A stretch of DNA of 64,000 bases from an uncultured Candidatus Saccharibacteria bacterium (GTDB taxonomy: Bacteria > Patescibacteriota > Saccharimonadia > Saccharimonadales > JALRHH01): NCBI GenBank assembly GCA_964474995.1, contig CAYYUY010000002.1:35755-99754 (forward strand), read 5' to 3'. Shown here in pieces: positions 1 to 64,000 of this stretch. The position numbers and the translations under genes are program-made. The notes beneath the pieces are model-generated. The model was not told the origin of the DNA. It worked only from the letters and a program-made list of their open reading frames with translations, and did no database searches. Position 1 is the first letter of the stretch. The number at the start of each line of letters is the position of its first letter.

Positions 1-59
1 CTGTTACGTCAAAGCTCAAGGTCAAACACCACACCAACTTTGAAATCACCCACCATGAT

Positions 60-698
60 ATGTTTGGCATGATGTTTGAAAACGGCAAGTTTACTGGTAT
101 GGGCATACCTCAAAAGAGTGCCACTGCCAACCAGATTGATAAGCGTTTTCTTAGTAATGCTCCTGCTAACCGTATTGACGCTTTAGACTTATGGATTGAT
201 AGCCCACGCCGTGCAATTATAGGCAAAGCAATTATTGAGGAAGCAATTAAACTATTCTTTAAGCTGACAAAAAACAGGGACAATATACGGCTGTTGGCTA
301 GGGCAAACAAAGCAGCAGCAGAGTATGCAGGGACAGCTTTTTCTGACTGCATACTAATTGCTTGGCTACCTGTAGAAATCCACCTGTATGAGCAACTGAA
401 AGAATATATGGATAGTAAAGGCAGCGCACGCTTTAACCGCAAAAGGAAAGATAACTTACTCAAGGACTACACGGTTTCAGAAGTAATTGAGCTACTTGAG
501 TTTTCAAAACAAATCAACAAGGCGGAGTATGACAGCCTGACAAAAATCCGCAAAATCCGCAATGATATTATCCATAACGGCTACGCTGCTACTTTTGAGG
601 AAGCTGGTGCAGCCTTGAGCTTGCTAGAGAGCATTATTAAATCAAAGACTGGTCACACTTTAGCCCTGAATACGGGTATATCAATGAACCTGTTTTGA
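60..698 (+). CDS. HEPN-like protein (Swt1-like Rx4H motif); possibly 5'-truncated by the window edge
   Basis: C-terminal IRKIRNDIIHNG contains R-N-x3-H (codons 558-575), the HEPN RNase signature. The reading frame stays open upstream to position 3, so the true start may lie outside the window. Confidence 0.45.
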   Translation: MFGMMFENGKFTGMGIPQKSATANQIDKRFLSNAPANRIDALDLWIDSPRRAIIGKAIIEEAIKLFFKLTKNRDNIRLLARANKAAAEYAGTAFSDCILIAWLPVEIHLYEQLKEYMDSKGSARFNRKRKDNLLKDYTVSEVIELLEFSKQINKAEYDSLTKIRKIRNDIIHNGYAATFEEAGAALSLLESIIKSKTGHTLALNTGISMNLF

Positions 699-897
699 AC
701 CAGCCGACATTAACCAATAGCCCTTGCCGTGTCCTGAAACTTAACTAACACTTGTAGGAAAACTGTCAGGTAATTTCTGTACAAAATGAACGTGTTTTCA
801 AAGCCGTTTTATATCTGTTAACGGTGAAAAGTGGTGTCCGGAAACTCATGCCCTGAATTGGGGAGTTTTCCGACGAAAATGTACGTCTCCAGAAATG

Positions 898-1464
898 CTA
901 CTTCGTTTGTACTATTGCTCGGTCACTGTCTAGACCAGGCTTCCAAATAAGGTATTGATGTCCGTCTTCAACAGGTACTTGGAATACAACCTTGCCAGTC
1001 GCCTTACCGCCAGTAACAATGTCCCCAGAATTGAGCAAGTCGGTTATTGAGGAAACAATTGTGCTATCCAAAACTTGCCCACCTGCTGTCTGTATGCGGA
1101 AATCAGCCTCATTGTATGGCTTAGTGCTATCACTGGTGTTTTCTAGCGTTACATCAGCCACAACGTAAGTCTTCCCACTATCAGCTGTATCAAACTCGCC
1201 CAGGCTGGTAGCGTACTTCACGTTGGTAACGGTAAGTTTAACGCCACCAACTGTGCCACTTTCATTAGGCAACAATTCAACATCTTTTGGCTGTTTGTCA
1301 GCCCTGTCAGTAAACCTGTATGTCTTAGTGGTACTTGTTGCCGTTTTTGAGCCAGAAGCCCCGTTCTGCGTACCCTTATTACCCCCAGCTGCCCCACCAA
1401 TTACGACAAGTACAATAATGACTAAAATTACGGTCAATATCTTGTGCTTCTTAAACCAACCCAT
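898..1464 (-). CDS. DUF4352-like membrane-anchored protein
   Basis: N-terminal TM helix and Ser/Thr/Gly linker. The beta-rich domain with GKTYVVADVTLENTSDSTKPYNEADFRIQ...GKVVFQVP is typical of DUF4352. The start was moved to the second ATG (1464), which is preceded by GGAGAG. Confidence 0.55.
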   Translation of the reverse strand: MGWFKKHKILTVILVIIVLVVIGGAAGGNKGTQNGASGSKTATSTTKTYRFTDRADKQPKDVELLPNESGTVGGVKLTVTNVKYATSLGEFDTADSGKTYVVADVTLENTSDSTKPYNEADFRIQTAGGQVLDSTIVSSITDLLNSGDIVTGGKATGKVVFQVPVEDGHQYLIWKPGLDSDRAIVQTK

Positions 1465-1520
1465 ACTTAAACTCTCCATTTAATTTATATCTGTTAATGT
1501 AGCACACTTAATGCCAAAAC

Positions 1521-1553
1521 ATAAACAGACAGTTTATGTAACTAACTGTTTAT
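1521..1553. promoter_or_regulatory. Candidate operator in the divergent DUF4352/XRE intergenic region
   Basis: ATAAACAG (1521-1528) and its exact reverse complement CTGTTTAT (1546-1553), with an inner GTTTAT (1532-1537), sit just upstream of the XRE gene. Confidence 0.3.
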
Positions 1554-1571
1554 TATTTCTACTCTAGGTGC

Positions 1572-1799
1572 ATGAGTAATGCCCAAGAACAAAAACTTAT
1601 GAAAGACTTTGGTAAACGAGTTGCCGAAGTGCGCAAAAGTAGAGGTATAACCCAACAGGATTTAGCCGAACGTGTCAGTATGAGTGTGGTTGCAATTGCC
1701 TACATTGAAACGGGTAAGCGTTGGGCTAGGCTTGGTACGCTACACAAGATAGCCAAAGTGCTAAAAGTTGACATTCAAGATTTATTCAAGGGGTTATAA
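1572..1799 (+). CDS. XRE-family helix-turn-helix transcriptional regulator
   Basis: 75 aa. RKSRGITQQDLAERVSMSVVAIAYIETGKR is a canonical Cro/CI-type HTH. Confidence 0.8.
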   Translation: MSNAQEQKLMKDFGKRVAEVRKSRGITQQDLAERVSMSVVAIAYIETGKRWARLGTLHKIAKVLKVDIQDLFKGL

Positions 1800-1823
1800 G
1801 TCACCACTTGCTATTATGTGTAA

Positions 1824-2591
1824 GTGAACTTGCCGCTTTGCCCACATTGCCATAAGCAACTACCTAAGTTCCCCACACGCAAGGGGCAATGCCCCAAATG
1901 CAAACACGCCTATCTGGTTAGAACTGACCCTGAAACCAAAGAAAAAGTCGTAGTTGACGCAACTGGAGCTAAGCGAATTGAAAAGATATACCACAGGCAA
2001 GCAATTGAGAACGAGCTTGAACGAAACTTGAGCTGGGGTGTTGATGATTTTGACGGGCTTTATAAAACCGTTGAGAGCCAACTAACCGAAAAATGGATAC
2101 CAAAGTTTGGGCGTGGACCAGGTAAAGGTGACGTGCTTTGGGGGGTTGCTAGTCAATTAAATCTGCAAGCAGCTAAAGTATCTGATTTTAGCGCCATGTC
2201 TCGTATTTACTTTAATCAAGCCCTATATATACATCAGCTTGGCAAGGACTGTAACTACCTACTTAAACCTGCTAATGAAATGACCTTACGGGAACTGGCA
2301 AAAAGTGGTTTCAAAGAAGTGAGCATACTCGCTAACAAGGCGTGTACGGAGTGTGCCAAATTAGACGGCAAGAAGTTCACAATTCAGGAAGCGCTTGAGC
2401 AACAGATACTACCAAATACGCATTGTACTTTCAAACTTGAAGATTCTGCACCAACAGGCTGGTGTAGGTGCTTATATCAGGCACTGCCAGTAGACTTTAG
2501 TACAGAAGATTTTACCCAGACAGTTAGCCCTGCCCAACCACAGCCTACCCAAAAACAAGGATTTTTTAGCCGTTTCAAAAGGCACGTATAA
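1824..2591 (+). CDS. Zinc-ribbon protein with a C-terminal CxxC...HC...CRC motif (Mu F / SPP1 gp7-like?)
   Basis: GTG start. The N-terminus CPHCHK...CPKCKH is a zinc ribbon. The C-terminus CTECAKLDGKKF...PNTHCTF...WCRC resembles the conserved end of phage Mu F-like minor head proteins. This match is from memory and is weak. Confidence 0.4.
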   Translation: MNLPLCPHCHKQLPKFPTRKGQCPKCKHAYLVRTDPETKEKVVVDATGAKRIEKIYHRQAIENELERNLSWGVDDFDGLYKTVESQLTEKWIPKFGRGPGKGDVLWGVASQLNLQAAKVSDFSAMSRIYFNQALYIHQLGKDCNYLLKPANEMTLRELAKSGFKEVSILANKACTECAKLDGKKFTIQEALEQQILPNTHCTFKLEDSAPTGWCRCLYQALPVDFSTEDFTQTVSPAQPQPTQKQGFFSRFKRHV

Positions 2592-2632
2592 TACCAACCT
2601 GTTAGTATCTTAGTTATGGTATGGATATGTAA

Positions 2633-3346
2633 ATGAAAGTTAGGCTACCAAAACGCCTTAAAGACGGCAGACCTATTGACCCCGAAACTGCAAAAGCTGT
2701 ACGCAAGATACAAGATGACGCAGCTCTGAATAGTGGTAGCAAATACCGTCTTCATGTCTATCACGTATTCAATGACCCAGATTTTGACAAAGATGTCCGA
2801 GAAATACGTAAGTTGTTAGAAAGCTTCTACTACAAAGACATTTCCCTAAATCCAGACTCTGACCACCTACTAAAAGAACACAAACAAGCATTGTTTAATT
2901 TTGCAGCCAGATATTGCATTGACCCAGAGGACCTGCGAACTTATGCAGACGGGCTTTATGATGAGGGTGCAGGTTACGGCTCTGACATTGATGAGTTTGG
3001 CGGTCTTATGGAAACAGGCAGGTACGGATTGGTTTACAAAATTGGACCAAAAACTACATTGGAGCAGATACAAGCAGAGTGGAAAATGCACATTGAGTAC
3101 GCTAAACAAGACTACTACGGCAAGCGATCTGGTAAGAAGCGTTTATCAAAGTTTAACCATGAGCTGGTGTATGCGGTTTTCAAAGCACGGAACAAGCCAA
3201 AGCCTGATAGTTTCACCAAAATACAAAAGGATTATGAGCAAGGAACGCTAGCTGGCTATACAGGCAGCCGACATAAGTATGTAGTCAAAGATGACCTTGA
3301 ACGCTTTTATAACAAGCATAAACCCTATGTAAATACAGCCCTCTAA
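2633..3346 (+). CDS. Hypothetical protein (element 1 cargo)
   Basis: 237-aa ORF in a co-directional gene string with plausible composition. No motif recognised. Confidence 0.5.
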   Translation: MKVRLPKRLKDGRPIDPETAKAVRKIQDDAALNSGSKYRLHVYHVFNDPDFDKDVREIRKLLESFYYKDISLNPDSDHLLKEHKQALFNFAARYCIDPEDLRTYADGLYDEGAGYGSDIDEFGGLMETGRYGLVYKIGPKTTLEQIQAEWKMHIEYAKQDYYGKRSGKKRLSKFNHELVYAVFKARNKPKPDSFTKIQKDYEQGTLAGYTGSRHKYVVKDDLERFYNKHKPYVNTAL

Positions 3347-3419
3347 ACCCCTGCTTTACAAGGCCGTGTTATATGTTGTAATAGGTTCATAATGTAGTGT
3401 ACCCAGAAATGGAAACACT

Positions 3420-3683
3420 ATGAACAACATAAGTAACACACCAAATGAAGAAGCACACATCAGTGATTTTGGACTTGTTGCTGCTTTAGTTACTAGCGGA
3501 TTTGGCATACGGCGCTCCCAGCGTATCAATTCCCGTGTGTATTTCATTTTTGGTAAGACTAATGACCTGCAGAAGACCATAGATGACTACTGGGCTGGTT
3601 TGTTACAGGTCTATGCTCGGCAATACTTTGATAACACCAAAATGCTGAAAAGCCTTATCTATAGTGAGGGGCAAAAGCCATGA
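3420..3683 (+). CDS. Small hypothetical protein (DUF5659-like?)
   Basis: 87 aa. The pattern SDFGLVAALVTSGF...RVYFIFGKT resembles DUF5659, recalled from memory. Its stop overlaps the next start (ATGA). Confidence 0.4.
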   Translation: MNNISNTPNEEAHISDFGLVAALVTSGFGIRRSQRINSRVYFIFGKTNDLQKTIDDYWAGLLQVYARQYFDNTKMLKSLIYSEGQKP

Positions 3684-3925
3684 AGCTTACCCAGCCACAA
3701 ATCAATGAGTTTCAAACTCTCTATAAAGCCCGTTTTGGCACAGACATTGATTATGAAACAGCTGAGCTGGAAGCCACTCAATTAATCCGCTTGGTGAGCA
3801 TGATACAACCACGCAATAAGTTAAGTATAAAAATGGACATGGAACTTAATGACACACCGCTATCGGGTGAAGCCCATGTCTTGGAGCAAGCAGGATATGG
3901 CAAACCAGCACCAAAAAACAGTTAA
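3680..3925 (+). CDS. Small hypothetical protein
   Basis: 81 aa, ATGA-coupled to the upstream ORF. No motif recognised. Confidence 0.4.
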   Translation: MKLTQPQINEFQTLYKARFGTDIDYETAELEATQLIRLVSMIQPRNKLSIKMDMELNDTPLSGEAHVLEQAGYGKPAPKNS

Positions 3926-4403
3926 TGACCTGCTGGGCTTCTTTTACATAGCCTACAATCCAGTATTAGCTAAGATATTTGGACGTAATGAAGCCTTGCT
4001 ACTTGGATTGCTGCTTTATTGGCACGGAAGAGGTGATGACCCTGTGTGGATTTATAAAACCGCACAAGAGATTGAAGCCCAGACCGCCTTAACTCCTGAG
4101 CAGCAGAAGCTTGCTATTAAGCACCTCAAGGCTACGCCGTATGTTCAACAAATACGTGCTGGCTATCAAGGCGTACGTTACTTCAAACTTGATTATGAAT
4201 TACTGCTTAAAGACTTACCTAGTTTGGTTAAAACACACCAACTAGATGAGTTAGTAGCCACTAACAAGAAAGTGTTTAACCCACGAACATTATTAAGAAG
4301 AATACATAACAACATACAAAACAAGAATCAAAACAACACTGGCTATAAAGCACGTGCAGGTCCTGAAAGTATTGGTGCAGTATTTGCACGTAAGAAATAT
4401 TAG
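3849..4403 (+). CDS. Winged-helix-like DNA-binding protein (possible replication/initiator function)
   Basis: FFYIAYNPVLAKIFGRNEALLLGLLLYWH...IYKTAQEIEAQTALTPEQQKLAIKHLK looks like the N-terminal wHTH of phage/plasmid replication organisers. The start is uncertain (ATG at 3849, 3876 or 3897). Confidence 0.35.
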   Translation: MTHRYRVKPMSWSKQDMANQHQKTVNDLLGFFYIAYNPVLAKIFGRNEALLLGLLLYWHGRGDDPVWIYKTAQEIEAQTALTPEQQKLAIKHLKATPYVQQIRAGYQGVRYFKLDYELLLKDLPSLVKTHQLDELVATNKKVFNPRTLLRRIHNNIQNKNQNNTGYKARAGPESIGAVFARKKY

Positions 4404-4488
4404 TAAAGCAGTATATAATTAATAACAGATACGGCAACGGCTTTTTGAAGCAGAGCTTTCTTAAAGCCGTCCGTGAAAAGGAAGCAAG

Positions 4489-6156
4489 ATGAAAGACCTT
4501 ACTCAACTTAGATTCGGATTATATGCACGGAAATCCGAGGAAAACGAAGACCGTCAAGTCCAGTCAATTCAAGACCAAAAGGATGAAATGCAAAAAATAG
4601 CAAAAGAACGTGGCTACACTATTGTTAAAGGCGCAATCTTTTGGGAATCCAAATCAGCCAAAGTGCCTGGCAAGCGTGAAGAGTTTGATAAGCTCATAGC
4701 ATTGGTGCAAGAGGGCAAAATTGACGGCATACTAAGCTGGAAAAGCAACCGTTTATCCCGAAATCCACTAGAGAGTGGCATTATTCAGCAATTGCTGTTT
4801 GATGAAAAACTTAAAGGCATTGTTACTAGTACTAAGACTTACTTGCCAGAAGACAATGCTCTCATTTTCAGCGTTGATTCCAGCATGGATAGTCAGTTTA
4901 GCCGTGATTTAATGGTAGTTGTTCGGCGTGGTATGCACTCAAAGGCTGCAAGGGGTTGGTTCCCAGGTGTACCGCCTATTGGGTATAGGAATCACTATGA
5001 TGAGTTCGGTACACCCAAGAAGACCATTGTGCTTGACCCAGACCGCTGGCACATAATACGCACTATGTGGGACATGATGTTGACAGGCACGTACACCGTG
5101 CCTGAAATTGCCCGTTGGGCAGAGAAAAATGGCTTACGGAGCATTAAGCGCAAGAAAAGTGGTAACAAGCCCATGTCCGTGCCTACTGTTTACGCTATGT
5201 TCCACAATCCGTTTTACGTAGGCTACCTGCGGTTCGGTGGTAAAGTACTTAAAGGTGAGCATGAGCCTATTGTTACGCAAAAGGAGTTTGACCAGGTGCA
5301 GACACTCATTAAACGCTACAATCAAGGCAGACCCGAAGTTAATGATAAGCCTGACCCATTTCCTTACAGAAACATCATTAAGTGCGGTGAGTGTGGCTGT
5401 GCCATAACCTACAGCACAGTTGAGAAGACCTATAAAGACGGCTCTACGCAGCTATTTGAGTATTGCTACTGCACCAGACGACGCAAAGACTACAAGTGTT
5501 CACAGAGCAAAACTATCAAGCCCCAACAGCTTACACGGCTTATACGGGCTGAGCTGGACAAGTACACTATCTTGCCAGAGTTCTTTGAGTGGGCTTGTGA
5601 GTACTTGAGCGAGTTCCACGACGAAGAAGTAGATAAGCAAGAAAAGATATTTGAAGCTCAAACCAAGACCATTAGTGACCTAGAATCCGAATTACGGGAA
5701 CTGGGACGTATGCGCTACAGGGGGCAAGTTGACGACGAGTTCTATGAAACTGAAAAGTTAATGCTGGAAAACAAGCTGACTGTATTACGTGGCGAGTTCA
5801 ACAAACAAGAAGAACACAACAAAGAACTACGCAAACTGTGTGATAAATACTTCAACTTTGCCCGTTATGCCCGTGAAGACTTTGAGAGCCAGGAAGATGA
5901 AAAGCGCCGTGAAGTGCTTTCGTTGGCAGGTCAAAACCTACTGTACGAAGACGGACAACTCCTGTTTGAGCCAATAAAATACCTATCACCATTAGTTGAA
6001 AAGTATCCTGAGCTAGAAAAGCAATATCTTAGCGTCCAAACCCAGCCAGAACAGATGAAAAAGGACGCCGTAGCGTCCATAATTCAAACGTGGTACACCG
6101 GGCTGGATTCGAACCAGCGACCCTCTGTTCCGAAGACAGATGCTCTAATCCACTGA
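4489..6156 (+). CDS. Large serine recombinase (integrase) LSR1
   Basis: Resolvase catalytic domain (LYARKSEENEDRQVQSIQDQ, SWKSNRLSRN), recombinase domain, Cys-rich zinc ribbon (CGECGCAITYS) and coiled-coil region. The last 22 codons are antisense to tRNA-Arg. Confidence 0.85.
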   Translation: MKDLTQLRFGLYARKSEENEDRQVQSIQDQKDEMQKIAKERGYTIVKGAIFWESKSAKVPGKREEFDKLIALVQEGKIDGILSWKSNRLSRNPLESGIIQQLLFDEKLKGIVTSTKTYLPEDNALIFSVDSSMDSQFSRDLMVVVRRGMHSKAARGWFPGVPPIGYRNHYDEFGTPKKTIVLDPDRWHIIRTMWDMMLTGTYTVPEIARWAEKNGLRSIKRKKSGNKPMSVPTVYAMFHNPFYVGYLRFGGKVLKGEHEPIVTQKEFDQVQTLIKRYNQGRPEVNDKPDPFPYRNIIKCGECGCAITYSTVEKTYKDGSTQLFEYCYCTRRRKDYKCSQSKTIKPQQLTRLIRAELDKYTILPEFFEWACEYLSEFHDEEVDKQEKIFEAQTKTISDLESELRELGRMRYRGQVDDEFYETEKLMLENKLTVLRGEFNKQEEHNKELRKLCDKYFNFARYAREDFESQEDEKRREVLSLAGQNLLYEDGQLLFEPIKYLSPLVEKYPELEKQYLSVQTQPEQMKKDAVASIIQTWYTGLDSNQRPSVPKTDALIH

Positions 6157-6167
6157 GCTACCGGTGC
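6091..6167 (-). tRNA. tRNA-Arg(TCG), CCA encoded
   Basis: Hand-folded cloverleaf: GCACCGG/TA/GCTC-AGTGGATTA-GAGC/A/TCTGT-CTTCGGA-ACAGA/GGGTC/GCTGG-TTCGAAT-CCAGC/CCGGTGT/A/CCA. The terminal pair is G1-U72. Confidence 0.85.
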
Positions 6168-6270
6168 GCATTATGTATATCTTAGTTATGAAAGTACTTA
6201 CCTTTTATCATCGTCACTGGCATGACAGTGTCTTTGAGCATCAGTTCTCTTATTTCTGCAGCAAGCTGCG

Positions 6271-6289
6271 TCCACTGAGCTACCGGTGC
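6271..6289. repeat. Orphan copy of the first 19 nt of tRNA-Arg(TCG) (identical to 6149-6167), 122 bp upstream of the gene
   Basis: TCCACTGAGCTACCGGTGC occurs at 6149-6167 (inside the tRNA) and at 6271-6289. The orphan copy is abutted by TGCAGCAAGCTGC (6257-6269). Confidence 0.9.
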
Positions 6290-6374
6290 ATATTTAGTGG
6301 CCTAAGGTACTACGTCTCAAATATCAAGACCATTACAGCTTACCACCTCTGTTGAAAAATCGAAATAGTTCGAC

Positions 6375-7118
6375 CTATTTTACTGCTTGATCGAGTGCGG
6401 CATTCACAATTGGTACCCAGAGTGCGTAGCCACGTCCATTTGGGTGGAACTTATCTGGTGCGAGAAGGGTTGGATCTGCCAAGAAAGCAGCACGTGTTCC
6501 CTGTGCAATTTTGGCAAATGTTAGATTATTTTTGACAATAATTGGTGTATAGGCGGCATTGATCTGCCGAGTTCTTAGACCCATCAACTGCCGAGCTGGC
6601 CATGGAAAACGCGCAACAGAATCCATCGCCGGTGAACCAGTCACCACAATCTTGACTGCTGGGTTTGCAGCCCGCAACCCATCAATGATTGATTGGATCG
6701 AAGTCTGGAACGCCTTGCCCTTCACAAAATGCGTTGCATCATTTGCCCCAACAGCCAGTAGAACTACGTCTGGTTTATAGGTAATCGCTTGTGGCAATTG
6801 CACTGCCAGCACACTCGCTGCAGTTGCACCCGAGATGCCAACGTTCACAAACGTCACTTCGTAATTCATGGCTAAATGCTTGGCACTGATTGGTGCATAG
6901 GCATGCTCATAGTCGGTGCCTTGGCCAATGCTGGTGCTATCGCCCATGACCACATACGTCAGCTTTGGACCAGTGCCCAATACCTGCGCGTCTCGTGGAA
7001 TGGCTGGAGCCGGTACGGGTGTGCCATTATTCTTGATAAACAGAAGCTCAGCTGCCAGGAACAATACAATACCAATCAAAACTGCAGTGGCAGTGAGGAC
7101 GTATTGGTATTTCGTCAT
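6375..7118 (-). CDS. SGNH/GDSL-family hydrolase, N-terminal membrane anchor
   Basis: VVMGDSTSIGQG (GDS block), GANDA block and DxxH-like C-terminal block (DKFHPN). Confidence 0.75.
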   Translation of the reverse strand: MTKYQYVLTATAVLIGIVLFLAAELLFIKNNGTPVPAPAIPRDAQVLGTGPKLTYVVMGDSTSIGQGTDYEHAYAPISAKHLAMNYEVTFVNVGISGATAASVLAVQLPQAITYKPDVVLLAVGANDATHFVKGKAFQTSIQSIIDGLRAANPAVKIVVTGSPAMDSVARFPWPARQLMGLRTRQINAAYTPIIVKNNLTFAKIAQGTRAAFLADPTLLAPDKFHPNGRGYALWVPIVNAALDQAVK

Positions 7119-7124
7119 GATTGA

Positions 7125-7691
7125 CTATTTCTGCTTGTCGGCGTCTTGAGCATCCTGGGCTTTTGCCTCAGGAGCAGGCAGGGCCTTGGCATCAGCTTCA
7201 GCAATGGTACGAGTAAGCAGTTCGAGTACGCTCTTGGCGTGTTCACGACTCATACCGACTCGAGCAACTGCCAGCGGCTGATTATTGGGGCCAGCACCTT
7301 GCATGAAGTTCAGCACAACACCGTAGTCATTGACCATAATGTGCGCAATGTCGGTATATACGATTCGCAGGTCGTGCGGCATCACCATCACTGCAGGCTG
7401 CGTGTCAGTGTTGGTAGCGATAAGTGGCTCTGGCTGCCCTTCGCGCTTGTCGTAACCCGCGAGATCCCACAGCTTGGTGGCTTCATCCTCTTTGATGTTG
7501 AAATGGCTAATAAGAAGGAGCAGGATATCCTCGGCGGGCAGGGTAGTACCCTGTTCGATTGCTGTTAACGAATCAACTTCAATCTCGACTGCGCCGGATA
7601 CCTCGGCCAGACTCTCTTGTCGCTTCTGGCGCATACTTTTGAGTGATGCACCGAGAGACAGATATGGAAACTCCTGGTTGTCTTTACTCAT
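7125..7691 (-). CDS. XRE-type HTH protein with DUF3467-like C-terminal domain
   Basis: LGASLKSMRQKRQESLAEVSGAVEIEVDSLTAIEQG is an HTH. The C-terminus VNDYGVVLNFMQ...ARVGMSREHAKSVLELL resembles DUF3467. The start was trimmed to MSKDNQ (7691). Confidence 0.55.
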   Translation of the reverse strand: MSKDNQEFPYLSLGASLKSMRQKRQESLAEVSGAVEIEVDSLTAIEQGTTLPAEDILLLLISHFNIKEDEATKLWDLAGYDKREGQPEPLIATNTDTQPAVMVMPHDLRIVYTDIAHIMVNDYGVVLNFMQGAGPNNQPLAVARVGMSREHAKSVLELLTRTIAEADAKALPAPEAKAQDAQDADKQK

Positions 7692-7775
7692 GTGTATACA
7701 TGGTACCCTCTCCCTGTGTGGCAATCAACCCCACACCGCTTGATAGTTACTACCCGATACCGGATACTTATAGCT

Positions 7776-8804
7776 ATGTTAATCACCCCCAACGTTCCCC
7801 TGGCGACTCATTCCACCATGCGCCTCGGTGGCGTAGCCGCCTTTTTGACCGAAATAACTGACCGCTCCGAAATCCCTGAAGCCCTTGCGTGGGCCGAACA
7901 GCGCCAACTGCCTGTCATCATGGTCGGCAGCGGCAGCAATATTGTTTGGCGTGATGAAGGCTTTCCGGGCCTTGTACTTATCGACAAAATTCTTGGTATC
8001 GATACCACGAGTGGCATTGGTGACGACCGTTATATTACCGCTGGATCTGGTGTCATATGGGACGAACTAGTGGCCAAAACAGTTACCGATGGTCTCACTG
8101 GTCTGGAATTTCTGTCATTGATACCTGGCACAGTTGGTGCAACACCTGTTCAGAACGTTGGTGCCTATGGCCGTGAGGTTAGCTCAGTTATCGTAACCAT
8201 TCAGGCGTATGATAGCCTCGAGAAAAAATTTGTCACACTACGGGCAAGTGAATGTGATTTTGCGTATCGTACCAGCCGGTTCAAAACAACTGATCGTGGC
8301 CGATTCTTCATCGTTGCAGTGACGTTCTATCTTTCGACAACCAAACCGCAACCACCGTACTACAACGCGGTGATGGATTACTTCAAAGCACACAACATTA
8401 CTGACATCACGGCGGCCGCTGGCCGCGAGGCAACTATCAGCATTCGTACCGAAAAGCTGCCTGATCCCGCAATGGTTGCAAATAATGGTTCATTTTTTGC
8501 GAACCCAATCATAGCAGGCGACACATATCTAGACATACATGCCTCGTTTCCAAATGTAGTGTATTGGAATACTGCAGATGGTAAAGTAAAATTATCGGCC
8601 GCTTGGCTTATCGAGCAAGCAGGGTTCAAGGACTTTCACGACCCTGAGACTGGCATGGGAACCTGGCCCAAACAGCCCCTGGTACTTGTCAACGAATCGG
8701 CAACCACCACCGCACAGCTGTTAGTCTTCCGGCAGAAAATTATTGATGCAGTACAAACAAAGTTTGGGATCACACTCGAACAAGAACCGGAGCTATTACC
8801 ATGA
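7776..8804 (+). CDS. murB: UDP-N-acetylenolpyruvoylglucosamine reductase
   Basis: N-terminal NVPLATHSTMRLGGVAAF, FAD-binding block VMVGSGSNIVW, and C-terminal MurB domain (GSFFANP, SAAWLIEQAGFKD). The start was set at MLITPNVP. The track start at 7692 would overlap the upstream divergent gene. Confidence 0.85.
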   Translation: MLITPNVPLATHSTMRLGGVAAFLTEITDRSEIPEALAWAEQRQLPVIMVGSGSNIVWRDEGFPGLVLIDKILGIDTTSGIGDDRYITAGSGVIWDELVAKTVTDGLTGLEFLSLIPGTVGATPVQNVGAYGREVSSVIVTIQAYDSLEKKFVTLRASECDFAYRTSRFKTTDRGRFFIVAVTFYLSTTKPQPPYYNAVMDYFKAHNITDITAAAGREATISIRTEKLPDPAMVANNGSFFANPIIAGDTYLDIHASFPNVVYWNTADGKVKLSAAWLIEQAGFKDFHDPETGMGTWPKQPLVLVNESATTTAQLLVFRQKIIDAVQTKFGITLEQEPELLP

Positions 8805-9187
8805 ATGCAGATAACCCAGAGACACCACTGATCCAGAAACTTGGGTTTGGACGTGGCGAGAGCGTCTTTGTCGAAGATACCCCTGATTGGTACTCCGACT
8901 TCGCAGCTACTAACGAATTCGAACTAGAGCCCGGACTCCCAGCAACACATGCTCATATATTTTGCGACACCAAGGAAACACTGGTGGATTTCCTTACGAA
9001 CAACGATACTCGGGAAATCGAAAACTCACTCTGGCTCAGTTGGCCCAAAAAAGCTTCGGGCGTCAAAACTGACATAACAGAGCAGGACCTTCGTGACGCG
9101 CTACTACCTCTCGGATGGGTCGACGTCAAAGTTGCTGTCATCGACGATACATGGAGTGGGCTTAAGTTTCTTCGACGTAAAGCTTAA
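8801..9187 (+). CDS. DUF3052-like small protein
   Basis: 128 aa, ATGA-coupled to murB. TPLIQKLGFGRGESVFVEDTPDWY resembles the DUF3052 N-terminus (weak). Confidence 0.4.
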   Translation: MNADNPETPLIQKLGFGRGESVFVEDTPDWYSDFAATNEFELEPGLPATHAHIFCDTKETLVDFLTNNDTREIENSLWLSWPKKASGVKTDITEQDLRDALLPLGWVDVKVAVIDDTWSGLKFLRRKA

Positions 9188-9232
9188 CACGTTAAGTATC
9201 ATCAAACCTTTGCTGCATATAGTTTTTCATAA

Positions 9233-9268
9233 CCTACACATTGCTTAACATGTTAAGCAATGTGTAGG
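9233..9268. repeat. Perfect 36-bp palindrome between convergent genes
   Basis: CCTACACATTGCTTAACA|TGTTAAGCAATGTGTAGG. The first 18 nt are the exact reverse complement of the last 18. No U-run follows on either strand. Confidence 0.9.
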
Positions 9269-9288
9269 AAGAGAGGGAAGAGCCCTGA

Positions 9289-10566
9289 TTATTTGTCGCT
9301 TGGGAGTGGATACTGCAGTGCGAATGCTGTGACGGTTTTGCGTAGCTCTGCTAATTTTGGCTCATCATCTCGAGCATCGATGGCTTGTTTCATCCACTCT
9401 GCAATCTGTTCCATGTCCTTTTCGACGAGACCACGCGTGGTAATCGCTGGGGTACCAAGACGGATGCCACTTGGTCGGAATGGCGGAAGTGGGTCATCAG
9501 CTACGCTGTTTTTGTTGAGCGTCAGCCCGATCTTATCAAGTGCCTTTTCGGCAACGTCACCGTCGATACCAAAGCTCTTGTAGACATCGGCCAATATCAA
9601 GTGGTTGCTGGTTCCGCCCGTGAGCAACTGAAAGCCACGAGCTTGCAAAGCATCAGAGAGCGCACTGGCATTCTTCACGATTTGCGCAGCATATTGTTTG
9701 AAACTTGGCTCAAGCGCCTCACCAAAGGCCACAGCCTTGGCAGCAATGACATGCATGTGTGGACCACCCTGCATACCCGGGAAGACCGCACGATCAATCA
9801 GTGTTGGGATGCTTTCGAGTGTCTTTTCTGGAGCACGAAGTGGATTACCCACTGTTCCGCGGCTCAAGATCAGCCCACCACGTGGCCCGCGAAGAGTTTT
9901 GTGCGTGGTAGTCGTGATGACATGGAACCCATAGTCAAAGGGGTTCTTGGCAACGCCGCCAACAATCAGCCCAGCAATATGCGCCATGTCGGCCATAAGA
10001 AGCGCGCCAACTTCGTTACCGATTGCAGCAAATTTGGCATAGTCGAGCTCGCGAGGATATGCACTGAAGCCTGCGAGGATGATCTTTGGTTTGTGCTCAA
10101 GGGCGAGTTCACGTAGTTCATCATAATCAATCTCACCAGTTGCAGGATCTTTCATCTTGTAGCGGATAAAGTTGTATAATTTGGCGCTACGCGTCACTGG
10201 CGCACCGTGCGTCAGGTGGCCACCATGGCTGAGGTCCATTGCCAGGACCGTGTCACCTGGTTCTAGCCACGCACTGTAGACAGCTTCATTAGCTGGCGCT
10301 CCAGAGTGAGGCTGTACGTTGGCGTGATCAGCCTTAAAGAGCTGCTTAGCACGTGCAATGGCTAGTTCTTCGACTTGGTCAGTAAATTCTTGACCGCCGT
10401 AGTAGCGTTTGCCGGGATAGCCTTCGGAATATTTATTGGTAAAAACGCTGCCGAGCGCATCGAGCACACCGTGGCTCACATAGTTTTCACTCGGGATAAG
10501 CTCCAAGCCCTCACGTTGACGCTGAGCCTCAGCTTTGATCAGTTCTATAACCTTCGTATCTATCAT
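9289..10566 (-). CDS. glyA: Serine hydroxymethyltransferase
   Basis: ELIPSENY, the PLP-lysine region VITTTTHKTLRGPRGG, and full-length colinearity with GlyA. The start was set at the ATG (10566), which is preceded by GGAG, rather than the TTG at 10578. Confidence 0.92.
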   Translation of the reverse strand: MIDTKVIELIKAEAQRQREGLELIPSENYVSHGVLDALGSVFTNKYSEGYPGKRYYGGQEFTDQVEELAIARAKQLFKADHANVQPHSGAPANEAVYSAWLEPGDTVLAMDLSHGGHLTHGAPVTRSAKLYNFIRYKMKDPATGEIDYDELRELALEHKPKIILAGFSAYPRELDYAKFAAIGNEVGALLMADMAHIAGLIVGGVAKNPFDYGFHVITTTTHKTLRGPRGGLILSRGTVGNPLRAPEKTLESIPTLIDRAVFPGMQGGPHMHVIAAKAVAFGEALEPSFKQYAAQIVKNASALSDALQARGFQLLTGGTSNHLILADVYKSFGIDGDVAEKALDKIGLTLNKNSVADDPLPPFRPSGIRLGTPAITTRGLVEKDMEQIAEWMKQAIDARDDEPKLAELRKTVTAFALQYPLPSDK

Positions 10567-10705
10567 CAGTAACTCCAATTAATCTCTTGTATTTACAATG
10601 CGCGGCAAAAAAGAGATTAGATTACACCATATCCCTATTCTAGCAGGCCAAAACGGCCATAAAAAACCTTTATTTTTTATACCTTTTGCGGTATATTTAA
10701 GCACT

Positions 10706-12226
10706 ATGAATACAACAAACGAGAAGATTGGTCTATTAATTTATCAGTTACGACAAGAAAGGGGCCTCACGCAGGCTCAGTTCGCGCGTAAACTTGGCAC
10801 CAGCCAGTCTGCGGTCAACCGAATCGAGCACGGCAAACAAAACCTCAGCCTCGAGACACTTGGGCGTATCAGCGATGTTCTCAAGAAGCCGTTGATCTCT
10901 ATCAATGGTGGTGCGATCAATCTCCGTATTGAAGGTGGTCAAGAACTGCACGGTAGTATTGAAACCAAAGTTTCCAAGAATGCTGCTGTCTGTTTGTTGT
11001 TTGCAGCCCTCCTTAATAAAGGCACCACTCGTTTCAAGCGTATGCCACGCATCGAAGAGGTTTACCGTATCATCGAGGTCCTAGTCAGCATCGGTGTCGT
11101 GGTGAAGTGGCTTCCTGGTAACGATCTCGAGATCAAACCACCAGCCATGCTTAACCTCGACAAAATGGATAAGAACGCTGCCCGCAAAACGCGTAGCGTG
11201 ATCATGATGTTTGGTCCACTCATGCACCTCTTTGACGACTTCAAGATCCCCTACGCTGGCGGTTGTAAGCTCGGTACACGTACCGTCCAACCACACTTGT
11301 ATGCACTCGAAGAATTCGGTGTTAACATTGTCGCCAAAACTGGTCACTACCACGTAACTGTCGACAAGAAACAACCCGAAGAGATCGTCCTCTATGAATC
11401 TGGTGATACCACTACCGAAAACGTCATCATGGCTGCCGCTCGTTATGACGGTGAAGTGACCATCAAGATGGCTAGCGCCAACTACATGGTTCAGGACCTC
11501 TGTATTTTCCTCAAGAAACTCGGTGTGAAAATCGAAGGCATCGGCACCAGCACACTCAAGGTTCGTGGCGTCAAAGAGATCAAAAAGAATGTGACTTATA
11601 GTCCAAGCGAAGACCCAATTGAGTCAATGACCTTCATTGCAGCTGCCGTGGCAACCAATTCAGAACTTACCGTTACGCGTTCACCAATTGAATTCCTCGA
11701 ACTTGAAATCCTCAAGTGCCGCAAGATGGGCCTCGTCGTTGATGTCTCTCCAAAATACAAAGCTGATAACGGTCACACCGACCTGGCGGACATCACCGTC
11801 CACAAACACAATGGAACACTCCGTGCACTGGAAGAAAAGATCTATGCCCGTCCATTCCCTGGTCTAAATATCGACAACTTGCCATATTTTGTACCAATCG
11901 CAGCAGTCGCCAAAGGCCGCACCCTAATCCACGACTGGGTCTACGAAGAACGCGCCTTGTATTACACCGAAATGCGTAAGCTCGGTGTCAACGTAACATT
12001 GGCCGATCCACATCGTGCGTATATTGACGGCCCAACCAAATGGGACGCTGCAGATATCGTCTGCCCTCCTGCCCTGCGCCCCGCAGTTTTACTACTTATT
12101 GGTATGCTTGCAGCCAATGGCACATCCATCCTCCGCAACATCTACTCAATCAATCGCGGCTACGAAGACCTCGCTGAACGCCTCAACGCCATTGGTGCCA
12201 ACATCAATGTTATGCACGAACTCTAA
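10706..12226 (+). CDS. murA: MurA-like UDP-GlcNAc 1-carboxyvinyltransferase with N-terminal XRE HTH domain (fusion)
   Basis: Residues 1-60 are an HTH (LRQERGLTQAQFARKLGTSQSAVNRIEHGKQ). The rest is colinear with MurA. It retains KNAA (Lys22 equivalent), GGCKLGTR (catalytic Cys115 equivalent), NIDNLP (Asp305 equivalent) and RGYEDL. The start was set at MNTTNEK, and the 36-codon upstream extension was rejected. Confidence 0.75.
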   Translation: MNTTNEKIGLLIYQLRQERGLTQAQFARKLGTSQSAVNRIEHGKQNLSLETLGRISDVLKKPLISINGGAINLRIEGGQELHGSIETKVSKNAAVCLLFAALLNKGTTRFKRMPRIEEVYRIIEVLVSIGVVVKWLPGNDLEIKPPAMLNLDKMDKNAARKTRSVIMMFGPLMHLFDDFKIPYAGGCKLGTRTVQPHLYALEEFGVNIVAKTGHYHVTVDKKQPEEIVLYESGDTTTENVIMAAARYDGEVTIKMASANYMVQDLCIFLKKLGVKIEGIGTSTLKVRGVKEIKKNVTYSPSEDPIESMTFIAAAVATNSELTVTRSPIEFLELEILKCRKMGLVVDVSPKYKADNGHTDLADITVHKHNGTLRALEEKIYARPFPGLNIDNLPYFVPIAAVAKGRTLIHDWVYEERALYYTEMRKLGVNVTLADPHRAYIDGPTKWDAADIVCPPALRPAVLLLIGMLAANGTSILRNIYSINRGYEDLAERLNAIGANINVMHEL

Positions 12227-12336
12227 CGAAGCGTATTGAGACTATTGGTCTCAAGCCCTGTTCGAAGCCAGACCAAAAACCCAATCGCCACAGCGAGTAG
12301 TACAACTAATATGATTGTTCGGTGCCATTCTTTCAT
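12223..12336 (-). CDS. 37-aa single-TM micro-protein, ATGA-coupled to the sortase stop (below the ORF-track cutoff)
   Basis: Hand translation gives MKEWHRTIILVVLLAVAIGFLVWLRTGLETNSLNTLR. Its ATG (12336-12334) overlaps the sortase TGA (12335-12333). Confidence 0.3.
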   Translation of the reverse strand: MKEWHRTIILVVLLAVAIGFLVWLRTGLETNSLNTLR

Positions 12337-12935
12337 CGGACTGTCTCCAGACTTGCTTGCACTACGAGCCGCTGTTTTGATGTCCACAGCGGCGTACAAG
12401 TGTATAACGTAAGTATTGAGTTGGCTGTCGGCTGCTCGATTGATACATCTTGCGGATCTACAACCTTGATAGCCGCTACTTTATAAGTGTAAGCCTTACC
12501 GTTCCAGTAAAGTCCGATCTCGTCACCCACCCGAACCTTATCAAGGTTATAGAACGGCGGCGTATTGTGATAGGTAAAACGATGACCAACAAGTACTGTG
12601 TTGCTCATTTTGTCCGGGCTACTGGACCGTGGCCGATGCCAAATACCTTTGTCGACAGTATAGACGCTCTCACCTTCGAGTACTTTTTCACGGACACCAA
12701 TTGACGGAATCACCAACGTATTATCAGCAGGAATATCTTCAGACCTTACTTGTTGCACAGTGGCCTTACGTGGGCTCGAAACGACCGGTGCATCATGGCG
12801 CACCCACCATGAAACCGCAGGTAATATCGGTAACAGTAGTATATATAAGGCCATCACCACAATAACTCCAGTCAGTACGTCGTTGAATGACTTGAGGGTG
12901 AGATATTTTCTGAACGCTGTGCGTAATTTGTGCAT
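12333..12935 (-). CDS. Sortase (catalytically intact)
   Basis: N-terminal TM. His in VLVGHRF, TLYTC Cys motif and downstream Arg (QRLVV) are all present. The start was set at MHKLRT, preceded by AGGAG. Confidence 0.8.
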   Translation of the reverse strand: MHKLRTAFRKYLTLKSFNDVLTGVIVVMALYILLLPILPAVSWWVRHDAPVVSSPRKATVQQVRSEDIPADNTLVIPSIGVREKVLEGESVYTVDKGIWHRPRSSSPDKMSNTVLVGHRFTYHNTPPFYNLDKVRVGDEIGLYWNGKAYTYKVAAIKVVDPQDVSIEQPTANSILTLYTCTPLWTSKQRLVVQASLETVR

Positions 12936-13163
12936 TATCTCCTCATAATACCCACATTTTGCATAAAAACACCCTGTAATATTACTTTTTTGCAAAAAGG
13001 AGAAAATCTGGCTTGCAAAAACGGATCAAGAGAGGTATTAAACTAAGTACAACAAACAAGTGAAATCCAAAACATTTCACATTGTGAGTCTTCCTAGGTG
13101 TGATGGAAAACGAGCGATTGCGAGTCGTATAGCGTGTAGTTAGATCAATGAAAGGATCCGTTT

Positions 13164-16100
13164 ATGGCCATCTCAATTAGCCCCCGACATATTAAGCGTC
13201 TCAAAAGTTCTCTCGTAGCTATGCTATTCGTGGCAACGCAAGTGGTTTTTCCATTTGCCGCTGGTGGCATCGCAAGCGCAGCTGCATCGATTGGCGTCAG
13301 TACTAGTCAAGGTCAAGAATTCCCTTCACTTACCTGGTCATCAGGCAACATAACCACCTATCAAGAAGGTGATTTTATTAACTTCCGTTTTGATGTCAGT
13401 ACAAGCGGTGCGTCAAGTGGGCAGATGAAAGTCCAATACGCCAATGATGAATGTGGCTTCTTTGATGGGTCATTCGCACTCCTCACGACAACAAACACCT
13501 CCGGCGCCACGCCAACGGTTGCCAAGGTTGGCCCATCCACGCTAGTAGGCTCAGACTGGGAGCAAGTACTGTCAGTCAACTTCACGGGTGCTGGTACCGA
13601 TACTATTAATTACAAACTCAAGCTTGGCCAAGACGCCGGCCAATGTAATGGATCTTCAACTCACGTCGTGCTTGATAATGTAAACGGACCTGCCGGTGGC
13701 GACTTCAGCAACATTGGAGCTTTGACTGTTCCGATTCCCGCAAAAGATATCATTGAATTACCAGAGATATTTGTCACCAAAAAGGTTGATACAAATGGCG
13801 ATGGCGTATCAGACCGCAACGCTACCGCTGGCGAATGGTCATTCAGCCTTGATGGTGGCACGCCAGTTGCGACAGATGCCAATGGACAAGTAACATTCAC
13901 GAATGTGATCCCAAATGGTACACATATCATTACTGAAGTGAACGGGCCACCTGACCAGTCATTCCTCAGTGGAAGTGGCTCAGGCTGCACCTTTAACGGC
14001 TCTACTGCGACAGCTACCGTTCAGTCGGGTACAACATCAACTGATGCAACTTGTGTATTTACCAATACTGTCAAAAAAGGTTCTATAACCATCGTCAAAG
14101 ATGCTACACCTGATAGTACGCAAGTTTTTCACTTCTCGACTACTACTAACAGCTCAGTCTTCCCTGCGTTTGATCTTGATGATGACGGCAGCAACGTAAA
14201 CGCACACTCAAACACCCAGACATATAGCAACTTACTTTCCGGTACATACACCGTAACCGAGGACAACACACCTGGCTGGGATTTCTCAAGCCTGTCTTGC
14301 AACAACGCAGCAGGTGCAGTCTCCGGCAAGACGGCTACCATCACTATTACTTCCGGCCAAAACGTTGTCTGTACGTACGGCAACACACAGCAAGGTACAA
14401 TCACGGTTAACAAATCCCTATCACCTACAAACGATCCTGGTAAATTTAACCTCCAGATCAATGGCGTAACCGCTGGTACTGGGGCAAATGTTGGTAACGG
14501 CGGTACGACTGGTACACAGAGTTATAGTGCAGGCGGCAGCTTCACTGTTGGCGAGACACAAGGTAATGTTGGTATACTCAGCGACTACACCAGTAGTTAC
14601 ACATGCCTGGATAATGGCAACTCTCTTGTGTCAGGTAGCGGCACTCTTTCAAGCAGCTTCAGCCTGGGGGCTGGTCACAATGTTGTCTGTACATTCACAA
14701 ACACTCGTAACACGGGTTCTGTGACCGTCAATAAGATGCTTCGTAGCGATGCAACCGGTTCATTCCTTCCTGCAAACCCAGGCATATTCACCTGGGGGCT
14801 TGATAGTGGCGCCACAACAAATGCTATGGGCAGCACGCTTTCAAGTATCAATACCGGATCACACAGCGTTGCCGAAAATAGCGTCACCGGATATCACCCA
14901 GTTGGTTGGTATCTTACTAGTGACACACAGCACTCATGCCTAAATCCTACGAGTAGCACCTTCCCTATCGATGTAGCTGTCACGACTGGCCAAACGGCAA
15001 GTGTCACGATATGTAACGCCCGCGATACGGGTACACTGCAAGTGCTCAAGAACGTCGATCTAAACGCTGACGGTGACTTCAGTGACCCTGGCGAGACAAA
15101 TAGTGATGCTTGGCAGTGGCAAGCAAACGGCGGCACAAACCACACTACCGGTGATGCACCAATCGCAGTGGTAACTGACAATTACACCCTCACCGAAACA
15201 GGTTCAACAGATTACCACAACACAGGATTTAGCTGTACTGGTGGTATCTACAACGGCACTACCGTGACTGTGGCCACTGGTGACAACGCTGTCTGTACAT
15301 TCGTAAATGTTCGCAACACTGGGCTTATCAGCTTCCTCAAAAATGTCGTCGGTGGCACTGCAAGTGCAAGCGATTGGCTGTTTACGGTTAGCGACGCAGC
15401 TGGCACCACCGCACACAGTGGTGACTCTCGTACGATACTCACTGGTAGCTATGGTGTATTGGAATCGGGTGGCCCAATTGGATACACACTCACAACTGAC
15501 AATACTCCAGGGAATGTATGTACGCTCAGTAACGGCATCATTACATTAATGGTCAGTCAAGCCGGCGGACTGTGTAGCATCACCAACACTCGCGATACTG
15601 GCTCGGTCAAGGTTAACAAGCTCCTCGATAATGATGGTAATGGAACATTTGAGCTCACCAACCCTGGTGACTTCAGCTGGAACATCGACACCACACCTGT
15701 AAGCACCAACAATGCCATGGGCACAACGCTACCCGGTGTCGAGACGAATCCTTACCATGTAACCGAGAATTCACCAGCAAACTACCACCCAGTTGGCTGG
15801 TTTACTGGCAGCCCTACAAGCACACAGAACCCGTGTACTAATCTAACGAATACAACCCTCCCGGCTGGTATCAATGTCACAAAAGACCAGACCACAGAAA
15901 TCACACTCTGTAATGCTCGTGACACCGGTACCGTTACCGTCAATAAATCACTGGTACCTGCATCTGACTCCGGCAAGTTTAACCTCAACATAAACGGCAT
16001 TACAAAGACTGCCGTAGGAGGCGTCGGTGATGGCGGCACGACCGGTGCGGTCATCGTACCAACTGCAGCTGCACAAACTGCCTCCGAAACCGCAGCCCCT

Positions 16101-17816
16101 GGCACAAGCCTGGATGACTACACTTCATCATGGACTTGTACGAACGGCCTCGCAGGTGACGGCACTACGACCACCGTATTCTCAGTTGTGACTAGTGAAA
16201 ATGTGACATGTACATTCATCAATGTTCGCAAGGCATCACTAACCATCACTAAAGATGCCAATCCAGATAGCGACCAAGACTTTACATTCACACTCGGCCA
16301 GCAAGATCCAAATGATCTACAAAGCCCGGCAACGATCATCAAGTCATTCATACTTGACGATGATGCAGATGCCACACATTCAAACACCGAACAAACTACC
16401 AGCCTCGTACCTGGCACCTACGTTATAGACGAAGCCGCTACTACCGGCTGGGACCTCACGAATGTCAACTGCGGCGAAGGTATTCAGTTCAGCAGACAAG
16501 ATGGCACAATCACCCTCACAATTGCAGCGGGTGCAAACATCACTTGTACGTTCACCAACACGCAGCGCGGCAGTATCACGATCATCAAGGATGCACAGCC
16601 CGATTCCGATCAGGCATTTACCTTCACTGGTAACCTTACCGGTGACAATGGGCCGAACTTCACACTGACCGACAACGGAAGCCTGGATGGCATGCAGCAG
16701 CGTGTATTCAATAACATGCCCCAAGGAACATACACCGTAACCGAACCTAATAACGTAAAAGGTTGGGATTTGACCGACATCACATGCGTGGGCGGCTCAG
16801 ACAAAACAACCGATACCCACGAACGTAACGCAGTTATCAAGCTCAAGCCTGGTGAGAATGTCACCTGTACCTTCACCAACGAAGCTGTACCGCCAACCAT
16901 AAAAGTCATCAAGCATGTCATCAACGATGATGGTGGTGCCATGGACGCAAGCAACTTCACTATGCACGTCACATCAAATGACACTGAAGCTGCTCACTTC
17001 CCAGGTGATGAAGCAGGTACCACAACTGCGGTCGCCGTTGGTAGCTACTCAGTCGACGAAGACCAACTGCCAGGTTACACTGCCAGCTTCAGCGAAGGAT
17101 GCTCCGGCACCGTCGAGCTTGGAGACAAAGTCACCTGTACTATTACCAATAATGACAACCCTGCAAGTCTGACCATTACCAAATCAAATGATCAGGTCGG
17201 CCCAGCATCAGTCGGTGATGATGTTACGTACACGCTCACCATTACAAACCCAGATACCGAGGAACACCCTGGTGGCGTCGTCTACAACACGGCTGTCACA
17301 GACCTTCCTCCAGACAACTTCGAGTACGTTGCTGGTAGCTGGTCAGCCAGTTCTACTGTTCCTGAGCACAACGTCGGAACTGATATATCAGAAGGTAGCC
17401 CAACACACGAGCCAACCTATGGATCACCTGGTGTGTGGCATATTGGTACCATGCTTCCAGGTGAAGTCATTACGCTCCTCTACCATGTCCACATCCTCCA
17501 AAATGTTACCGCTGGTACGTACCCTGACCTGGCCTTTGCTCGGGGCGCTACACAGAACAGTACGGTAGTCTTGGCCGGCTGTACTGGCGTATCCTGTGTC
17601 AATGCAAGCGGAACACCATTTGTAGGTACGCAGGTAAGTCTTGCACTCGCCACCGTACCGCCAAAAGTCTTCACCGCAAGTAAGGTGTCTGAACTAGTTA
17701 ATACTGGTCAGCCTATCTTGCCACAGCAAGTCATCGTACCGATATTACTACTCCTCGGAGCATACATAACCCGCCGGGCTGCACCCCGTAGTCTCAGCAA
17801 AGGAGGCCGACTATGA
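13164..17816 (+). CDS. 1550-aa sortase-substrate surface adhesin with about 12 tandem SpaA/prealbumin-like beta-sandwich modules, a DUF11 domain and an LVNTG sorting signal
   Basis: Signal peptide. Repeated module ends of the type CTFTNT(R/Q)xxGx(V/I)T(V/I)xK. DUF11-like VGDDVTYTLTITNPD. The C-terminus has LVNTG, a hydrophobic stretch and RRAAPR. Confidence 0.85.
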   Translation: MAISISPRHIKRLKSSLVAMLFVATQVVFPFAAGGIASAAASIGVSTSQGQEFPSLTWSSGNITTYQEGDFINFRFDVSTSGASSGQMKVQYANDECGFFDGSFALLTTTNTSGATPTVAKVGPSTLVGSDWEQVLSVNFTGAGTDTINYKLKLGQDAGQCNGSSTHVVLDNVNGPAGGDFSNIGALTVPIPAKDIIELPEIFVTKKVDTNGDGVSDRNATAGEWSFSLDGGTPVATDANGQVTFTNVIPNGTHIITEVNGPPDQSFLSGSGSGCTFNGSTATATVQSGTTSTDATCVFTNTVKKGSITIVKDATPDSTQVFHFSTTTNSSVFPAFDLDDDGSNVNAHSNTQTYSNLLSGTYTVTEDNTPGWDFSSLSCNNAAGAVSGKTATITITSGQNVVCTYGNTQQGTITVNKSLSPTNDPGKFNLQINGVTAGTGANVGNGGTTGTQSYSAGGSFTVGETQGNVGILSDYTSSYTCLDNGNSLVSGSGTLSSSFSLGAGHNVVCTFTNTRNTGSVTVNKMLRSDATGSFLPANPGIFTWGLDSGATTNAMGSTLSSINTGSHSVAENSVTGYHPVGWYLTSDTQHSCLNPTSSTFPIDVAVTTGQTASVTICNARDTGTLQVLKNVDLNADGDFSDPGETNSDAWQWQANGGTNHTTGDAPIAVVTDNYTLTETGSTDYHNTGFSCTGGIYNGTTVTVATGDNAVCTFVNVRNTGLISFLKNVVGGTASASDWLFTVSDAAGTTAHSGDSRTILTGSYGVLESGGPIGYTLTTDNTPGNVCTLSNGIITLMVSQAGGLCSITNTRDTGSVKVNKLLDNDGNGTFELTNPGDFSWNIDTTPVSTNNAMGTTLPGVETNPYHVTENSPANYHPVGWFTGSPTSTQNPCTNLTNTTLPAGINVTKDQTTEITLCNARDTGTVTVNKSLVPASDSGKFNLNINGITKTAVGGVGDGGTTGAVIVPTAAAQTASETAAPGTSLDDYTSSWTCTNGLAGDGTTTTVFSVVTSENVTCTFINVRKASLTITKDANPDSDQDFTFTLGQQDPNDLQSPATIIKSFILDDDADATHSNTEQTTSLVPGTYVIDEAATTGWDLTNVNCGEGIQFSRQDGTITLTIAAGANITCTFTNTQRGSITIIKDAQPDSDQAFTFTGNLTGDNGPNFTLTDNGSLDGMQQRVFNNMPQGTYTVTEPNNVKGWDLTDITCVGGSDKTTDTHERNAVIKLKPGENVTCTFTNEAVPPTIKVIKHVINDDGGAMDASNFTMHVTSNDTEAAHFPGDEAGTTTAVAVGSYSVDEDQLPGYTASFSEGCSGTVELGDKVTCTITNNDNPASLTITKSNDQVGPASVGDDVTYTLTITNPDTEEHPGGVVYNTAVTDLPPDNFEYVAGSWSASSTVPEHNVGTDISEGSPTHEPTYGSPGVWHIGTMLPGEVITLLYHVHILQNVTAGTYPDLAFARGATQNSTVVLAGCTGVSCVNASGTPFVGTQVSLALATVPPKVFTASKVSELVNTGQPILPQQVIVPILLLLGAYITRRAAPRSLSKGGRL

Positions 17817-18808
17817 ACCGTTTTAAAATCGCAGTAGCTGCCTTTGTCAGTACACTCGCACTCTCACTTGGATTGGTTGCTTCAGCTGCCACAGCTTGGC
17901 ACCTTGATATCTCGACACCAAACAGTGTCCAGACGAGTCATACATTCAACGTGCAGTACACAGTGCTCGCAACCGATAACGCCAACTTCACCGTACAGCT
18001 GCTCCAGAATGAAGTACCAGTTGGTAGCCCCCAAAATACCAACACCGACCCAAACGGTCTCAATGGTAACTCTGGTACCTTTGCCGTCAACGTACCAAGC
18101 GATGGTAGCTACAAGTACCAGGTACAAGCGACATGTAGCTGTGGTGGTGCGTCGCAAACAACAGCTCCAAAGACAGTGAACGTCGACGCAACCGCGCCAG
18201 CCGCCCCAACCTACAACGGCAAAACTCGTAGCGGTAATGCGTACACCATCAGCTTCAAAGCTCCAGCCGATGCTGATGTACAGACAGTCAAGATCTTTGC
18301 ATCAACTAGTAGCAGTTTTACTGCAAATAGTGCCACACAGATTGGCACTGTTAACGTCAGTCCAAGCCAAGTTGTCAGCTTCGGCTACAATGCGCCGGAT
18401 GGCACTCCACGATTCGTCGCAGTCCAAGCATTTGACGGTGCTGGCAATGGCTCAAACGCAGTCGGTGACCCAAACATCGTGGTCGTCACCCAAGCTACCT
18501 CAACCACTACAGGTAGTGGCGTAAATGGTGGCGGTAGTGGCGCAGGCGGCGCTACAAATGGAACAGTTGAAGGTGCAACCACTGGCGGCACCAATGGTTC
18601 AGCTACAAATGGACAAGGACAAGTTAACAGTAATGGTTCCTCAAGCTCACAGGCTGGTGTACTCGGTACCGAAACTGGCAAAAAAGCAGCTCAGAAGAAT
18701 CACTTCCCTTGGGGCCCAAGCATCATTGCGGTCCTTGCCGTAGGCAGCGCTGCATACTATTGGTTCATCCACCGTGCGGGCCGAGGCTTCTTCATCCGAG
18801 GCGAATAA
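17813..18808 (+). CDS. Surface protein with Ig/FN3-like domains, Gly/Ser/Thr-rich stalk and C-terminal TM anchor
   Basis: Signal peptide. FN3-like segment PAAPTYNGKTRSGNAYTISFKAP...VKIFAS. GGSGAGGATNG linker. Terminal TM followed by HRAGRG. ATGA-coupled to the adhesin gene. Confidence 0.7.
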   Translation: MNRFKIAVAAFVSTLALSLGLVASAATAWHLDISTPNSVQTSHTFNVQYTVLATDNANFTVQLLQNEVPVGSPQNTNTDPNGLNGNSGTFAVNVPSDGSYKYQVQATCSCGGASQTTAPKTVNVDATAPAAPTYNGKTRSGNAYTISFKAPADADVQTVKIFASTSSSFTANSATQIGTVNVSPSQVVSFGYNAPDGTPRFVAVQAFDGAGNGSNAVGDPNIVVVTQATSTTTGSGVNGGGSGAGGATNGTVEGATTGGTNGSATNGQGQVNSNGSSSSQAGVLGTETGKKAAQKNHFPWGPSIIAVLAVGSAAYYWFIHRAGRGFFIRGE

Positions 18809-18821
18809 ACTTTCTTAGATA

Positions 18822-19166
18822 TTAGCTACGCTTCGGTAACGGAACAGTCAACATAAATATACCCATCAACGTAGCCGGTCCAAATGCTGATCGGCTATTT
18901 TGATGAGCTGGAGGTTGATTCTGATTATCAGTCACAAGCGAACGCTGTATGCTCACAGCTAGCTCATGTGCTGGCTTTGACTGGTTACAACCTTCAGGGA
19001 TGAGTCTCGATACCTGCGTCGTACCATCATTGATAATTTCGATCGTACACTGCATGGGCGTGACTGCGATACTGAGTGAGGTGTTTGCGGCTGCGTGCAC
19101 ATGGCCAGACGTTGCCACAAAAGAGAACACAGCAAGCCCGGTGGCCAATATAATACGGAAAAACAT
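18822..19166 (-). CDS. Small secreted/anchored hypothetical protein
   Basis: 114 aa with a signal peptide (VATSGHVHAA) and a hydrophobic C-terminus. Its start overlaps the upstream stop (TAATG). Confidence 0.5.
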   Translation of the reverse strand: MFFRIILATGLAVFSFVATSGHVHAAANTSLSIAVTPMQCTIEIINDGTTQVSRLIPEGCNQSKPAHELAVSIQRSLVTDNQNQPPAHQNSRSAFGPATLMGIFMLTVPLPKRS

Positions 19167-20833
19167 TAGTTTGCCACCACTGTAAGAGTCAAATTTAGAC
19201 TATAGGAGCCCGGAAGTTGCCCTCCTGGTATTTGCTGCGATGCCGAGATACCGGTCACGTCCCAGTAACACCAGGCGTCAGTGCCTGCAGACGAGTTTAG
19301 TAGTGTAATTGCGTTGATACTGCCCTCTGAAAATGCCGATGAGGACCCTTTGCTGATGCCCGTACCACTACATACAGGCCGCGGAGTAACAGTACTCACT
19401 GACGGGTTAATCGTTAGCTGACCACCTTTACTATCGGGGTCACCGCTATCGCTACACCCGCCAGGGCTTCCTCCACTGTCATTGTAGTCATAGGCGTTAG
19501 TGCCACCATCAGACCACAAGGCCGTAGCGCCACCGGTTGCCGCAATGCTAACCGTCCAGCTTGGGTCATCTGTGGTGTTTTTAAGGCGCAATTTCTGGGC
19601 TGCGGTACCTATGGTTGCAGTTGTTGAACCACATACAACTGGTACGATTAAACTACTGAACCCAAACGATGGCGAGCCAACTGATATCCCGGAGGCGTCA
19701 ACGATGTCAGTGTTCAAACTTCCGGCGGAGGAAGTGGTTATCTCAGGGTACGTCGTGTAGGTTGTAAAAGCAGCTGTACCCGCGACGAGACGAAAGCAGT
19801 AAGTAGTATTGGGTGCGCCTGCCGTACCAACAAGTGAAAAATCCCATAGGCCATCTTGGCCAATGCCCACATTACTGGCAGTACTTGCGGGGTTGGACTC
19901 GGTGTATTTCTCAGTAATCTTAGTATCACTTGCATGCGTTGGATCGTTGGCATTCGTAGTTAGCGTCGAGCCATCGGCTGGACTACTATTATCAAACGGC
20001 GCAAAGGCAGTACTGCCATTAACATCGGCATATGTCAGCGTTGAGCATGCAGCTGTTTTTTGAGCAATTTGTAACTTGAAGGTTTCGCCGCCGGCAAATA
20101 ACGTGGTCGTCGTTACGTGCACAAGCATGCGGAGTCGTACACGATCTCTTGGAGCATAAAGTGTGGGGCCAGTATTTTGAGCCGCCAGTGCTGGACCGAC
20201 GTCCGTACTGTTATTATTATCAAACCATCGATACGCTGATTGATTGTAGTCAGGCATATCGTACGTAATGGTGACTGTTACAAAATCTAGTGAAAAGTTG
20301 ACTCCGAACAAGCCTGATCGTTTCGCACCAATTTGTGTGCCAAATGCCGTGTTTAAAAGGTCACCCCGTGCCCATGAGCGACAAGATGTTACGTCTGCCA
20401 CAAATGTAGTATCCGAGGTTGGACCACTAGTATCGGCAACAGCAGTTCCAGGGCACGGACTACCACCAACCATAGCCTGTACGCTCAACGTAACAGTATC
20501 TAATGCGTTATTTGTCTTATACTGAGCATTAATTTTGACGTTGGTAATCTTGGCATTAATCGGTAAATTACTGTCAAAATTATAGGTATTCCAGATACCA
20601 TTAACCGTAGCGTTATTCGCCGGGCTTGATGTGGCATAGACGTTGTTGTCAGCCGTTCCTTGGGCGTTTGCTGGGTTTGTCCAGCCATTCGTGCCCTGGC
20701 CTCCAGCACCATTTGTAAGCGTTAAGCCAGTTGCAGCATGAACCTTGATCGGTAGCCCAACAATCCACGATATGACGAGTGCTATCAAGATGACAGTAAC
20801 CCTTGTCAGTTCAAATGCATGACGCTTGTGCAT
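19166..20833 (-). CDS. Large secreted protein with C-terminal WxL-like domain
   Basis: Signal peptide. The C-terminal ~190 aa are paralogous to the whole of 22040..22726 (QLTINPSV/QLTIDPSV, AITLLN/AITLIN, SYSLNLTLTVVAN/SYSVNLTLTATAL). The pattern resembles the WxL cell-surface domain. Confidence 0.55.
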   Translation of the reverse strand: MHKRHAFELTRVTVILIALVISWIVGLPIKVHAATGLTLTNGAGGQGTNGWTNPANAQGTADNNVYATSSPANNATVNGIWNTYNFDSNLPINAKITNVKINAQYKTNNALDTVTLSVQAMVGGSPCPGTAVADTSGPTSDTTFVADVTSCRSWARGDLLNTAFGTQIGAKRSGLFGVNFSLDFVTVTITYDMPDYNQSAYRWFDNNNSTDVGPALAAQNTGPTLYAPRDRVRLRMLVHVTTTTLFAGGETFKLQIAQKTAACSTLTYADVNGSTAFAPFDNSSPADGSTLTTNANDPTHASDTKITEKYTESNPASTASNVGIGQDGLWDFSLVGTAGAPNTTYCFRLVAGTAAFTTYTTYPEITTSSAGSLNTDIVDASGISVGSPSFGFSSLIVPVVCGSTTATIGTAAQKLRLKNTTDDPSWTVSIAATGGATALWSDGGTNAYDYNDSGGSPGGCSDSGDPDSKGGQLTINPSVSTVTPRPVCSGTGISKGSSSAFSEGSINAITLLNSSAGTDAWCYWDVTGISASQQIPGGQLPGSYSLNLTLTVVAN

Positions 20834-20839
20834 GCGAAG

Positions 20840-21979
20840 TTACCGTTTCTTATCTTCGACAGGAAGCTTGATGTTGCTGCCCGGCTTGAGCTCATACGGG
20901 GCTTTAAGCTTGTTCATGCGGGCGACCAGCTTCCAATTTGTGTGGAAATCCTTGGCCAAACTGTTGATTGTGTCACCAGAGCCAACAACAAAGGTTTGCC
21001 ATTTTTTGGCTCGCTTAGTGTTGCGTCGCTTGCGCCAAATAAGCCAAATAATAATCAGCGTGATGAGGATCACAAAAAGTAGATAAATAATAGTTTGGGC
21101 ACCAGCAGGTGCAACGAAGAAACACGCAGTTGGACCTGTCGCCTGAGTATTTTTAGGGCCATTCCCAAGTGCTTGCGTTGGGTCGTTATTATATTTGGCA
21201 GTCCCTTCGGCTTTGTACCAACCACCCCACTGCGGTCGAGGAAACTCGTAATTAAGTTCCGTGGCCTGTTTCTGTGCGAGGAATGGATAGGTCCCGCCAT
21301 TGGCATATATTTTTGTGCCATAGCAGCTTTTTACATCGACGTGCACATCAGCATCAAGCGATACATTACCCCTGTTTTCGAGGCTTGCAGTTACGACATA
21401 CTTAGCTGGCCCTGGTTTGACGGTCAGCCCAGCAAAGTCCAATGACTTTTTGATATCACCCGGTACCGTGATTGCCATACGAAGTGCTGATCGGAAGCTG
21501 AGCTGTACGCCGTTACCGCCGGCGGTTGGCGCTTCTTTTGATTGCACCACCACGCAGCCATTATGCTCGCCAACATCAGCTGTCTTTGGGACAGTTACGG
21601 TAAACGCAACATTCTGTGACGTATTATTCGCAAGATGCAGGCTGGTCGTCGTCAGTTTTATCCACGAGCCAACAGCTTTTGGTGAGTCGCTCTTTTGGGC
21701 GCACGTAAATGAGCCGCCACTCGCGACCTCAGAGTCAGTCGCATACACATCAATATCTTTTGCCTGACCAGTGTTATTGACGACCTTAATTGCGTCTGTC
21801 TTGCTGGCACCGTTGGCCAATGTGTAGACAAAGATCGACTTGGTGCGAGGGTTATTTGGATCAGGATTTGCGGGCACGCCTCCAAGGCCGCCATAGTCGA
21901 CGGCCGAAACAGCTGCTGGTACTGTGATTACCCCAATCAATACCAAACATAAAACAAGAAAGGAACGCCTCGCAAACAT
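20840..21979 (-). CDS. DUF916/DUF3324-like cell-surface protein with TM segment and C-terminal LysM domain
   Basis: VDYGGLGGVPANPDPNNPRTKSIFVYTL...VVNNTGQAKDIDVYATDS matches the DUF916 pattern. TM IIYLLFVILITLIIIWLIW. The C-terminus YVVGSGDTINSLAKDF...ELKPGSNIKLP is LysM. Confidence 0.55.
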   Translation of the reverse strand: MFARRSFLVLCLVLIGVITVPAAVSAVDYGGLGGVPANPDPNNPRTKSIFVYTLANGASKTDAIKVVNNTGQAKDIDVYATDSEVASGGSFTCAQKSDSPKAVGSWIKLTTTSLHLANNTSQNVAFTVTVPKTADVGEHNGCVVVQSKEAPTAGGNGVQLSFRSALRMAITVPGDIKKSLDFAGLTVKPGPAKYVVTASLENRGNVSLDADVHVDVKSCYGTKIYANGGTYPFLAQKQATELNYEFPRPQWGGWYKAEGTAKYNNDPTQALGNGPKNTQATGPTACFFVAPAGAQTIIYLLFVILITLIIIWLIWRKRRNTKRAKKWQTFVVGSGDTINSLAKDFHTNWKLVARMNKLKAPYELKPGSNIKLPVEDKKR

Positions 21980-22039
21980 ACTTCCCCTTTGGTCACTATT
22001 GTACCCGGGAAGTAGGCCGAACGTCTAGGAGAAAACGAA

Positions 22040-22726
22040 TTACAGTGCGGTTGCAGTAAGTGTCAGATTGACACTATACGAATCGACAGGTGTTTCTGCC
22101 GGGATTGTTTGGCTCAGTCCCGCACCTGTCAGGTAACCGCGCCAGACATCGTCTGAGGTTGCCCCAGCGTTGATAAGTGTGATCGCGTCTGTAGTGCTCT
22201 GGTTAAAGCCTGTTGATGCCCCCTTCGTGACACCTGTCAATGTACAGCTTGCACAGTCAGTCGTAAGTGTACCTACAGATGGATCAATCGTGAGCTGGCC
22301 AGAAGATACGTCAACATCTGCACCGTCAGTACAACCGCCGGTAGTTGGATCGTTGAAATCAAAGAAGTTTGTAGCGCCACCGTTTGCCCACCTGGCAGTT
22401 GGACCAGCTGTTGCAGCAATGGCGAGTGTGAAGCCATTATTAGCTGCCCCTGGATTCGTTACGTACAGACGTTGTGTGTTGGTACCAAGCGTACCTGTTG
22501 AAGCACTGGCGCCAGTCTGACAATCAAAAGAAAAGGCTTTTGAGCTCATGGCGGCCGAAGGTGATGCGACTGGCGTACGAGTGGCATCGAGGATATCAGT
22601 CGAGAGGACACCAGCAGTAATTGTCTGGGTAAGGGTTGAGTTCGAAGCTGCAAACACAACACCACCGAATAAGGCCGTCAGTGCGAGCGACCAAACTACT
22701 CCGTGTAATGCTTTTAGTTTTTTCAT
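22040..22726 (-). CDS. WxL-like domain secreted protein
   Basis: Signal peptide followed by a single domain paralogous to the C-terminus of 19166..20833. It is the first gene of a four-gene minus-strand operon. Confidence 0.55.
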   Translation of the reverse strand: MKKLKALHGVVWSLALTALFGGVVFAASNSTLTQTITAGVLSTDILDATRTPVASPSAAMSSKAFSFDCQTGASASTGTLGTNTQRLYVTNPGAANNGFTLAIAATAGPTARWANGGATNFFDFNDPTTGGCTDGADVDVSSGQLTIDPSVGTLTTDCASCTLTGVTKGASTGFNQSTTDAITLINAGATSDDVWRGYLTGAGLSQTIPAETPVDSYSVNLTLTATAL

Positions 22727-22802
22727 TTTTTAAATTTTAGACTCTTATACATAAGAGTAATGACCTCTGGTATTAATGTCAAGTATTTCGTTGTCATAAT
22801 AA

Positions 22803-22836
22803 CCAAACAAAAAACCAGTCACCAGGACTGGTTTTT
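22803..22836 (-). terminator. Rho-independent (bidirectional-looking) terminator
   Basis: AAAACCAGTC-ACCAG-GACTGGTTTT forms a 10-bp stem flanked by A- and T-runs. It separates the tRNA-His region from the WxL operon promoter. Confidence 0.65.
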
Positions 22837-22840
22837 TGTT

Positions 22841-22859
22841 TGGGGCGAGCTATGGGGAT
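22841..22859. repeat. Orphan copy of the tRNA-His 3' end (identical to 23013-23031)
   Basis: TGGGGCGAGCTATGGGGAT occurs at both positions, 172 bp apart in direct orientation. This is an att-scar-like arrangement. Confidence 0.9.
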
Positions 22860-23012
22860 CGCCTCGCCAGCAGAACAAAATGTTCTGCCTAGGCGACCCC
22901 AAGCACCTTCGGCGCTTCTGAGGCAAGGGTCCGGAATATGCCACTGGCATATTCGTTCAATCCCCACATAACAACCATATAAAAAACGCCACACAAGGTG
23001 ACGTTTTTTATA

Positions 23013-23090
23013 TGGGGCGAGCTATGGGGATTGAACCCACGACCTCCGGAACCACAACCCGGCGCTCTAACCAACTGAGCTAAGCCCGCC
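23013..23090 (-). tRNA. tRNA-His(GTG) with encoded G-1 and CCA
   Basis: Hand fold: G(-1)/GCGGGCT/TA/GCTC-AGTTGGTTA-GAGC/G/CCGGG-TTGTGGT-TCCGG/AGGTC/GTGGG-TTCAATC-CCCAT/AGCTCGC/C/CCA. The extra 5' G opposite C73 is the His identity element. Confidence 0.88.
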
Positions 23091-23185
23091 ATATTATCTT
23101 AAAATGTACGTTTTTCTGGACTTATAATCTAATCATGTTGGTTAGATCGCCAGGGCGCAGCCATTCAATTCTTGCAGCAAGCTGC

Positions 23186-23206
23186 ACCAACTGGGCTAAG
23201 TTCGCC
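23186..23206. repeat. Diverged orphan copy (18/21) of the tRNA-His 5' segment, 116 bp upstream of the gene
   Basis: ACCAACTGGGCTAAGTTCGCC versus ACCAACTGAGCTAAGCCCGCC (23070-23090). It is abutted by the same TGCAGCAAGCTGC 13-mer (23173-23185) as at 6257-6269. Confidence 0.8.
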
Positions 23207-23282
23207 AAAATTTTAAATAACAGGGGTAATTTTACCCTATCCTGCCGATAATAACAACTGTGCTCGTACAGTAATATCTTTG

Positions 23283-23359
23283 TGGTGCCCCGGGCTGGAC
23301 TCGAACCAGCGACCTTAGGCTTAGAAGTCCTCTGCTCTATCCAGCTGAGCTACCAGGGC
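23283..23359 (-). tRNA. tRNA-Arg(TCT), CCA encoded, weak anticodon stem
   Basis: Hand fold: GCCCTGG/TA/GCTC-AGCTGGATA-GAGC/A/GAGGA-CTTCTAA-GCCTA/AGGTC/GCTGG-TTCGAGT-CCAGC/CCGGGGC/A/CCA. Pairs 27:43 and 31:39 are mismatched, leaving only 3 Watson-Crick pairs in the anticodon stem. Confidence 0.7.
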
Positions 23360-23460
23360 ATGCACCATCTCTCGAATGTTAAATCAGTACGACTTAATTG
23401 TACCAGTCTACCTTGATGGCACTGGAAGAGCATCTGCTTTCTTCATTTTGCCTAACGGCG

Positions 23461-23493
23461 CCAGCCAAGCTACCAGGGCATGCACCATCTCTC
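23461..23493. repeat. Orphan copy (31/33) of the tRNA-Arg(TCT) 5' segment plus 14 nt of its 5' flank, exactly 120 bp upstream
   Basis: CCAGCCAAGCTACCAGGGCATGCACCATCTCTC versus CCAGCTGAGCTACCAGGGCATGCACCATCTCTC at 23341-23373. Confidence 0.9.
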
Positions 23494-23544
23494 TGTACCT
23501 TGCGACAATTATACCGAAGTTCCGGCATTCCGTATAATAGCGCT

Positions 23545-24345
23545 ATGCAGAAAGGCGAATACATCCGCGACAGACTTCTACCAAGCTCAATTCAGGCTGC
23601 CTGTGATCGACAAGCAATCACGTACCAAGCCTTCTCGGATGATTGGGTATTGAAGCTTTCCAAAGGTGGGCGTATCTTCTGGGTTTTTGGCTACAAGTTT
23701 GATATCAATCCATCTGCTGTAAGCCTCATAGCACAAGATAAAGTTGCAACGTATCTTGTGCTGGCTGAACACAATATACCGGCCGTGCCGCACATTCTCG
23801 CACGGTCATTACCCGGTGAGTCAATCAACCGCGCAGGCCTCAAGGCCCAATTCACATCCGATATTGTTATCAAGCCGCTGAGTGGTACCGGCGGTCGAGA
23901 TGTCACGCGTTACGCCGATATAACAGAGGCGCTGACTGTTATTGAAGCTAGTAATGAGCCTGCATGGGCTGTTTCACCATATCTAAATATTGAACAAGAA
24001 ACCCGGTGCATTGTCCTGGATGGCGACACTATTCTGGCGTATGAAAAACAGCAACCAGAAATCATAAATGGACTTAAGTTCTTCAACCTCAGCCACGGCG
24101 CAATTGCAGTCGACGTTGCCACCGAAGCATTAGCAACCGAGGTTCAACAGCTTGCCAGAGATACCTGCAAACAACTTGGCCTGCGACTAGCGGCTGTTGA
24201 TATCGTGACACTAACGGATGGCACACGACTTGTGCTCGAAGTAAATGATGGCTTTTCTATGGAATATTACGCTCGGCAATCCGAACAAAATAAAAATCGT
24301 GCCATATCTTTATATGACACGATTGTTGCCGCAATGTTTGCATAA
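23545..24345 (+). CDS. ATP-grasp family ligase (RimK/glutathione-synthetase-like)
   Basis: IVIKPLSGTGGRDV, central and C-terminal ATP-grasp blocks (LRLAAVDIV...LVLEVND). The start was set at MQKGEY. The 49 upstream codons cover the tRNA-fragment repeat. TATAAT lies 7 nt upstream of the ATG, so the transcript may be leaderless. Confidence 0.65.
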   Translation: MQKGEYIRDRLLPSSIQAACDRQAITYQAFSDDWVLKLSKGGRIFWVFGYKFDINPSAVSLIAQDKVATYLVLAEHNIPAVPHILARSLPGESINRAGLKAQFTSDIVIKPLSGTGGRDVTRYADITEALTVIEASNEPAWAVSPYLNIEQETRCIVLDGDTILAYEKQQPEIINGLKFFNLSHGAIAVDVATEALATEVQQLARDTCKQLGLRLAAVDIVTLTDGTRLVLEVNDGFSMEYYARQSEQNKNRAISLYDTIVAAMFA

Positions 24346-24346
24346 C

Positions 24347-24421
24347 TGGTGCGGGTGCGCAGAATCGAACTGCGATCTCAAGTTTGGAAAACTCACATAC
24401 TAACCGTTGTACTACACCCGC
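24347..24421 (-). tRNA. tRNA-Gly(TCC), CCA encoded
   Basis: Hand fold: GCGGGTG/TA/GTAC-AACGGTTA-GTAT/G/TGAGT-TTTCCAA-ACTTG/AGAT/CGCAG-TTCGATT-CTGCG/CACCCGC/A/CCA. Confidence 0.85.
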
Positions 24422-24440
24422 ATGTGTAATCATGCACGAT

Positions 24441-24554
24441 TATACAAGGATGACGGAGGAAACCGAAACTTGTTTCAGATTTCCGAGTACTCCGCCACCA
24501 GCGCAGCTATACAAGGATGACGGAGGAAAATGAAACTTGTTTCATGTTTCCGAG
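24441..24554. repeat. Two 47-bp direct repeats (24441-24487, 24508-24554; period 67 bp), each with an internal hairpin around GAAAC-TT-GTTTC
   Basis: TATACAAGGATGACGGAGGAAA(CC/AT)GAAACTTGTTTCA(GA/TG)TTTCCGAG. Copy 1 overlaps the TATAAT (minus strand, 24439-24444) that I read as the tRNA-Gly promoter. Confidence 0.85.
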
Positions 24555-24590
24555 CTCAACGCTCCAAACAAAGTTGTCGCAGATTATCTC

Positions 24591-24599
24591 TGTTATAAT
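24591..24599 (+). promoter_or_regulatory. Extended -10 (TGtTATAAT) candidate promoter of the P-type ATPase gene
   Basis: TGTTATAAT lies 37 nt upstream of the ATG, and AAGGAG lies 4 nt before the start codon. Confidence 0.45.
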
Positions 24600-24635
24600 T
24601 AGGTTCAAATTGATACCAACACATTAAGGAGTCCT

Positions 24636-26486
24636 ATGCTAAAGCGTCTGAGAAGTTTTTTTGGTGAATATCGTAGTCTGGGCATTGTCATTATTGCAAT
24701 CTTTTCAAGTGCTATCCTCGACCTGAGCAACTACGATACGGTGTCACACTGGATTCTTGGCCTTACCGCCATAGGCGCAGCACTTCCACTCGTCTGGAAT
24801 ATGATCGAAACTATCCGAAGCGGACAGTACGGCATTGACCTGCTGGCCATAACGGCAATTGTTACCTCTGTTATATTGCACCAATACTGGGCCGGTATCG
24901 TCATTGCCTTAATGCTCACCGGTGGTGAAGCACTCGAAGACTATGCTGAAAAACGTGCCAAAACAGAACTGACCGACCTACTAAGCCGAAAACCTAAGCG
25001 TGCTCGTTTGCTCAAAGGTACCCGTACTATGGACGTCACCGTTCATAGCATCATGAAGAATGACAAACTTCTTATACTACCTGGTGAGATTATCCCGGTT
25101 GATGCAGTCATTATCGACGGTGAATCAAACCTCGACGAATCCAGCCTAACCGGCGAAAGCATCCCCGTCAGCAAACTTGTTGGCGATGAAATTCTCAGTG
25201 GATCAGTCAATATCGACGGCGCCCTCACTGTTCGTGCCCTGCGCCCTGCCGCCGAAAGCCAATACGAGCAGATCATCAAGCTCGTGAAGTCTGCTAGCAC
25301 TGCACAATCACCATTCGTACGTCTCGCCGATCGTTTCAGTATGCCCTTCACGTTTGTTGCATTCCTTATTGCCGGTACAGCCTGGCTCATATCCGGCGAA
25401 CCCGTACGCTTCCTTGAAGTCATAGTCGTCGCCACACCATGCCCACTGCTGCTTGGTGCTCCAATTGCCCTTATATCTGGCATGAGTCGGGCTGCCAAGC
25501 ATGGTGTCATCGTCAAAACCGGCTCAGCGCTGGAGCGTCTGGCTGAAGTTGAGACAATTGCATTCGATAAAACAGGTACCCTCACACATGGCGAGCCAGT
25601 CGTTGCCACCGTCCAAACATTCAATAAGCATTCAGAGGAAGCCGTGCTATTGCACGCTGCTGCGCTTGAACAAAGCTCTGGCCACGTACTCGCAAACGCC
25701 ATCGTTGCTGCCGCTACCAAGCATAGTGACCACAAGCTAGCCAAGGCCAAGCTTGTCAAAGAAATCGCAGGACACGGCCTCCAGGGGCGGCTCAGCGGCA
25801 AAACAGTGCTCGTTGGACGTCTCAGCATGCTCCAAGAGCACAAAATCACCATTCCAAAAGAGTTCAAAGAAGATCGCATCCGACACACAGCAACGTTTGT
25901 CGCCATTGATGGCGAACTCGCTGGCATCATTACATTCCGCGACGTCATTCGCAAAGATGCCAAATCAATGCTCCGACGTCTCAAAAAGGCCGGCATTCAA
26001 AATGTTGTGATGGTGACTGGCGACAATACCGCCTCGGCAGTAGCCGTTGCCAAAGAACTCAACATTGTCGACGTATATCCGGATTGCTTACCCGCTGACA
26101 AACTTGCTGTCATAGATCAGCTACCAAACCGCCCTGTCGCATTTGTTGGTGATGGCGTCAATGATGCCCCAGTACTAACTGCTGCTGACGTTGGTATCGC
26201 GCTTGGTGCTCGTGGTTCAACGGCCGCCAGTGAAACTGCCGATATCGTCATCTTGCTTGACGACGTCTCGCGCGTGGCAACTGGCGTTGAGATTGCCAAA
26301 CGGACATTCGCAATTGCGAGGCAAAGTATCTTGATGGGGATTTTCATTAGCCTTGGCCTCATGGCAGTATTTGCTACTGGTAAGTTCAAGCCAGTGTACG
26401 GCGCTGCAGCCCAAGAAGTTGTAGATGTTGCGGTCATCGTCAATGCCCTTCGGGCGCACGGCTCAGGCAAACGAAAAACTAGATAA
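24636..26486 (+). CDS. P1B-type heavy-metal-translocating ATPase without N-terminal metal-binding domain; TM motif TPCP
   Basis: DKTGTLT phosphorylation site, TGES-like GESIPV, GDGVNDAP hinge, and ATPCPLLLGAP in the transmembrane metal site. Confidence 0.85.
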   Translation: MLKRLRSFFGEYRSLGIVIIAIFSSAILDLSNYDTVSHWILGLTAIGAALPLVWNMIETIRSGQYGIDLLAITAIVTSVILHQYWAGIVIALMLTGGEALEDYAEKRAKTELTDLLSRKPKRARLLKGTRTMDVTVHSIMKNDKLLILPGEIIPVDAVIIDGESNLDESSLTGESIPVSKLVGDEILSGSVNIDGALTVRALRPAAESQYEQIIKLVKSASTAQSPFVRLADRFSMPFTFVAFLIAGTAWLISGEPVRFLEVIVVATPCPLLLGAPIALISGMSRAAKHGVIVKTGSALERLAEVETIAFDKTGTLTHGEPVVATVQTFNKHSEEAVLLHAAALEQSSGHVLANAIVAAATKHSDHKLAKAKLVKEIAGHGLQGRLSGKTVLVGRLSMLQEHKITIPKEFKEDRIRHTATFVAIDGELAGIITFRDVIRKDAKSMLRRLKKAGIQNVVMVTGDNTASAVAVAKELNIVDVYPDCLPADKLAVIDQLPNRPVAFVGDGVNDAPVLTAADVGIALGARGSTAASETADIVILLDDVSRVATGVEIAKRTFAIARQSILMGIFISLGLMAVFATGKFKPVYGAAAQEVVDVAVIVNALRAHGSGKRKTR

Positions 26487-27159
26487 GATTAAAGGCAATA
26501 ACCGCTACAAGCGGGATCAATAAATTATCACTACCATAGACACCAAGGTTCTCTGTAACGGTGAGTAGTAGCGGTAGCCATACAATTCCCCACGCACCGC
26601 CAGTGATGGTGCCGCCACTATGCAATATAAACCAACTAACGATTGCGGTTGCTACAACCAAAAACGCCAGTGAGCCAACGAGTGACTTCTTCTGTCCAAA
26701 CACCTTATATGAATTGGTTTTGCCGTAACGTGTGCCCACAAGTGCGGCCGATGCATCCGCCAAACCGAGGACCAGGATTGCTGCGGCAAACTCCCATTTT
26801 GAGCTTGCTACCAATGCTGTAATGATTGCTGCTATCGGGAAAAAGAACTCCCCATACGAGAGACGACCCACGCGGTATGCTTTACCTAGGTAATGAACCC
26901 AGCCAACTCTCTTGCGGTCATTTGCATACAGATAGCGGCCGATGCACATACTCGCAAAAAAGAGCAGTTCAATAGATACAACCATGTCCAACGAAACCCA
27001 AAACGCGAGCGCTGCAAGTCCAGCCCCATGTGCGACGTGCATTAGTTTTCGGGAAGCCTCATTTGTCCGATGAAACCGGTTCAACAGATATTCACCGACC
27101 ATGACAAAGGATACGAATATAGCTACAAGAAGGACGAAATGAATTAACATATGTCCCAT
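26479..27159 (-). CDS. Polytopic membrane protein of the CTP-dependent kinase / cytidylyltransferase (dolichol-kinase, CdsA-like) type
   Basis: About 6 TM segments. The C-terminal block GLADASAALVGTRYGK...KSLVGSLAFLV is typical of the family. Confidence 0.5.
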   Translation of the reverse strand: MGHMLIHFVLLVAIFVSFVMVGEYLLNRFHRTNEASRKLMHVAHGAGLAALAFWVSLDMVVSIELLFFASMCIGRYLYANDRKRVGWVHYLGKAYRVGRLSYGEFFFPIAAIITALVASSKWEFAAAILVLGLADASAALVGTRYGKTNSYKVFGQKKSLVGSLAFLVVATAIVSWFILHSGGTITGGAWGIVWLPLLLTVTENLGVYGSDNLLIPLVAVIAFNLI

Positions 27160-27194
27160 ATTAAACGCTACAAGCTAACACGAGGCAATGCTAC

Positions 27195-28196
27195 TTACGC
27201 GCCAGGCTCAGTTCGGCTGAGGCTAATCTCTACAATTCGAAGGATCATAGCTTCGTAGGCCATATCTTCGTTAAGCATACAGGCGTGTGTGAAGTAGCTA
27301 ATAAAATCATTGTTGGCGAGGCCTGGAACTAAGTTCGCTTCTAGGAAATAAATGGTCCCTTGGGTATCCATCCGAAAATCAATGCGGCCGTAGTCTCTAC
27401 CGCCAAGTTCTACAAATACTGCTTTGGCTTTGGTGATAAGCCTGTCTCGGACATCTTTATCACCGACTGCGATAACTTCTTCCGTATCAGCTGCTTTGAC
27501 TTTTGAGCCCAAGATTCGGTCACCCTGCTCATTTTGGTTGGCGATGAGTTCAACCGGCATGGCAATAAGTTCGCTCCCATTTCCCATTAACGCAACACTG
27601 AATTCACGACCATCCAAATACGTCTCTACCAATGAATCAGTACCAAATAGACGCTTGATAGATGCGACTTTTGCCTGATACGCACCGAAGTTACGTACAA
27701 TTGAGTCAGCGCCAATCCCCTTGCCACCGCCTTGTGTTGGAGGTTTCAAAAATAATGGAAACTGGATTGGCAGAGCAGCCACATTGAGATATTGCCCAGG
27801 ATATGCCATGAAATATGAAGCCGTTGGCAGACCGGCTGCCTTGACTGCATGTTTCGCGTGATTCTTGTGCAGATCAAGCATAATTGCCGCTTGCTGTGAA
27901 CCAGTAAAGTTCACTGCATTTTCGTCCAAATATGCCGACACCCACACATCATCACTTGGGGTGTAGTTACTGGCTATTACACTTGGGCTCGTTCGTTTGA
28001 GGCCAAGAAATACCAAGTCTGGCTGATAACCAACTATCGTCTGTAGATCGGTGACACTACTAACATTTGTTATCTCCACACGCTCATAGTGGCGGCTCAA
28101 GACGTCACGAATCATCAAACAAGACTTGAGCCCCATAGAGCTCTGCCTCTTTGTTTCAGTCCGTGCGATTTGAATGTGTTTTTGAATCTTTGCCAT
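27195..28196 (-). CDS. ATP-grasp ligase, D-Ala-D-Ala-ligase-like
   Basis: Ddl-like layout with an N-terminal Rossmann-like part, FLKPPTQGGGKGIG, and the C-terminal RIDFRMD...YFLEANLVPG block. Confidence 0.6.
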   Translation of the reverse strand: MAKIQKHIQIARTETKRQSSMGLKSCLMIRDVLSRHYERVEITNVSSVTDLQTIVGYQPDLVFLGLKRTSPSVIASNYTPSDDVWVSAYLDENAVNFTGSQQAAIMLDLHKNHAKHAVKAAGLPTASYFMAYPGQYLNVAALPIQFPLFLKPPTQGGGKGIGADSIVRNFGAYQAKVASIKRLFGTDSLVETYLDGREFSVALMGNGSELIAMPVELIANQNEQGDRILGSKVKAADTEEVIAVGDKDVRDRLITKAKAVFVELGGRDYGRIDFRMDTQGTIYFLEANLVPGLANNDFISYFTHACMLNEDMAYEAMILRIVEISLSRTEPGA

Positions 28197-28212
28197 AATG
28201 TTTTCCTGAACA

Positions 28213-28249
28213 AATAAAAACAGTCCCGCTAGGGTTACTAACGGGACTG
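28213..28249 (-). terminator. Rho-independent terminator after the RNA-binding-protein gene
   Basis: Minus strand reads CAGTCCCG-(13-nt loop)-CGGGACTG followed by TTTTTATTT, about 40 nt after the stop codon. Confidence 0.55.
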
Positions 28250-28287
28250 CTCAGCGAAACGCTGAAGGTTACGATGCTACTAGAAAT

Positions 28288-28623
28288 CTAGTAAGAACGA
28301 CGGAATGAACCGCCACCACCGCCACCACCGTTGCGGTTGCCGCCGAAGCCGCCACCACCGCCACGAGGACGCTCTTCTTGAGGACGTGCTTCGTTGACCA
28401 TGATACGACGTCCACCAACTTCTTGCTCGTTGAGAGCCTTGATAGCTGCTGCTGCTTCTTCTGCAGTTTCCATTTCAACAAAGCCGAAGCCCTTTGATTG
28501 GCCACTGTCGCGGTCCTTGATAACAACTGCGCTCACGACTTTGCCGTGATCTGCAAACAATGTTTCAAGATCCTGATCAGAGGTGCTGTATGGGAGACCA
28601 CCAACGTATAATTTACTTGCCAT
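28288..28623 (-). CDS. RRM-type RNA-binding protein with Gly/Arg-rich tail
   Basis: KLYVGGLPY (RNP-2), KGFGFVEM (RNP-1), and the C-terminal GGGGFGGNRNGGGGGG. Confidence 0.88.
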   Translation of the reverse strand: MASKLYVGGLPYSTSDQDLETLFADHGKVVSAVVIKDRDSGQSKGFGFVEMETAEEAAAAIKALNEQEVGGRRIMVNEARPQEERPRGGGGGFGGNRNGGGGGGGSFRRSY

Positions 28624-28746
28624 TTTGATAAAACCTTCCGTTATAACTTATATCGCTCGCGTTCTATGCTCCGGCCGTGTGATATCAAATTTACTTAAGG
28701 CAAAATCTACTTCATTTGGCAGTACTATACTACTTGCTTAGGGGCT

Positions 28747-28755
28747 ATTATAGCA
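28747..28755 (-). promoter_or_regulatory. Extended -10 (TGcTATAAT) candidate promoter giving a ~115-nt 5' UTR for the RRM protein gene
   Basis: The reverse complement of 28747-28755 is TGCTATAAT. Nothing else promoter-like lies closer to the start codon. Confidence 0.4.
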
Positions 28756-28842
28756 TGATGGGCGCATTTAGGACAGTGCTGGCGATAAAGTCATTACCTC
28801 GGTGAGGTCAAGACGGCCGCCTGCGGCGCGTTTGCAGTGTAC

Positions 28843-28855
28843 TCGGGGTGAAAGG
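28843..28855. repeat. Distal att-like copy of the tRNA-Pro 3' end (13/13 with 38157-38169)
   Basis: An exact 13-mer is found twice in direct orientation, bracketing the island. Confidence 0.85.
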
Positions 28856-29021
28856 GCAATGCACTTCTGCGACTGTGCTCGAAACAAGTTTCTGCGTTCA
28901 GTCTTGAAGGTCAAACCATTCAACCTTCAATCTTTTGCTTAGGCAAAATCTTGGGTCGAAGGTTTGAGAACTTGAATCCAGGTCAAATAAAAAAGGCCTC
29001 CTGCGACGGTACTCAAAGAAG

Positions 29022-29465
29022 GTGCACCTAACTTCGGTGGCTCAGCGGCTGCACAAGCTGCTTGAAGTTGAGCCTCAGGCTGAGCTCATTGCAGACCCAG
29101 TTCGGGTGCGCCGCGTGGAGTGGCGGCTTGGTGAAGACGGAGTCAAGGAACTGATCGTCGATTACGAAGCTGGACTAGCGGTGCCCGAACTGCAGACCAA
29201 GTACGGACTGAGCAAGGGCTCGGTGCGGAAGCTGCTCAGTGATGCTGGAGTCAGCATGCGGCGACGTCCCCTGCCCGACTCGGTAGTTGCGCAGATCATC
29301 GAGTTGTACAAGACAGGGTTGTCGATCCGGGAGGTGGCGGCCAAGGTCGGAGTGCCGAAGACGACCGTTCAGAACTTGCTCGTGAAGTCGGGTGTGGTCA
29401 TGCGGCCGGCGGTTCGTTTTTCTCGTCGATCTGCTTCTGGGCATCAGCACGAGCTAGAGCGGTGA
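29022..29465 (+). CDS. Tandem helix-turn-helix protein, GC-rich (foreign-looking)
   Basis: GTG start. It has two internal repeats of the type (D/L)Y(E/K)xGL(A/S)(V/I)xE(L/V)xxK(Y/V)G(L/V)xKx(S/T)VxxLLxxxGVxMR. About 60% GC. The antisense ORFs are Arg-rich shadows. Confidence 0.55.
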   Translation: MHLTSVAQRLHKLLEVEPQAELIADPVRVRRVEWRLGEDGVKELIVDYEAGLAVPELQTKYGLSKGSVRKLLSDAGVSMRRRPLPDSVVAQIIELYKTGLSIREVAAKVGVPKTTVQNLLVKSGVVMRPAVRFSRRSASGHQHELER

Positions 29466-29888
29466 TGGCTTTGGCCAGTATGTGTAGGTCTACTGGTTTG
29501 CGTCTTATGCCAGTGACTTTGATGTTGTAGGTCTTGCGATGTGGCATTTGATAACAGATTAGCGCCCTTCCCTGATAGCAGGCTTATACAAGCCTAAACG
29601 CTATCCGTGGGGGTAAAACGACGTAGAATGTACTACATGTGGTGTATTAGCAATCAATCTTTGTTATAATCCAGATAGCCTAGAGAGATTTAGGCTACAG
29701 GAGGCGGAGTCTGTGTTGAGGTCTTACCAAAAACTAGTTCTATATCCTGTGGCCTCGTCTGCAGAAACAAACAATCCTACAAATTAGGGTGCAGGATAAA
29801 CCGCAGGTAGAAGACTGCTCGGTCAGTTTTCTACATGCCAATCCGGCCGCCGCACCACCAAGTACGGCTGGAAGAAAGAAAAGATCAA

Positions 29889-30095
29889 ATGGCAAAAACC
29901 CCACCCAATAGTGGTAAGTCTTGGTCTAGCAGCGACGTAGCAAAGTTACGTTCGCTAGCTCATGGCAACACACCAACGCGCGTAGCTGGCCTCAAACTAG
30001 GCCGCACCCCAGGTGCTGTGCAGACCAAGGCGTCTGAGCTGAACATCAGTCTCAAACCAACAAACCAATCGCCGTACGGCACTAAAAAGAAATAA
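29889..30095 (+). CDS. Small Myb/SANT-like DNA-binding protein
   Basis: GKSWSSSDVAKLRSLAHGNTPTRVAGLKLGRTPGAVQTKASEL fits the W-x3-(D/E)-x2-L...GRT...helix pattern. The start was set at MAKTPP; the track start is 29835. Confidence 0.35.
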   Translation: MAKTPPNSGKSWSSSDVAKLRSLAHGNTPTRVAGLKLGRTPGAVQTKASELNISLKPTNQSPYGTKKK

Positions 30096-30208
30096 CTCCC
30101 GGCCCACCCAGGAGTTACGAGTTACGACTTACGACTTAGCCTGAGACCGAGCTCAGGCCAAAGTTCTAAACAACAACCTAAGTATACAAGAAAAAGGAGG
30201 TCACTCAA

Positions 30209-30484
30209 ATGGTGATCTTGATTAGTTATGACTTGAATAAACATGAACGACCAGAGGCATACGCCAAGGTCAAGAAGATGATCGAAGACAACTCGATCAG
30301 CTGCAAAAAACCGCTCTACTCCCAGTGGTTCGCTGAAACAAACGACAGCGTGCAGACCTGGCACGAGCGGATGAAGGAGGTTACCGACGACAATGACTAC
30401 TGGTTCATCGTCACGGTAACTAGTACCGGTCATCAAGGCTGGTTGCCCAAAGCTGTTTGGGAGTGGTTGAACGAGCGCATCTAG
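30209..30484 (+). CDS. Small alpha/beta protein with Cas2/VapD-like N-terminal strand (function unknown)
   Basis: 91 aa with a strong RBS (AAGGAGG, 8-nt spacer). MVILISYDL...YWFIVTV has a beta-alpha-beta pattern reminiscent of ferredoxin-fold Cas2-like proteins. This is a weak call. Confidence 0.5.
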   Translation: MVILISYDLNKHERPEAYAKVKKMIEDNSISCKKPLYSQWFAETNDSVQTWHERMKEVTDDNDYWFIVTVTSTGHQGWLPKAVWEWLNERI

Positions 30485-30504
30485 TTCAAGGAAGGACTAA
30501 ATGA

Positions 30505-30537
30505 AAAGAGACTGCGCAATGCGCAGTCTCTTCGTTC
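30505..30537 (+). terminator. Rho-independent terminator
   Basis: GAGACTGCG-CAATG-CGCAGTCTC forms a 9-bp GC-rich stem followed by TTCGTTCT, 20 nt after the stop codon. Confidence 0.6.
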
Positions 30538-30829
30538 TGGGTGACTCCTACCTGTTCTTACTCGAATCACACGACCGGTGTAACAAGATGCCAAGGTCAT
30601 CTTACCGATCGGACATCGGGAAACAGGGGTAAATCACTCAAATACTGACATAAGGTACATTTGGTCGGCGTACTACGTCCTCAAACGAACCTGTACTCCA
30701 AACCTTGCATAGTCTACTACTTAACTTCGGTAGTATCAAGACTAGCTTAGATGCACTGAACTCACGGCTGGATAACCTTGTGCGGTCTGAACGTGCCTCT
30801 AGCATGGACTTTTTGCTATAGTAAGGTTA

Positions 30830-31033
30830 ATGAGTGATGTGAAATTGCCACCTCAAACATCGGCTACCGATACGTCTAATTGGGACAATAAAGTATTTAC
30901 TGCCCCTGTCGTAAGTAGTGTTAGTAAGATTATCAAGAACAAAGAACGGCGTGAGATGATACTTAATGCTCCCGAACCCAAAAGGCAAAAACGTTCTAAA
31001 AATCCAGATATTCAAAGAATCAAGAAGCTGTAA
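30830..31033 (+). CDS. Small basic hypothetical protein
   Basis: 67 aa, Lys/Arg-rich C-terminus, co-directional with the downstream pair. No motif recognised. Confidence 0.3.
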   Translation: MSDVKLPPQTSATDTSNWDNKVFTAPVVSSVSKIIKNKERREMILNAPEPKRQKRSKNPDIQRIKKL

Positions 31034-31069
31034 ATAACTAACGAGAAAAATGTTGAACCTAGAGAAACG

Positions 31070-31633
31070 ATGGAAGACTATACAAAGAAAGAGCTATTTG
31101 AAGAATTAGGTTCACTCAAAAAGTGGAATAAGCAAATGCTTCAGCAAGTGCAAGATTTTCGCAAACTTGGAGAGCATACAGTTGACGTAGATATGCGCAT
31201 GCAGAAAACCGAATCACTTGCCAAGAGAGCAAATGAGGACGTATTCACTCATTGGAAAATGTGGCGTTTTAAGCGGAAACGAGCACACCCGCTTATGATT
31301 AAAAACATGCAGACAATCAGCAAAGAAATGTCTGAGCATTTTCTTGAGTGTGGTCAGGCCTGGAAGTACCCCGACAGCCAACACATCCGTGAGAAAGACC
31401 CCGACCTATTCAGGAAGCGTGAAATTATTGAGGGTCATATTAGAGATAATCTGTTTACACTCAAGGATATGCGAGGGATTGCTCAAGAGTATGAAAGTCG
31501 TTATGGTTCTCACGAGCACTTAACCTCAGACAGAGCCTTTAAGTGGGTGCAGGTTCTTTTAGGATTCGTGTTTGGTGTCGCCTCATCTCTCATAGTTTTA
31601 TTTATCTCTCATATGCTGGGCTGGAAGCAATGA
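31070..31633 (+). CDS. Helical protein with C-terminal TM anchor (partner of a HEPN protein)
   Basis: 187 aa, predicted helical, with terminal WVQVLLGFVFGVASSLIVLFISHMLGW. Its stop overlaps the next ATG (ATGA at 31630-31633). Confidence 0.55.
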   Translation: MEDYTKKELFEELGSLKKWNKQMLQQVQDFRKLGEHTVDVDMRMQKTESLAKRANEDVFTHWKMWRFKRKRAHPLMIKNMQTISKEMSEHFLECGQAWKYPDSQHIREKDPDLFRKREIIEGHIRDNLFTLKDMRGIAQEYESRYGSHEHLTSDRAFKWVQVLLGFVFGVASSLIVLFISHMLGWKQ

Positions 31634-32259
31634 TAGACGACAGGCTAGACATTCCCTATGAGTCTGTTCATCCAGAAACTAAGCTGGACAAAAAGCTCCG
31701 TTTTTATGCGGAAGCAGACGAGCTATATGAGAAGTTCATCAAAGACATTAATGAATCAAACATGGATGGATTAACTAAGGCAATCTGTCTATTTAACATA
31801 AAGACCCAGTGGCTTGAACGTGCGCTTAACGATTTTTATGACAGGATTGCAATCACGAGCAGCAAGTCCAACCCTTACGTAGTAGGCGAGAAGGCTTCGA
31901 GTAAAGTTGCGAATAGTTTTAAAAGAAATGGTAAAACCGTTGGCTTCGCAGACTTAACACTCGGCACTAAACTGATAGCTCTTAAACTCTTTCGTTATAC
32001 TGACGAGGCTAGTGAGAAAAAGTACCAAGGCTATCTACAAGAGTTAGGTAATTTTGTTAAAAATAGAAACCAAATCATCCATAATCTTTTTACGCAGAAT
32101 CTGGAAACAAAGGACAAGATTAAGACAATCACAGAAGAGCTAATCCGTCTTGAGGTACTACTCTTAGCAACTGACCAGCGTGACAGCTTCTTGGCTAAGT
32201 ATCTCTTCGAGCACATGGGTGAGTATTGGGATTTAACTCTTGGCAATAAAGCATCGTAA
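31630..32259 (+). CDS. HEPN-domain protein (Swt1-like, RNxxxH)
   Basis: LTLGTKLIALKLF...LGNFVKNRNQIIHNLF. R is at 32065-32067 and H at 32080-32082 (Rx4H). The start was set at the ATGA overlap rather than the track start at 31543. Confidence 0.55.
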   Translation: MIDDRLDIPYESVHPETKLDKKLRFYAEADELYEKFIKDINESNMDGLTKAICLFNIKTQWLERALNDFYDRIAITSSKSNPYVVGEKASSKVANSFKRNGKTVGFADLTLGTKLIALKLFRYTDEASEKKYQGYLQELGNFVKNRNQIIHNLFTQNLETKDKIKTITEELIRLEVLLLATDQRDSFLAKYLFEHMGEYWDLTLGNKAS

Positions 32260-32499
32260 AAACTATCTACTTTCTGGGTTGTTAAGTAGTACGTGGGGTA
32301 TGGGAGGGACAGCCAAGCCTAGCGGTTCAAGTCCTGTTTATGGAGTACTACTTTAGGGCGTAAACATGCCGTAACGCTTAAACGAAAACTCCATACCATC
32401 TAGCCCTATGGAATCCACGGAAGCTAACATTTTTGGCTATGTTTAGATGTTACTGTTAGTGCGCTGGTTACGGATATTTAATGATATAATTTTGACAAT

Positions 32500-33483
32500 A
32501 TGCATGAGTTTTTAGTTAAGTTCGTAACGGTCTACAAAAAGCACCCAATACTGTACACAATTCTAGCTTTATTCATTACTGGAGTTACGGCGTTCACTAT
32601 ACTCATTCCACTGTCCATCTTCATGGTAGTCGTAGGCATTTACTATCTGGTCTATTTATTTAAGACACTGGCATACTACAAAACACCAGACTTCCTATCC
32701 ATTAAAGAAAAGCTAGCCGAGAAGATTGTTGAATACAATGAGTTTGACCATTTTATGGATGAGACCCGTGACTATATACGCTCAAAACAGCAAGAGCTTA
32801 CGACTGGAAACGTACGCAACAGTACGCTAACTGTATACAAGAACTCTCAACTTGATGTCTACAAATATATAGTCAAATACTTCTTCAAGAACACTAAAAT
32901 TGATGAGTCCTCTATGCAGATTATCGAAGCAATTCTGCAAAAATATAACACTATCAATCAGACCCACGAGATTCTGACAGACGAGTATAACGAACTAATG
33001 GAATATGTCCAAAAACATATGTACAGAGGTGCTTATATATTCAAGTCTATGACCATGAAGAAGCTAGGCTCACGCAAATTGCCCAAGTTCGAGAAGAACT
33101 ACTATATGTGGTATGCGTTTAACTACACGTCACCAACTAATAGGAAGTCATACAGCAACTCAATCGTGCTTGACGAAGAACGCCTAGAGGATTTCGCCGA
33201 GTTCCTAAACAACTTAATAGCATACAGAAAATCTGCAAAGTTCCAGCGTCAGCTCATGACTCCACGCCTTCGAGAAAGCATTCTGGTGCGCGATAAACAT
33301 ACCTGTAGGTCTTGCGGTATATCCACGCAAAAAGAAGCACATTTACTACTTGAGGTTGACCACATCATGCCTATTGCTAAGGGTGGTATAACGATAGAGA
33401 CAAACTTGCAGACGTTATGCTGGAAGTGCAACAGAACGAAGGGTGCTAAGGTTTTGACAGAAGCCATCCCTGTTCCTGCGTGA
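32500..33483 (+). CDS. 2-TM membrane protein with C-terminal HNH nuclease domain
   Basis: Two N-terminal TM helices and a ~190-aa unknown middle region. The C-terminus CRSCG...EVDHIMPIAKGG...NLQTLCWKCNRTKG is a canonical HNH (His-Me finger). Confidence 0.7.
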   Translation: MHEFLVKFVTVYKKHPILYTILALFITGVTAFTILIPLSIFMVVVGIYYLVYLFKTLAYYKTPDFLSIKEKLAEKIVEYNEFDHFMDETRDYIRSKQQELTTGNVRNSTLTVYKNSQLDVYKYIVKYFFKNTKIDESSMQIIEAILQKYNTINQTHEILTDEYNELMEYVQKHMYRGAYIFKSMTMKKLGSRKLPKFEKNYYMWYAFNYTSPTNRKSYSNSIVLDEERLEDFAEFLNNLIAYRKSAKFQRQLMTPRLRESILVRDKHTCRSCGISTQKEAHLLLEVDHIMPIAKGGITIETNLQTLCWKCNRTKGAKVLTEAIPVPA

Positions 33484-33636
33484 CTTATAGGCTACTTTCA
33501 GAACTGTTTTATAACTATAAGCAATACCATAACAATAACATAAGCATAAAGCCCAAATCACCCCTTAGTTACTCTTTAAAATCGGCGGATTCTAGCAGTT
33601 TTTGGATATCTACTTTTATATGATATATGCGTATGT

Positions 33637-34371
33637 CTACAGTAATGATTTAACGAGTTTCGTAGCGTTGTCTTCAAGGGCTTTATTAGCGTTAGACAAT
33701 CTAGAGGTTACAAACATCATACCCTCTATTTCTGTACGTGGGTCTTTGCCCATAGTTTGAAGCATGAGTTTTGAGTACTCCCACATGAGCGTACCGCCAA
33801 GCCCTTTACTGCCATCGTTTTTGCCGAGTGGTAAATCTCCATACTTTTTAACAATGCCTACTATGTGTGAGCCAAAAGCATCCCTATGGGTGTCGTCTGT
33901 ATCGCCGTCAGACAGATGCTTGAATATGTCACCAGTAACTAGCTCAATAGTACTTCTACCTTTGTATGATGGCACACCATGAGCACTGAATCGCTTCATA
34001 AGCATCAGCACACAGAACGCTACAACTAGACCCATAACCTCAGTAGCTTGTTCATCATTAAAACCGATTTGTTTTTTGAGGTCATCAGATACTTTTGCCG
34101 ACAAGAAAGATAATGTGTATGCATAAGCCTCTGGCTCATTTCTTGACTCAGTTGATGTGCTATCGCCCATCTTCTTGTTTTTGCCTACACGGTTCTTTAT
34201 AGCCTGAACTGCCGACACAATCCATAGGATAAGAATCACTATGTATAGCAGGCTATTAGCAAGTGCTCCATAAAATATGTCATGAGGAATAATAAAAATA
34301 GTAACCAGGAATAAACCCAGGCCAATTAAAAATAACTGGTAAGGTTTTAAGTGTTTCTTTTGTTTGACCAT
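33637..34371 (-). CDS. 2-TM membrane protein with soluble C-terminal domain, unknown function
   Basis: The start was set at MVKQKK, preceded by AAGGGG. Two TM helices are followed by a ~170-aa domain with no recognised motif. Confidence 0.5.
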   Translation of the reverse strand: MVKQKKHLKPYQLFLIGLGLFLVTIFIIPHDIFYGALANSLLYIVILILWIVSAVQAIKNRVGKNKKMGDSTSTESRNEPEAYAYTLSFLSAKVSDDLKKQIGFNDEQATEVMGLVVAFCVLMLMKRFSAHGVPSYKGRSTIELVTGDIFKHLSDGDTDDTHRDAFGSHIVGIVKKYGDLPLGKNDGSKGLGGTLMWEYSKLMLQTMGKDPRTEIEGMMFVTSRLSNANKALEDNATKLVKSLL

Positions 34372-34411
34372 GCTATTTCCCCTTAAAATAAAAAGCGACA
34401 ACCCACTAGGC

Positions 34412-34524
34412 TGTCTAGGTCAAACACAAAGAGTTGAGCTCTCTGAGTCTTTCGTGAGTTGCCGCATTTAATGCTCAACTACACGTGAAGAACTCACGCT
34501 TATTCTTTGTGTATAACCTAGACA
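34412..34524. repeat. 113-bp nested/interleaved inverted-repeat element in the intergenic region
   Basis: Outer arms are 34412-34432 and 34504-34524 (19/21 complementary). Inner pairs are GTTGAGC (34433-39)/GCTCAAC (34473-79) and CGTGAGTT (34453-60)/AACTCACG (34491-98), arranged a-b-a'-b'. Confidence 0.8.
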
Positions 34525-34703
34525 ATTACGATTATACAATAATACATCCAAAACTTGTGTTTTTAGGTCAAAAGTTAACTAATTTGGTCGCTAAAATTCG
34601 TTTATAAATCAAAAGATGAGTATGAACCCATCTCAGAAATAAAAATGCAAAAAATGAATCAAGTCCAGGGGTGATTTCGACAATGTTGGGGCATTATAAC
34701 GGG

Positions 34704-35576
34704 CTATGGGTATAGCGGTTTGTTCGAGTCAAAGGTGTGTATGAGTTCAAGGGCTTTTACCTTTTTCGGCTTGTCTACAAAGTTCAATGCAAGGTAGGGT
34801 ATGATTGCGCTCGTAGTTTTAATGCTTAGCCTGCACCGCTTGATTACGGCTAGCTTTAATCTTCGTTTGTCTTTATCCCTTAATGTCAAATCATATTTAA
34901 TACGGTTGAAGGCCAATTCGTACTTGCTATACAGTGCTATCAGATACACAGATGGAATATATGTAAACGATAGGATGATAGGCAACAAAAACAGTTCAAG
35001 GTTTTGATATGTAAAGAGCGAGGTAGGATTTTTTGTAAAGGCCATGAATGAGAACAGTATTATTAATAAACCTATAAATACTTGCACTCCATTGAGTACC
35101 TTACGGGTAAGCTCAATACCGTCTACTTTTTGATACTTTGCTACCGTAGCCAGTAATACGATAAATGTTACAAATGGCACTAGTAACAGCTCTGCCCATA
35201 ACGGAAATACGTAAAACCAAATGAAGAACTCAAGCACGACCACTAACGCTAGGGATTCTTTTGCGGTCTGTTTGTACAGTGTCCTCAAATCTTTGACACT
35301 ATTAAACTTGCCGAACATTATTATGCCCGTACCGATGACCCAATAGATTGTTTCCTTGAGAACTGATAAGTCCCAAAGATTGAGGTATGCTAGTAACCAA
35401 ACAACTAATACGGTGGGTATGAATGATAGCAGCAATGGTAAAAGTATTGGTAAAGCTGCTTTGGGGATGGGCGCAAAGGCCGTCCGTACAACTTTAAAAC
35501 AGACAGCAAATACTATCAGCGCTACTAGCCACAATCCTACGGCAATCTCTCTGTTATTAAAGAGACCGTCCATCAC
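34704..35576 (-). CDS. About 7-TM membrane protein with basic cytoplasmic tail (partner of a HEPN-like protein)
   Basis: 290 aa, about seven hydrophobic helices, C-terminal KDKRRLKLAVIKRCR region. Its ATG overlaps the upstream stop (ATGA at 35573-35576). Confidence 0.6.
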   Translation of the reverse strand: MMDGLFNNREIAVGLWLVALIVFAVCFKVVRTAFAPIPKAALPILLPLLLSFIPTVLVVWLLAYLNLWDLSVLKETIYWVIGTGIIMFGKFNSVKDLRTLYKQTAKESLALVVVLEFFIWFYVFPLWAELLLVPFVTFIVLLATVAKYQKVDGIELTRKVLNGVQVFIGLLIILFSFMAFTKNPTSLFTYQNLELFLLPIILSFTYIPSVYLIALYSKYELAFNRIKYDLTLRDKDKRRLKLAVIKRCRLSIKTTSAIIPYLALNFVDKPKKVKALELIHTFDSNKPLYP

Positions 35577-36130
35577 GCCTCTGGGCTGTTTTTGGTGATT
35601 ATCTCTGCTGACTGTTGGTAAATAGTAACCGTTTCGCCATCAATCTCTATTTTGCCACCCAATACCATTGTCCACATTATTGTTTCGGCGGTTGTAATGT
35701 ATGTATCTATTTGTTGAGCAGTTAGTTCAGTTGACCCCATTTTTACACCACTGTCGGTAAAGACTATTTGTACTAATAACTTATCGTTCAATCCTATAGC
35801 CTGACCTCGCTTGCCCTTACTGCGGTCTTCTTCGCCCCTGCTGTCATGCCTTAGATGATTACGGAATTGCCTGATTGTTTCGCCAGTAGGCAATGTTACG
35901 CCTCTATTCCTTAGCTGTACTTCTATGCTGTCTAGGTGTTCTAGCAGTGCAGATAACTCATAGGTACACTTATCTATGCCACCACCCAAAACCATCTTGT
36001 GCGTTTTCATCATTCTTTGCGCCTCTAAATAGCGTTCTAGTTGGATTTTTGCACCTGTAATATACGGTCTGGTTGTGGCAAGCATTATTTGTGGGTTAGT
36101 TGCCATGTAATCATTATCCTTCTTGACCAT
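35573..36130 (-). CDS. HEPN-like protein (Rx4H: FRNHLRHD) with extra C-terminal domain
   Basis: The RNHLRH motif is encoded at 35846-35863, checked by hand. The start was set at MVKKDND, 2 nt after the excisionase-like gene's stop. Confidence 0.45.
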   Translation of the reverse strand: MVKKDNDYMATNPQIMLATTRPYITGAKIQLERYLEAQRMMKTHKMVLGGGIDKCTYELSALLEHLDSIEVQLRNRGVTLPTGETIRQFRNHLRHDSRGEEDRSKGKRGQAIGLNDKLLVQIVFTDSGVKMGSTELTAQQIDTYITTAETIMWTMVLGGKIEIDGETVTIYQQSAEIITKNSPEA

Positions 36131-36132
36131 AT

Positions 36133-36315
36133 CTACTTGTTGGCCTCGATAAACTTTAGGACATCTGATTTCTTCCAACGCCGTATGTTGCGCTTGCCAA
36201 TACGTACAGCTTTAAGCGTACCGTCTTTATCCCAGTTGCGTAATGTATTTGGATGTACCTTTAATATCTTCACCACTTCTGGCATGGTTAGATACTCTGG
36301 TAGTTCATTTTCCAT
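36133..36315 (-). CDS. Excisionase/AlpA-like MerR-type HTH protein (candidate recombination directionality factor)
   Basis: 60 aa. LTMPEVVKILKVHPNTLRNWDKDGTLKAVRIGKRNIRRWKKSDV matches the HTH_17/Xis pattern. It is divergent from the LSR gene. Confidence 0.65.
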   Translation of the reverse strand: MENELPEYLTMPEVVKILKVHPNTLRNWDKDGTLKAVRIGKRNIRRWKKSDVLKFIEANK

Positions 36316-36372
36316 ATAACAATAGTTTACATTAGATTATAATTTTTGTACACTATTATCAGGAATTGTTAT

Positions 36373-38241
36373 ATGCCAAAAGGTACAACCAATCGTCAAA
36401 AACGCAATAAAGTTCTCATAGATGAGACAGAACTTGCAAGCGTGCAAGAACAGACGTTCACCTCTGAATATCGTGATAAAGCCTTTGGCAATAGCGAGCG
36501 TAGTGTTAATGAGTTGCTAGACTACTTCTCTGCTACTACGCAGGGTACAAAAAAGATACTGCCTAAAGAAAAGCGCCGTTACGTTGTATACCTACGTAAG
36601 TCTACTGACGATGAGGCTAAGCAAGTACGTTCGCTAGATGACCAGCGTGCAGAGTGTTTACGATATGCAGCCAACGTACTAAAAGTTACTATCCGTGAAG
36701 AAGATATTTTAGTGGAAAGTGCCTCTGCTAAAACTTCTGGCAACCGTCCTATCTTTGACGCTATGTTGCAGGGATTCAGAACTGGTAAATATCAGGGGCT
36801 TATATCGTGGTCGCCTGACCGCATCTCTCGTAACATGAAAGAGGCTGGTGAGGTCATCGAGATGATTGACCATGAAGAAATACAAGACCTCGCCTTTGTG
36901 ACATACCAGTTTGATAACTCGCCAAACGGCAAAATGATGCTAGGCATTCTGTTTGCTACATCTAAGCAATACTCCGACAAACTAGCAGTAGATGTAAAAA
37001 GGGGTACTGTGGGTAACATCGTAGAGGGCAAGTATAACGGTGTACTAAAAAAGGGCTACTATGTTGATGCTGTAACTGGCTACTTTACACCTGATGAATA
37101 TAACTGGAACGTGTTACGCAAAGCGGTAGATATGAGGCTGTATGAGGGTAAGAGCAATACTGACATCGCAGACTTCTTGAACAGTGCTAAACTCACTGAA
37201 CGCAAGAACCAAGACGAACAGTCTAAGCTTGTAAAAGTTACTAAACAAATGGTAGGTAATATCTTTGAAGATTCATTCTACTGTGGGCTGTACAAATATG
37301 GTGACAACCTCGCAAATCTAGTAGACCTATATAACTTCAAGCCTCTTATAACAGCAGATGAATATATACAACTCAATGCTGATGTCGCAAAGGACTTTGG
37401 TAGAACTACGAGCGTAAAGACAAACCGCAATCAGCGGCTAGATTATGGCTTGCTGCACAACAAAGTCATTTGTGATTACTGTGATACTGCTATGCAATTT
37501 CAACATACGCCTATTAAGCGTGGTAAGAACGCTGGCAAGTGGGTGATTAGCTTCTATTGCCGCAATAGGGCTTGTTTGCGCCACAATTCAGCGGAGCAAA
37601 AGAGTTTGGGTGTCAAACTATCTAAAAGTATTCGTGGCAAGTACGTCTTAGCAGGCATTGAATGGCAGCTACGCCATCTCACTAAAAAGAGTGAGCAAGC
37701 ATATCGTATGCATATCAACAGTCTAGAGCAGCGTATTGCTGCCGATAGGAGCATTCTAAACCGCAAACTTGCCGAAGCTAAGCAGTCACTCAAGAATAAC
37801 GAACAGCAGTATGCACGATATCAGGAGTTTCAAGTTAACAGCCCTATTGACTACAAAAAGTATCACGAGGGCAAACTAGAGCAATACCAACAGCTGATAC
37901 ACCTAGACGAAGAAGCTATAACGGATAATAAAGCCGAACTGGCTAAACTTGACGTAGCACTGCCTACAGAGCAAGAGTTTTACGAACTCACACGTTCTAA
38001 GGTGTTAGATATGCTAAAAACAACAGACATCATGACTCTAGACACTATATGCAGTGAGTTTGTTACGAACCTACGTGCAGGCAATGACTTTACCTCTGTT
38101 ATAAAACTAAAACCACCATACGATAATATGGTGGAATTAGGTTCTGTAACTACTGGTCGGGGTGAAAGGACTCAAACCTTCGACCTCTCGGTCCCAAACC
38201 GAGCGCGCTATCAACTGCGCCACACCCCGATGGGCCTATGA
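36373..38241 (+). CDS. Large serine recombinase (integrase) LSR2, with ~65-aa N-terminal extension
   Basis: YVVYLRKSTDDEAKQVRSLDDQ (catalytic Ser), SWSPDRISRN, recombinase domain, Cys-rich zinc ribbon (CDYCDTAM...CRNRAC) and a long coiled coil. The last 29 codons are antisense to tRNA-Pro. The start was set at the ATG (36373) rather than the TTG (36346). Confidence 0.85.
   Translation: MPKGTTNRQKRNKVLIDETELASVQEQTFTSEYRDKAFGNSERSVNELLDYFSATTQGTKKILPKEKRRYVVYLRKSTDDEAKQVRSLDDQRAECLRYAANVLKVTIREEDILVESASAKTSGNRPIFDAMLQGFRTGKYQGLISWSPDRISRNMKEAGEVIEMIDHEEIQDLAFVTYQFDNSPNGKMMLGILFATSKQYSDKLAVDVKRGTVGNIVEGKYNGVLKKGYYVDAVTGYFTPDEYNWNVLRKAVDMRLYEGKSNTDIADFLNSAKLTERKNQDEQSKLVKVTKQMVGNIFEDSFYCGLYKYGDNLANLVDLYNFKPLITADEYIQLNADVAKDFGRTTSVKTNRNQRLDYGLLHNKVICDYCDTAMQFQHTPIKRGKNAGKWVISFYCRNRACLRHNSAEQKSLGVKLSKSIRGKYVLAGIEWQLRHLTKKSEQAYRMHINSLEQRIAADRSILNRKLAEAKQSLKNNEQQYARYQEFQVNSPIDYKKYHEGKLEQYQQLIHLDEEAITDNKAELAKLDVALPTEQEFYELTRSKVLDMLKTTDIMTLDTICSEFVTNLRAGNDFTSVIKLKPPYDNMVELGSVTTGRGERTQTFDLSVPNRARYQLRHTPMGL
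38154..38229 (-). tRNA. tRNA-Pro(TGG), CCA encoded
   Basis: Hand fold: CGGGGTG/TG/GCGC-AGTTGATA-GCGC/G/CTCGG-TTTGGGA-CCGAG/AGGTC/GAAGG-TTTGAGT-CCTTT/CACCCCG/A/CCA. It has an unusual A19 and U56. Confidence 0.85.
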
Positions 38242-38357
38242 GACAAACCTGCGGTTTTTCTCATCGCACTGGGCTTTGGCTGAGCCAAAGTCTCAGGCTG
38301 CTCTTTTCCCTAGGAATAAAAGCGTTAGACCGACAAATTATATCCTATTATCCCCTG

Positions 38358-39158
38358 TTAGTCGACTATTTTTTGGATTTGGATAATAGATCGTGCGAGG
38401 CCTGTCACTTCATCAACATCAACAAGCACTGCATTGAACTGCATTGGCCCCGTGAGTTCAAGATCGTTACGGAGGACCTTGTGATCGCGCCACCGGCTAA
38501 TGATAACCGAATGTTTAACACCCAGGCTTGAGTGGAGTGCGCCACACATACCAACGTCTGTTATGTGGGCCGTACCCTCGGGCAACACCATAGCGTCGGC
38601 AGTTGGCACGTGCCAATGATCCCCCACGACAGCACTAACTCGTCCGTCCAAATAGTAACCAATGACAACTTTTTCACTACTGTAATCACCGTGCAGATTC
38701 ACAACTGTTGCGACTTTTGGAACGTCTTTTTGGGACTCCAATATTTCGTCAATAACTTTCAAAGGATTGTCGACTGGCTTTGCAGAATCTTTACCAACAA
38801 TCTGTCCAAGCAGACTTACCACCAATACACTTCCATGTGTCGTACTGACATATTTCCAACCAAGGCCCGGTGTATCGATTGGGTAATTTGCAGGGCGAAT
38901 AACCGGCTGGTTTGGGTCACTAAGCACAGGATAAATCTCTGGGAGATGCGTTGTATGGTTACCACCAGTGAAGAAATCAACCCCGTTCTTTTTCAGAAAA
39001 TTAAAATCTGCGAGCGTCAAACCCTTGGCATTACTAACATTTTCACCCTGTGCAATCACAAGATCAACTGCATGTTCATTACGAAGTGATGGTAATACCT
39101 TCCGTACAACTTCAATGCCCCGCTCTCCCATGATGTCACCGATATAGAGAATATGCAT
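38358..39158 (-). CDS. YmdB-like metallophosphoesterase (TIGR00282 family)
   Basis: MHILYIGDIMGERG, GENVSNAKG, GGNHT and NLHGD blocks. Confidence 0.8.
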   Translation of the reverse strand: MHILYIGDIMGERGIEVVRKVLPSLRNEHAVDLVIAQGENVSNAKGLTLADFNFLKKNGVDFFTGGNHTTHLPEIYPVLSDPNQPVIRPANYPIDTPGLGWKYVSTTHGSVLVVSLLGQIVGKDSAKPVDNPLKVIDEILESQKDVPKVATVVNLHGDYSSEKVVIGYYLDGRVSAVVGDHWHVPTADAMVLPEGTAHITDVGMCGALHSSLGVKHSVIISRWRDHKVLRNDLELTGPMQFNAVLVDVDEVTGLARSIIQIQKIVD

Positions 39159-39796
39159 TACAGGTTAACCTCAATAGGCTGGCCATCAATCGGACGGAGA
39201 AATGTTGTTTCTGTGCTTGCGAGAATCTTTTCAAATCGATCATAACTCGACTGACGCCACTGCTCATTCCACATCCAATCGTGAACTGGTAAAACGTATC
39301 TTGGCTTAAGCTGCTCAATAATCTCGATAGCGCGAATGGTTGTTCCCCATGGTGCTTGAATTGGTAGCAAAAGAACGTCTTTTGTCTCTGTAAAATTATG
39401 CGAATCACCTGGGTAGGTTACGTGCCCATTCCAATGTGAAAGAAGATTCTGAACCTGTTCACCGAATGGCGCAACTGGCGCATGCTCAACGACCGTTACT
39501 GCAACGGCTTCCGACGACGCACCCGTCACGTTCTGAACACCCCATGCACGGAGATTATCTTGTGCATCTGGTGGCGCAAACCACTGGACATCAGGAAATT
39601 TGGTCGCAAGAGCACGCACGAATGACTCATCACAGTGATCACCATGTTTGTGACTCACGACAATTGTACCAAGATCTGGAAACGTCTCAAGATTGATCAG
39701 CCCACTTGCCCAACTAAAACTACCTGGGTCAAATAGTATAGCCTTATCACCATCCTCAACCAGCACACATGCATGTACGAACTTAGTAATTCTCAT
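39158..39796 (-). CDS. MBL-fold metallo-hydrolase
   Basis: VSHKHGDHCD (HxHxDH motif) and later His/Asp ligands. Confidence 0.7.
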   Translation of the reverse strand: MRITKFVHACVLVEDGDKAILFDPGSFSWASGLINLETFPDLGTIVVSHKHGDHCDESFVRALATKFPDVQWFAPPDAQDNLRAWGVQNVTGASSEAVAVTVVEHAPVAPFGEQVQNLLSHWNGHVTYPGDSHNFTETKDVLLLPIQAPWGTTIRAIEIIEQLKPRYVLPVHDWMWNEQWRQSSYDRFEKILASTETTFLRPIDGQPIEVNL

Positions 39797-39811
39797 CTTC
39801 GTTCCTCCAAT

Positions 39812-41326
39812 CTATTTGGCGAATTCGATAGCGCGAGTTTCACGGATAACGTTGACTTTGATGGTACCTGGGTACTGCATAGTACTCTCGATCTTGGTCG
39901 CGATATCACGAGCAAGCTTGATAGCAGTTAGGTCATCGATCTGGCCAGGTTTCACAAATACACGAACTTCACGTCCGGCGCTAATAGCATACGATTTCTC
40001 GATACCCGGGAAGCCATTAGCAACGTTTTCAAGTTCTTTCATGCGCTCTGCGAAGTTCTCGGCAGATACGTTACGCGCACCCGGACGAGCAGCGCTGATA
40101 GCGTCAACCACGCGGATAACAAGTGCTTCTGTAGTCGTGGCCTCAACGTCATCGTGGTGCTGTTCAGCAGCCAGGGCAACTTCTTCGGGAGCACCAAACT
40201 TGCGGAGCATTTCACCGCTAATATGGTGGTGCTTGCCTTCCATCTTGTGCGTCATAGCTTTGCCAAGGTCATGAACCAAGGCGGCATATTTGGCAGTTTT
40301 GACGTTAGCACCAACCTCTTCGGCAATGATGCCGGCAATGTGAGCCATCTCAGTACTGTGCTTCAGCACGTTCTGTCCATAACTGGTACGGAATTTCAGT
40401 TCACCCAGCAGCTGTACGATTTCTTTTGGAATACCGATGATGCCAACTTCACGAGTTGCATCTTCACCGGCGCGGGTAACTTCTTTTTCGACATTCTTCA
40501 TGGCCTTTTCGACAACTTCTTCGATGCGACCTGGGTGGATACGACCATCCTTCATCAGCATTTCGAGCGTCTGGCGAGCAACTTCACGGCGAACAGGATC
40601 AAATGAGCTCAAGATAATCATACCTGGGGTGTCGTCAACCATGATGTCGACACCAGTAGCGCGCTGCAAGGCCTGGATGTTACGACCTTCTTTACCGATG
40701 ATGCGGCCCTTCATTTCCTCGTCGAGGAGTTTGACGGCTGTCACGGTGCGTTCGGCAGTGACTTCACTTGCCATGCGCTCCATAGCTTCGACAATAATCG
40801 CTCCAGCTTTTTCTTCGGCAGTTTCACGCGCTTCATTCTGAAGCTTCACAATAAGGCCGGTCAGGTCATTGCGAATATCACGTTCTGTCATTTGCATCAG
40901 CTTGTCAGCAGCGTCAGTCTTTGTCAGCTTGGCGATTTTCTCAAGCTTTTCTTGCTGGCGGCCACGGATCTCACGGATTTCGTCCTTGAGTTGTTCAACC
41001 TCGGCTTCGCCTTTACGTAGTGACTCTGAACGCTTATCGATATCATCGAGTTTACGGTCGAGGTTTACCTCGCGGTCAAGTAGTCGCTGTTCAAGTGTTT
41101 TGAGCTCTTTGCGACGACTTTCCTCGAGCTTTCGAGCTTCATCACTTGCGCGATTTACTTCGTCGCGAGCCTCTTCAATTAATTTGGCTGATTCTTTTTT
41201 GGCCTTTGCCAAATCCTTTTCGGCTTGGCTAGCGGCAGAGCCGAGTTTACGCTTGGTAACGACATTATTCGCACCAAAACCGGCTACCACGCCAGCAATA
41301 GCAAGCACTATGGTAAGTGGTTCCAT
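39812..41326 (-). CDS. rny: Ribonuclease Y
   Basis: N-terminal TM, long coiled coil, KH domain (GRIIGKEGRNIQAL) and HD domain (HSTEMAHIAG...LVHDLGK). Confidence 0.92.
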   Translation of the reverse strand: MEPLTIVLAIAGVVAGFGANNVVTKRKLGSAASQAEKDLAKAKKESAKLIEEARDEVNRASDEARKLEESRRKELKTLEQRLLDREVNLDRKLDDIDKRSESLRKGEAEVEQLKDEIREIRGRQQEKLEKIAKLTKTDAADKLMQMTERDIRNDLTGLIVKLQNEARETAEEKAGAIIVEAMERMASEVTAERTVTAVKLLDEEMKGRIIGKEGRNIQALQRATGVDIMVDDTPGMIILSSFDPVRREVARQTLEMLMKDGRIHPGRIEEVVEKAMKNVEKEVTRAGEDATREVGIIGIPKEIVQLLGELKFRTSYGQNVLKHSTEMAHIAGIIAEEVGANVKTAKYAALVHDLGKAMTHKMEGKHHHISGEMLRKFGAPEEVALAAEQHHDDVEATTTEALVIRVVDAISAARPGARNVSAENFAERMKELENVANGFPGIEKSYAISAGREVRVFVKPGQIDDLTAIKLARDIATKIESTMQYPGTIKVNVIRETRAIEFAK

Positions 41327-41507
41327 ACAGTTTCTCCTATCGATACTAGTGCTGACGGACGGCGATCACTATCACTTCATTAGCCCCACGACGCACTAGA
41401 AAAACAAAATTTAATACAGTTGACTAACTTCCCTAAAACTCTCAAAGTTCAGTCTGATTTAACTATACGCCGGTGCGTAGGATATACACAATATTAATTA
41501 CTTGTTT

Positions 41508-42521
41508 TTAGAGTTGTGACGCCCAAACGGCAATGCGATCTTCAAATTGATTGCTTCTGACATTGAACCTGCCAGTATTGGCTATAAGGTTAAGCCCTGG
41601 CTTGCCCTGCTCGGCAGCGGCTGATAGCTCTTGCATGTTCACTTTATCGGCGGGGTACGACTTGGTTTTGATGATTTTATAATCAATCGTGATGCCATCA
41701 CCTTTTTCGATCTGGATCAGATCACCAGCGACGAGACTGCTGAGTCCAGACAGTACGCCTGGTTGTGACGGACCAGAAACATAGCCGTTCAGTAGCATGA
41801 CACCCGGCTCTCCTGGTTTGGCAGAGTTTGCTAACCATCCCACATCATGCGTGTTATTTGTGGGTGTGGGCTCGCCACTAAAACCGGTAGAAACCGGGAA
41901 GATGCGGGCTTGCACACCCATACGCTGAATCCGAATGACTTTCGGTTTGTCGGCACTGGTCTTATACGCCGTCACTGTCGCAATGGTTACTGGCGTTTCG
42001 TCTGCACCGATATTACTTGGATTGGTTGATGCACCAAGTGCGGCCGAAACTGCTGGTTGGTCATTGACCTTACCACTCGTTATGTGACGAGTTGCGTACA
42101 CAATACTCGCGCCCACACCGCCAACCACAATTGCAATCGCTGTTCCAAGTACGAATGCCTTTAGCTGTTGCTTACGTTCAGTACGAATTAATTTCTGATG
42201 ATGCGCAGCATGAGCTGTCATATGTCGCTTCAGGACCAGCGATTTGCCTTGTCTTGGGAGGGCTGGCTTGTGACCGGAGACAGTTCGTGTTTTTTTGGCA
42301 CGAATAACTTCATTGCCCATAGCTGGTCGTGATTGTAGGGGTGGGGCAACAGAGTTGGTTGGTTGGGGTGGTTTGTTGTGGTGTGCTGGAGATTTAGTGA
42401 TTGAGCGAACGTCACTACTAGCTCGTGGAACTACACGTCGCGGTTGATAACGGCTACCAAGCTCGGGCATGACAAAACTACGCCCAGAGGACTGTTTGTG
42501 CGAGTTATATTCGTCTGCCAT
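41508..42521 (-). CDS. Sortase-fold protein lacking catalytic His and Cys (pseudo-sortase), membrane-anchored
   Basis: The C-terminal domain aligns to class F-type sortases (VGW...KPGEPG...AGDLIQI...DRIAVWA). However, GH is GY (LLNGYVSG) and TLxTC is LIANTG. Confidence 0.55.
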   Translation of the reverse strand: MADEYNSHKQSSGRSFVMPELGSRYQPRRVVPRASSDVRSITKSPAHHNKPPQPTNSVAPPLQSRPAMGNEVIRAKKTRTVSGHKPALPRQGKSLVLKRHMTAHAAHHQKLIRTERKQQLKAFVLGTAIAIVVGGVGASIVYATRHITSGKVNDQPAVSAALGASTNPSNIGADETPVTIATVTAYKTSADKPKVIRIQRMGVQARIFPVSTGFSGEPTPTNNTHDVGWLANSAKPGEPGVMLLNGYVSGPSQPGVLSGLSSLVAGDLIQIEKGDGITIDYKIIKTKSYPADKVNMQELSAAAEQGKPGLNLIANTGRFNVRSNQFEDRIAVWASQL

Positions 42522-42656
42522 TTTTTTTGCTTAGAGCCTTTTCTGACCACAAGCACTACCCTTGTGACACACTCTACCTCTTTTTGTTAAGCACTAACTG
42601 CTTATGACTATAGTATTTTTTACATAATTGTCAACAAACAGCGATGTTACGCGCCA

Positions 42657-43049
42657 CTACTTTTTCTGTTGGGTGATATGGGCATCTGCGCCATAGAATG
42701 GCAGTGCTATTTTATCCGTCTCACCAGCAAGCACTCGAGTAATACCGGTTTCGAGCCATTTTGGATCTTGTGACGTAATGACTGGGACATCAAGACTATA
42801 GCTCAGCGTATTACTGACAGTCAGCCCGATCCGAAGACCCGTAAAACTTCCAGGGCCCTGGAAGCACACGATACCACCGATATCATGCCAATCTTTTTGC
42901 TGCGTCTGTAGGAGCGCTTCGATTTTCTGCAGCAACGTCTCGGCAAGTGTGCGGTGTGCATGCCAGACTTCGTATGCCAGCTGTGTTCGGTCATTGTACA
43001 GTCCGATTTCAGCTTCTGGTTTATCGGTGCGAATCGTAAGAATAATCAT
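42657..43049 (-). CDS. tsaB: TsaB-like protein, N-terminal half only (130 aa)
   Basis: ILTIRTD...GIVCFQGPGSFTGLRIGLTVSNTL is the TsaB/YeaZ N-terminal ASKHA subdomain. The ORF ends where the second subdomain normally begins. Confidence 0.65.
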   Translation of the reverse strand: MIILTIRTDKPEAEIGLYNDRTQLAYEVWHAHRTLAETLLQKIEALLQTQQKDWHDIGGIVCFQGPGSFTGLRIGLTVSNTLSYSLDVPVITSQDPKWLETGITRVLAGETDKIALPFYGADAHITQQKK

Positions 43050-43519
43050 AGTGACTCCACTAAGTAACTAAGTTCTTCAGGATAACTCAGGGTTAGTTTG
43101 CGAGTATCTTCCCCGGTATTTTGAATTGCAATCGAGAGCCGCTCTTCGGGCAAGGCATGCGAGACTACAGCTCCCCACTCAATAACGACTACAATCTTAG
43201 GGTCACCAATCAAATCTTGTAATTCGTATGCTGCCAAGCCAGCATCCTGCAGACGATAAAAATCAAAGTGATGAACTTCAAACTTTGCTGTCTTATATAC
43301 TTTGCTAATCGTAAACGTGGGACTAGCAACATGATCATGGCTACCAAGTGCCGTCACCATGCCACGAGTAAATGTCGTCTTGCCACCCCCAAGATCACTG
43401 ACAAGTTCAATAACCTCACCGCCCCGCAGATTCTGTGCGAGCCGCCCGGCGAGTTGCTCGGTATTGCCTGCTTTTGTAGATTCGATTTCCAATGTCTTGG
43501 CGATACTCATATCCTGCAT
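43046..43519 (-). CDS. tsaE: tRNA t6A biosynthesis ATPase TsaE
   Basis: LVSDLGGGKTTFTRG Walker A, SPTFT, HFDFYRL motifs. It overlaps the upstream gene's 3' end by about 100 nt. Confidence 0.8.
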   Translation of the reverse strand: MQDMSIAKTLEIESTKAGNTEQLAGRLAQNLRGGEVIELVSDLGGGKTTFTRGMVTALGSHDHVASPTFTISKVYKTAKFEVHHFDFYRLQDAGLAAYELQDLIGDPKIVVVIEWGAVVSHALPEERLSIAIQNTGEDTRKLTLSYPEELSYLVESL

Positions 43520-44975
43520 ATACTACCGCAAGAACTCCTGCGGCCACAAGGATGCCAGTGTGTACTGGTGGTACTACATCCGCCGTAGCCGGATATGTGG
43601 GTGTTTTTGCGGTTGTCTTGGCAGCTGCTTTGGTTGTCTTTGCGACCGGCTTTTTGGTGGTCGTTGCCGCCTTCACCGCCGTTACCTTCTTTGTGGCTAC
43701 CTTGGCCTTAGCCACTTTGGCAACGGCAGCAGTCTTAATCAAGGGAACTGGAGTAGTCAACATGTTTGGCTGCATTGGCGTCGGTGTTGTAGTCCATGCC
43801 CACGTCGCATTGATAAGCGCCCATGATTGCCCTTCAGGTGCATCAGCATATTCATCAGTCTGCACTATAACGATGCCATTTTGATCGAGCAGGCGGGCAT
43901 GCCCACCACTATTTGCAAGTGACAAGGTTGAGCCGCCACTCGTTACCACAACGTATGATCCGGCCGGAATCGTCAGGTTATTCAGTAAAAAATGGTAGCT
44001 GTCTTTGGAGCCAGTTTCGAGGGTATATCCATCAAGGTTCAATGCTTGGTCGTTTGGGTTATACAGCTCAACGAATTCATCGATATCGTCAGTTGTTGGT
44101 GCAGCTGGGTTTGGGAGTAGCTCAGTAATTTGTGGTGGCAACAAAACGACTTCAGGCTGCACTGGCTGATCTACGATGGGATCGTCGACAGGTGGAACAT
44201 CTACTGTTGTCGGATCATCGACAGGCGGATCTGTTGGTTGATCGACTGGGTCGTCAGTTGTGGGCGGGTCATCAATTGGCACAGGGTCTGCTAGCACGAG
44301 TTGCCAAGCTGCTTTTGGTGTTATCTCAGTACTGTCTCCGTCAATAAAACCGACCAACTTGTTGGTCTCATCAAGGTAGGTATTGTCTTCGTTCATCTGG
44401 CGCTGCAAGCTACCGCGCGCCGTATGGGGTGCGTAGAAGTCTGGAGCCAAAGTAGCGCCGGCCGGTACGACAAGCCATCCGACCCGGTCTATATCTACAA
44501 TGCTTTTATCAATCGTATTGACCGTTACAAGACGTATGCCTCCGCCGGTATTTGCCAGACGATCTGAGTAATTCTGATCTGCATCGATGCTACCCGGGAA
44601 ATAGCCCGTGCTGCTAAGCAAATAAAATCCGTGTGCGGGGATAACACCCGTCAACGAAATGGTACTGCTCGGGTCTGTGGTTGCCCAGCTAAACGTTGCT
44701 GCTGAAACTTTGGTGCTGCTGAATTGCTGCAATTTCCAGGTGAATCCCTGCATCGCATTTGTGTCTGCAAGATCAATGTCTGCATCGCTCGCGTTATATA
44801 GTTCAATAAATTCCTGACTAGCCGTATCGTTGCCCGTCTGTATTTCGGTGATAAACACGTCTGGCATGGCTGGGTCGGTAGCCGTATCGGCCATAACAGG
44901 ACTGGCAAGTGCCAGGACCATAAGAAAACACATCATAATATTTATAAATAGATAAATATTTCTGCTGCGCACCAT
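43416..44975 (-). CDS. Secreted, C-terminally anchored protein with two lamin-tail (LTD) domains, an acidic Pro/Asp/Thr linker and a Lys/Ala/Thr-rich basic tract
   Basis: Signal peptide. FITEIQTG...EFIELYN and ITELLPNP...EFVELYNP are LTD N-terminal signatures. Basic tract KTAAVAKVAKAKVATKKVTAVKAATTTKKPVAKTTKAAAKTTAK, followed by a TM. Confidence 0.65.
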   Translation of the reverse strand: MVRSRNIYLFINIMMCFLMVLALASPVMADTATDPAMPDVFITEIQTGNDTASQEFIELYNASDADIDLADTNAMQGFTWKLQQFSSTKVSAATFSWATTDPSSTISLTGVIPAHGFYLLSSTGYFPGSIDADQNYSDRLANTGGGIRLVTVNTIDKSIVDIDRVGWLVVPAGATLAPDFYAPHTARGSLQRQMNEDNTYLDETNKLVGFIDGDSTEITPKAAWQLVLADPVPIDDPPTTDDPVDQPTDPPVDDPTTVDVPPVDDPIVDQPVQPEVVLLPPQITELLPNPAAPTTDDIDEFVELYNPNDQALNLDGYTLETGSKDSYHFLLNNLTIPAGSYVVVTSGGSTLSLANSGGHARLLDQNGIVIVQTDEYADAPEGQSWALINATWAWTTTPTPMQPNMLTTPVPLIKTAAVAKVAKAKVATKKVTAVKAATTTKKPVAKTTKAAAKTTAKTPTYPATADVVPPVHTGILVAAGVLAVVYAGYEYRQDIGNRIYKSRQYRATRRAARTESAGR

Positions 44976-45052
44976 AAGCGGTATTGTAATACCAACTGAA
45001 ATTGACGCAAACCGTTATCCACAGTAAGTTGTAGCGTATAATAATATCAATC

Positions 45053-45571
45053 ATGCTAAAGCTCTCAGCCGCACTCCTCAACCAGCCAATTATGAGTCTC
45101 CGAACAGGGGCACCAGTCGCCACGACTGAAAGTCTGATCATCAACCCAAACAACCTCAAAATTGAAGGTTTCTATTGCATTGACAGGTTCAATGGGCAGC
45201 GACTGATTTTGCTTCAGCAAGACATCCGTGACATCATGCCACAAGGCATAGCTATCAATGATCACGACGTCCTAAGTGAGCCAGAAGACCTTATCCGACT
45301 ACAGGACACACTCAAAATAAACTTCCAGATTCTTGGTAAATCCGTTGTTACGGATGCCAAAAAGCGACTCGGAAAAGTGAACGACTTTGCAGCTGACAGC
45401 CAAAGTTTGTATATCCAGAAAATCTACGTCAGCCAGTCAGTCTTCAAGAGCTTTAGCGGCGGCCAGCTCAGCATTGACCGAGATCAAGTGATCGAGATAA
45501 CACCCCACAAAATCGTCGTACAAGATCCCCTACAACTCACCCGTGCTAGCTTGCCTGCTGCTGCAGCTTAG
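45053..45571 (+). CDS. PRC-barrel-like protein (two repeats)
   Basis: Two similar halves (LLNQPIMSLRTGAPVA... and ILGKSVVTDAKKRLGKV...) resemble YlmC/PRC-barrel repeats. This is a weak call. Confidence 0.4.
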   Translation: MLKLSAALLNQPIMSLRTGAPVATTESLIINPNNLKIEGFYCIDRFNGQRLILLQQDIRDIMPQGIAINDHDVLSEPEDLIRLQDTLKINFQILGKSVVTDAKKRLGKVNDFAADSQSLYIQKIYVSQSVFKSFSGGQLSIDRDQVIEITPHKIVVQDPLQLTRASLPAAAA

Positions 45572-46182
45572 TAGTCTTCGTCTACCGGATTTGATAGCAC
45601 GCTCTTAATGTCATCATATGAGTAGCCTTGCCTGGCAAGGTACTGCATAAACTTTGATTGGTCAGGATAGCGAGATTGTTTCTTGAGTACTAACTCACGA
45701 AGGACTTCACGCTCATCAGTGACATCTTTGTCTTCACCAAGTACCTGATCAATCACCTCACTGCTCACTCGTTTTTGCTTGAGCTCTAGTGTTAACTTTC
45801 GGCGACTCGTTGGCTTGAGCAATCGTCGGTTCTCAACCCACATCCGAGCAAATGCCTCGTCATCCAAATATCGTCGTTCATAGAGCCTTGCAACAATTGC
45901 ATCAACAAACTCAGGTTCGTATTCTTTACGCTTCAAGAAATCGCGAATTTCCCACTCACTGCGAGCACGCCGGGCGATCAAATGAAGCGTACGATTGTAG
46001 CCTTTGTCGATTTTGGCCGTGTCTTTGAGCTCTGCCAGACGAGCCTCATCAAGTTCTAGGCCAATTTTGATACCACTATCGATAAGTGCCGATTCACTCA
46101 GGCCAAAACTAAACTTGCCATCTACAAAAATTGAATAGCGGCCGGCCTGCTTGACCTGTTGTTTGATGGCGGTGATTTTCAC
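45568..46182 (-). CDS. recX: Recombination regulator RecX
   Basis: Three helical RecX repeats (RARSEWEIRDFLKRKEY..., ...VENRRLLKPTSRRKLTLELKQKRV...). It is positioned downstream of recA in the same operon. Confidence 0.75.
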   Translation of the reverse strand: MKITAIKQQVKQAGRYSIFVDGKFSFGLSESALIDSGIKIGLELDEARLAELKDTAKIDKGYNRTLHLIARRARSEWEIRDFLKRKEYEPEFVDAIVARLYERRYLDDEAFARMWVENRRLLKPTSRRKLTLELKQKRVSSEVIDQVLGEDKDVTDEREVLRELVLKKQSRYPDQSKFMQYLARQGYSYDDIKSVLSNPVDEDY

Positions 46183-46496
46183 GTCCAGTTGCGCTGACTG
46201 TTTTTTGCTTCTTTGTCTAAGAAAGCTTTTTCAAGATCAATACCAAGATCAACACATATATCCAATAATAGGATAAATACATCGGCTGCCTCGTCTGCCA
46301 AATCTTGTTGCCGCGCATTATCTGCCAGCTTTATGCCCGCAGACTTTCGAGCCGCTTTTGCAAACTCGCCAGCTTCCTCAAGCAGCAACATAAATCGTTG
46401 CGATATCGTTTCGTCATCAAAACCACGCTCAATGAGCATCGCTTCAACATATCGCTGAATTGTTGGCAACGATGATCCTTGAGGAGGTAATTTCAT
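46179..46496 (-). CDS. MazG-like nucleotide pyrophosphohydrolase
   Basis: LLEEAGEFAKAARK and LADEAADVFILLLDI (EExxE/D metal-binding helices). Confidence 0.7.
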   Translation of the reverse strand: MKLPPQGSSLPTIQRYVEAMLIERGFDDETISQRFMLLLEEAGEFAKAARKSAGIKLADNARQQDLADEAADVFILLLDICVDLGIDLEKAFLDKEAKNSQRNWT

Positions 46497-46502
46497 GCTA
46501 TT

Positions 46503-47543
46503 TTAGTCTGCTTTGGTCGCGGCCACACGAACCTTTTTCTCGATCTCAGCCATGACTTTTGGATTGTCCTGGAGATACTGCTTTGAAGCTTCACGGCCTT
46601 GGCCAATTTTGGCATCATTGTAGGCAAACCATGCACCAGATTTCTCTACGATCTCGTGAACAACAGCAAGGTCGAGGATATCACCAGCCTTGGAAATACC
46701 TTGGTTGTACATGATATCGAATTCAGCTTCACGGAATGGCGGTGCAATTTTGTTCTTGACTACCTTTACGCGAGTTCGGTTACCAACCACGGCGTCACCA
46801 GCTTTGATCTGCGCAATACGACGAATATCCATACGAACTGAAGCGTAGAATTTGAGCGCGTTACCACCAGTGGTGGTTTCTGGGTTGCCAAACATCACAC
46901 CAATCTTCATACGAATCTGGTTGATGAAGATAACAGTGGTGTTGCTGCGTGAGATTACACCAGTCAACTTACGAAGCGCCTGGCTCATCAATCGAGCCTG
47001 GAGGCCCATGTGTGAATCACCCATGTCACCTTCAATTTCGGCGCGTGGTACGAGAGCCGCAACAGAGTCGACAACAATCAAGTCAACAGCGTTGGAGCGT
47101 ACTAACGTCTCAGTGATTTCAAGCGCTTGCTCTCCGTTGTCTGGCTGGCTGAGCAGTAGATTTTCGACATCAACACCAATGCGCTTGGCGTACGAAGGAT
47201 CAAGTGCGTGCTCAGCATCAATAAAGGCCGCTGTACCGCCGGCTTTTTGGATTTCAGCAATTGCATGAAGTGTCAGTGTTGTCTTGCCTGAGCTTTCAGG
47301 ACCATAGATCTCAACAATACGTCCCTTTGGAATACCACCACCGAGCGCAAGGTCAAGTGACAAGCTGCCAGATGGTGTCGTCTCAACGTTAACGGTGTGG
47401 CCAACGCCAAGCTTCATGATAGAACCTTTACCAAATTGCTTCTCGATTGATTCGAGCGCAAGGCCTAATGCCTTTTGCTTACCAGTTGGCTCGGCAGTCG
47501 GTTTGACGGTTGGTTTGGTCTTGCTGTCTTTCGTGTCTGCCAT
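46503..47543 (-). CDS. recA: Recombinase A
   Basis: GPESSGKTT Walker [18 protein letters not shown] and full-length colinearity. The start was set at MADTKD, preceded by AAGGGGAG. Confidence 0.95.
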
Positions 47544-47679
47544 GTGGCGATGCTCCCCTTCTAGTAGTTGTCGATGCGTTTGTAGACTCCAGTATACCAA
47601 ATATGCCGGACGAGTCTGTAAGCTTCTGCAGATTAGCTCTTACATTGGTTATGGTTATTCTTTATAATACAAACCAACT

Positions 47680-49491
47680 ATGCGTATTTCGGACTCCTTA
47701 GTTGAGAAATTGCTGCTCGACACCAGCACGGTCACGCCAGATCAATTGGCGTCTTTGCGTGAGCAAGAAAAACGCGAGAAGAAGCCTCTCCAAGATGTCG
47801 CGATCCGCTCGAACACTATTTCAGAGCGAGACCTAACCAAGCTCTACGCTGCCGAAATCGACATTCCGTTTGTCGAACTCAACACCAAAGAAATCAAACG
47901 CGAAGTCCTCAAACTTATCCCAGAACGCATTGCTCGCCAGTACGGTGTAGTGCTATTTGGTGTCGAAGATGATGGAACTAAGCTACTAGCCATGGAAGAC
48001 CCGGATGATATCCAGGCAATTAACTTCCTCCAAAAACAGCTTGGTGATCAGATCAGAACGCACGTAGCGACTAGTACCAACATCAAAGCTGCCCTCGATC
48101 AGTACCGTGGCAACATTGGCAACGAACTCACCAAAGTTATCTCACCAGAAGATGAGATCGAAGAAGATGCGGAAGACGTCAGCGATGAAGATCTCGCCGA
48201 AGACTCACCAATCGCTCAAACAGTGAACCTGCTTATTGAATACGCTATCCGAGCAGGTGCCAGCGACATCCATATTGAGCCGCGCGAAGATTACGTTATC
48301 ATCCGCTACCGTATTGACGGTATTTTGCGTGAAGCCAACAAACTACCAAAGAAGGTCCACAACGCACTCGTATCACGCATCAAGATTCTTTCTAACCTCA
48401 AGATCGACGAACGACGCGCACCACAAGATGGTCGCTTCAAGATTCAGACTGCAGGCGGCATATTTGCACTTCGTGTTTCTACCCTGCCAATTACCGAAGG
48501 TGAAAAGGTAGTTATGCGTATATTAAACGAAGGTAACCGGGCTTCTACCCTCGAAGAGCTTGGCTATTGGGGCATCTCACTCAACGCCATCAATGACGTC
48601 ATTACGCAGCCACACGGTATGATCCTCGTTACGGGACCAACTGGCTCAGGTAAGTCTACTAGTCTATTCAGTACGCTCAGTATTCTTAATAAACCAAGTA
48701 TCAACATCTCTACCGTCGAGGACCCGGTTGAATACCGCATTCCTGGCGCAAACCAAGTGCAGCTGAACCCCAAGGCTGGCATGACCTTCGCCAGCGGTCT
48801 TCGCGCACTGATGCGTCAAGACCCCAATGTCATCATGGTTGGTGAAATTCGTGATGGTGAAACGGCGGATATTGCAGTCCAGGCTGCTCTGACAGGTCAC
48901 CTCGTATTTGCAACGCTGCATACTAACAACGCTGCAACCTGTTTGCCACGTCTCCTTGATATGGGTATTGAGCCCTTCCTGATCGCCAGCACCGTGCGGG
49001 CCGTCGTTGGGCAGCGACTTGTTCGTCGACTATGTATTGATTGCCGTGAAGAAGTTACGCCAGATGCACCAAGTATCAAACAACTCGAAAATATCTTTGG
49101 TATTGGAAACCAGGCAGTTATGGCACAAGTCCATGGCCTCGAGAAGCAAGCACTTGCCGGTGGCATTGGTGCGACAAATGCCGGCAAAAGCAAAGTCGAT
49201 ACCAGCAAGCTTTCGACCACCGAAACCAAGATTAGTCGCTTGTTTAGAGCCCATGATGCGGGCTGTGAAAACTGTGGACACACTGGCTACAAAGGCCGGT
49301 TTGGTATTTATGAAGTACTTGCCAATACACCAGACGTCCAAAAGCTGATTGTCGGTAATAGCACGAGTGATATTATCCAAAATCAAGCAGTCAAAGATGG
49401 GATGATTACCATGCAGTTTGATGGTTTCATCAAAGCACTTCGTGGCCAGACCACCGTTGAAGAAATCCTAAGAGTCACCTCGGAACGGTAA
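47680..49491 (+). CDS. pilB: Type IV pilus assembly ATPase PilB (GspE family)
   Basis: N-terminal GSPII domain, GPTGSGKST Walker A, Asp and His boxes, and a tetracysteine motif (CIDC...CENCGHTGYKGR). Confidence 0.9.
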   Translation: MRISDSLVEKLLLDTSTVTPDQLASLREQEKREKKPLQDVAIRSNTISERDLTKLYAAEIDIPFVELNTKEIKREVLKLIPERIARQYGVVLFGVEDDGTKLLAMEDPDDIQAINFLQKQLGDQIRTHVATSTNIKAALDQYRGNIGNELTKVISPEDEIEEDAEDVSDEDLAEDSPIAQTVNLLIEYAIRAGASDIHIEPREDYVIIRYRIDGILREANKLPKKVHNALVSRIKILSNLKIDERRAPQDGRFKIQTAGGIFALRVSTLPITEGEKVVMRILNEGNRASTLEELGYWGISLNAINDVITQPHGMILVTGPTGSGKSTSLFSTLSILNKPSINISTVEDPVEYRIPGANQVQLNPKAGMTFASGLRALMRQDPNVIMVGEIRDGETADIAVQAALTGHLVFATLHTNNAATCLPRLLDMGIEPFLIASTVRAVVGQRLVRRLCIDCREEVTPDAPSIKQLENIFGIGNQAVMAQVHGLEKQALAGGIGATNAGKSKVDTSKLSTTETKISRLFRAHDAGCENCGHTGYKGRFGIYEVLANTPDVQKLIVGNSTSDIIQNQAVKDGMITMQFDGFIKALRGQTTVEEILRVTSER

Positions 49492-49500
49492 TACATAACC

Positions 49501-50709
49501 ATGCGATTCACCTATACCGCCACCAAAGACGGCAAAACAATCCAAGGTAGTGCCGAAGCAATCAGCCAAGAAGCTCTTGTGGCTATGCTGAGTAAGCAAG
49601 GTGCACGACCACTAACAATCAAAATTAGTGGCAAACGCACGGACAACAAGACCAAAGCCAAGGTCAAGCTCCGCGACCTTGTCATCTTTACGCGTCAGTT
49701 ATCCACCATGATTTCTGCCGGCGTACCGCTTGTCAGGTCAATGGCAACCCTGCAATCACAAAGTGATAGCAAGGCCTTCAAGGTAGTTATCGCTAGTATT
49801 TCAAAAGACATAGAAGGTGGCACCTCACTTGCCGATGCCTTCGCCAAGTTCCCAAATGTATTTTCTGATGTCTACGTCAACATGGTACGTGCCGGTGAAG
49901 CCGCTGGTATCCTTGATGACATTCTCAAACGCCTTGCAGCCCAGGTTGAGCAAGATGCCACTATGCGCAAAAAGATCAAAAGTGCCATGGCCTATCCAGT
50001 CGTTATCTTGAGTATCACTATCATTGCCTTCTTTGGCGTAACGATGGGTATCATGCCAAAAATTGGCAAAATCCTAACCGACCTTGGTGGCCCTGATGCC
50101 AAATTACCTCCGTATACTGTTGCCCTACTCGACGTCAGCAAATTCATGCAGCATAACTTCGTAATCGTAGCGGTCGTGCTATTTGGTGGCATATTCCTGA
50201 TCCGGCGATACATCAAAACACCCAAGGGTAAGTATAAATTTCATGCTCTGCTACTTCGTTTACCGATTATTAAAACACTGGTTCGCAAAGTTGCAATCGC
50301 ACGATTTGCGCGAACATTTGCCTCGCTCATGACAGCCGGCGTGAGCGTACTTGATGCCATCGAGGTTACCGGTGGCGCTATTGGCAATAAAGTCATCGAG
50401 GCAGAGCTCAGGGAAGCTTCCAAGGCCGTTCGAAACGGTAAACAGCTCAGTGAACCACTCAGTAACAGCCCCAACTTCCCGCCAATTGTCAGCCAGATGC
50501 TCGCAATTGGTGAAGAAACAGGCCAAATGGACACTATCCTGGTCCGTGTAGCCGACTTTTATGAAGAAGATGTAACTGTTATGATCGATGGCCTCAGTGC
50601 ACTCATCGAACCAGTCATGATCGTTATCCTTGGTGCCCTGGTTGGCCTGATCGCCGCGTCCGTCATGGGACCAATTGCTTCGCTTAGTAAAAATGTTGGC
50701 AATAATTAG
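49501..50709 (+). CDS. pilC: Type IV pilus platform protein PilC (GspF family)
   Basis: Two GspF repeats and three TM segments in the typical layout. Confidence 0.88.
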   Translation: MRFTYTATKDGKTIQGSAEAISQEALVAMLSKQGARPLTIKISGKRTDNKTKAKVKLRDLVIFTRQLSTMISAGVPLVRSMATLQSQSDSKAFKVVIASISKDIEGGTSLADAFAKFPNVFSDVYVNMVRAGEAAGILDDILKRLAAQVEQDATMRKKIKSAMAYPVVILSITIIAFFGVTMGIMPKIGKILTDLGGPDAKLPPYTVALLDVSKFMQHNFVIVAVVLFGGIFLIRRYIKTPKGKYKFHALLLRLPIIKTLVRKVAIARFARTFASLMTAGVSVLDAIEVTGGAIGNKVIEAELREASKAVRNGKQLSEPLSNSPNFPPIVSQMLAIGEETGQMDTILVRVADFYEEDVTVMIDGLSALIEPVMIVILGALVGLIAASVMGPIASLSKNVGNN

Positions 50710-50722
50710 CCCTCAGATCTAT

Positions 50723-50750
50723 TTGCATTTATACCGCTTACGGCTATAAT
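50723..50750 (+). promoter_or_regulatory. Near-consensus sigma-70-type promoter of the major pilin gene
   Basis: TTGCAT (50723-50728), a 16-nt spacer, then TATAAT (50745-50750). This gives a ~70-nt leader, with AAGGAAGGTGGG before the ATG. Confidence 0.55.
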
Positions 50751-50828
50751 CGTCCTCAGATACTTTGATGCCAAAAAAGCTGCAAAGTTTATCACAGCAA
50801 TAAAACGTAATAAGGAAGGTGGGTCCTT

Positions 50829-51281
50829 ATGACTCTCAACCGCAAACAACAGGGTTTCACAATCGTTGAACTCTTGATCGTAATCGTCGTTATCGGTATC
50901 TTGGCAGCACTTGTCATTACTACCTTTACTGGCATCAACAAAAAGGCTCGTGACACCGAGCGTACAACTGATATCAAGGCTCTACACGGCCAAATTGAAG
51001 CGTACTACGCTCAAAATGGTAAGTACCCGACACTTGCAAACTTGCAGGATAACTCATGGCTCCAGGGCAACCTCAAGGGTCTCGACGTTGAAGCAGCACA
51101 CACCCCACAAGGTGATGCTGGCAACAACATCAGTGCGAGTGCAGGTCCAAAATTGTACCAATACACTGTTACAGCTGACCCAAGCGGTGCTTGTGATAAC
51201 ACCACAACTGACTGTGCAAAATATGTTCTGAGCGCAACACTTGAAAGTGGTGGCGCATACACAAAGAACAGCCTGAACTAG
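50829..51281 (+). CDS. Major type IV pilin (prepilin N-terminal cleavage/methylation motif)
   Basis: KQQG|FTIVELLIVIVVIGILAAL, 150 aa, C-terminal Cys pair. It is bracketed by a strong promoter and terminator. Confidence 0.88.
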   Translation: MTLNRKQQGFTIVELLIVIVVIGILAALVITTFTGINKKARDTERTTDIKALHGQIEAYYAQNGKYPTLANLQDNSWLQGNLKGLDVEAAHTPQGDAGNNISASAGPKLYQYTVTADPSGACDNTTTDCAKYVLSATLESGGAYTKNSLN

Positions 51282-51299
51282 TACATCTAGCCAGCTGCC

Positions 51300-51331
51300 A
51301 AAAAAAGCCGCTCATCACGAGCGGCTTTTTT
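51300..51331 (+). terminator. Rho-independent terminator after the pilin gene
   Basis: AAAAAAGCCGCTC-ATCAC-GAGCGGCTTTTTT. Confidence 0.85.
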
Positions 51332-51371
51332 ACGAGCTACGATACCTGATGAAGTATAATAAAACATAAGC

Positions 51372-51824
51372 ATGAAACTCTTTCGTCGACTCAAACCACA
51401 GTCAGGCTTCACCTTGGTCGAGTTGTTGTTGGCGTGCGTTGTGTTCCCTATCATTGTCGTAGGTATCTCGCAGGCCTTTGACGCCGTACGAAAGTCCTAC
51501 ACAACCGCCAAACAGCTCAACGAGATATACGCGGTACTCAGCGCCTGCCCAGAGCTCGACCGCGCACTCGACTTTACCTATGTCACAAGTACTACGAACT
51601 GTTCACCAAACAACACCTTCAAGGCTGAGGGTGGTAGTGGCATCAGTTACAGCTACACCCCAACCCTGACAATCAAAGATACTGCAACACTCGCAAGCGG
51701 TGACCCATTACAAACCATCCCCGACTCAAAAGTTGTCGACATTACCGTAGGCTATATCAAAAGTTCCGCCCCGGCACTTGAGCTTCGCATGCTCATCACC
51801 AGAAACGGTATCGCCCAGTTATGA
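51372..51824 (+). CDS. Minor pilin / pseudopilin
   Basis: QSG|FTLVELLLA prepilin motif. Confidence 0.75.
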   Translation: MKLFRRLKPQSGFTLVELLLACVVFPIIVVGISQAFDAVRKSYTTAKQLNEIYAVLSACPELDRALDFTYVTSTTNCSPNNTFKAEGGSGISYSYTPTLTIKDTATLASGDPLQTIPDSKVVDITVGYIKSSAPALELRMLITRNGIAQL

Positions 51825-52591
51825 AGCGCCTAGAAAACGGTTTTACCCTTATTGAGGTTGTTATTGTTTTGGGTCTCAGCGCTTTTTTTGTGACACTAAT
51901 CATGTTCTTTGGCATTAGCTACTGGCGCTACTCATCATTGCTCGAAGCCGATCTCGACACCTTCGTGAATCGCCTGAACGCACAAGATTATATCCGTGAA
52001 ATGGTTGGAACCACTGACGGCCTTATTACCCAAAATAGTATCCCAGATGCTCACGTCGGCAATTCTGATCCTATTGCGGGTGCCTCATATTGGATACCAA
52101 TACACGCAGTTCCCGGCAATGTATCAAGCGGTAGCAGTGGTACCACGCCACTCTTGTACTTCCGGCGTATGACCATCACCACAAGTAATACCATCGCCAT
52201 GAACGGCTTGCAGCCCTATGATGATGAATACGTGCTGTACTTAAATGGGGCAACGAAGCAACTTTTTGTCCGTACCTTGGCCAACCCTGATGTGCTCAAC
52301 AACAAGGCAATCACCAGCTGCCCACCCTCACTCGCAACAGCTAGCTGCCCGGCAGATAAAATGCTCCTCGATAAGCTCGACTCTGTTGATACGGTCTACT
52401 ATTCACGCAGTGGCAACACCATCAACCACCAATCAATTACGGACCCGGACACCGGCGCCTATATTGGCCCTGACTTCCAGCTCGTCGAAGCATTACAGTA
52501 CACTTTCCATATCAAGGGCAAACCCCTCTTCCAGACTTCTACAGCAACCGTCAATGATACGATAGTACGTATTGCACTGAGGAACACATAA
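51821..52591 (+). CDS. Minor pilin / pseudopilin
   Basis: ENG|FTLIEVVIVLGL prepilin motif. ATGA-coupled to the upstream gene. Confidence 0.75.
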   Translation: MKRLENGFTLIEVVIVLGLSAFFVTLIMFFGISYWRYSSLLEADLDTFVNRLNAQDYIREMVGTTDGLITQNSIPDAHVGNSDPIAGASYWIPIHAVPGNVSSGSSGTTPLLYFRRMTITTSNTIAMNGLQPYDDEYVLYLNGATKQLFVRTLANPDVLNNKAITSCPPSLATASCPADKMLLDKLDSVDTVYYSRSGNTINHQSITDPDTGAYIGPDFQLVEALQYTFHIKGKPLFQTSTATVNDTIVRIALRNT

Positions 52592-54027
52592 TGAACTCTA
52601 TCCGACTCCGTACAACTAATAATCAGCGCGGTTCTATTATTGTATCTATCCTGGTCGTGACGCTATTTTTGACAATTATCATCTATAGTCTGATCGTGCT
52701 GGCCAATGTTAACCTGACCCGTGCCAGGGGTCGTATCCTGTTGCTGCAAGCGCAGTACTCGGCCGAGTCTGGTGCTGATGCCGCGATTGCTATCCTCAAC
52801 AACACAAACGCTAACTACCCCGGCACCAGTGCCGATGTACAGGTTGTTTCCACTGGGCAGTACAAGGCAACGTATGCAGTGACGGTGAGTGCCGGCTCTA
52901 CTGCCAAAGAACGCATTATTACTGCTACCGGTAAGGTCTACGCTCCAAAAAATGCCAGTACTCCCAACTTTGTGCGGAAGATTGAAGTTACTGCACAGCA
53001 AAGTTCTACTACATCAGCATCCTCAGTCATAAGCCGCAACATTCTGGATATTGCGAGTTCTGTCAAAGACATAAAAGCCGTTGATGTAACAGTAAACGGC
53101 TACATAAACCTGGCCAAAAACGTCAACAATCTTATTGCCGAAAATATTACCATTGGTGGTAAGAATACCAACGCCAGTAACTGTTCAATTGGGGGATCAG
53201 GTAGTCTGTCTAAACCTGCAAGCTTCACCCATGCCGGACAAACCAAGACCAAACTAACGTTGGCATACAATAACTGCATAAGCCCTCCCGGCAACGCCAA
53301 TAATGCCGATTTTGATGTGCTCGTAAACCAAACAAATATTCCAAAGGTTAGCTCAACATATATCCCATGGGGCAGTTACATGGATAGCTCCTACCAGAGC
53401 TCGCCCGGTGGTTGTAGCGACTGGACCAGCGGTACTTTCCCTCGTGATATCCCGAGCACCGGCAACATCAAGAAGACTCATTACCCAGATAGCGGTAGCA
53501 ATGTTAGCAGTTCGTGTGGTACTTCTGGTGACATACCGCTAGGAAGTGGTCAATACAATATCAAAGACAATGCCCATATTCGAGCCAGCCTTTGTGCTGC
53601 CAGTGCCTGTACGCCAACATTTTACAACCCCGATAGTGGAGCTGCTGGTATCAAGTTTGTGTTTGTTGAAGGTACCGTCAACTTCGGCGGCGTCAAAACA
53701 GCTCCCGGCAGCGGACCTATTGTTATCGTTGCCTACGGTAGTGATCCGGCCTCCAAGGCAGGTTCGTGTCCCGACGGTGGTGCATTTTACTTAGGCAACA
53801 GTATGAATACCGACGCTCCAGCACTCTACATGCTTGCTATCAATGGTCTCTGTCTCGACCAGACCAAATTTGATTCTGCGCATGCGCTTGGAGGTCTATC
53901 AGGTAAAAACATCTACATCGCAACCAACTCGGGCACACCCTGGGATCTCCAGCTAGAGCCCACCTTCCCAAGTAGCGCCATCCCCGTAGACCTCTCATGG
54001 AAAGCAGTTCACTATCGTCGTCTTTAG
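52591..54027 (+). CDS. Large PilX-like minor pilin / tip-associated protein (478 aa)
   Basis: N-terminal hydrophobic helix (RGSIIVSILVVTLFLTIIIYSL) without the G-F-T-L-x-E motif, followed by a large Ser/Thr/Asn/Gly-rich extracellular part with several Cys. Confidence 0.6.
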   Translation: MNSIRLRTTNNQRGSIIVSILVVTLFLTIIIYSLIVLANVNLTRARGRILLLQAQYSAESGADAAIAILNNTNANYPGTSADVQVVSTGQYKATYAVTVSAGSTAKERIITATGKVYAPKNASTPNFVRKIEVTAQQSSTTSASSVISRNILDIASSVKDIKAVDVTVNGYINLAKNVNNLIAENITIGGKNTNASNCSIGGSGSLSKPASFTHAGQTKTKLTLAYNNCISPPGNANNADFDVLVNQTNIPKVSSTYIPWGSYMDSSYQSSPGGCSDWTSGTFPRDIPSTGNIKKTHYPDSGSNVSSSCGTSGDIPLGSGQYNIKDNAHIRASLCAASACTPTFYNPDSGAAGIKFVFVEGTVNFGGVKTAPGSGPIVIVAYGSDPASKAGSCPDGGAFYLGNSMNTDAPALYMLAINGLCLDQTKFDSAHALGGLSGKNIYIATNSGTPWDLQLEPTFPSSAIPVDLSWKAVHYRRL

Positions 54028-54095
54028 ACCTCAAATTTCACCCCGCTTATGCTATAGTAAGAGCCAAGGAAACATTGGTGCTTTGATGGGCAAGC

Positions 54096-55160
54096 ATGAC
54101 TAACAAATCTTATTTTTACCACGACAAACCAGTCTTTGGACTTGATATCGGCTTCAGTAGCATGAAGGTCATGCAAGTCGAACCATTGGGCAAAAAACAC
54201 GTTATTACTGGATATGGCGTGGCTAATTTTGATGCCGGGGCAATTGTCGATGGCATTATCAAAGACCCAATTGCACTCGCCAAAGCTGCACACGAGCTAT
54301 TCAACAAACAACTGGTTGGTGATATCACTACTCGGCGCGTAGCTATGGCTATACCAGCGTCACGTACATTTACACGCACCATGACCCTCCCAAAACTCCA
54401 CGAAAAGGATATCGCCGAGGCTGTGAAGCTCGAAGCTGAACAGTACATACCAATGCCGATTGATGATCTACATCTCGACTACAATGTTATTCACACTACC
54501 CCCGAAGAAATTGAACTCCTGGCGGTGGCTGTCCCCAAGAAAGTTGTCGATAGCTATCTCGCCTTTGCGCGGCTAGTTGACCTTGAGCCAATTGCAATTG
54601 AAACAACCATTACTGCCGGTAGTCGTCTCTTTGCTAAAACCGAAGGTAGTGACCTGCCAACTGTGTTGATCGATTTTGGCTCACTTTCGACCGACATCAC
54701 TGTCTACGATAACGCTATTATCGTCACTGGCACCGTTCCTGGCGGAGGCGACAGCTTTACGGCCAGTATTGCCGAGATCCTCAACATCAGTAAACAAGAG
54801 GCTCATATCGTTAAAACCAAGTACGGGCTTGGCTTGTCAAAAAAGCAAAAAGAAATAACTGCTGCTACCAAGCCAATCCTCGACCAACTCGGCAAGGAAA
54901 TTCGCCGCATGATTCGCTACTACGAAGAACGCTACGGTACTGAGCGCAAAATTGGCCAAATTGTCACCATTGGTGGTGGCGCCAATATGCCTGGTATATC
55001 CGAATATATGACCAGTCTGCTCCGTATTCCTGTCCGCATGTCTAATCCTTGGGAATACATCAGTTTCGGCAAATTACAGCCACCAAACAGCATTGAAAAA
55101 TCAATGTACATCACTGTTGCCGGGCTATCACTCACTGAAGCAAAGAAGGTGTTCACATGA
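54096..55160 (+). CDS. pilM: Type IV pilus assembly protein PilM (actin-like ATPase fold)
   Basis: VFGLDIGFSSMKVMQV, and a later DFGSLSTDITV block. Confidence 0.85.
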   Translation: MTNKSYFYHDKPVFGLDIGFSSMKVMQVEPLGKKHVITGYGVANFDAGAIVDGIIKDPIALAKAAHELFNKQLVGDITTRRVAMAIPASRTFTRTMTLPKLHEKDIAEAVKLEAEQYIPMPIDDLHLDYNVIHTTPEEIELLAVAVPKKVVDSYLAFARLVDLEPIAIETTITAGSRLFAKTEGSDLPTVLIDFGSLSTDITVYDNAIIVTGTVPGGGDSFTASIAEILNISKQEAHIVKTKYGLGLSKKQKEITAATKPILDQLGKEIRRMIRYYEERYGTERKIGQIVTIGGGANMPGISEYMTSLLRIPVRMSNPWEYISFGKLQPPNSIEKSMYITVAGLSLTEAKKVFT

Positions 55161-55765
55161 TCAACCTCCTACCCCCAGAGATTAAGCAAGACTATTCTTA
55201 CGCCAGACGAAATGTTCTCATGCGTAAATGGGTTGTTGGTATGATTGTAGCCATCGCTGGCGTTGCAGTGATCGTGGTTGTTGGTATGCTCTACATGAGC
55301 CAGTCGATCCACCAGTATACCGAGCAAAAGACCGAGACAGAACAGCAGCTAAAAGTTCAGAAACTTGAAGAAACTCAGACAAAACTACAAGACATCAGTA
55401 GCAATCTCAAGCTTGTCACGCAAGTGCTTGGCCAAGAAGTTCTGTTCTCTAACCTCATGCAGCAAATTGGCAGTGTTATGCCAGCAGACGCAGTGTTAAC
55501 CGACCTGAACATCGGCAAAACAAGTGGCGGCATAGACATGAAGGCTGCAACAACCACCCAATCGGTTGCAACGCAGGTTCAGGTCAACCTACAGGACCCA
55601 AAGAATAAGATCTTCGACAAAGTAGATATCGTAAACATTACGTGTGGTAGCTCCGCTTATGGCGGTAAATACCCTTGCGCCGTGCAGCTCAGAGCATCGT
55701 TCAATGCCTGCAACCAGTTCTTATTTGTAACAGCCAGCTGTAAACCTGTTGGAGGCACCAAGTAG
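55157..55765 (+). CDS. pilN: PilN-like bitopic protein
   Basis: MINLLPPEIK start, a single TM, then a coiled coil. ATGA-coupled to pilM. Confidence 0.7.
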   Translation: MINLLPPEIKQDYSYARRNVLMRKWVVGMIVAIAGVAVIVVVGMLYMSQSIHQYTEQKTETEQQLKVQKLEETQTKLQDISSNLKLVTQVLGQEVLFSNLMQQIGSVMPADAVLTDLNIGKTSGGIDMKAATTTQSVATQVQVNLQDPKNKIFDKVDIVNITCGSSAYGGKYPCAVQLRASFNACNQFLFVTASCKPVGGTK

Positions 55766-56391
55766 TGAACAATAAACGCTTTTACCTTGTCATGCTTGGA
55801 GTCGTTGGTTTACTGGTAATTGTATTGATCGCAAGTGTCGTGTTTGGTGAACAGATTCTCAATAAGCAATCCGCCAAACTTATGAGCCTCAAACTTGATA
55901 ACCAAATCCTCGATCAGCAGCAAGCCGCTCTCGGTAAAGCCAACCGTGACCTTCAGAAATACTCAGAACTTGGAAACCTTGCAAAGACAATCGTGCCACA
56001 AGATAAAGACCAGGCCAAAACAATCCGTGAAATTCTCAATATTGCCAATGAGAATGACATACCACTAACAGCAATTACTTTCCCGGCTTCCTCACTTGGT
56101 GCGCTGCCAGCAGCCGCACCCACCGCTGGCAGTACAACACCAGCCGTGACTACACCTCCAGTGTCTCAGGTAAAACCTGTCGACGGCGTAAAAGGCGTGT
56201 ACAGAATGGAAATAATCGTGCAGAGCGATCAAACTAATCCCCGGCCCTACGCCAACTTGCAGAATTTTCTCGCCAAGCTCGAACAAAATCGGCGCACCGC
56301 GCAAGTTTCCCAGCTCGTTATTACACCTGATGCCAAGAATATAAGTCTCCTCAGTTTTTCACTTACTATTAATGTATTTATAAAGCCATGA
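55765..56391 (+). CDS. pilO: PilO-like bitopic protein
   Basis: Single TM, coiled coil and a C-terminal alpha/beta domain. Position after pilN. Confidence 0.55.
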   Translation: MNNKRFYLVMLGVVGLLVIVLIASVVFGEQILNKQSAKLMSLKLDNQILDQQQAALGKANRDLQKYSELGNLAKTIVPQDKDQAKTIREILNIANENDIPLTAITFPASSLGALPAAAPTAGSTTPAVTTPPVSQVKPVDGVKGVYRMEIIVQSDQTNPRPYANLQNFLAKLEQNRRTAQVSQLVITPDAKNISLLSFSLTINVFIKP

Positions 56392-56693
56392 ATCCAGACA
56401 TAAACCTCAAATCAATCGTTACCAAACTTGTACCTGTACTCGACCGTATCAAAAAATATGGTGCATTTGCTGTGTGTGTAATCATCCTCGGCGTGTATGC
56501 ATTCCTGATTCTCGATATCAACACTATGAGCCAGGCCGAGCCAACTGATACCGCAGTCCAAGAAAAGCTCAAGACCATCACCGTACCAAAGCTTGACGAA
56601 GCAACTCTGAAAAAGATAAATGACTTGCAAGACCAGAACGTACAGGTCAAATCACTGTTTGATCAAGCCCGAGACAATCCGTTCTCGGAATAA
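56388..56693 (+). CDS. Small bitopic protein, last gene of the pilus block
   Basis: 101 aa, one TM, ATGA-coupled to the pilO-like gene. Confidence 0.5.
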   Translation: MNPDINLKSIVTKLVPVLDRIKKYGAFAVCVIILGVYAFLILDINTMSQAEPTDTAVQEKLKTITVPKLDEATLKKINDLQDQNVQVKSLFDQARDNPFSE

Positions 56694-56859
56694 TACATAG
56701 GACTTTCACACCGCTTAGTAGATAACAGGGCGTTGATGGCTTGGGTGAAAACTTTCAGACCGAATGAGAGGTAGTATTCTACGTCGAAAGAAGAGTGGGA
56801 GTTTTCAGTCGGCCAGCTGTGATTTATTACTGCAAGGAGGTATGAAAGCCCTATGTAAC

Positions 56860-57558
56860 CTAGTGCGGTGGACTATTGCCACGGCCGATACATTCAGCGC
56901 GTGTGTCCAGGAGTAACTGGCCGTAGTGGTTAGGCCTTGGGCAGTACTGAAAATGGAAGTTATTTTGTTCACCCGCCGTCTCGACGCGTACTTGTCCAAA
57001 GTTGAATAACATCGGAAACAGGCCGTGTTTTTCTGCCGTTACATCTTCCACGTTGTTAAGTGATAACTGCGAGACTTGCTTGTCAAATAAACCGTTACGA
57101 ATAATCTGAGTTACATTTCGGTCGGTCAAAATAAGTTCATTTGAGCTGTAGATATACGTCACAACGAGTAGTATCACCACCATAATGGCGCCAAATAATG
57201 CGACAATAATCAGCACCCAGCTCTTGGCTGCAACTTGTTGATCCTCACCAAAAAAACCTGGAACAAGATACAGCATGAGGCCACTTGCCAGTATAAAGCC
57301 AAACAAGGCCTCTAAATACATCACAACCAGGCCAAAAGGGTGCTTCTTGGTGCGGAATATCAATTTCTCACCTGGCTCCGTAATTGCTTCGATTGAACCA
57401 TGAATCATTCGACGCGGTTGAGGAGTTGGCTGCTGCTGGGGTTGTACCAGAGGAGTTGGAGTAGCAGCTTGTGACGGTTGAGAAGCTTCCTGCGGAGGTA
57501 ACTGTGGCTCTGAAGCTTGTGGAATTACCGACGTTTGTGGCGTTTCTTCTGGATTCAT
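56860..57558 (-). CDS. Bacterial PH-domain (bPH_2/YdbS-like) membrane protein with Pro/Gln-rich N-terminus
   Basis: GEKLIFRTKKHPF, two TM helices, LILTDRNVTQI...VEDV...FNFGQVRVETAG. The start was set at MNPEET. TATAAT lies 7 nt upstream, so the transcript may be leaderless. Confidence 0.6.
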   Translation of the reverse strand: MNPEETPQTSVIPQASEPQLPPQEASQPSQAATPTPLVQPQQQPTPQPRRMIHGSIEAITEPGEKLIFRTKKHPFGLVVMYLEALFGFILASGLMLYLVPGFFGEDQQVAAKSWVLIIVALFGAIMVVILLVVTYIYSSNELILTDRNVTQIIRNGLFDKQVSQLSLNNVEDVTAEKHGLFPMLFNFGQVRVETAGEQNNFHFQYCPRPNHYGQLLLDTRAECIGRGNSPPH

Positions 57559-57644
57559 ATAATTATTATAGCGTAGGAATGGAGAAATAAACGTGTTCAC
57601 ATGTTTATTTTGAGTACCGCCCGCTTCAGTAGTACAAGGTATTG

Positions 57645-58673
57645 TTATAGCCCGAGTGTTGGCTGGTCGCTGCCCGGCTTTTTTCCGAGGTGTACGTAGG
57701 CCTTTGGAGTTACCTTACGACCGCGAGGTGTGCGTTCCAATAGCCCAATTTGCATCAGATATGGCTCAATAAAATCCTCAATCGTTGTACGCTCTTCTGA
57801 TGTCAGTGCAGCTAGCGTCTCCACTCCAACTGGGCCACCATTGTAGTTATCTACAATAGCATTCAATAGATGTCTATCGGCTGGGTCGAGCCCGAGCTCA
57901 TCGATCTCGAGTAACTTCAATGCATCGTGACTAATAACAGTATCGATAATGCCGTCACCATTGACGTCAGCGTAGTCGCGAACACGTTTGAGCAATCGGT
58001 TAGCAATACGAGGGGTCAGGCGAGCACGCTCAGCCAGGAGCAGCGCACCTTTGGCGTCAATGGTAACACCCAATATTCCAGCTGCTCGTTCAATAATCTG
58101 CCCAATCTGGTCATGACTATAAAATTCCAATCGATGCACATGACCAAATCGATCACGAAGTGGAGCGGCCAAGGCGCCAGTCCGTGTGGTTGCACCAATA
58201 AGTGTAAATTGCGGCAGATCAAGCCGCATACTACGCGCACTCGGGCCTTTGCCAAGCATAATATCGAGTTTGTAATCTTCCATTGCACTATACAAAATTT
58301 CTTCGACACTACGGTGAAGACGATGAATTTCGTCGATAAATAAGATGTCACCATCCTGGAGATTGGTGAGCAAGCTTGCCAGATCACCAGCGCGTTCAAT
58401 CGCTGGACCAGAAGTAATGCGAATCTGAGCGCCCATTTCGTTAGCAATCACACTTGCCATCGTCGTCTTACCAAGCCCTGGTGGCCCATACAGCAGTACG
58501 TGATCAAGTGGCTCACCGCGTTTTTTAGCGGCCGAAATTGCTAGCTGGAGGTTTTGCTTTAGCCGATCTTGACCGATGTAATTAGCAAAATCATGTGGTC
58601 TAAGCTTTATCTCAAACTCTTCTTCGACTACATCATCATTCGCCGGTGCAGTGTTTACAATTCGTTCAATCAT
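57645..58673 (-). CDS. ruvB: Holliday junction helicase RuvB
   Basis: [29 protein letters not shown] and a C-terminal winged helix. Confidence 0.95.
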
Positions 58674-58716
58674 TACAGGTATTATAACGCAGCTGCCGGT
58701 TTACGCGGCTACGCTC

Positions 58717-59295
58717 TTACTTCTGCTTGAGGGCTAGCGTAATTCGCTGTTCAGTAGGGAGATCTGGGTCAATGTCTTTGAGTGCCAACGTAGCGTCTTG
58801 CGGAGCGTACCCGAGTGACATCAGTGCTTCGACTGCTTCGTCCTGCGTATTGATACCTGGTCGGCTTACAATGCCTTCTGCAGCATCGCCAGCAGCAAGC
58901 CCAACCTTGTCACGTAGCTCTACGACAATCTGCTCAGCAGCACGCTTGCCTACACCCTTGGCGCTTTGCAAAAGCTTCACATCGCCAGCAGCAATTGCAC
59001 CACGCACGCCAGCAGTGTTACCTATATCTAGCACCGCCAATGCCACTTTTGGACCAACATTCTTAACTCCCAAGAGTTGCTCAAATAATCTCTTGGTGTC
59101 AATTGCTACAAATCCGAAGAGGTCATAGCTCTGCTCGCGAATATGTTCGTACACATACAGTTTGGCCTGTTCGCCATTTGGCAATCGCCCATAATCTTCA
59201 GCTGTAACATACAGCCCATAACCTATACCCGCGCATTCGAGCACGACCATTGCCCCTATTTTCTCAGAAACAGTTCCCTGTAATGTTGCAATCAT
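58717..59295 (-). CDS. ruvA: Holliday junction DNA-binding protein RuvA
   Basis: MIATLQGTV start, HhH motifs (LLGVKNVGPKVALAVL, LQSAKGVGKRAAEQIV). Confidence 0.9.
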   Translation of the reverse strand: MIATLQGTVSEKIGAMVVLECAGIGYGLYVTAEDYGRLPNGEQAKLYVYEHIREQSYDLFGFVAIDTKRLFEQLLGVKNVGPKVALAVLDIGNTAGVRGAIAAGDVKLLQSAKGVGKRAAEQIVVELRDKVGLAAGDAAEGIVSRPGINTQDEAVEALMSLGYAPQDATLALKDIDPDLPTEQRITLALKQK

Positions 59296-59299
59296 GATC

Positions 59300-59791
59300 C
59301 TATTGTCTCACAGATTGAGCACAGGTGAGTGCGGCTGCTATGGCGTCAGCACAGTCGTCAGGCTTCGGCACTTCAGTAAGGCCCAATAGTACACGAACCA
59401 TTTCTTGTACTTGTTTCTTATCGGCTCGACCTTGACCGGTTACTGCCAGCTTGATCTGTTGTGGTGTGTATTCATACAGCTCCATGCCGTGCTGCTTGCC
59501 ACACAGCAGCACCACACCGCGTGCCTGTGACACGCTCATAGCAGTAGTCACATTCTGTGAAAAGAACAGTTTCTCAACAGACATAACTTGTGGCTTTAGC
59601 TCAGTAATAATTTCATGAAGCTCGTCATAAATAGTTATCAAACGATCACTATCAGGCTGATTTGCTGGCGTACGTATGACGCCAGCATCAACAAGCGTCG
59701 CTTTGCCCCGTACATCAATATCAATCACACCAAATCCCAAGATACCTGTACCTGGATCAATACCCAAAATTCTCATCGCTTTTTGCGCCAT
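59300..59791 (-). CDS. ruvC: Holliday junction resolvase RuvC
   Basis: RILGIDPGTGILGFGVI and the C-terminal DDCADAIAAAL. Confidence 0.9.
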   Translation of the reverse strand: MAQKAMRILGIDPGTGILGFGVIDIDVRGKATLVDAGVIRTPANQPDSDRLITIYDELHEIITELKPQVMSVEKLFFSQNVTTAMSVSQARGVVLLCGKQHGMELYEYTPQQIKLAVTGQGRADKKQVQEMVRVLLGLTEVPKPDDCADAIAAALTCAQSVRQ

Positions 59792-60144
59792 ATAACGATA
59801 CCGGCGTAGGTAAGAGCTGCAAAAACGAGAGTGTCGGCAACGAAACCAACTGGCTTGATGAAACTAAGATCATACACTGGCTTGATTGTTTTTTTGACAG
59901 CTCTGTCATGCGCGATATCGTTCGGAGCACACGGAATATAGTCACAGTGCATATTGGCTGGGCCGGGCGTTTTATACACTCGATTTGTTACTGGAAGCCC
60001 GTAAGATGTTTCCTTGTATAAGTAATCTGCTGTGTAGTGCTCACTCCAGGGGTGGACCAAAGAAAGTGAAAGACTCACAAAAAAACCGATAACGAGCACC
60101 GCTACAGCGCGTCTAAACACCGAGAAGCTCTTCTGGAATATCAA
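59773..60144 (-). CDS. Two-TM hypothetical protein overlapping both neighbours
   Basis: 123 aa with N- and C-terminal TM helices. It overlaps the yebC 3' end by 32 nt and the ruvC 5' end by 19 nt. Confidence 0.45.
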   Translation of the reverse strand: MIFQKSFSVFRRAVAVLVIGFFVSLSLSLVHPWSEHYTADYLYKETSYGLPVTNRVYKTPGPANMHCDYIPCAPNDIAHDRAVKKTIKPVYDLSFIKPVGFVADTLVFAALTYAGIVIWRKKR

Positions 60145-60841
60145 AGTTCACGTGCGTGGCACTGACATCATCAGATTCATCAAGTGCATCCATCAGCCGC
60201 ATAATCTTGCCGGCGGTTGCTGCGTCAGTCACTTCGATCGTAACATTCGGCACGTACGTCAGCTGCGCTTCAATAATTTCAATATTGGCTGTCTTGAGCG
60301 CGTCACGTACCTTAGCGAGTTCTTTTGGGTCCGTATAGATCAATGATTCCTCACCGTCTTCCTGGACATCATCTGCTCCGGCATCAAGGGCTTGCAGCAT
60401 TAGATCATCTCCACTACCTTTTACGCGAATAGTGCCCTTACGGTCAAACTGGAAAGCAACTGCGCCTTTTTCGGCAATATTACCACCGTGCTTGCTGAAA
60501 GCCAGTCGTACCTCTGGATATGTACGGTTTAAGTTATCGGTAGCAACCTCGACCAGTATCGCTACACCACCCGGGCCATAGCCTTCGTACAATACTTCAT
60601 GCATCTGGGCTGCATCTTTGTCTTTGGCACGATCAATCGCACGCTGAATATTAGCGGTTGGCATGTTTGCAGCCTTAGCTTTATCGACTGCAAGGCGCAG
60701 GGCAAAGTTCATATCTGGATCGGTACCACCGCGCGCTGCGAGCGCAATCGCATTACCAAGTTTGGTGAATAAAACACCGCGTTTTGCATCATTTGCGCCC
60801 TTTTGGCGCCGGATGGTTTCCCATTTTGAATGACCTGACAT
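60113..60841 (-). CDS. yebC: YebC/PmpR-family transcriptional regulator
   Basis: MSGHSKWETIRRQKGANDAKRG and full-length colinearity. Confidence 0.92.
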   Translation of the reverse strand: MSGHSKWETIRRQKGANDAKRGVLFTKLGNAIALAARGGTDPDMNFALRLAVDKAKAANMPTANIQRAIDRAKDKDAAQMHEVLYEGYGPGGVAILVEVATDNLNRTYPEVRLAFSKHGGNIAEKGAVAFQFDRKGTIRVKGSGDDLMLQALDAGADDVQEDGEESLIYTDPKELAKVRDALKTANIEIIEAQLTYVPNVTIEVTDAATAGKIMRLMDALDESDDVSATHVNFDIPEELLGV

Positions 60842-60856
60842 AAGCCGGAAATCTCC

Positions 60857-62314
60857 TTACATAGTAGATTTTATATCTGTTATTATACCACGCCTCGGTT
60901 TGAGCTTGTGGTGGCTGGTCGTTACCAACCCCAAAATAAGCCCATATACATACAGCAACCACGGGAGCGAGAGTGCGTAGTGCGACAATGCATGAGGCAC
61001 CCGCGCGAGTAGACTCGTGATATCCAACATATACGTCAGCACGAGTCGAGCAGGCCAAGCAAACCAGCCAGCAATCGCCGGAGATAACATGCCTGCCATG
61101 CCCGCGATCAGTGCCAATAACATAGCCGCAGGTACCAGCGGTACCACAACTAAGTTACTGAGTAGCGAGACGAGTGAAATCTGCTGGAATATGTATAGGA
61201 TCAACGGCAACGTCATTAACTGCGCGCACATTGTCTCAAGCAGTATTGCTCCCACGAGTCCCGGTTCTCTGCGCTTATATATTCGCTGCATAGCCAAAGG
61301 TGCCACAACCAAAACACCAAAAAAGGCAAAGAATGACAGATACCAACCAATATCGCTCCATAGATACAGCGGGCTCCAGAGGGCAGTCACGGCCGCCGTT
61401 AGACTGATGAGCAATACTGGCTTAAAGCGTCTGCCGTAATACCAAGCAGCAATACTTAACATGCTAACTATTGACGCGCGCACAATAGAAGCGCTGAAGC
61501 CAGTCATCAACAAAAATGCGCCGACGAGGGCAGCTGATAACAAAACGCTCTGGTATTTTGAGCCTTTCCGTGTCAGACGTCTGACCATTTCTACGATGAT
61601 TGTCAGGTTATACCCTGACACCGCAATAATGTGCGTTAGCCCCACGGCGGCTAATTGTTTAGCAGTTTGGTCAGGTAATCCACTTCGTTGCCCGATGAGT
61701 AAACCTAAACCAAATGAGGCTAACGGTTCAGGTAATGCATTTTGCATGCCGGCCGAGAAATTTCGCCGTATTGTATCGACAACCGTCCCGTGATGACCGC
61801 GAATCGCCAACGTCGCATAACTCACTCCACCAACCCGACCACCACGTGTGGCATAGAGTTTACCCTCCACTTGCACCACATCACCGTGATAGACCATATT
61901 CTCACCGAAGCCAGCAATCTTCAGCTTTCCAGGTAGCCGCTGGCTTAATGGCTCTATGACTTCCACATTTACCGCATCAAATGTTAGCTGTGTATTCACA
62001 CCGTACACAGCGTCCTCGTTAGCAACAACTCGCAGCACGATTTTATGCCCGTACAATGACTTATATGGTGCCAATTGCTGCATTATTGCACCGCCACGGA
62101 TAAGGCCAAGTACCAGTCCGAACACAATAGCACCTACAACCCCCAGCCACCATTTCTGGCGTGCTGCAATTACCCAAATCACCGCTACTAGTGGTAGTAA
62201 TTGCCATGGTAGCACCCAATCGAATCGACTAAGCCCAATACCACCAAGGACCGCCAAAGACAACAGAGTTAATACAGTCGTGCGCCGCAACCGAAACAGT
62301 TTCTTTGGTAGCAT
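60857..62314 (-). CDS. comEC: ComEC/Rec2-family DNA internalisation channel (no C-terminal MBL domain)
   Basis: DUF4131-like N-terminus followed by the polytopic Competence domain (GLTHIIAVSGYNLTI...). Confidence 0.8.
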   Translation of the reverse strand: MLPKKLFRLRRTTVLTLLSLAVLGGIGLSRFDWVLPWQLLPLVAVIWVIAARQKWWLGVVGAIVFGLVLGLIRGGAIMQQLAPYKSLYGHKIVLRVVANEDAVYGVNTQLTFDAVNVEVIEPLSQRLPGKLKIAGFGENMVYHGDVVQVEGKLYATRGGRVGGVSYATLAIRGHHGTVVDTIRRNFSAGMQNALPEPLASFGLGLLIGQRSGLPDQTAKQLAAVGLTHIIAVSGYNLTIIVEMVRRLTRKGSKYQSVLLSAALVGAFLLMTGFSASIVRASIVSMLSIAAWYYGRRFKPVLLISLTAAVTALWSPLYLWSDIGWYLSFFAFFGVLVVAPLAMQRIYKRREPGLVGAILLETMCAQLMTLPLILYIFQQISLVSLLSNLVVVPLVPAAMLLALIAGMAGMLSPAIAGWFAWPARLVLTYMLDITSLLARVPHALSHYALSLPWLLYVYGLILGLVTTSHHKLKPRRGIITDIKSTM

Positions 62315-62376
62315 TACGGTAATCCTTACCCGCTACTATACAACACTGTTCACACTATGAAGTACTATCTTAGCGT

Positions 62377-62643
62377 TTATCGAAGATGGTTTACAGCAAT
62401 ATTCAACATCACAACTGCACCAAGTAATCGGCGGAACCCACTAACACCGCTTCTAATTTCAAGGTACGCCCAAGTAAGCAAAAACGCACTACTCAAAAAC
62501 TGTACACCAGCCTTGAGATGAGGATCATGTATCAAATGTGTCGCTAGCATAAATAGTAGCCAGCCTAGTAGCGGCACGTTCGGTGTTTGCCAAATAGCTA
62601 CCTTGCCATGTTTATCTCGTATGAACTTCCGCAATGTATCCAT
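62377..62643 (-). CDS. Small 3-TM hypothetical membrane protein
   Basis: 88 aa with hydrophobic segments. No motif recognised. Confidence 0.45.
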   Translation of the reverse strand: MDTLRKFIRDKHGKVAIWQTPNVPLLGWLLFMLATHLIHDPHLKAGVQFLSSAFLLTWAYLEIRSGVSGFRRLLGAVVMLNIAVNHLR

Positions 62644-62704
62644 GCCTTGGACTATACGCCATATATAGCCAATAACTAGGGCTACTACGGTATATACTAG
62701 ATAT

Positions 62705-63295
62705 ATGCCCCTGCCTCCACTAGATAAGATTCGTCACGACATAATCAATGATCCAAACAACGAGCAATTCACCGCCATGGGCCATTTACCGTTATACACC
62801 GCATCAGCACACTCGAAGATTGTTATTATCGGACAAGCACCGGGAAGAAAAGCTCAAGATAGTAGTGTGCCATGGAATGATCCAAGCGGCATAAAGTTAC
62901 GGAAATGGCTCGGGGTAACTGACGAGCAATTTTATAACCCCGAATTATTTGCACTCATACCAATGGATTTTTATTACCCTGGTAAAGGAGTTCATGGAGA
63001 TCTGCCACCCCGAAAAGAATTTGCCGCAAAATGGCACCCCCAACTACTGGCCAACATGCCAGATGTAAAATTGATAATTTTAATTGGTAGCTACGCTCAG
63101 AAATATTATCTTGGCGCGCAGTCCAAAGATACACTTACCCTCACCGTACAGTCATATGAAGATTATCTTCCCACTTATTTCCCACTTGTCCACCCTTCAC
63201 CGCTCAACTTTAGATGGCTATCCAAGAATCTGTGGTTCGAGAGTCAACTTGTACCCGTTTTACAAACGGTTGTATCAACAATAATTACCGTGTGA
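62705..63295 (+). CDS. Uracil-DNA glycosylase superfamily protein
   Basis: IIGQAPGRKA (motif A) and VHPSPLN (motif B). Confidence 0.65.
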   Translation: MPLPPLDKIRHDIINDPNNEQFTAMGHLPLYTASAHSKIVIIGQAPGRKAQDSSVPWNDPSGIKLRKWLGVTDEQFYNPELFALIPMDFYYPGKGVHGDLPPRKEFAAKWHPQLLANMPDVKLIILIGSYAQKYYLGAQSKDTLTLTVQSYEDYLPTYFPLVHPSPLNFRWLSKNLWFESQLVPVLQTVVSTIITV

Positions 63296-63300
63296 TTGGG

Positions 63301-64000
63301 CTAGATACAAGAATGGTTGTGATCCAATCCTTTTTGAACATACTGTGTCAGTGAAATATACCCACCAAATGTAAGTGGCGCTACGTCACAGTTGCTCTTG
63401 GCAATCGATAGACTCGTTCCACTTGGTCGCCAGTTTGCAAGACCATTGAGATTACTATCAGTGCCCACTGTGTTGCCTGTTATTTCTAACCATTGTGCAG
63501 CGGTTGAGTACAAGCCAACAGACGCGCCCTTTGACTGATAGTACTTCGCAAACCCCTCGATAGCTGCAGTATTGCGCGCAAGTGCCTCTGTAGAGCCTGA
63601 TTGCCATGAATTCATTGTCTCCACATCGAGCCACCACGTGTAGGCCGAAGCTGATTGACTGATCCCTGATTTTTCGGCCGCTGGGGCAAAACGGTCTAGA
63701 TTGGCTTCGACCGACCGATTCCAGCCGTACTGCCAAGAACAAGCCATATCATTTGCTCCTGTGCAAATTCCATACGGATTAATACCTGAGGTATCAAATC
63801 CGGTTTTATCTATATTATTTGTGGGCCACGTCGTAATTTGAGAGATGACTTCTCCTGGATTGGCTGTATTAACATACAGCTGGACTGGTGGCTGTAAGGA
63901 GCCAACTTTTGATTTATTTGCCCATATGAGCTGTTCTGCAAGACAAGGATTAGTGGTCGCGGCTGTACCGCCGTTTACACCAACAATACCAAAGTACTGC
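63301..64000 (-). CDS. DUF1906 / Rv2525c-like glycoside-hydrolase-fold protein, 5' end beyond the window
   Basis: The frame stays open from 63747 to the window edge (hand-translated ...QYFGIVGVNGGTAATTNPCLAEQLIWA...). YTWWLDVE and VGLYS blocks are typical of the family. Confidence 0.55.
   Translation of the reverse strand, partial: QYFGIVGVNGGTAATTNPCLAEQLIWANKSKVGSLQPPVQLYVNTANPGEVISQITTWPTNNIDKTGFDTSGINPYGICTGANDMACSWQYGWNRSVEANLDRFAPAAEKSGISQSASAYTWWLDVETMNSWQSGSTEALARNTAAIEGFAKYYQSKGASVGLYSTAAQWLEITGNTVGTDSNLNGLANWRPSGTSLSIAKSNCDVAPLTFGGYISLTQYVQKGLDHNHSCI

Follow-up and report, generated by a model that had tools for sequence, protein, structure and literature searches.

The question raised by this locus is whether the C-terminus of a site-specific recombinase is rewritten when the element encoding it integrates into the chromosome. 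The window analysed here (64,000 nucleotides of DNA from an uncultured Candidatus Saccharibacteria bacterium) carries a large serine recombinase (LSR), LSR2, on the + strand (open reading frame 36346/36373..38241, with the Pfam domains Resolvase and Recombinase) and, on the − strand, a tRNA-Pro(TGG) gene (38154..38229, ARAGORN). The element targets this tRNA gene in the chromosome, and integration leaves the gene intact; its CCA end is encoded in the genome. An initial annotation of this DNA stated that LSR2 has no stop before its att site and continues antisense through tRNA-Pro, and the open reading frame and ARAGORN positions bear this out: the frame has no stop ahead of tRNA-Pro, runs antisense through the whole gene, and terminates 12 nt past it.

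The LSR2 gene and its relatives

LSR2 has a resolvase-type catalytic domain (PF00239, E 2.7e-18) and a Recombinase domain (PF07508, E 5.4e-8, residues 245-338); the serine nucleophile, S77 in YLRKSTDDE, is invariant among its relatives. The Pfam Zn_ribbon_recom model gave no match to LSR2. All four zinc-ribbon cysteines (C367, C370, C396 and C401) are invariant in the relatives, the AF2 model has beta strands at residues 375-395 and long helices at 437-526, and a Foldseek search with this model returned the SPbeta, PhiC31 and Bxb1 integrases as full-length matches (>550 alignment columns, E 1e-12 to 1e-8). The cysteines, the model and the Foldseek matches together point to a zinc-ribbon domain with an embedded coiled coil, and a PHROG comparison gave an integrase match. 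As judged by its domains, its att-site geometry and its predicted structure, LSR2 is a large serine recombinase (serine integrase), with all of its catalytic and DNA-binding domains located upstream of the att core. Within the 3' end of the gene, 11 nt from the core, there is an inverted repeat with 17-nt arms and a 6-nt spacer (38104..38143). Its 12-bp core is kept in 58 distinct relatives, with one compensatory change from an A-T to a G-C pair, and its right arm is probably the P-arm motif for the zinc-ribbon domain.

A protein search with LSR2 yielded hundreds of relatives from Saccharibacteria/Patescibacteria. In all of them the conserved part ends with ...VIKLNPPYxLxVDLxxISTGR. The corresponding gene body of LSR2 (596 codons, 36373..38160, + strand) is conserved family-wide up to ...KPPYDNMVELGSVTTGR, and its final two codons, GGT CGG, lie inside the att core. 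Beyond ...STGR, the relatives fall into three classes: those with tRNA-antisense tails (for example, ERTRTFDLxVPNRAR... or DRIRTCD...); those that stop within 1-4 residues; and those with unrelated tails of 40-55 aa. Alignment of the homologues places the end of conservation at the core, and a stop codon ahead of the core was found in none of 120 relative proteins and 53 genomic copies of the end motif. These genomic copies came from a scan of one genome per species that yielded 79 loci. Antisense tRNA adjoins 39 of the 53 copies, and in 38 of these 39 the conserved motif stops exactly 6 nt into the antisense tRNA, so that GGT CGG covers two bases of the acceptor stem along with the discriminator base and the encoded CCA. 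The target tRNAs of the LSR2 family are mostly Pro (anticodons TGG, GGG and CGG), with Val, Gln and Ser also represented, and for the tRNA-adjacent relatives the stop codon is always provided by the tRNA.

In the integrated state, the tail of LSR2 comprises 26 codons plus a stop (38161..38241, + strand), derived from tRNA-Pro antisense and the 12 nt beyond; its final residues, GERTQTFDLSVPNRARYQLRHTPMGL, are encoded by tRNA-Pro antisense sequence, and it is unconserved in the relatives. The chance of 25 stop-free codons, as needed for reading through the whole tRNA, is estimated at ~0.3, i.e., (61/64)^25. In 30 of 38 relatives, a stop within the tRNA ends the frame after 1, 4 or 16 codons (tail lengths of 1 aa at 9 loci, 4 aa at 11, 16 aa at 10, and 23-64 aa at 8). 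On this comparison, the fact that LSR2 crosses the entire tRNA-Pro gene is incidental, and the non-chance feature is that no stop ever occurs ahead of the core in the family. Because the length of the tRNA-encoded tail spans 1 to 64 aa, it is junk and clearly not a functional, isoform-specific module.

The attachment core and the ends of the element

The attR copy of the core, TGGTCGG, is found at 38154..38160 (+ strand), and a matching copy at 30662..30668 (+ strand) is the attL and marks where the LSR2 element really begins on the left; the element is therefore ~7.5 kb long (30662..38160). This integrative element is GC-poor. Besides the LSR and an HTH_17 gene it carries an HNH endonuclease gene and six ORFs without an assigned function, and Pfam and PHROG revealed no genes for phage structural proteins in it. 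The DNA similarity between the window and another locus of the family, L001, begins at 30659 and ends at 38140, and the GC content of the window falls from ~31 kb, providing independent support for a 7.5-kb element. Divergent from LSR2 lies the gene of a 60-aa HTH_17/MerR-like protein (36133..36315, − strand; Pfam, with PHROG excisionase matches), which is syntenic in L001. This protein is a candidate excisionase, directionality factor or regulator, and would likely serve as a cofactor of excision.

On the opposite strand, TGGTCG spans the encoded CCA together with the discriminator base and the first two bases of the acceptor stem. The CCA is encoded in each of the five tRNA genes of the window, and the core is therefore truly common to host and element. 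The base following TGGTCG is G, A or C in P' but G in the tRNA, and the DNA ahead of it, the P arm, differs from that of the host. The crossover is bounded to TGGTCG because flanking positions differ on both sides. Counted from the T of the core, the motif CGAACCT is present at +24..30 in P' and at +19..25 in the B' arm of the tRNA, there running antisense to the T-loop. For LSRs, it is known that the motif of the zinc-ribbon domain lies 5 bp nearer the centre in attB than in attP (PMC3783163), and the 5-bp outward shift of CGAACCT in P' would, from the sequences, correspond to this attP/attB signature. AAAnnnACC is present in both the P and P' arms. From a comparison of the two arms, we infer that the att site is centred on the G-T step, with GT as the predicted central dinucleotide (TG-GT-CG). 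An AGGTTC/GAACCT symmetry seen in the attP of the window was set aside, as it is unconserved in the relatives.

The detached tail segment

Directly after attL, and in frame with GGT CGG, tblastn revealed a detached LSR 3' segment of 50 codons plus a stop (30669..30821, + strand). When natural tails not encoded by tRNA (P0086, P0090 and L015) were compared with all loci, this segment of the window was matched with 56% identity (E 6e-14). The window around attL reads ...ggtacattTGGTCGG|CGT ACT ACG TCC TCA AAC GAA CCT... The segment is without a start of its own because an in-frame stop (30651-30653) precedes it and, as read from its frame, it is translatable only once the element circularises. 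Upstream of the LSR, at a distance of 2.8-7.9 kb, nearly every integrated locus has such a tail segment on the + strand. At ~55 loci, TGGTCG immediately precedes the tail, and the loci share no related DNA further left. The tails of the family are 49-51 codons long, ending with QFLL, DFLL or KFV and then a conserved stop. Across the family loci, neither a conserved start codon nor a conserved ribosome-binding site was found for the segment.

The tail has two parts. Its first ~24 nt (CGTACTACGTCCTCAAACGAACCT) also serve as the P' half-site; codons ~1-8 are strongly conserved as DNA (..AAnCGAACCT), and this conservation is interpreted as that of the P' half-site. The remainder, ~42 aa ending with ...QFLL/DFLL, is predicted to be helical with an amphipathic pattern. 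Over codons 9-50 of 35 distinct 50-codon tails, the nucleotide diversity is 0.51 at the first codon position, 0.34 at the second and 0.61 at the third, and 53% of single-base codon differences are synonymous in frame as compared with 21% and 12% in the shifted frames. By this substitution pattern, the tail is under purifying selection at the protein level. No Pfam domain matched the tail. AF2 returned it, at low confidence, as a single long helix (residues 603-645) with a pLDDT of ~35-66, from an alignment containing 3 tail-bearing sequences, and gave no interpretable docking.

In a sister subfamily, whose LSRs have 52-56% identity to LSR2, the core is read with a shift of one base, TGG TCG giving ...SWS, as opposed to (T)GGT CGN giving ...TGR in the LSR2 type. 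At all 41 scorable loci (30 + 11), the register of the left-end tail equals that of the LSR and the frame is always open, an agreement that amounts to about two independent events because the loci are phylogenetically related. As in integrase genes that contain attP, the 3' segment at the opposite end is in frame across the core at each of these loci, and LSR2 has no stop between its gene body and the crossover point. Fusions of an LSR with its tail exist naturally (P0086, P0090, L002 and L015), those inspected being in tandem arrays or on incomplete contigs, and so maybe representing arrays, not circles.

These observations show that the gene in the LSR2 family spans its own attP and that integration detaches the tail; the circle would restore the full-length enzyme. 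We assign this explanation as a whole a probability of roughly 85%. In the circle form, the LSR2 open reading frame would cross the core into the opposite end of the element, adding ~8 codons over the P' half-site as a linker and then the ~42-aa helical segment, for a product of 646 aa with the tail RTTSSNEPVLQTLHSLLLNFGSIKTSLDALNSRLDNLVRSERASSMDFLL (30669-30818). The predicted circle junction is ...ACTACTGGTCGG|CGTACTACG..., the attP junction GGTTCTGTAACTACTGGTCGGCGTACTACGTCCTCAAACGAACC, and the empty chromosomal site AAGGTACATTTGGTCGGGGTGAAAGGACTC; TGGTCG also encodes the last conserved residues of the body, G-R or, in the sister subfamily, W-S. Integration into tRNA-Pro parts the segment at 30669-30821 from the body at 36373-38160 by 7.5 kb, and the integrated gene continues in the tRNA antisense until a fortuitous stop, giving the 596-aa core plus junk (26 aa here), 622 aa in total. 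Two claims of the initial annotation are upheld: attP lies inside the recombinase frame, with integration swapping the C-terminus, and two state-specific isoforms are encoded. Both are strengthened by the family-wide comparison, with its fixed offset in the tRNA, conserved tail at the opposite end, 41 matching registers and purifying selection.

A single metagenome scan and scans of a viral collection found neither an excised circle nor an empty attB for the LSR2 element. The P' pattern occurred at 10 metagenomic loci, all of them attL or junctions between a relic LSR and a tail, with no circular contig; viral contigs gave no matches to the LSR2 protein or the P' pattern. There are no terminal overlaps in L001 and L002, and these therefore cannot be called circles. 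The full-length enzyme may be the integration-proficient form, made from the excised circle only, and the truncated prophage form may have reduced or altered activity, so that function would be tied to topological state. The tail may act by promoting integration, by blocking excision or by stabilising the protein. Purifying selection on the circle-form tail points indirectly to such a difference in activity between the two forms. It is possible, although we regard this only as a tentative extension, that the helical tail is a cis-encoded topology sensor, that only the full-length enzyme of the circle integrates while the truncated one is inactive or restricted to excision, and that directionality comes partly from gene integrity, an arrangement that may be common to several LSR families of the candidate phyla radiation targeting the CCA end of tRNAs.

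Alternative readings and known systems

The initial annotation had placed the element at 28856-38156, with its left boundary at 28843/28856, recombination within a 13-bp core, TCGGGGTGAAAGG, and a circle tail of 28 aa (AMHFCDC..., AMHFCDCARNKFLRSVLKVKPFNLQSFA). The repeat itself is real: it occurs exactly twice, at 28843 and 38157, with 0 occurrences expected by chance, and it equals the 3' end of the tRNA. As the crossover core of LSR2 it fails, the crossover being within TGGTCG, and we consider this version of the element very improbable. The P' motif of the LSR2 family is absent right of 28855 and L080 is the only locus with homology to that flank, at its left end (75% over 119 nt), whereas the family core and tail are present at 30662-30821, where the similarity to L001 and the drop in GC also set in; and the 28-aa tail has no counterpart in the LSR2 relatives. 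The homology with L080 starts exactly at the latter's own displaced tRNA fragment, which carries the L080 tRNA variant GATAGG. The LSR of L080 is a different one, of 561 aa, with 27% identity to LSR1 (another LSR in the window, see below) and 34% best-segment identity to LSR2, and its TGA stop falls inside the tRNA core. Because of this left-end homology, 28843-30661 is taken to be what is left of an element from another family that had integrated at this tRNA earlier: a displaced 3' fragment of tRNA-Pro, the 13-mer at 28843..28855 (+ strand), would be its relic attL, and the remnant at 28856..30661 contains an HTH ORF (29022..29465) and no recombinase. The LSR2 element reads as a later insertion, tRNA-proximal to this relic, and the tRNA-Pro target is evidently a repeatedly used insertion site.

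Elsewhere in the family, L083 and L085 have relics of LSR 3' ends, with frameshifts or internal stops, immediately to the left of their intact tails, and L015 and L037 have double LSR copies.

Two further readings concern the meaning of the tail. The attP might overlap the gene end by chance, the tail being a tolerated, functionless read-through constrained only as DNA. This would be in keeping with the conservation of the first ~8 codons as DNA, with the junk nature of the integrated-state tails and with the short, variable tails of the LSR1 family, and McMurdie et al. deemed it the trivial explanation for dsiB (PMC3146451). It would leave unexplained, however, why substitutions in codons 9-50 are of a coding type specific to one frame, why tail length and stop position are conserved, why the tail register shifts together with that of the LSR, and why the tail has an amphipathic helix pattern; we hold it to be unlikely. 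Were the 50-codon segment a small gene in its own right, translated alone in the integrated state, this would account for an open frame under protein-level selection. Yet there is no conserved start codon or ribosome-binding site, the DNA upstream consists of unrelated sequence from the host or a relic and has in-frame stops at a distance of 3-40 codons, conservation starts exactly at the core, the register tracks that of the LSR, and the segment is found fused to LSRs in database proteins. An independent gene can hardly be reconciled with these facts, and we give it next to no weight. The reading in which the LSR2 gene spans attP is preferred over both.

The layout recurs at LSR1, as the initial annotation had noted. 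LSR1 (4489..6156, + strand) belongs to a different LSR family, is 25% identical to LSR2 and ends inside tRNA-Arg(TCG) (6091..6167), which its open reading frame enters antisense by 66 nt. Conservation in the LSR1 family stops at W-[Y/C/L] (TGG TAC, W-Y, in LSR1), and this is followed by tRNA-antisense tails (..RQDSNLRP..) or by short non-tRNA tails with ..[E/D]V[R/Q/M]T. In L092 and L093, the non-tRNA tail is situated at the left end of the element, right after the TGGTAC core, with a T-loop-like motif ~5 bp further out. The attL of LSR1 itself is absent from the window and probably lies to its left. As far as the sequences tell, the LSR1 family has the same layout principle, with no functional tail evident. 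Its left-end tails are 16-26 aa long and poorly conserved past the site motif, and a functional tail is therefore no general requirement of the layout.

LSR2 shares its domain architecture, its attP/attB logic and the 5-bp shifted zinc-ribbon motif with the PhiC31, Bxb1, LI/A118 and SPbeta integrases, in all of which, to our knowledge, attP lies outside int. Directionality in canonical large serine integrases comes from the coiled coil and a separate directionality factor, not from gene integrity. Archaeal virus integrases of the SSV1 type are tyrosine recombinases whose gene contains attP and is partitioned when the virus integrates at a tRNA gene; because the gene is cut within its body, the prophage copy is inactivated. 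LSR2 is outside this type, being a serine recombinase that loses just a C-terminal extension. In the integration-dependent immunity of mycobacteriophages, reportedly described by Broussard and colleagues in 2013, attP is said to lie within the repressor gene, integration removing a degradation tag and altering how the repressor behaves. Common to that system and LSR2 are an attP within a gene and a C-terminus swapped by integration, but the split gene of LSR2 is a recombinase, and its tail is ~42 aa, predicted to be helical, and without an ssrA-like tag.

The closest precedent had been overlooked by the initial annotation, which knew of none for LSRs in this lineage, although both the layout and the hypothesis were described in 2011 for DsiB, a CcrB-like large serine recombinase at the edge of the Dehalococcoides ssrA islands (McMurdie et al. 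2011, PMC3146451). The 3' end of dsiB always overlaps the att repeat, with the stop outside the island, in small-RNA antisense or in the next island, and its authors suggested that DsiB is maybe fully functional only on the circle (PMC3146451). DsiB and LSR2 are thus both large serine recombinases with the 3' end over the att repeat and the stop outside the element; DsiB differs in targeting tmRNA instead of tRNA, in its lineage and in the presence of a second, small recombinase, DsiA (PMC3146451). Divergent C-termini were reported for DsiB, but no conserved far-end tail, selection or frame covariation (PMC3146451). For Mx8 IntP/IntX (Tojo 1996; Magrini 1999), attP lies inside the integrase coding sequence, and it was shown experimentally that integration gives the gene a new, recombinant 3' end and alters the activity of the prophage form (review PMC6070905). 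Mx8 is a phage with a tyrosine recombinase, an enzyme that differs in its catalytic mechanism, whereas LSR2 belongs to a 7.5-kb element known from sequence alone. Because of the DsiB and Mx8 precedents, the LSR2 layout is no new category. By comparative evidence, LSR2 is a well-supported new variant, its family having a conserved tail under selection that is encoded on the other side of attP, and the CCA end of tRNA genes as its target; the kind of layout is known, and it has not earlier been shown as clearly for serine integrases.

The 2011 speculation about dsiB is thereby raised to a case with comparative evidence. Large serine integrases are leading tools for genome insertion, with the control of directionality a central question, and a selected C-terminal module removed by integration would be a natural, factor-independent link between activity and state that could be copied in engineering. 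Gene callers systematically mis-annotate recombinases of the LSR2 type, leaving database proteins with tRNA-antisense junk or with the tail of the next element. The conserved, orphan segment of 50 codons pinpoints the left boundary of such elements, which makes them easy to delimit in the genomes of uncultured Saccharibacteria.

An inverted repeat within the recombinase gene

The 3' end of the large serine recombinase gene LSR2 contains an inverted repeat (window positions 38104-38143) that is found at the same position in 58 distinct relatives. Its 12-bp core, TAAATCCACCAT / ATGGTGGATTTA, codes for NPPY..MVDL. Each of the 12 base pairs is retained in 69-98% of these relatives (10 of the 12 at 86% or above), and one pair shows a compensatory change from A-T to G-C that is accompanied by a Val to Thr replacement in the protein. 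The repeat is still present in the relic at locus L083, where the recombinase ORF is broken. The conservation of the pairs, the compensatory change and the survival of the repeat in this relic suggest that selection acts on the DNA or the RNA itself, and the repeat may serve as a second, putative protein-binding site.

Element families and arrays at the tRNA site

Further tail families of 42-53 aa, unrelated to the LSR2-type tail (the 3' segment joined to the recombinase gene only on circularisation), were found at related loci L009 (position 2350), L032 (5582) and L062 (8534) and in database proteins P0098, P0019, P0021 and P0009; one example reads DARMLLELFKYI... These tails are preceded by a (T)GGTCG-type core and retain a ..GAAC.. 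motif. Evidently, additional element families target this tRNA site too and have their genes split in the same way. A second recombinase family at tRNA-Pro, represented in L080 (9938-11623 and 768-885), recombines at a core that is longer, 13-16 bp or more. Because its TGA stop falls within this core, its C-terminus is unaltered by integration, whereas that of LSR2 is altered.

Tandem arrays and relic recombinase 3' ends occur in L015, L037, L017, L065, L001, L083, L085/L087 and L094, and in these loci both adjoin the tail of the next element, forming P-core-P' junctions. New elements seem to insert beside resident ones, which is not readily explained by the canonical rules for large serine recombinases (attP x attB only).

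In many assemblies (L006, L021, L028, L030, L037, L041), the contig ends at or a few bases from the recombinase/tRNA junction. Such breaks are consistent with sampled populations in which the integrated state coexists with empty or alternative ones.

Cargo and a tRNA-Arg repeat

The LSR2 element carries a weak HEPN (RiboL-PSP) match (31543-32259) and an HNH endonuclease (32500-33483), without phage structural or conjugation genes among its cargo. At the target of the other recombinase, LSR1, the 5' 19-20 nt of tRNA-Arg(TCG), TCCACTGAGCTACCGGTGC (6148-6167), are repeated 96 bp farther right (6264-6283); this second copy may have been left behind by a different insertion or by a fragment of a tRNA gene.
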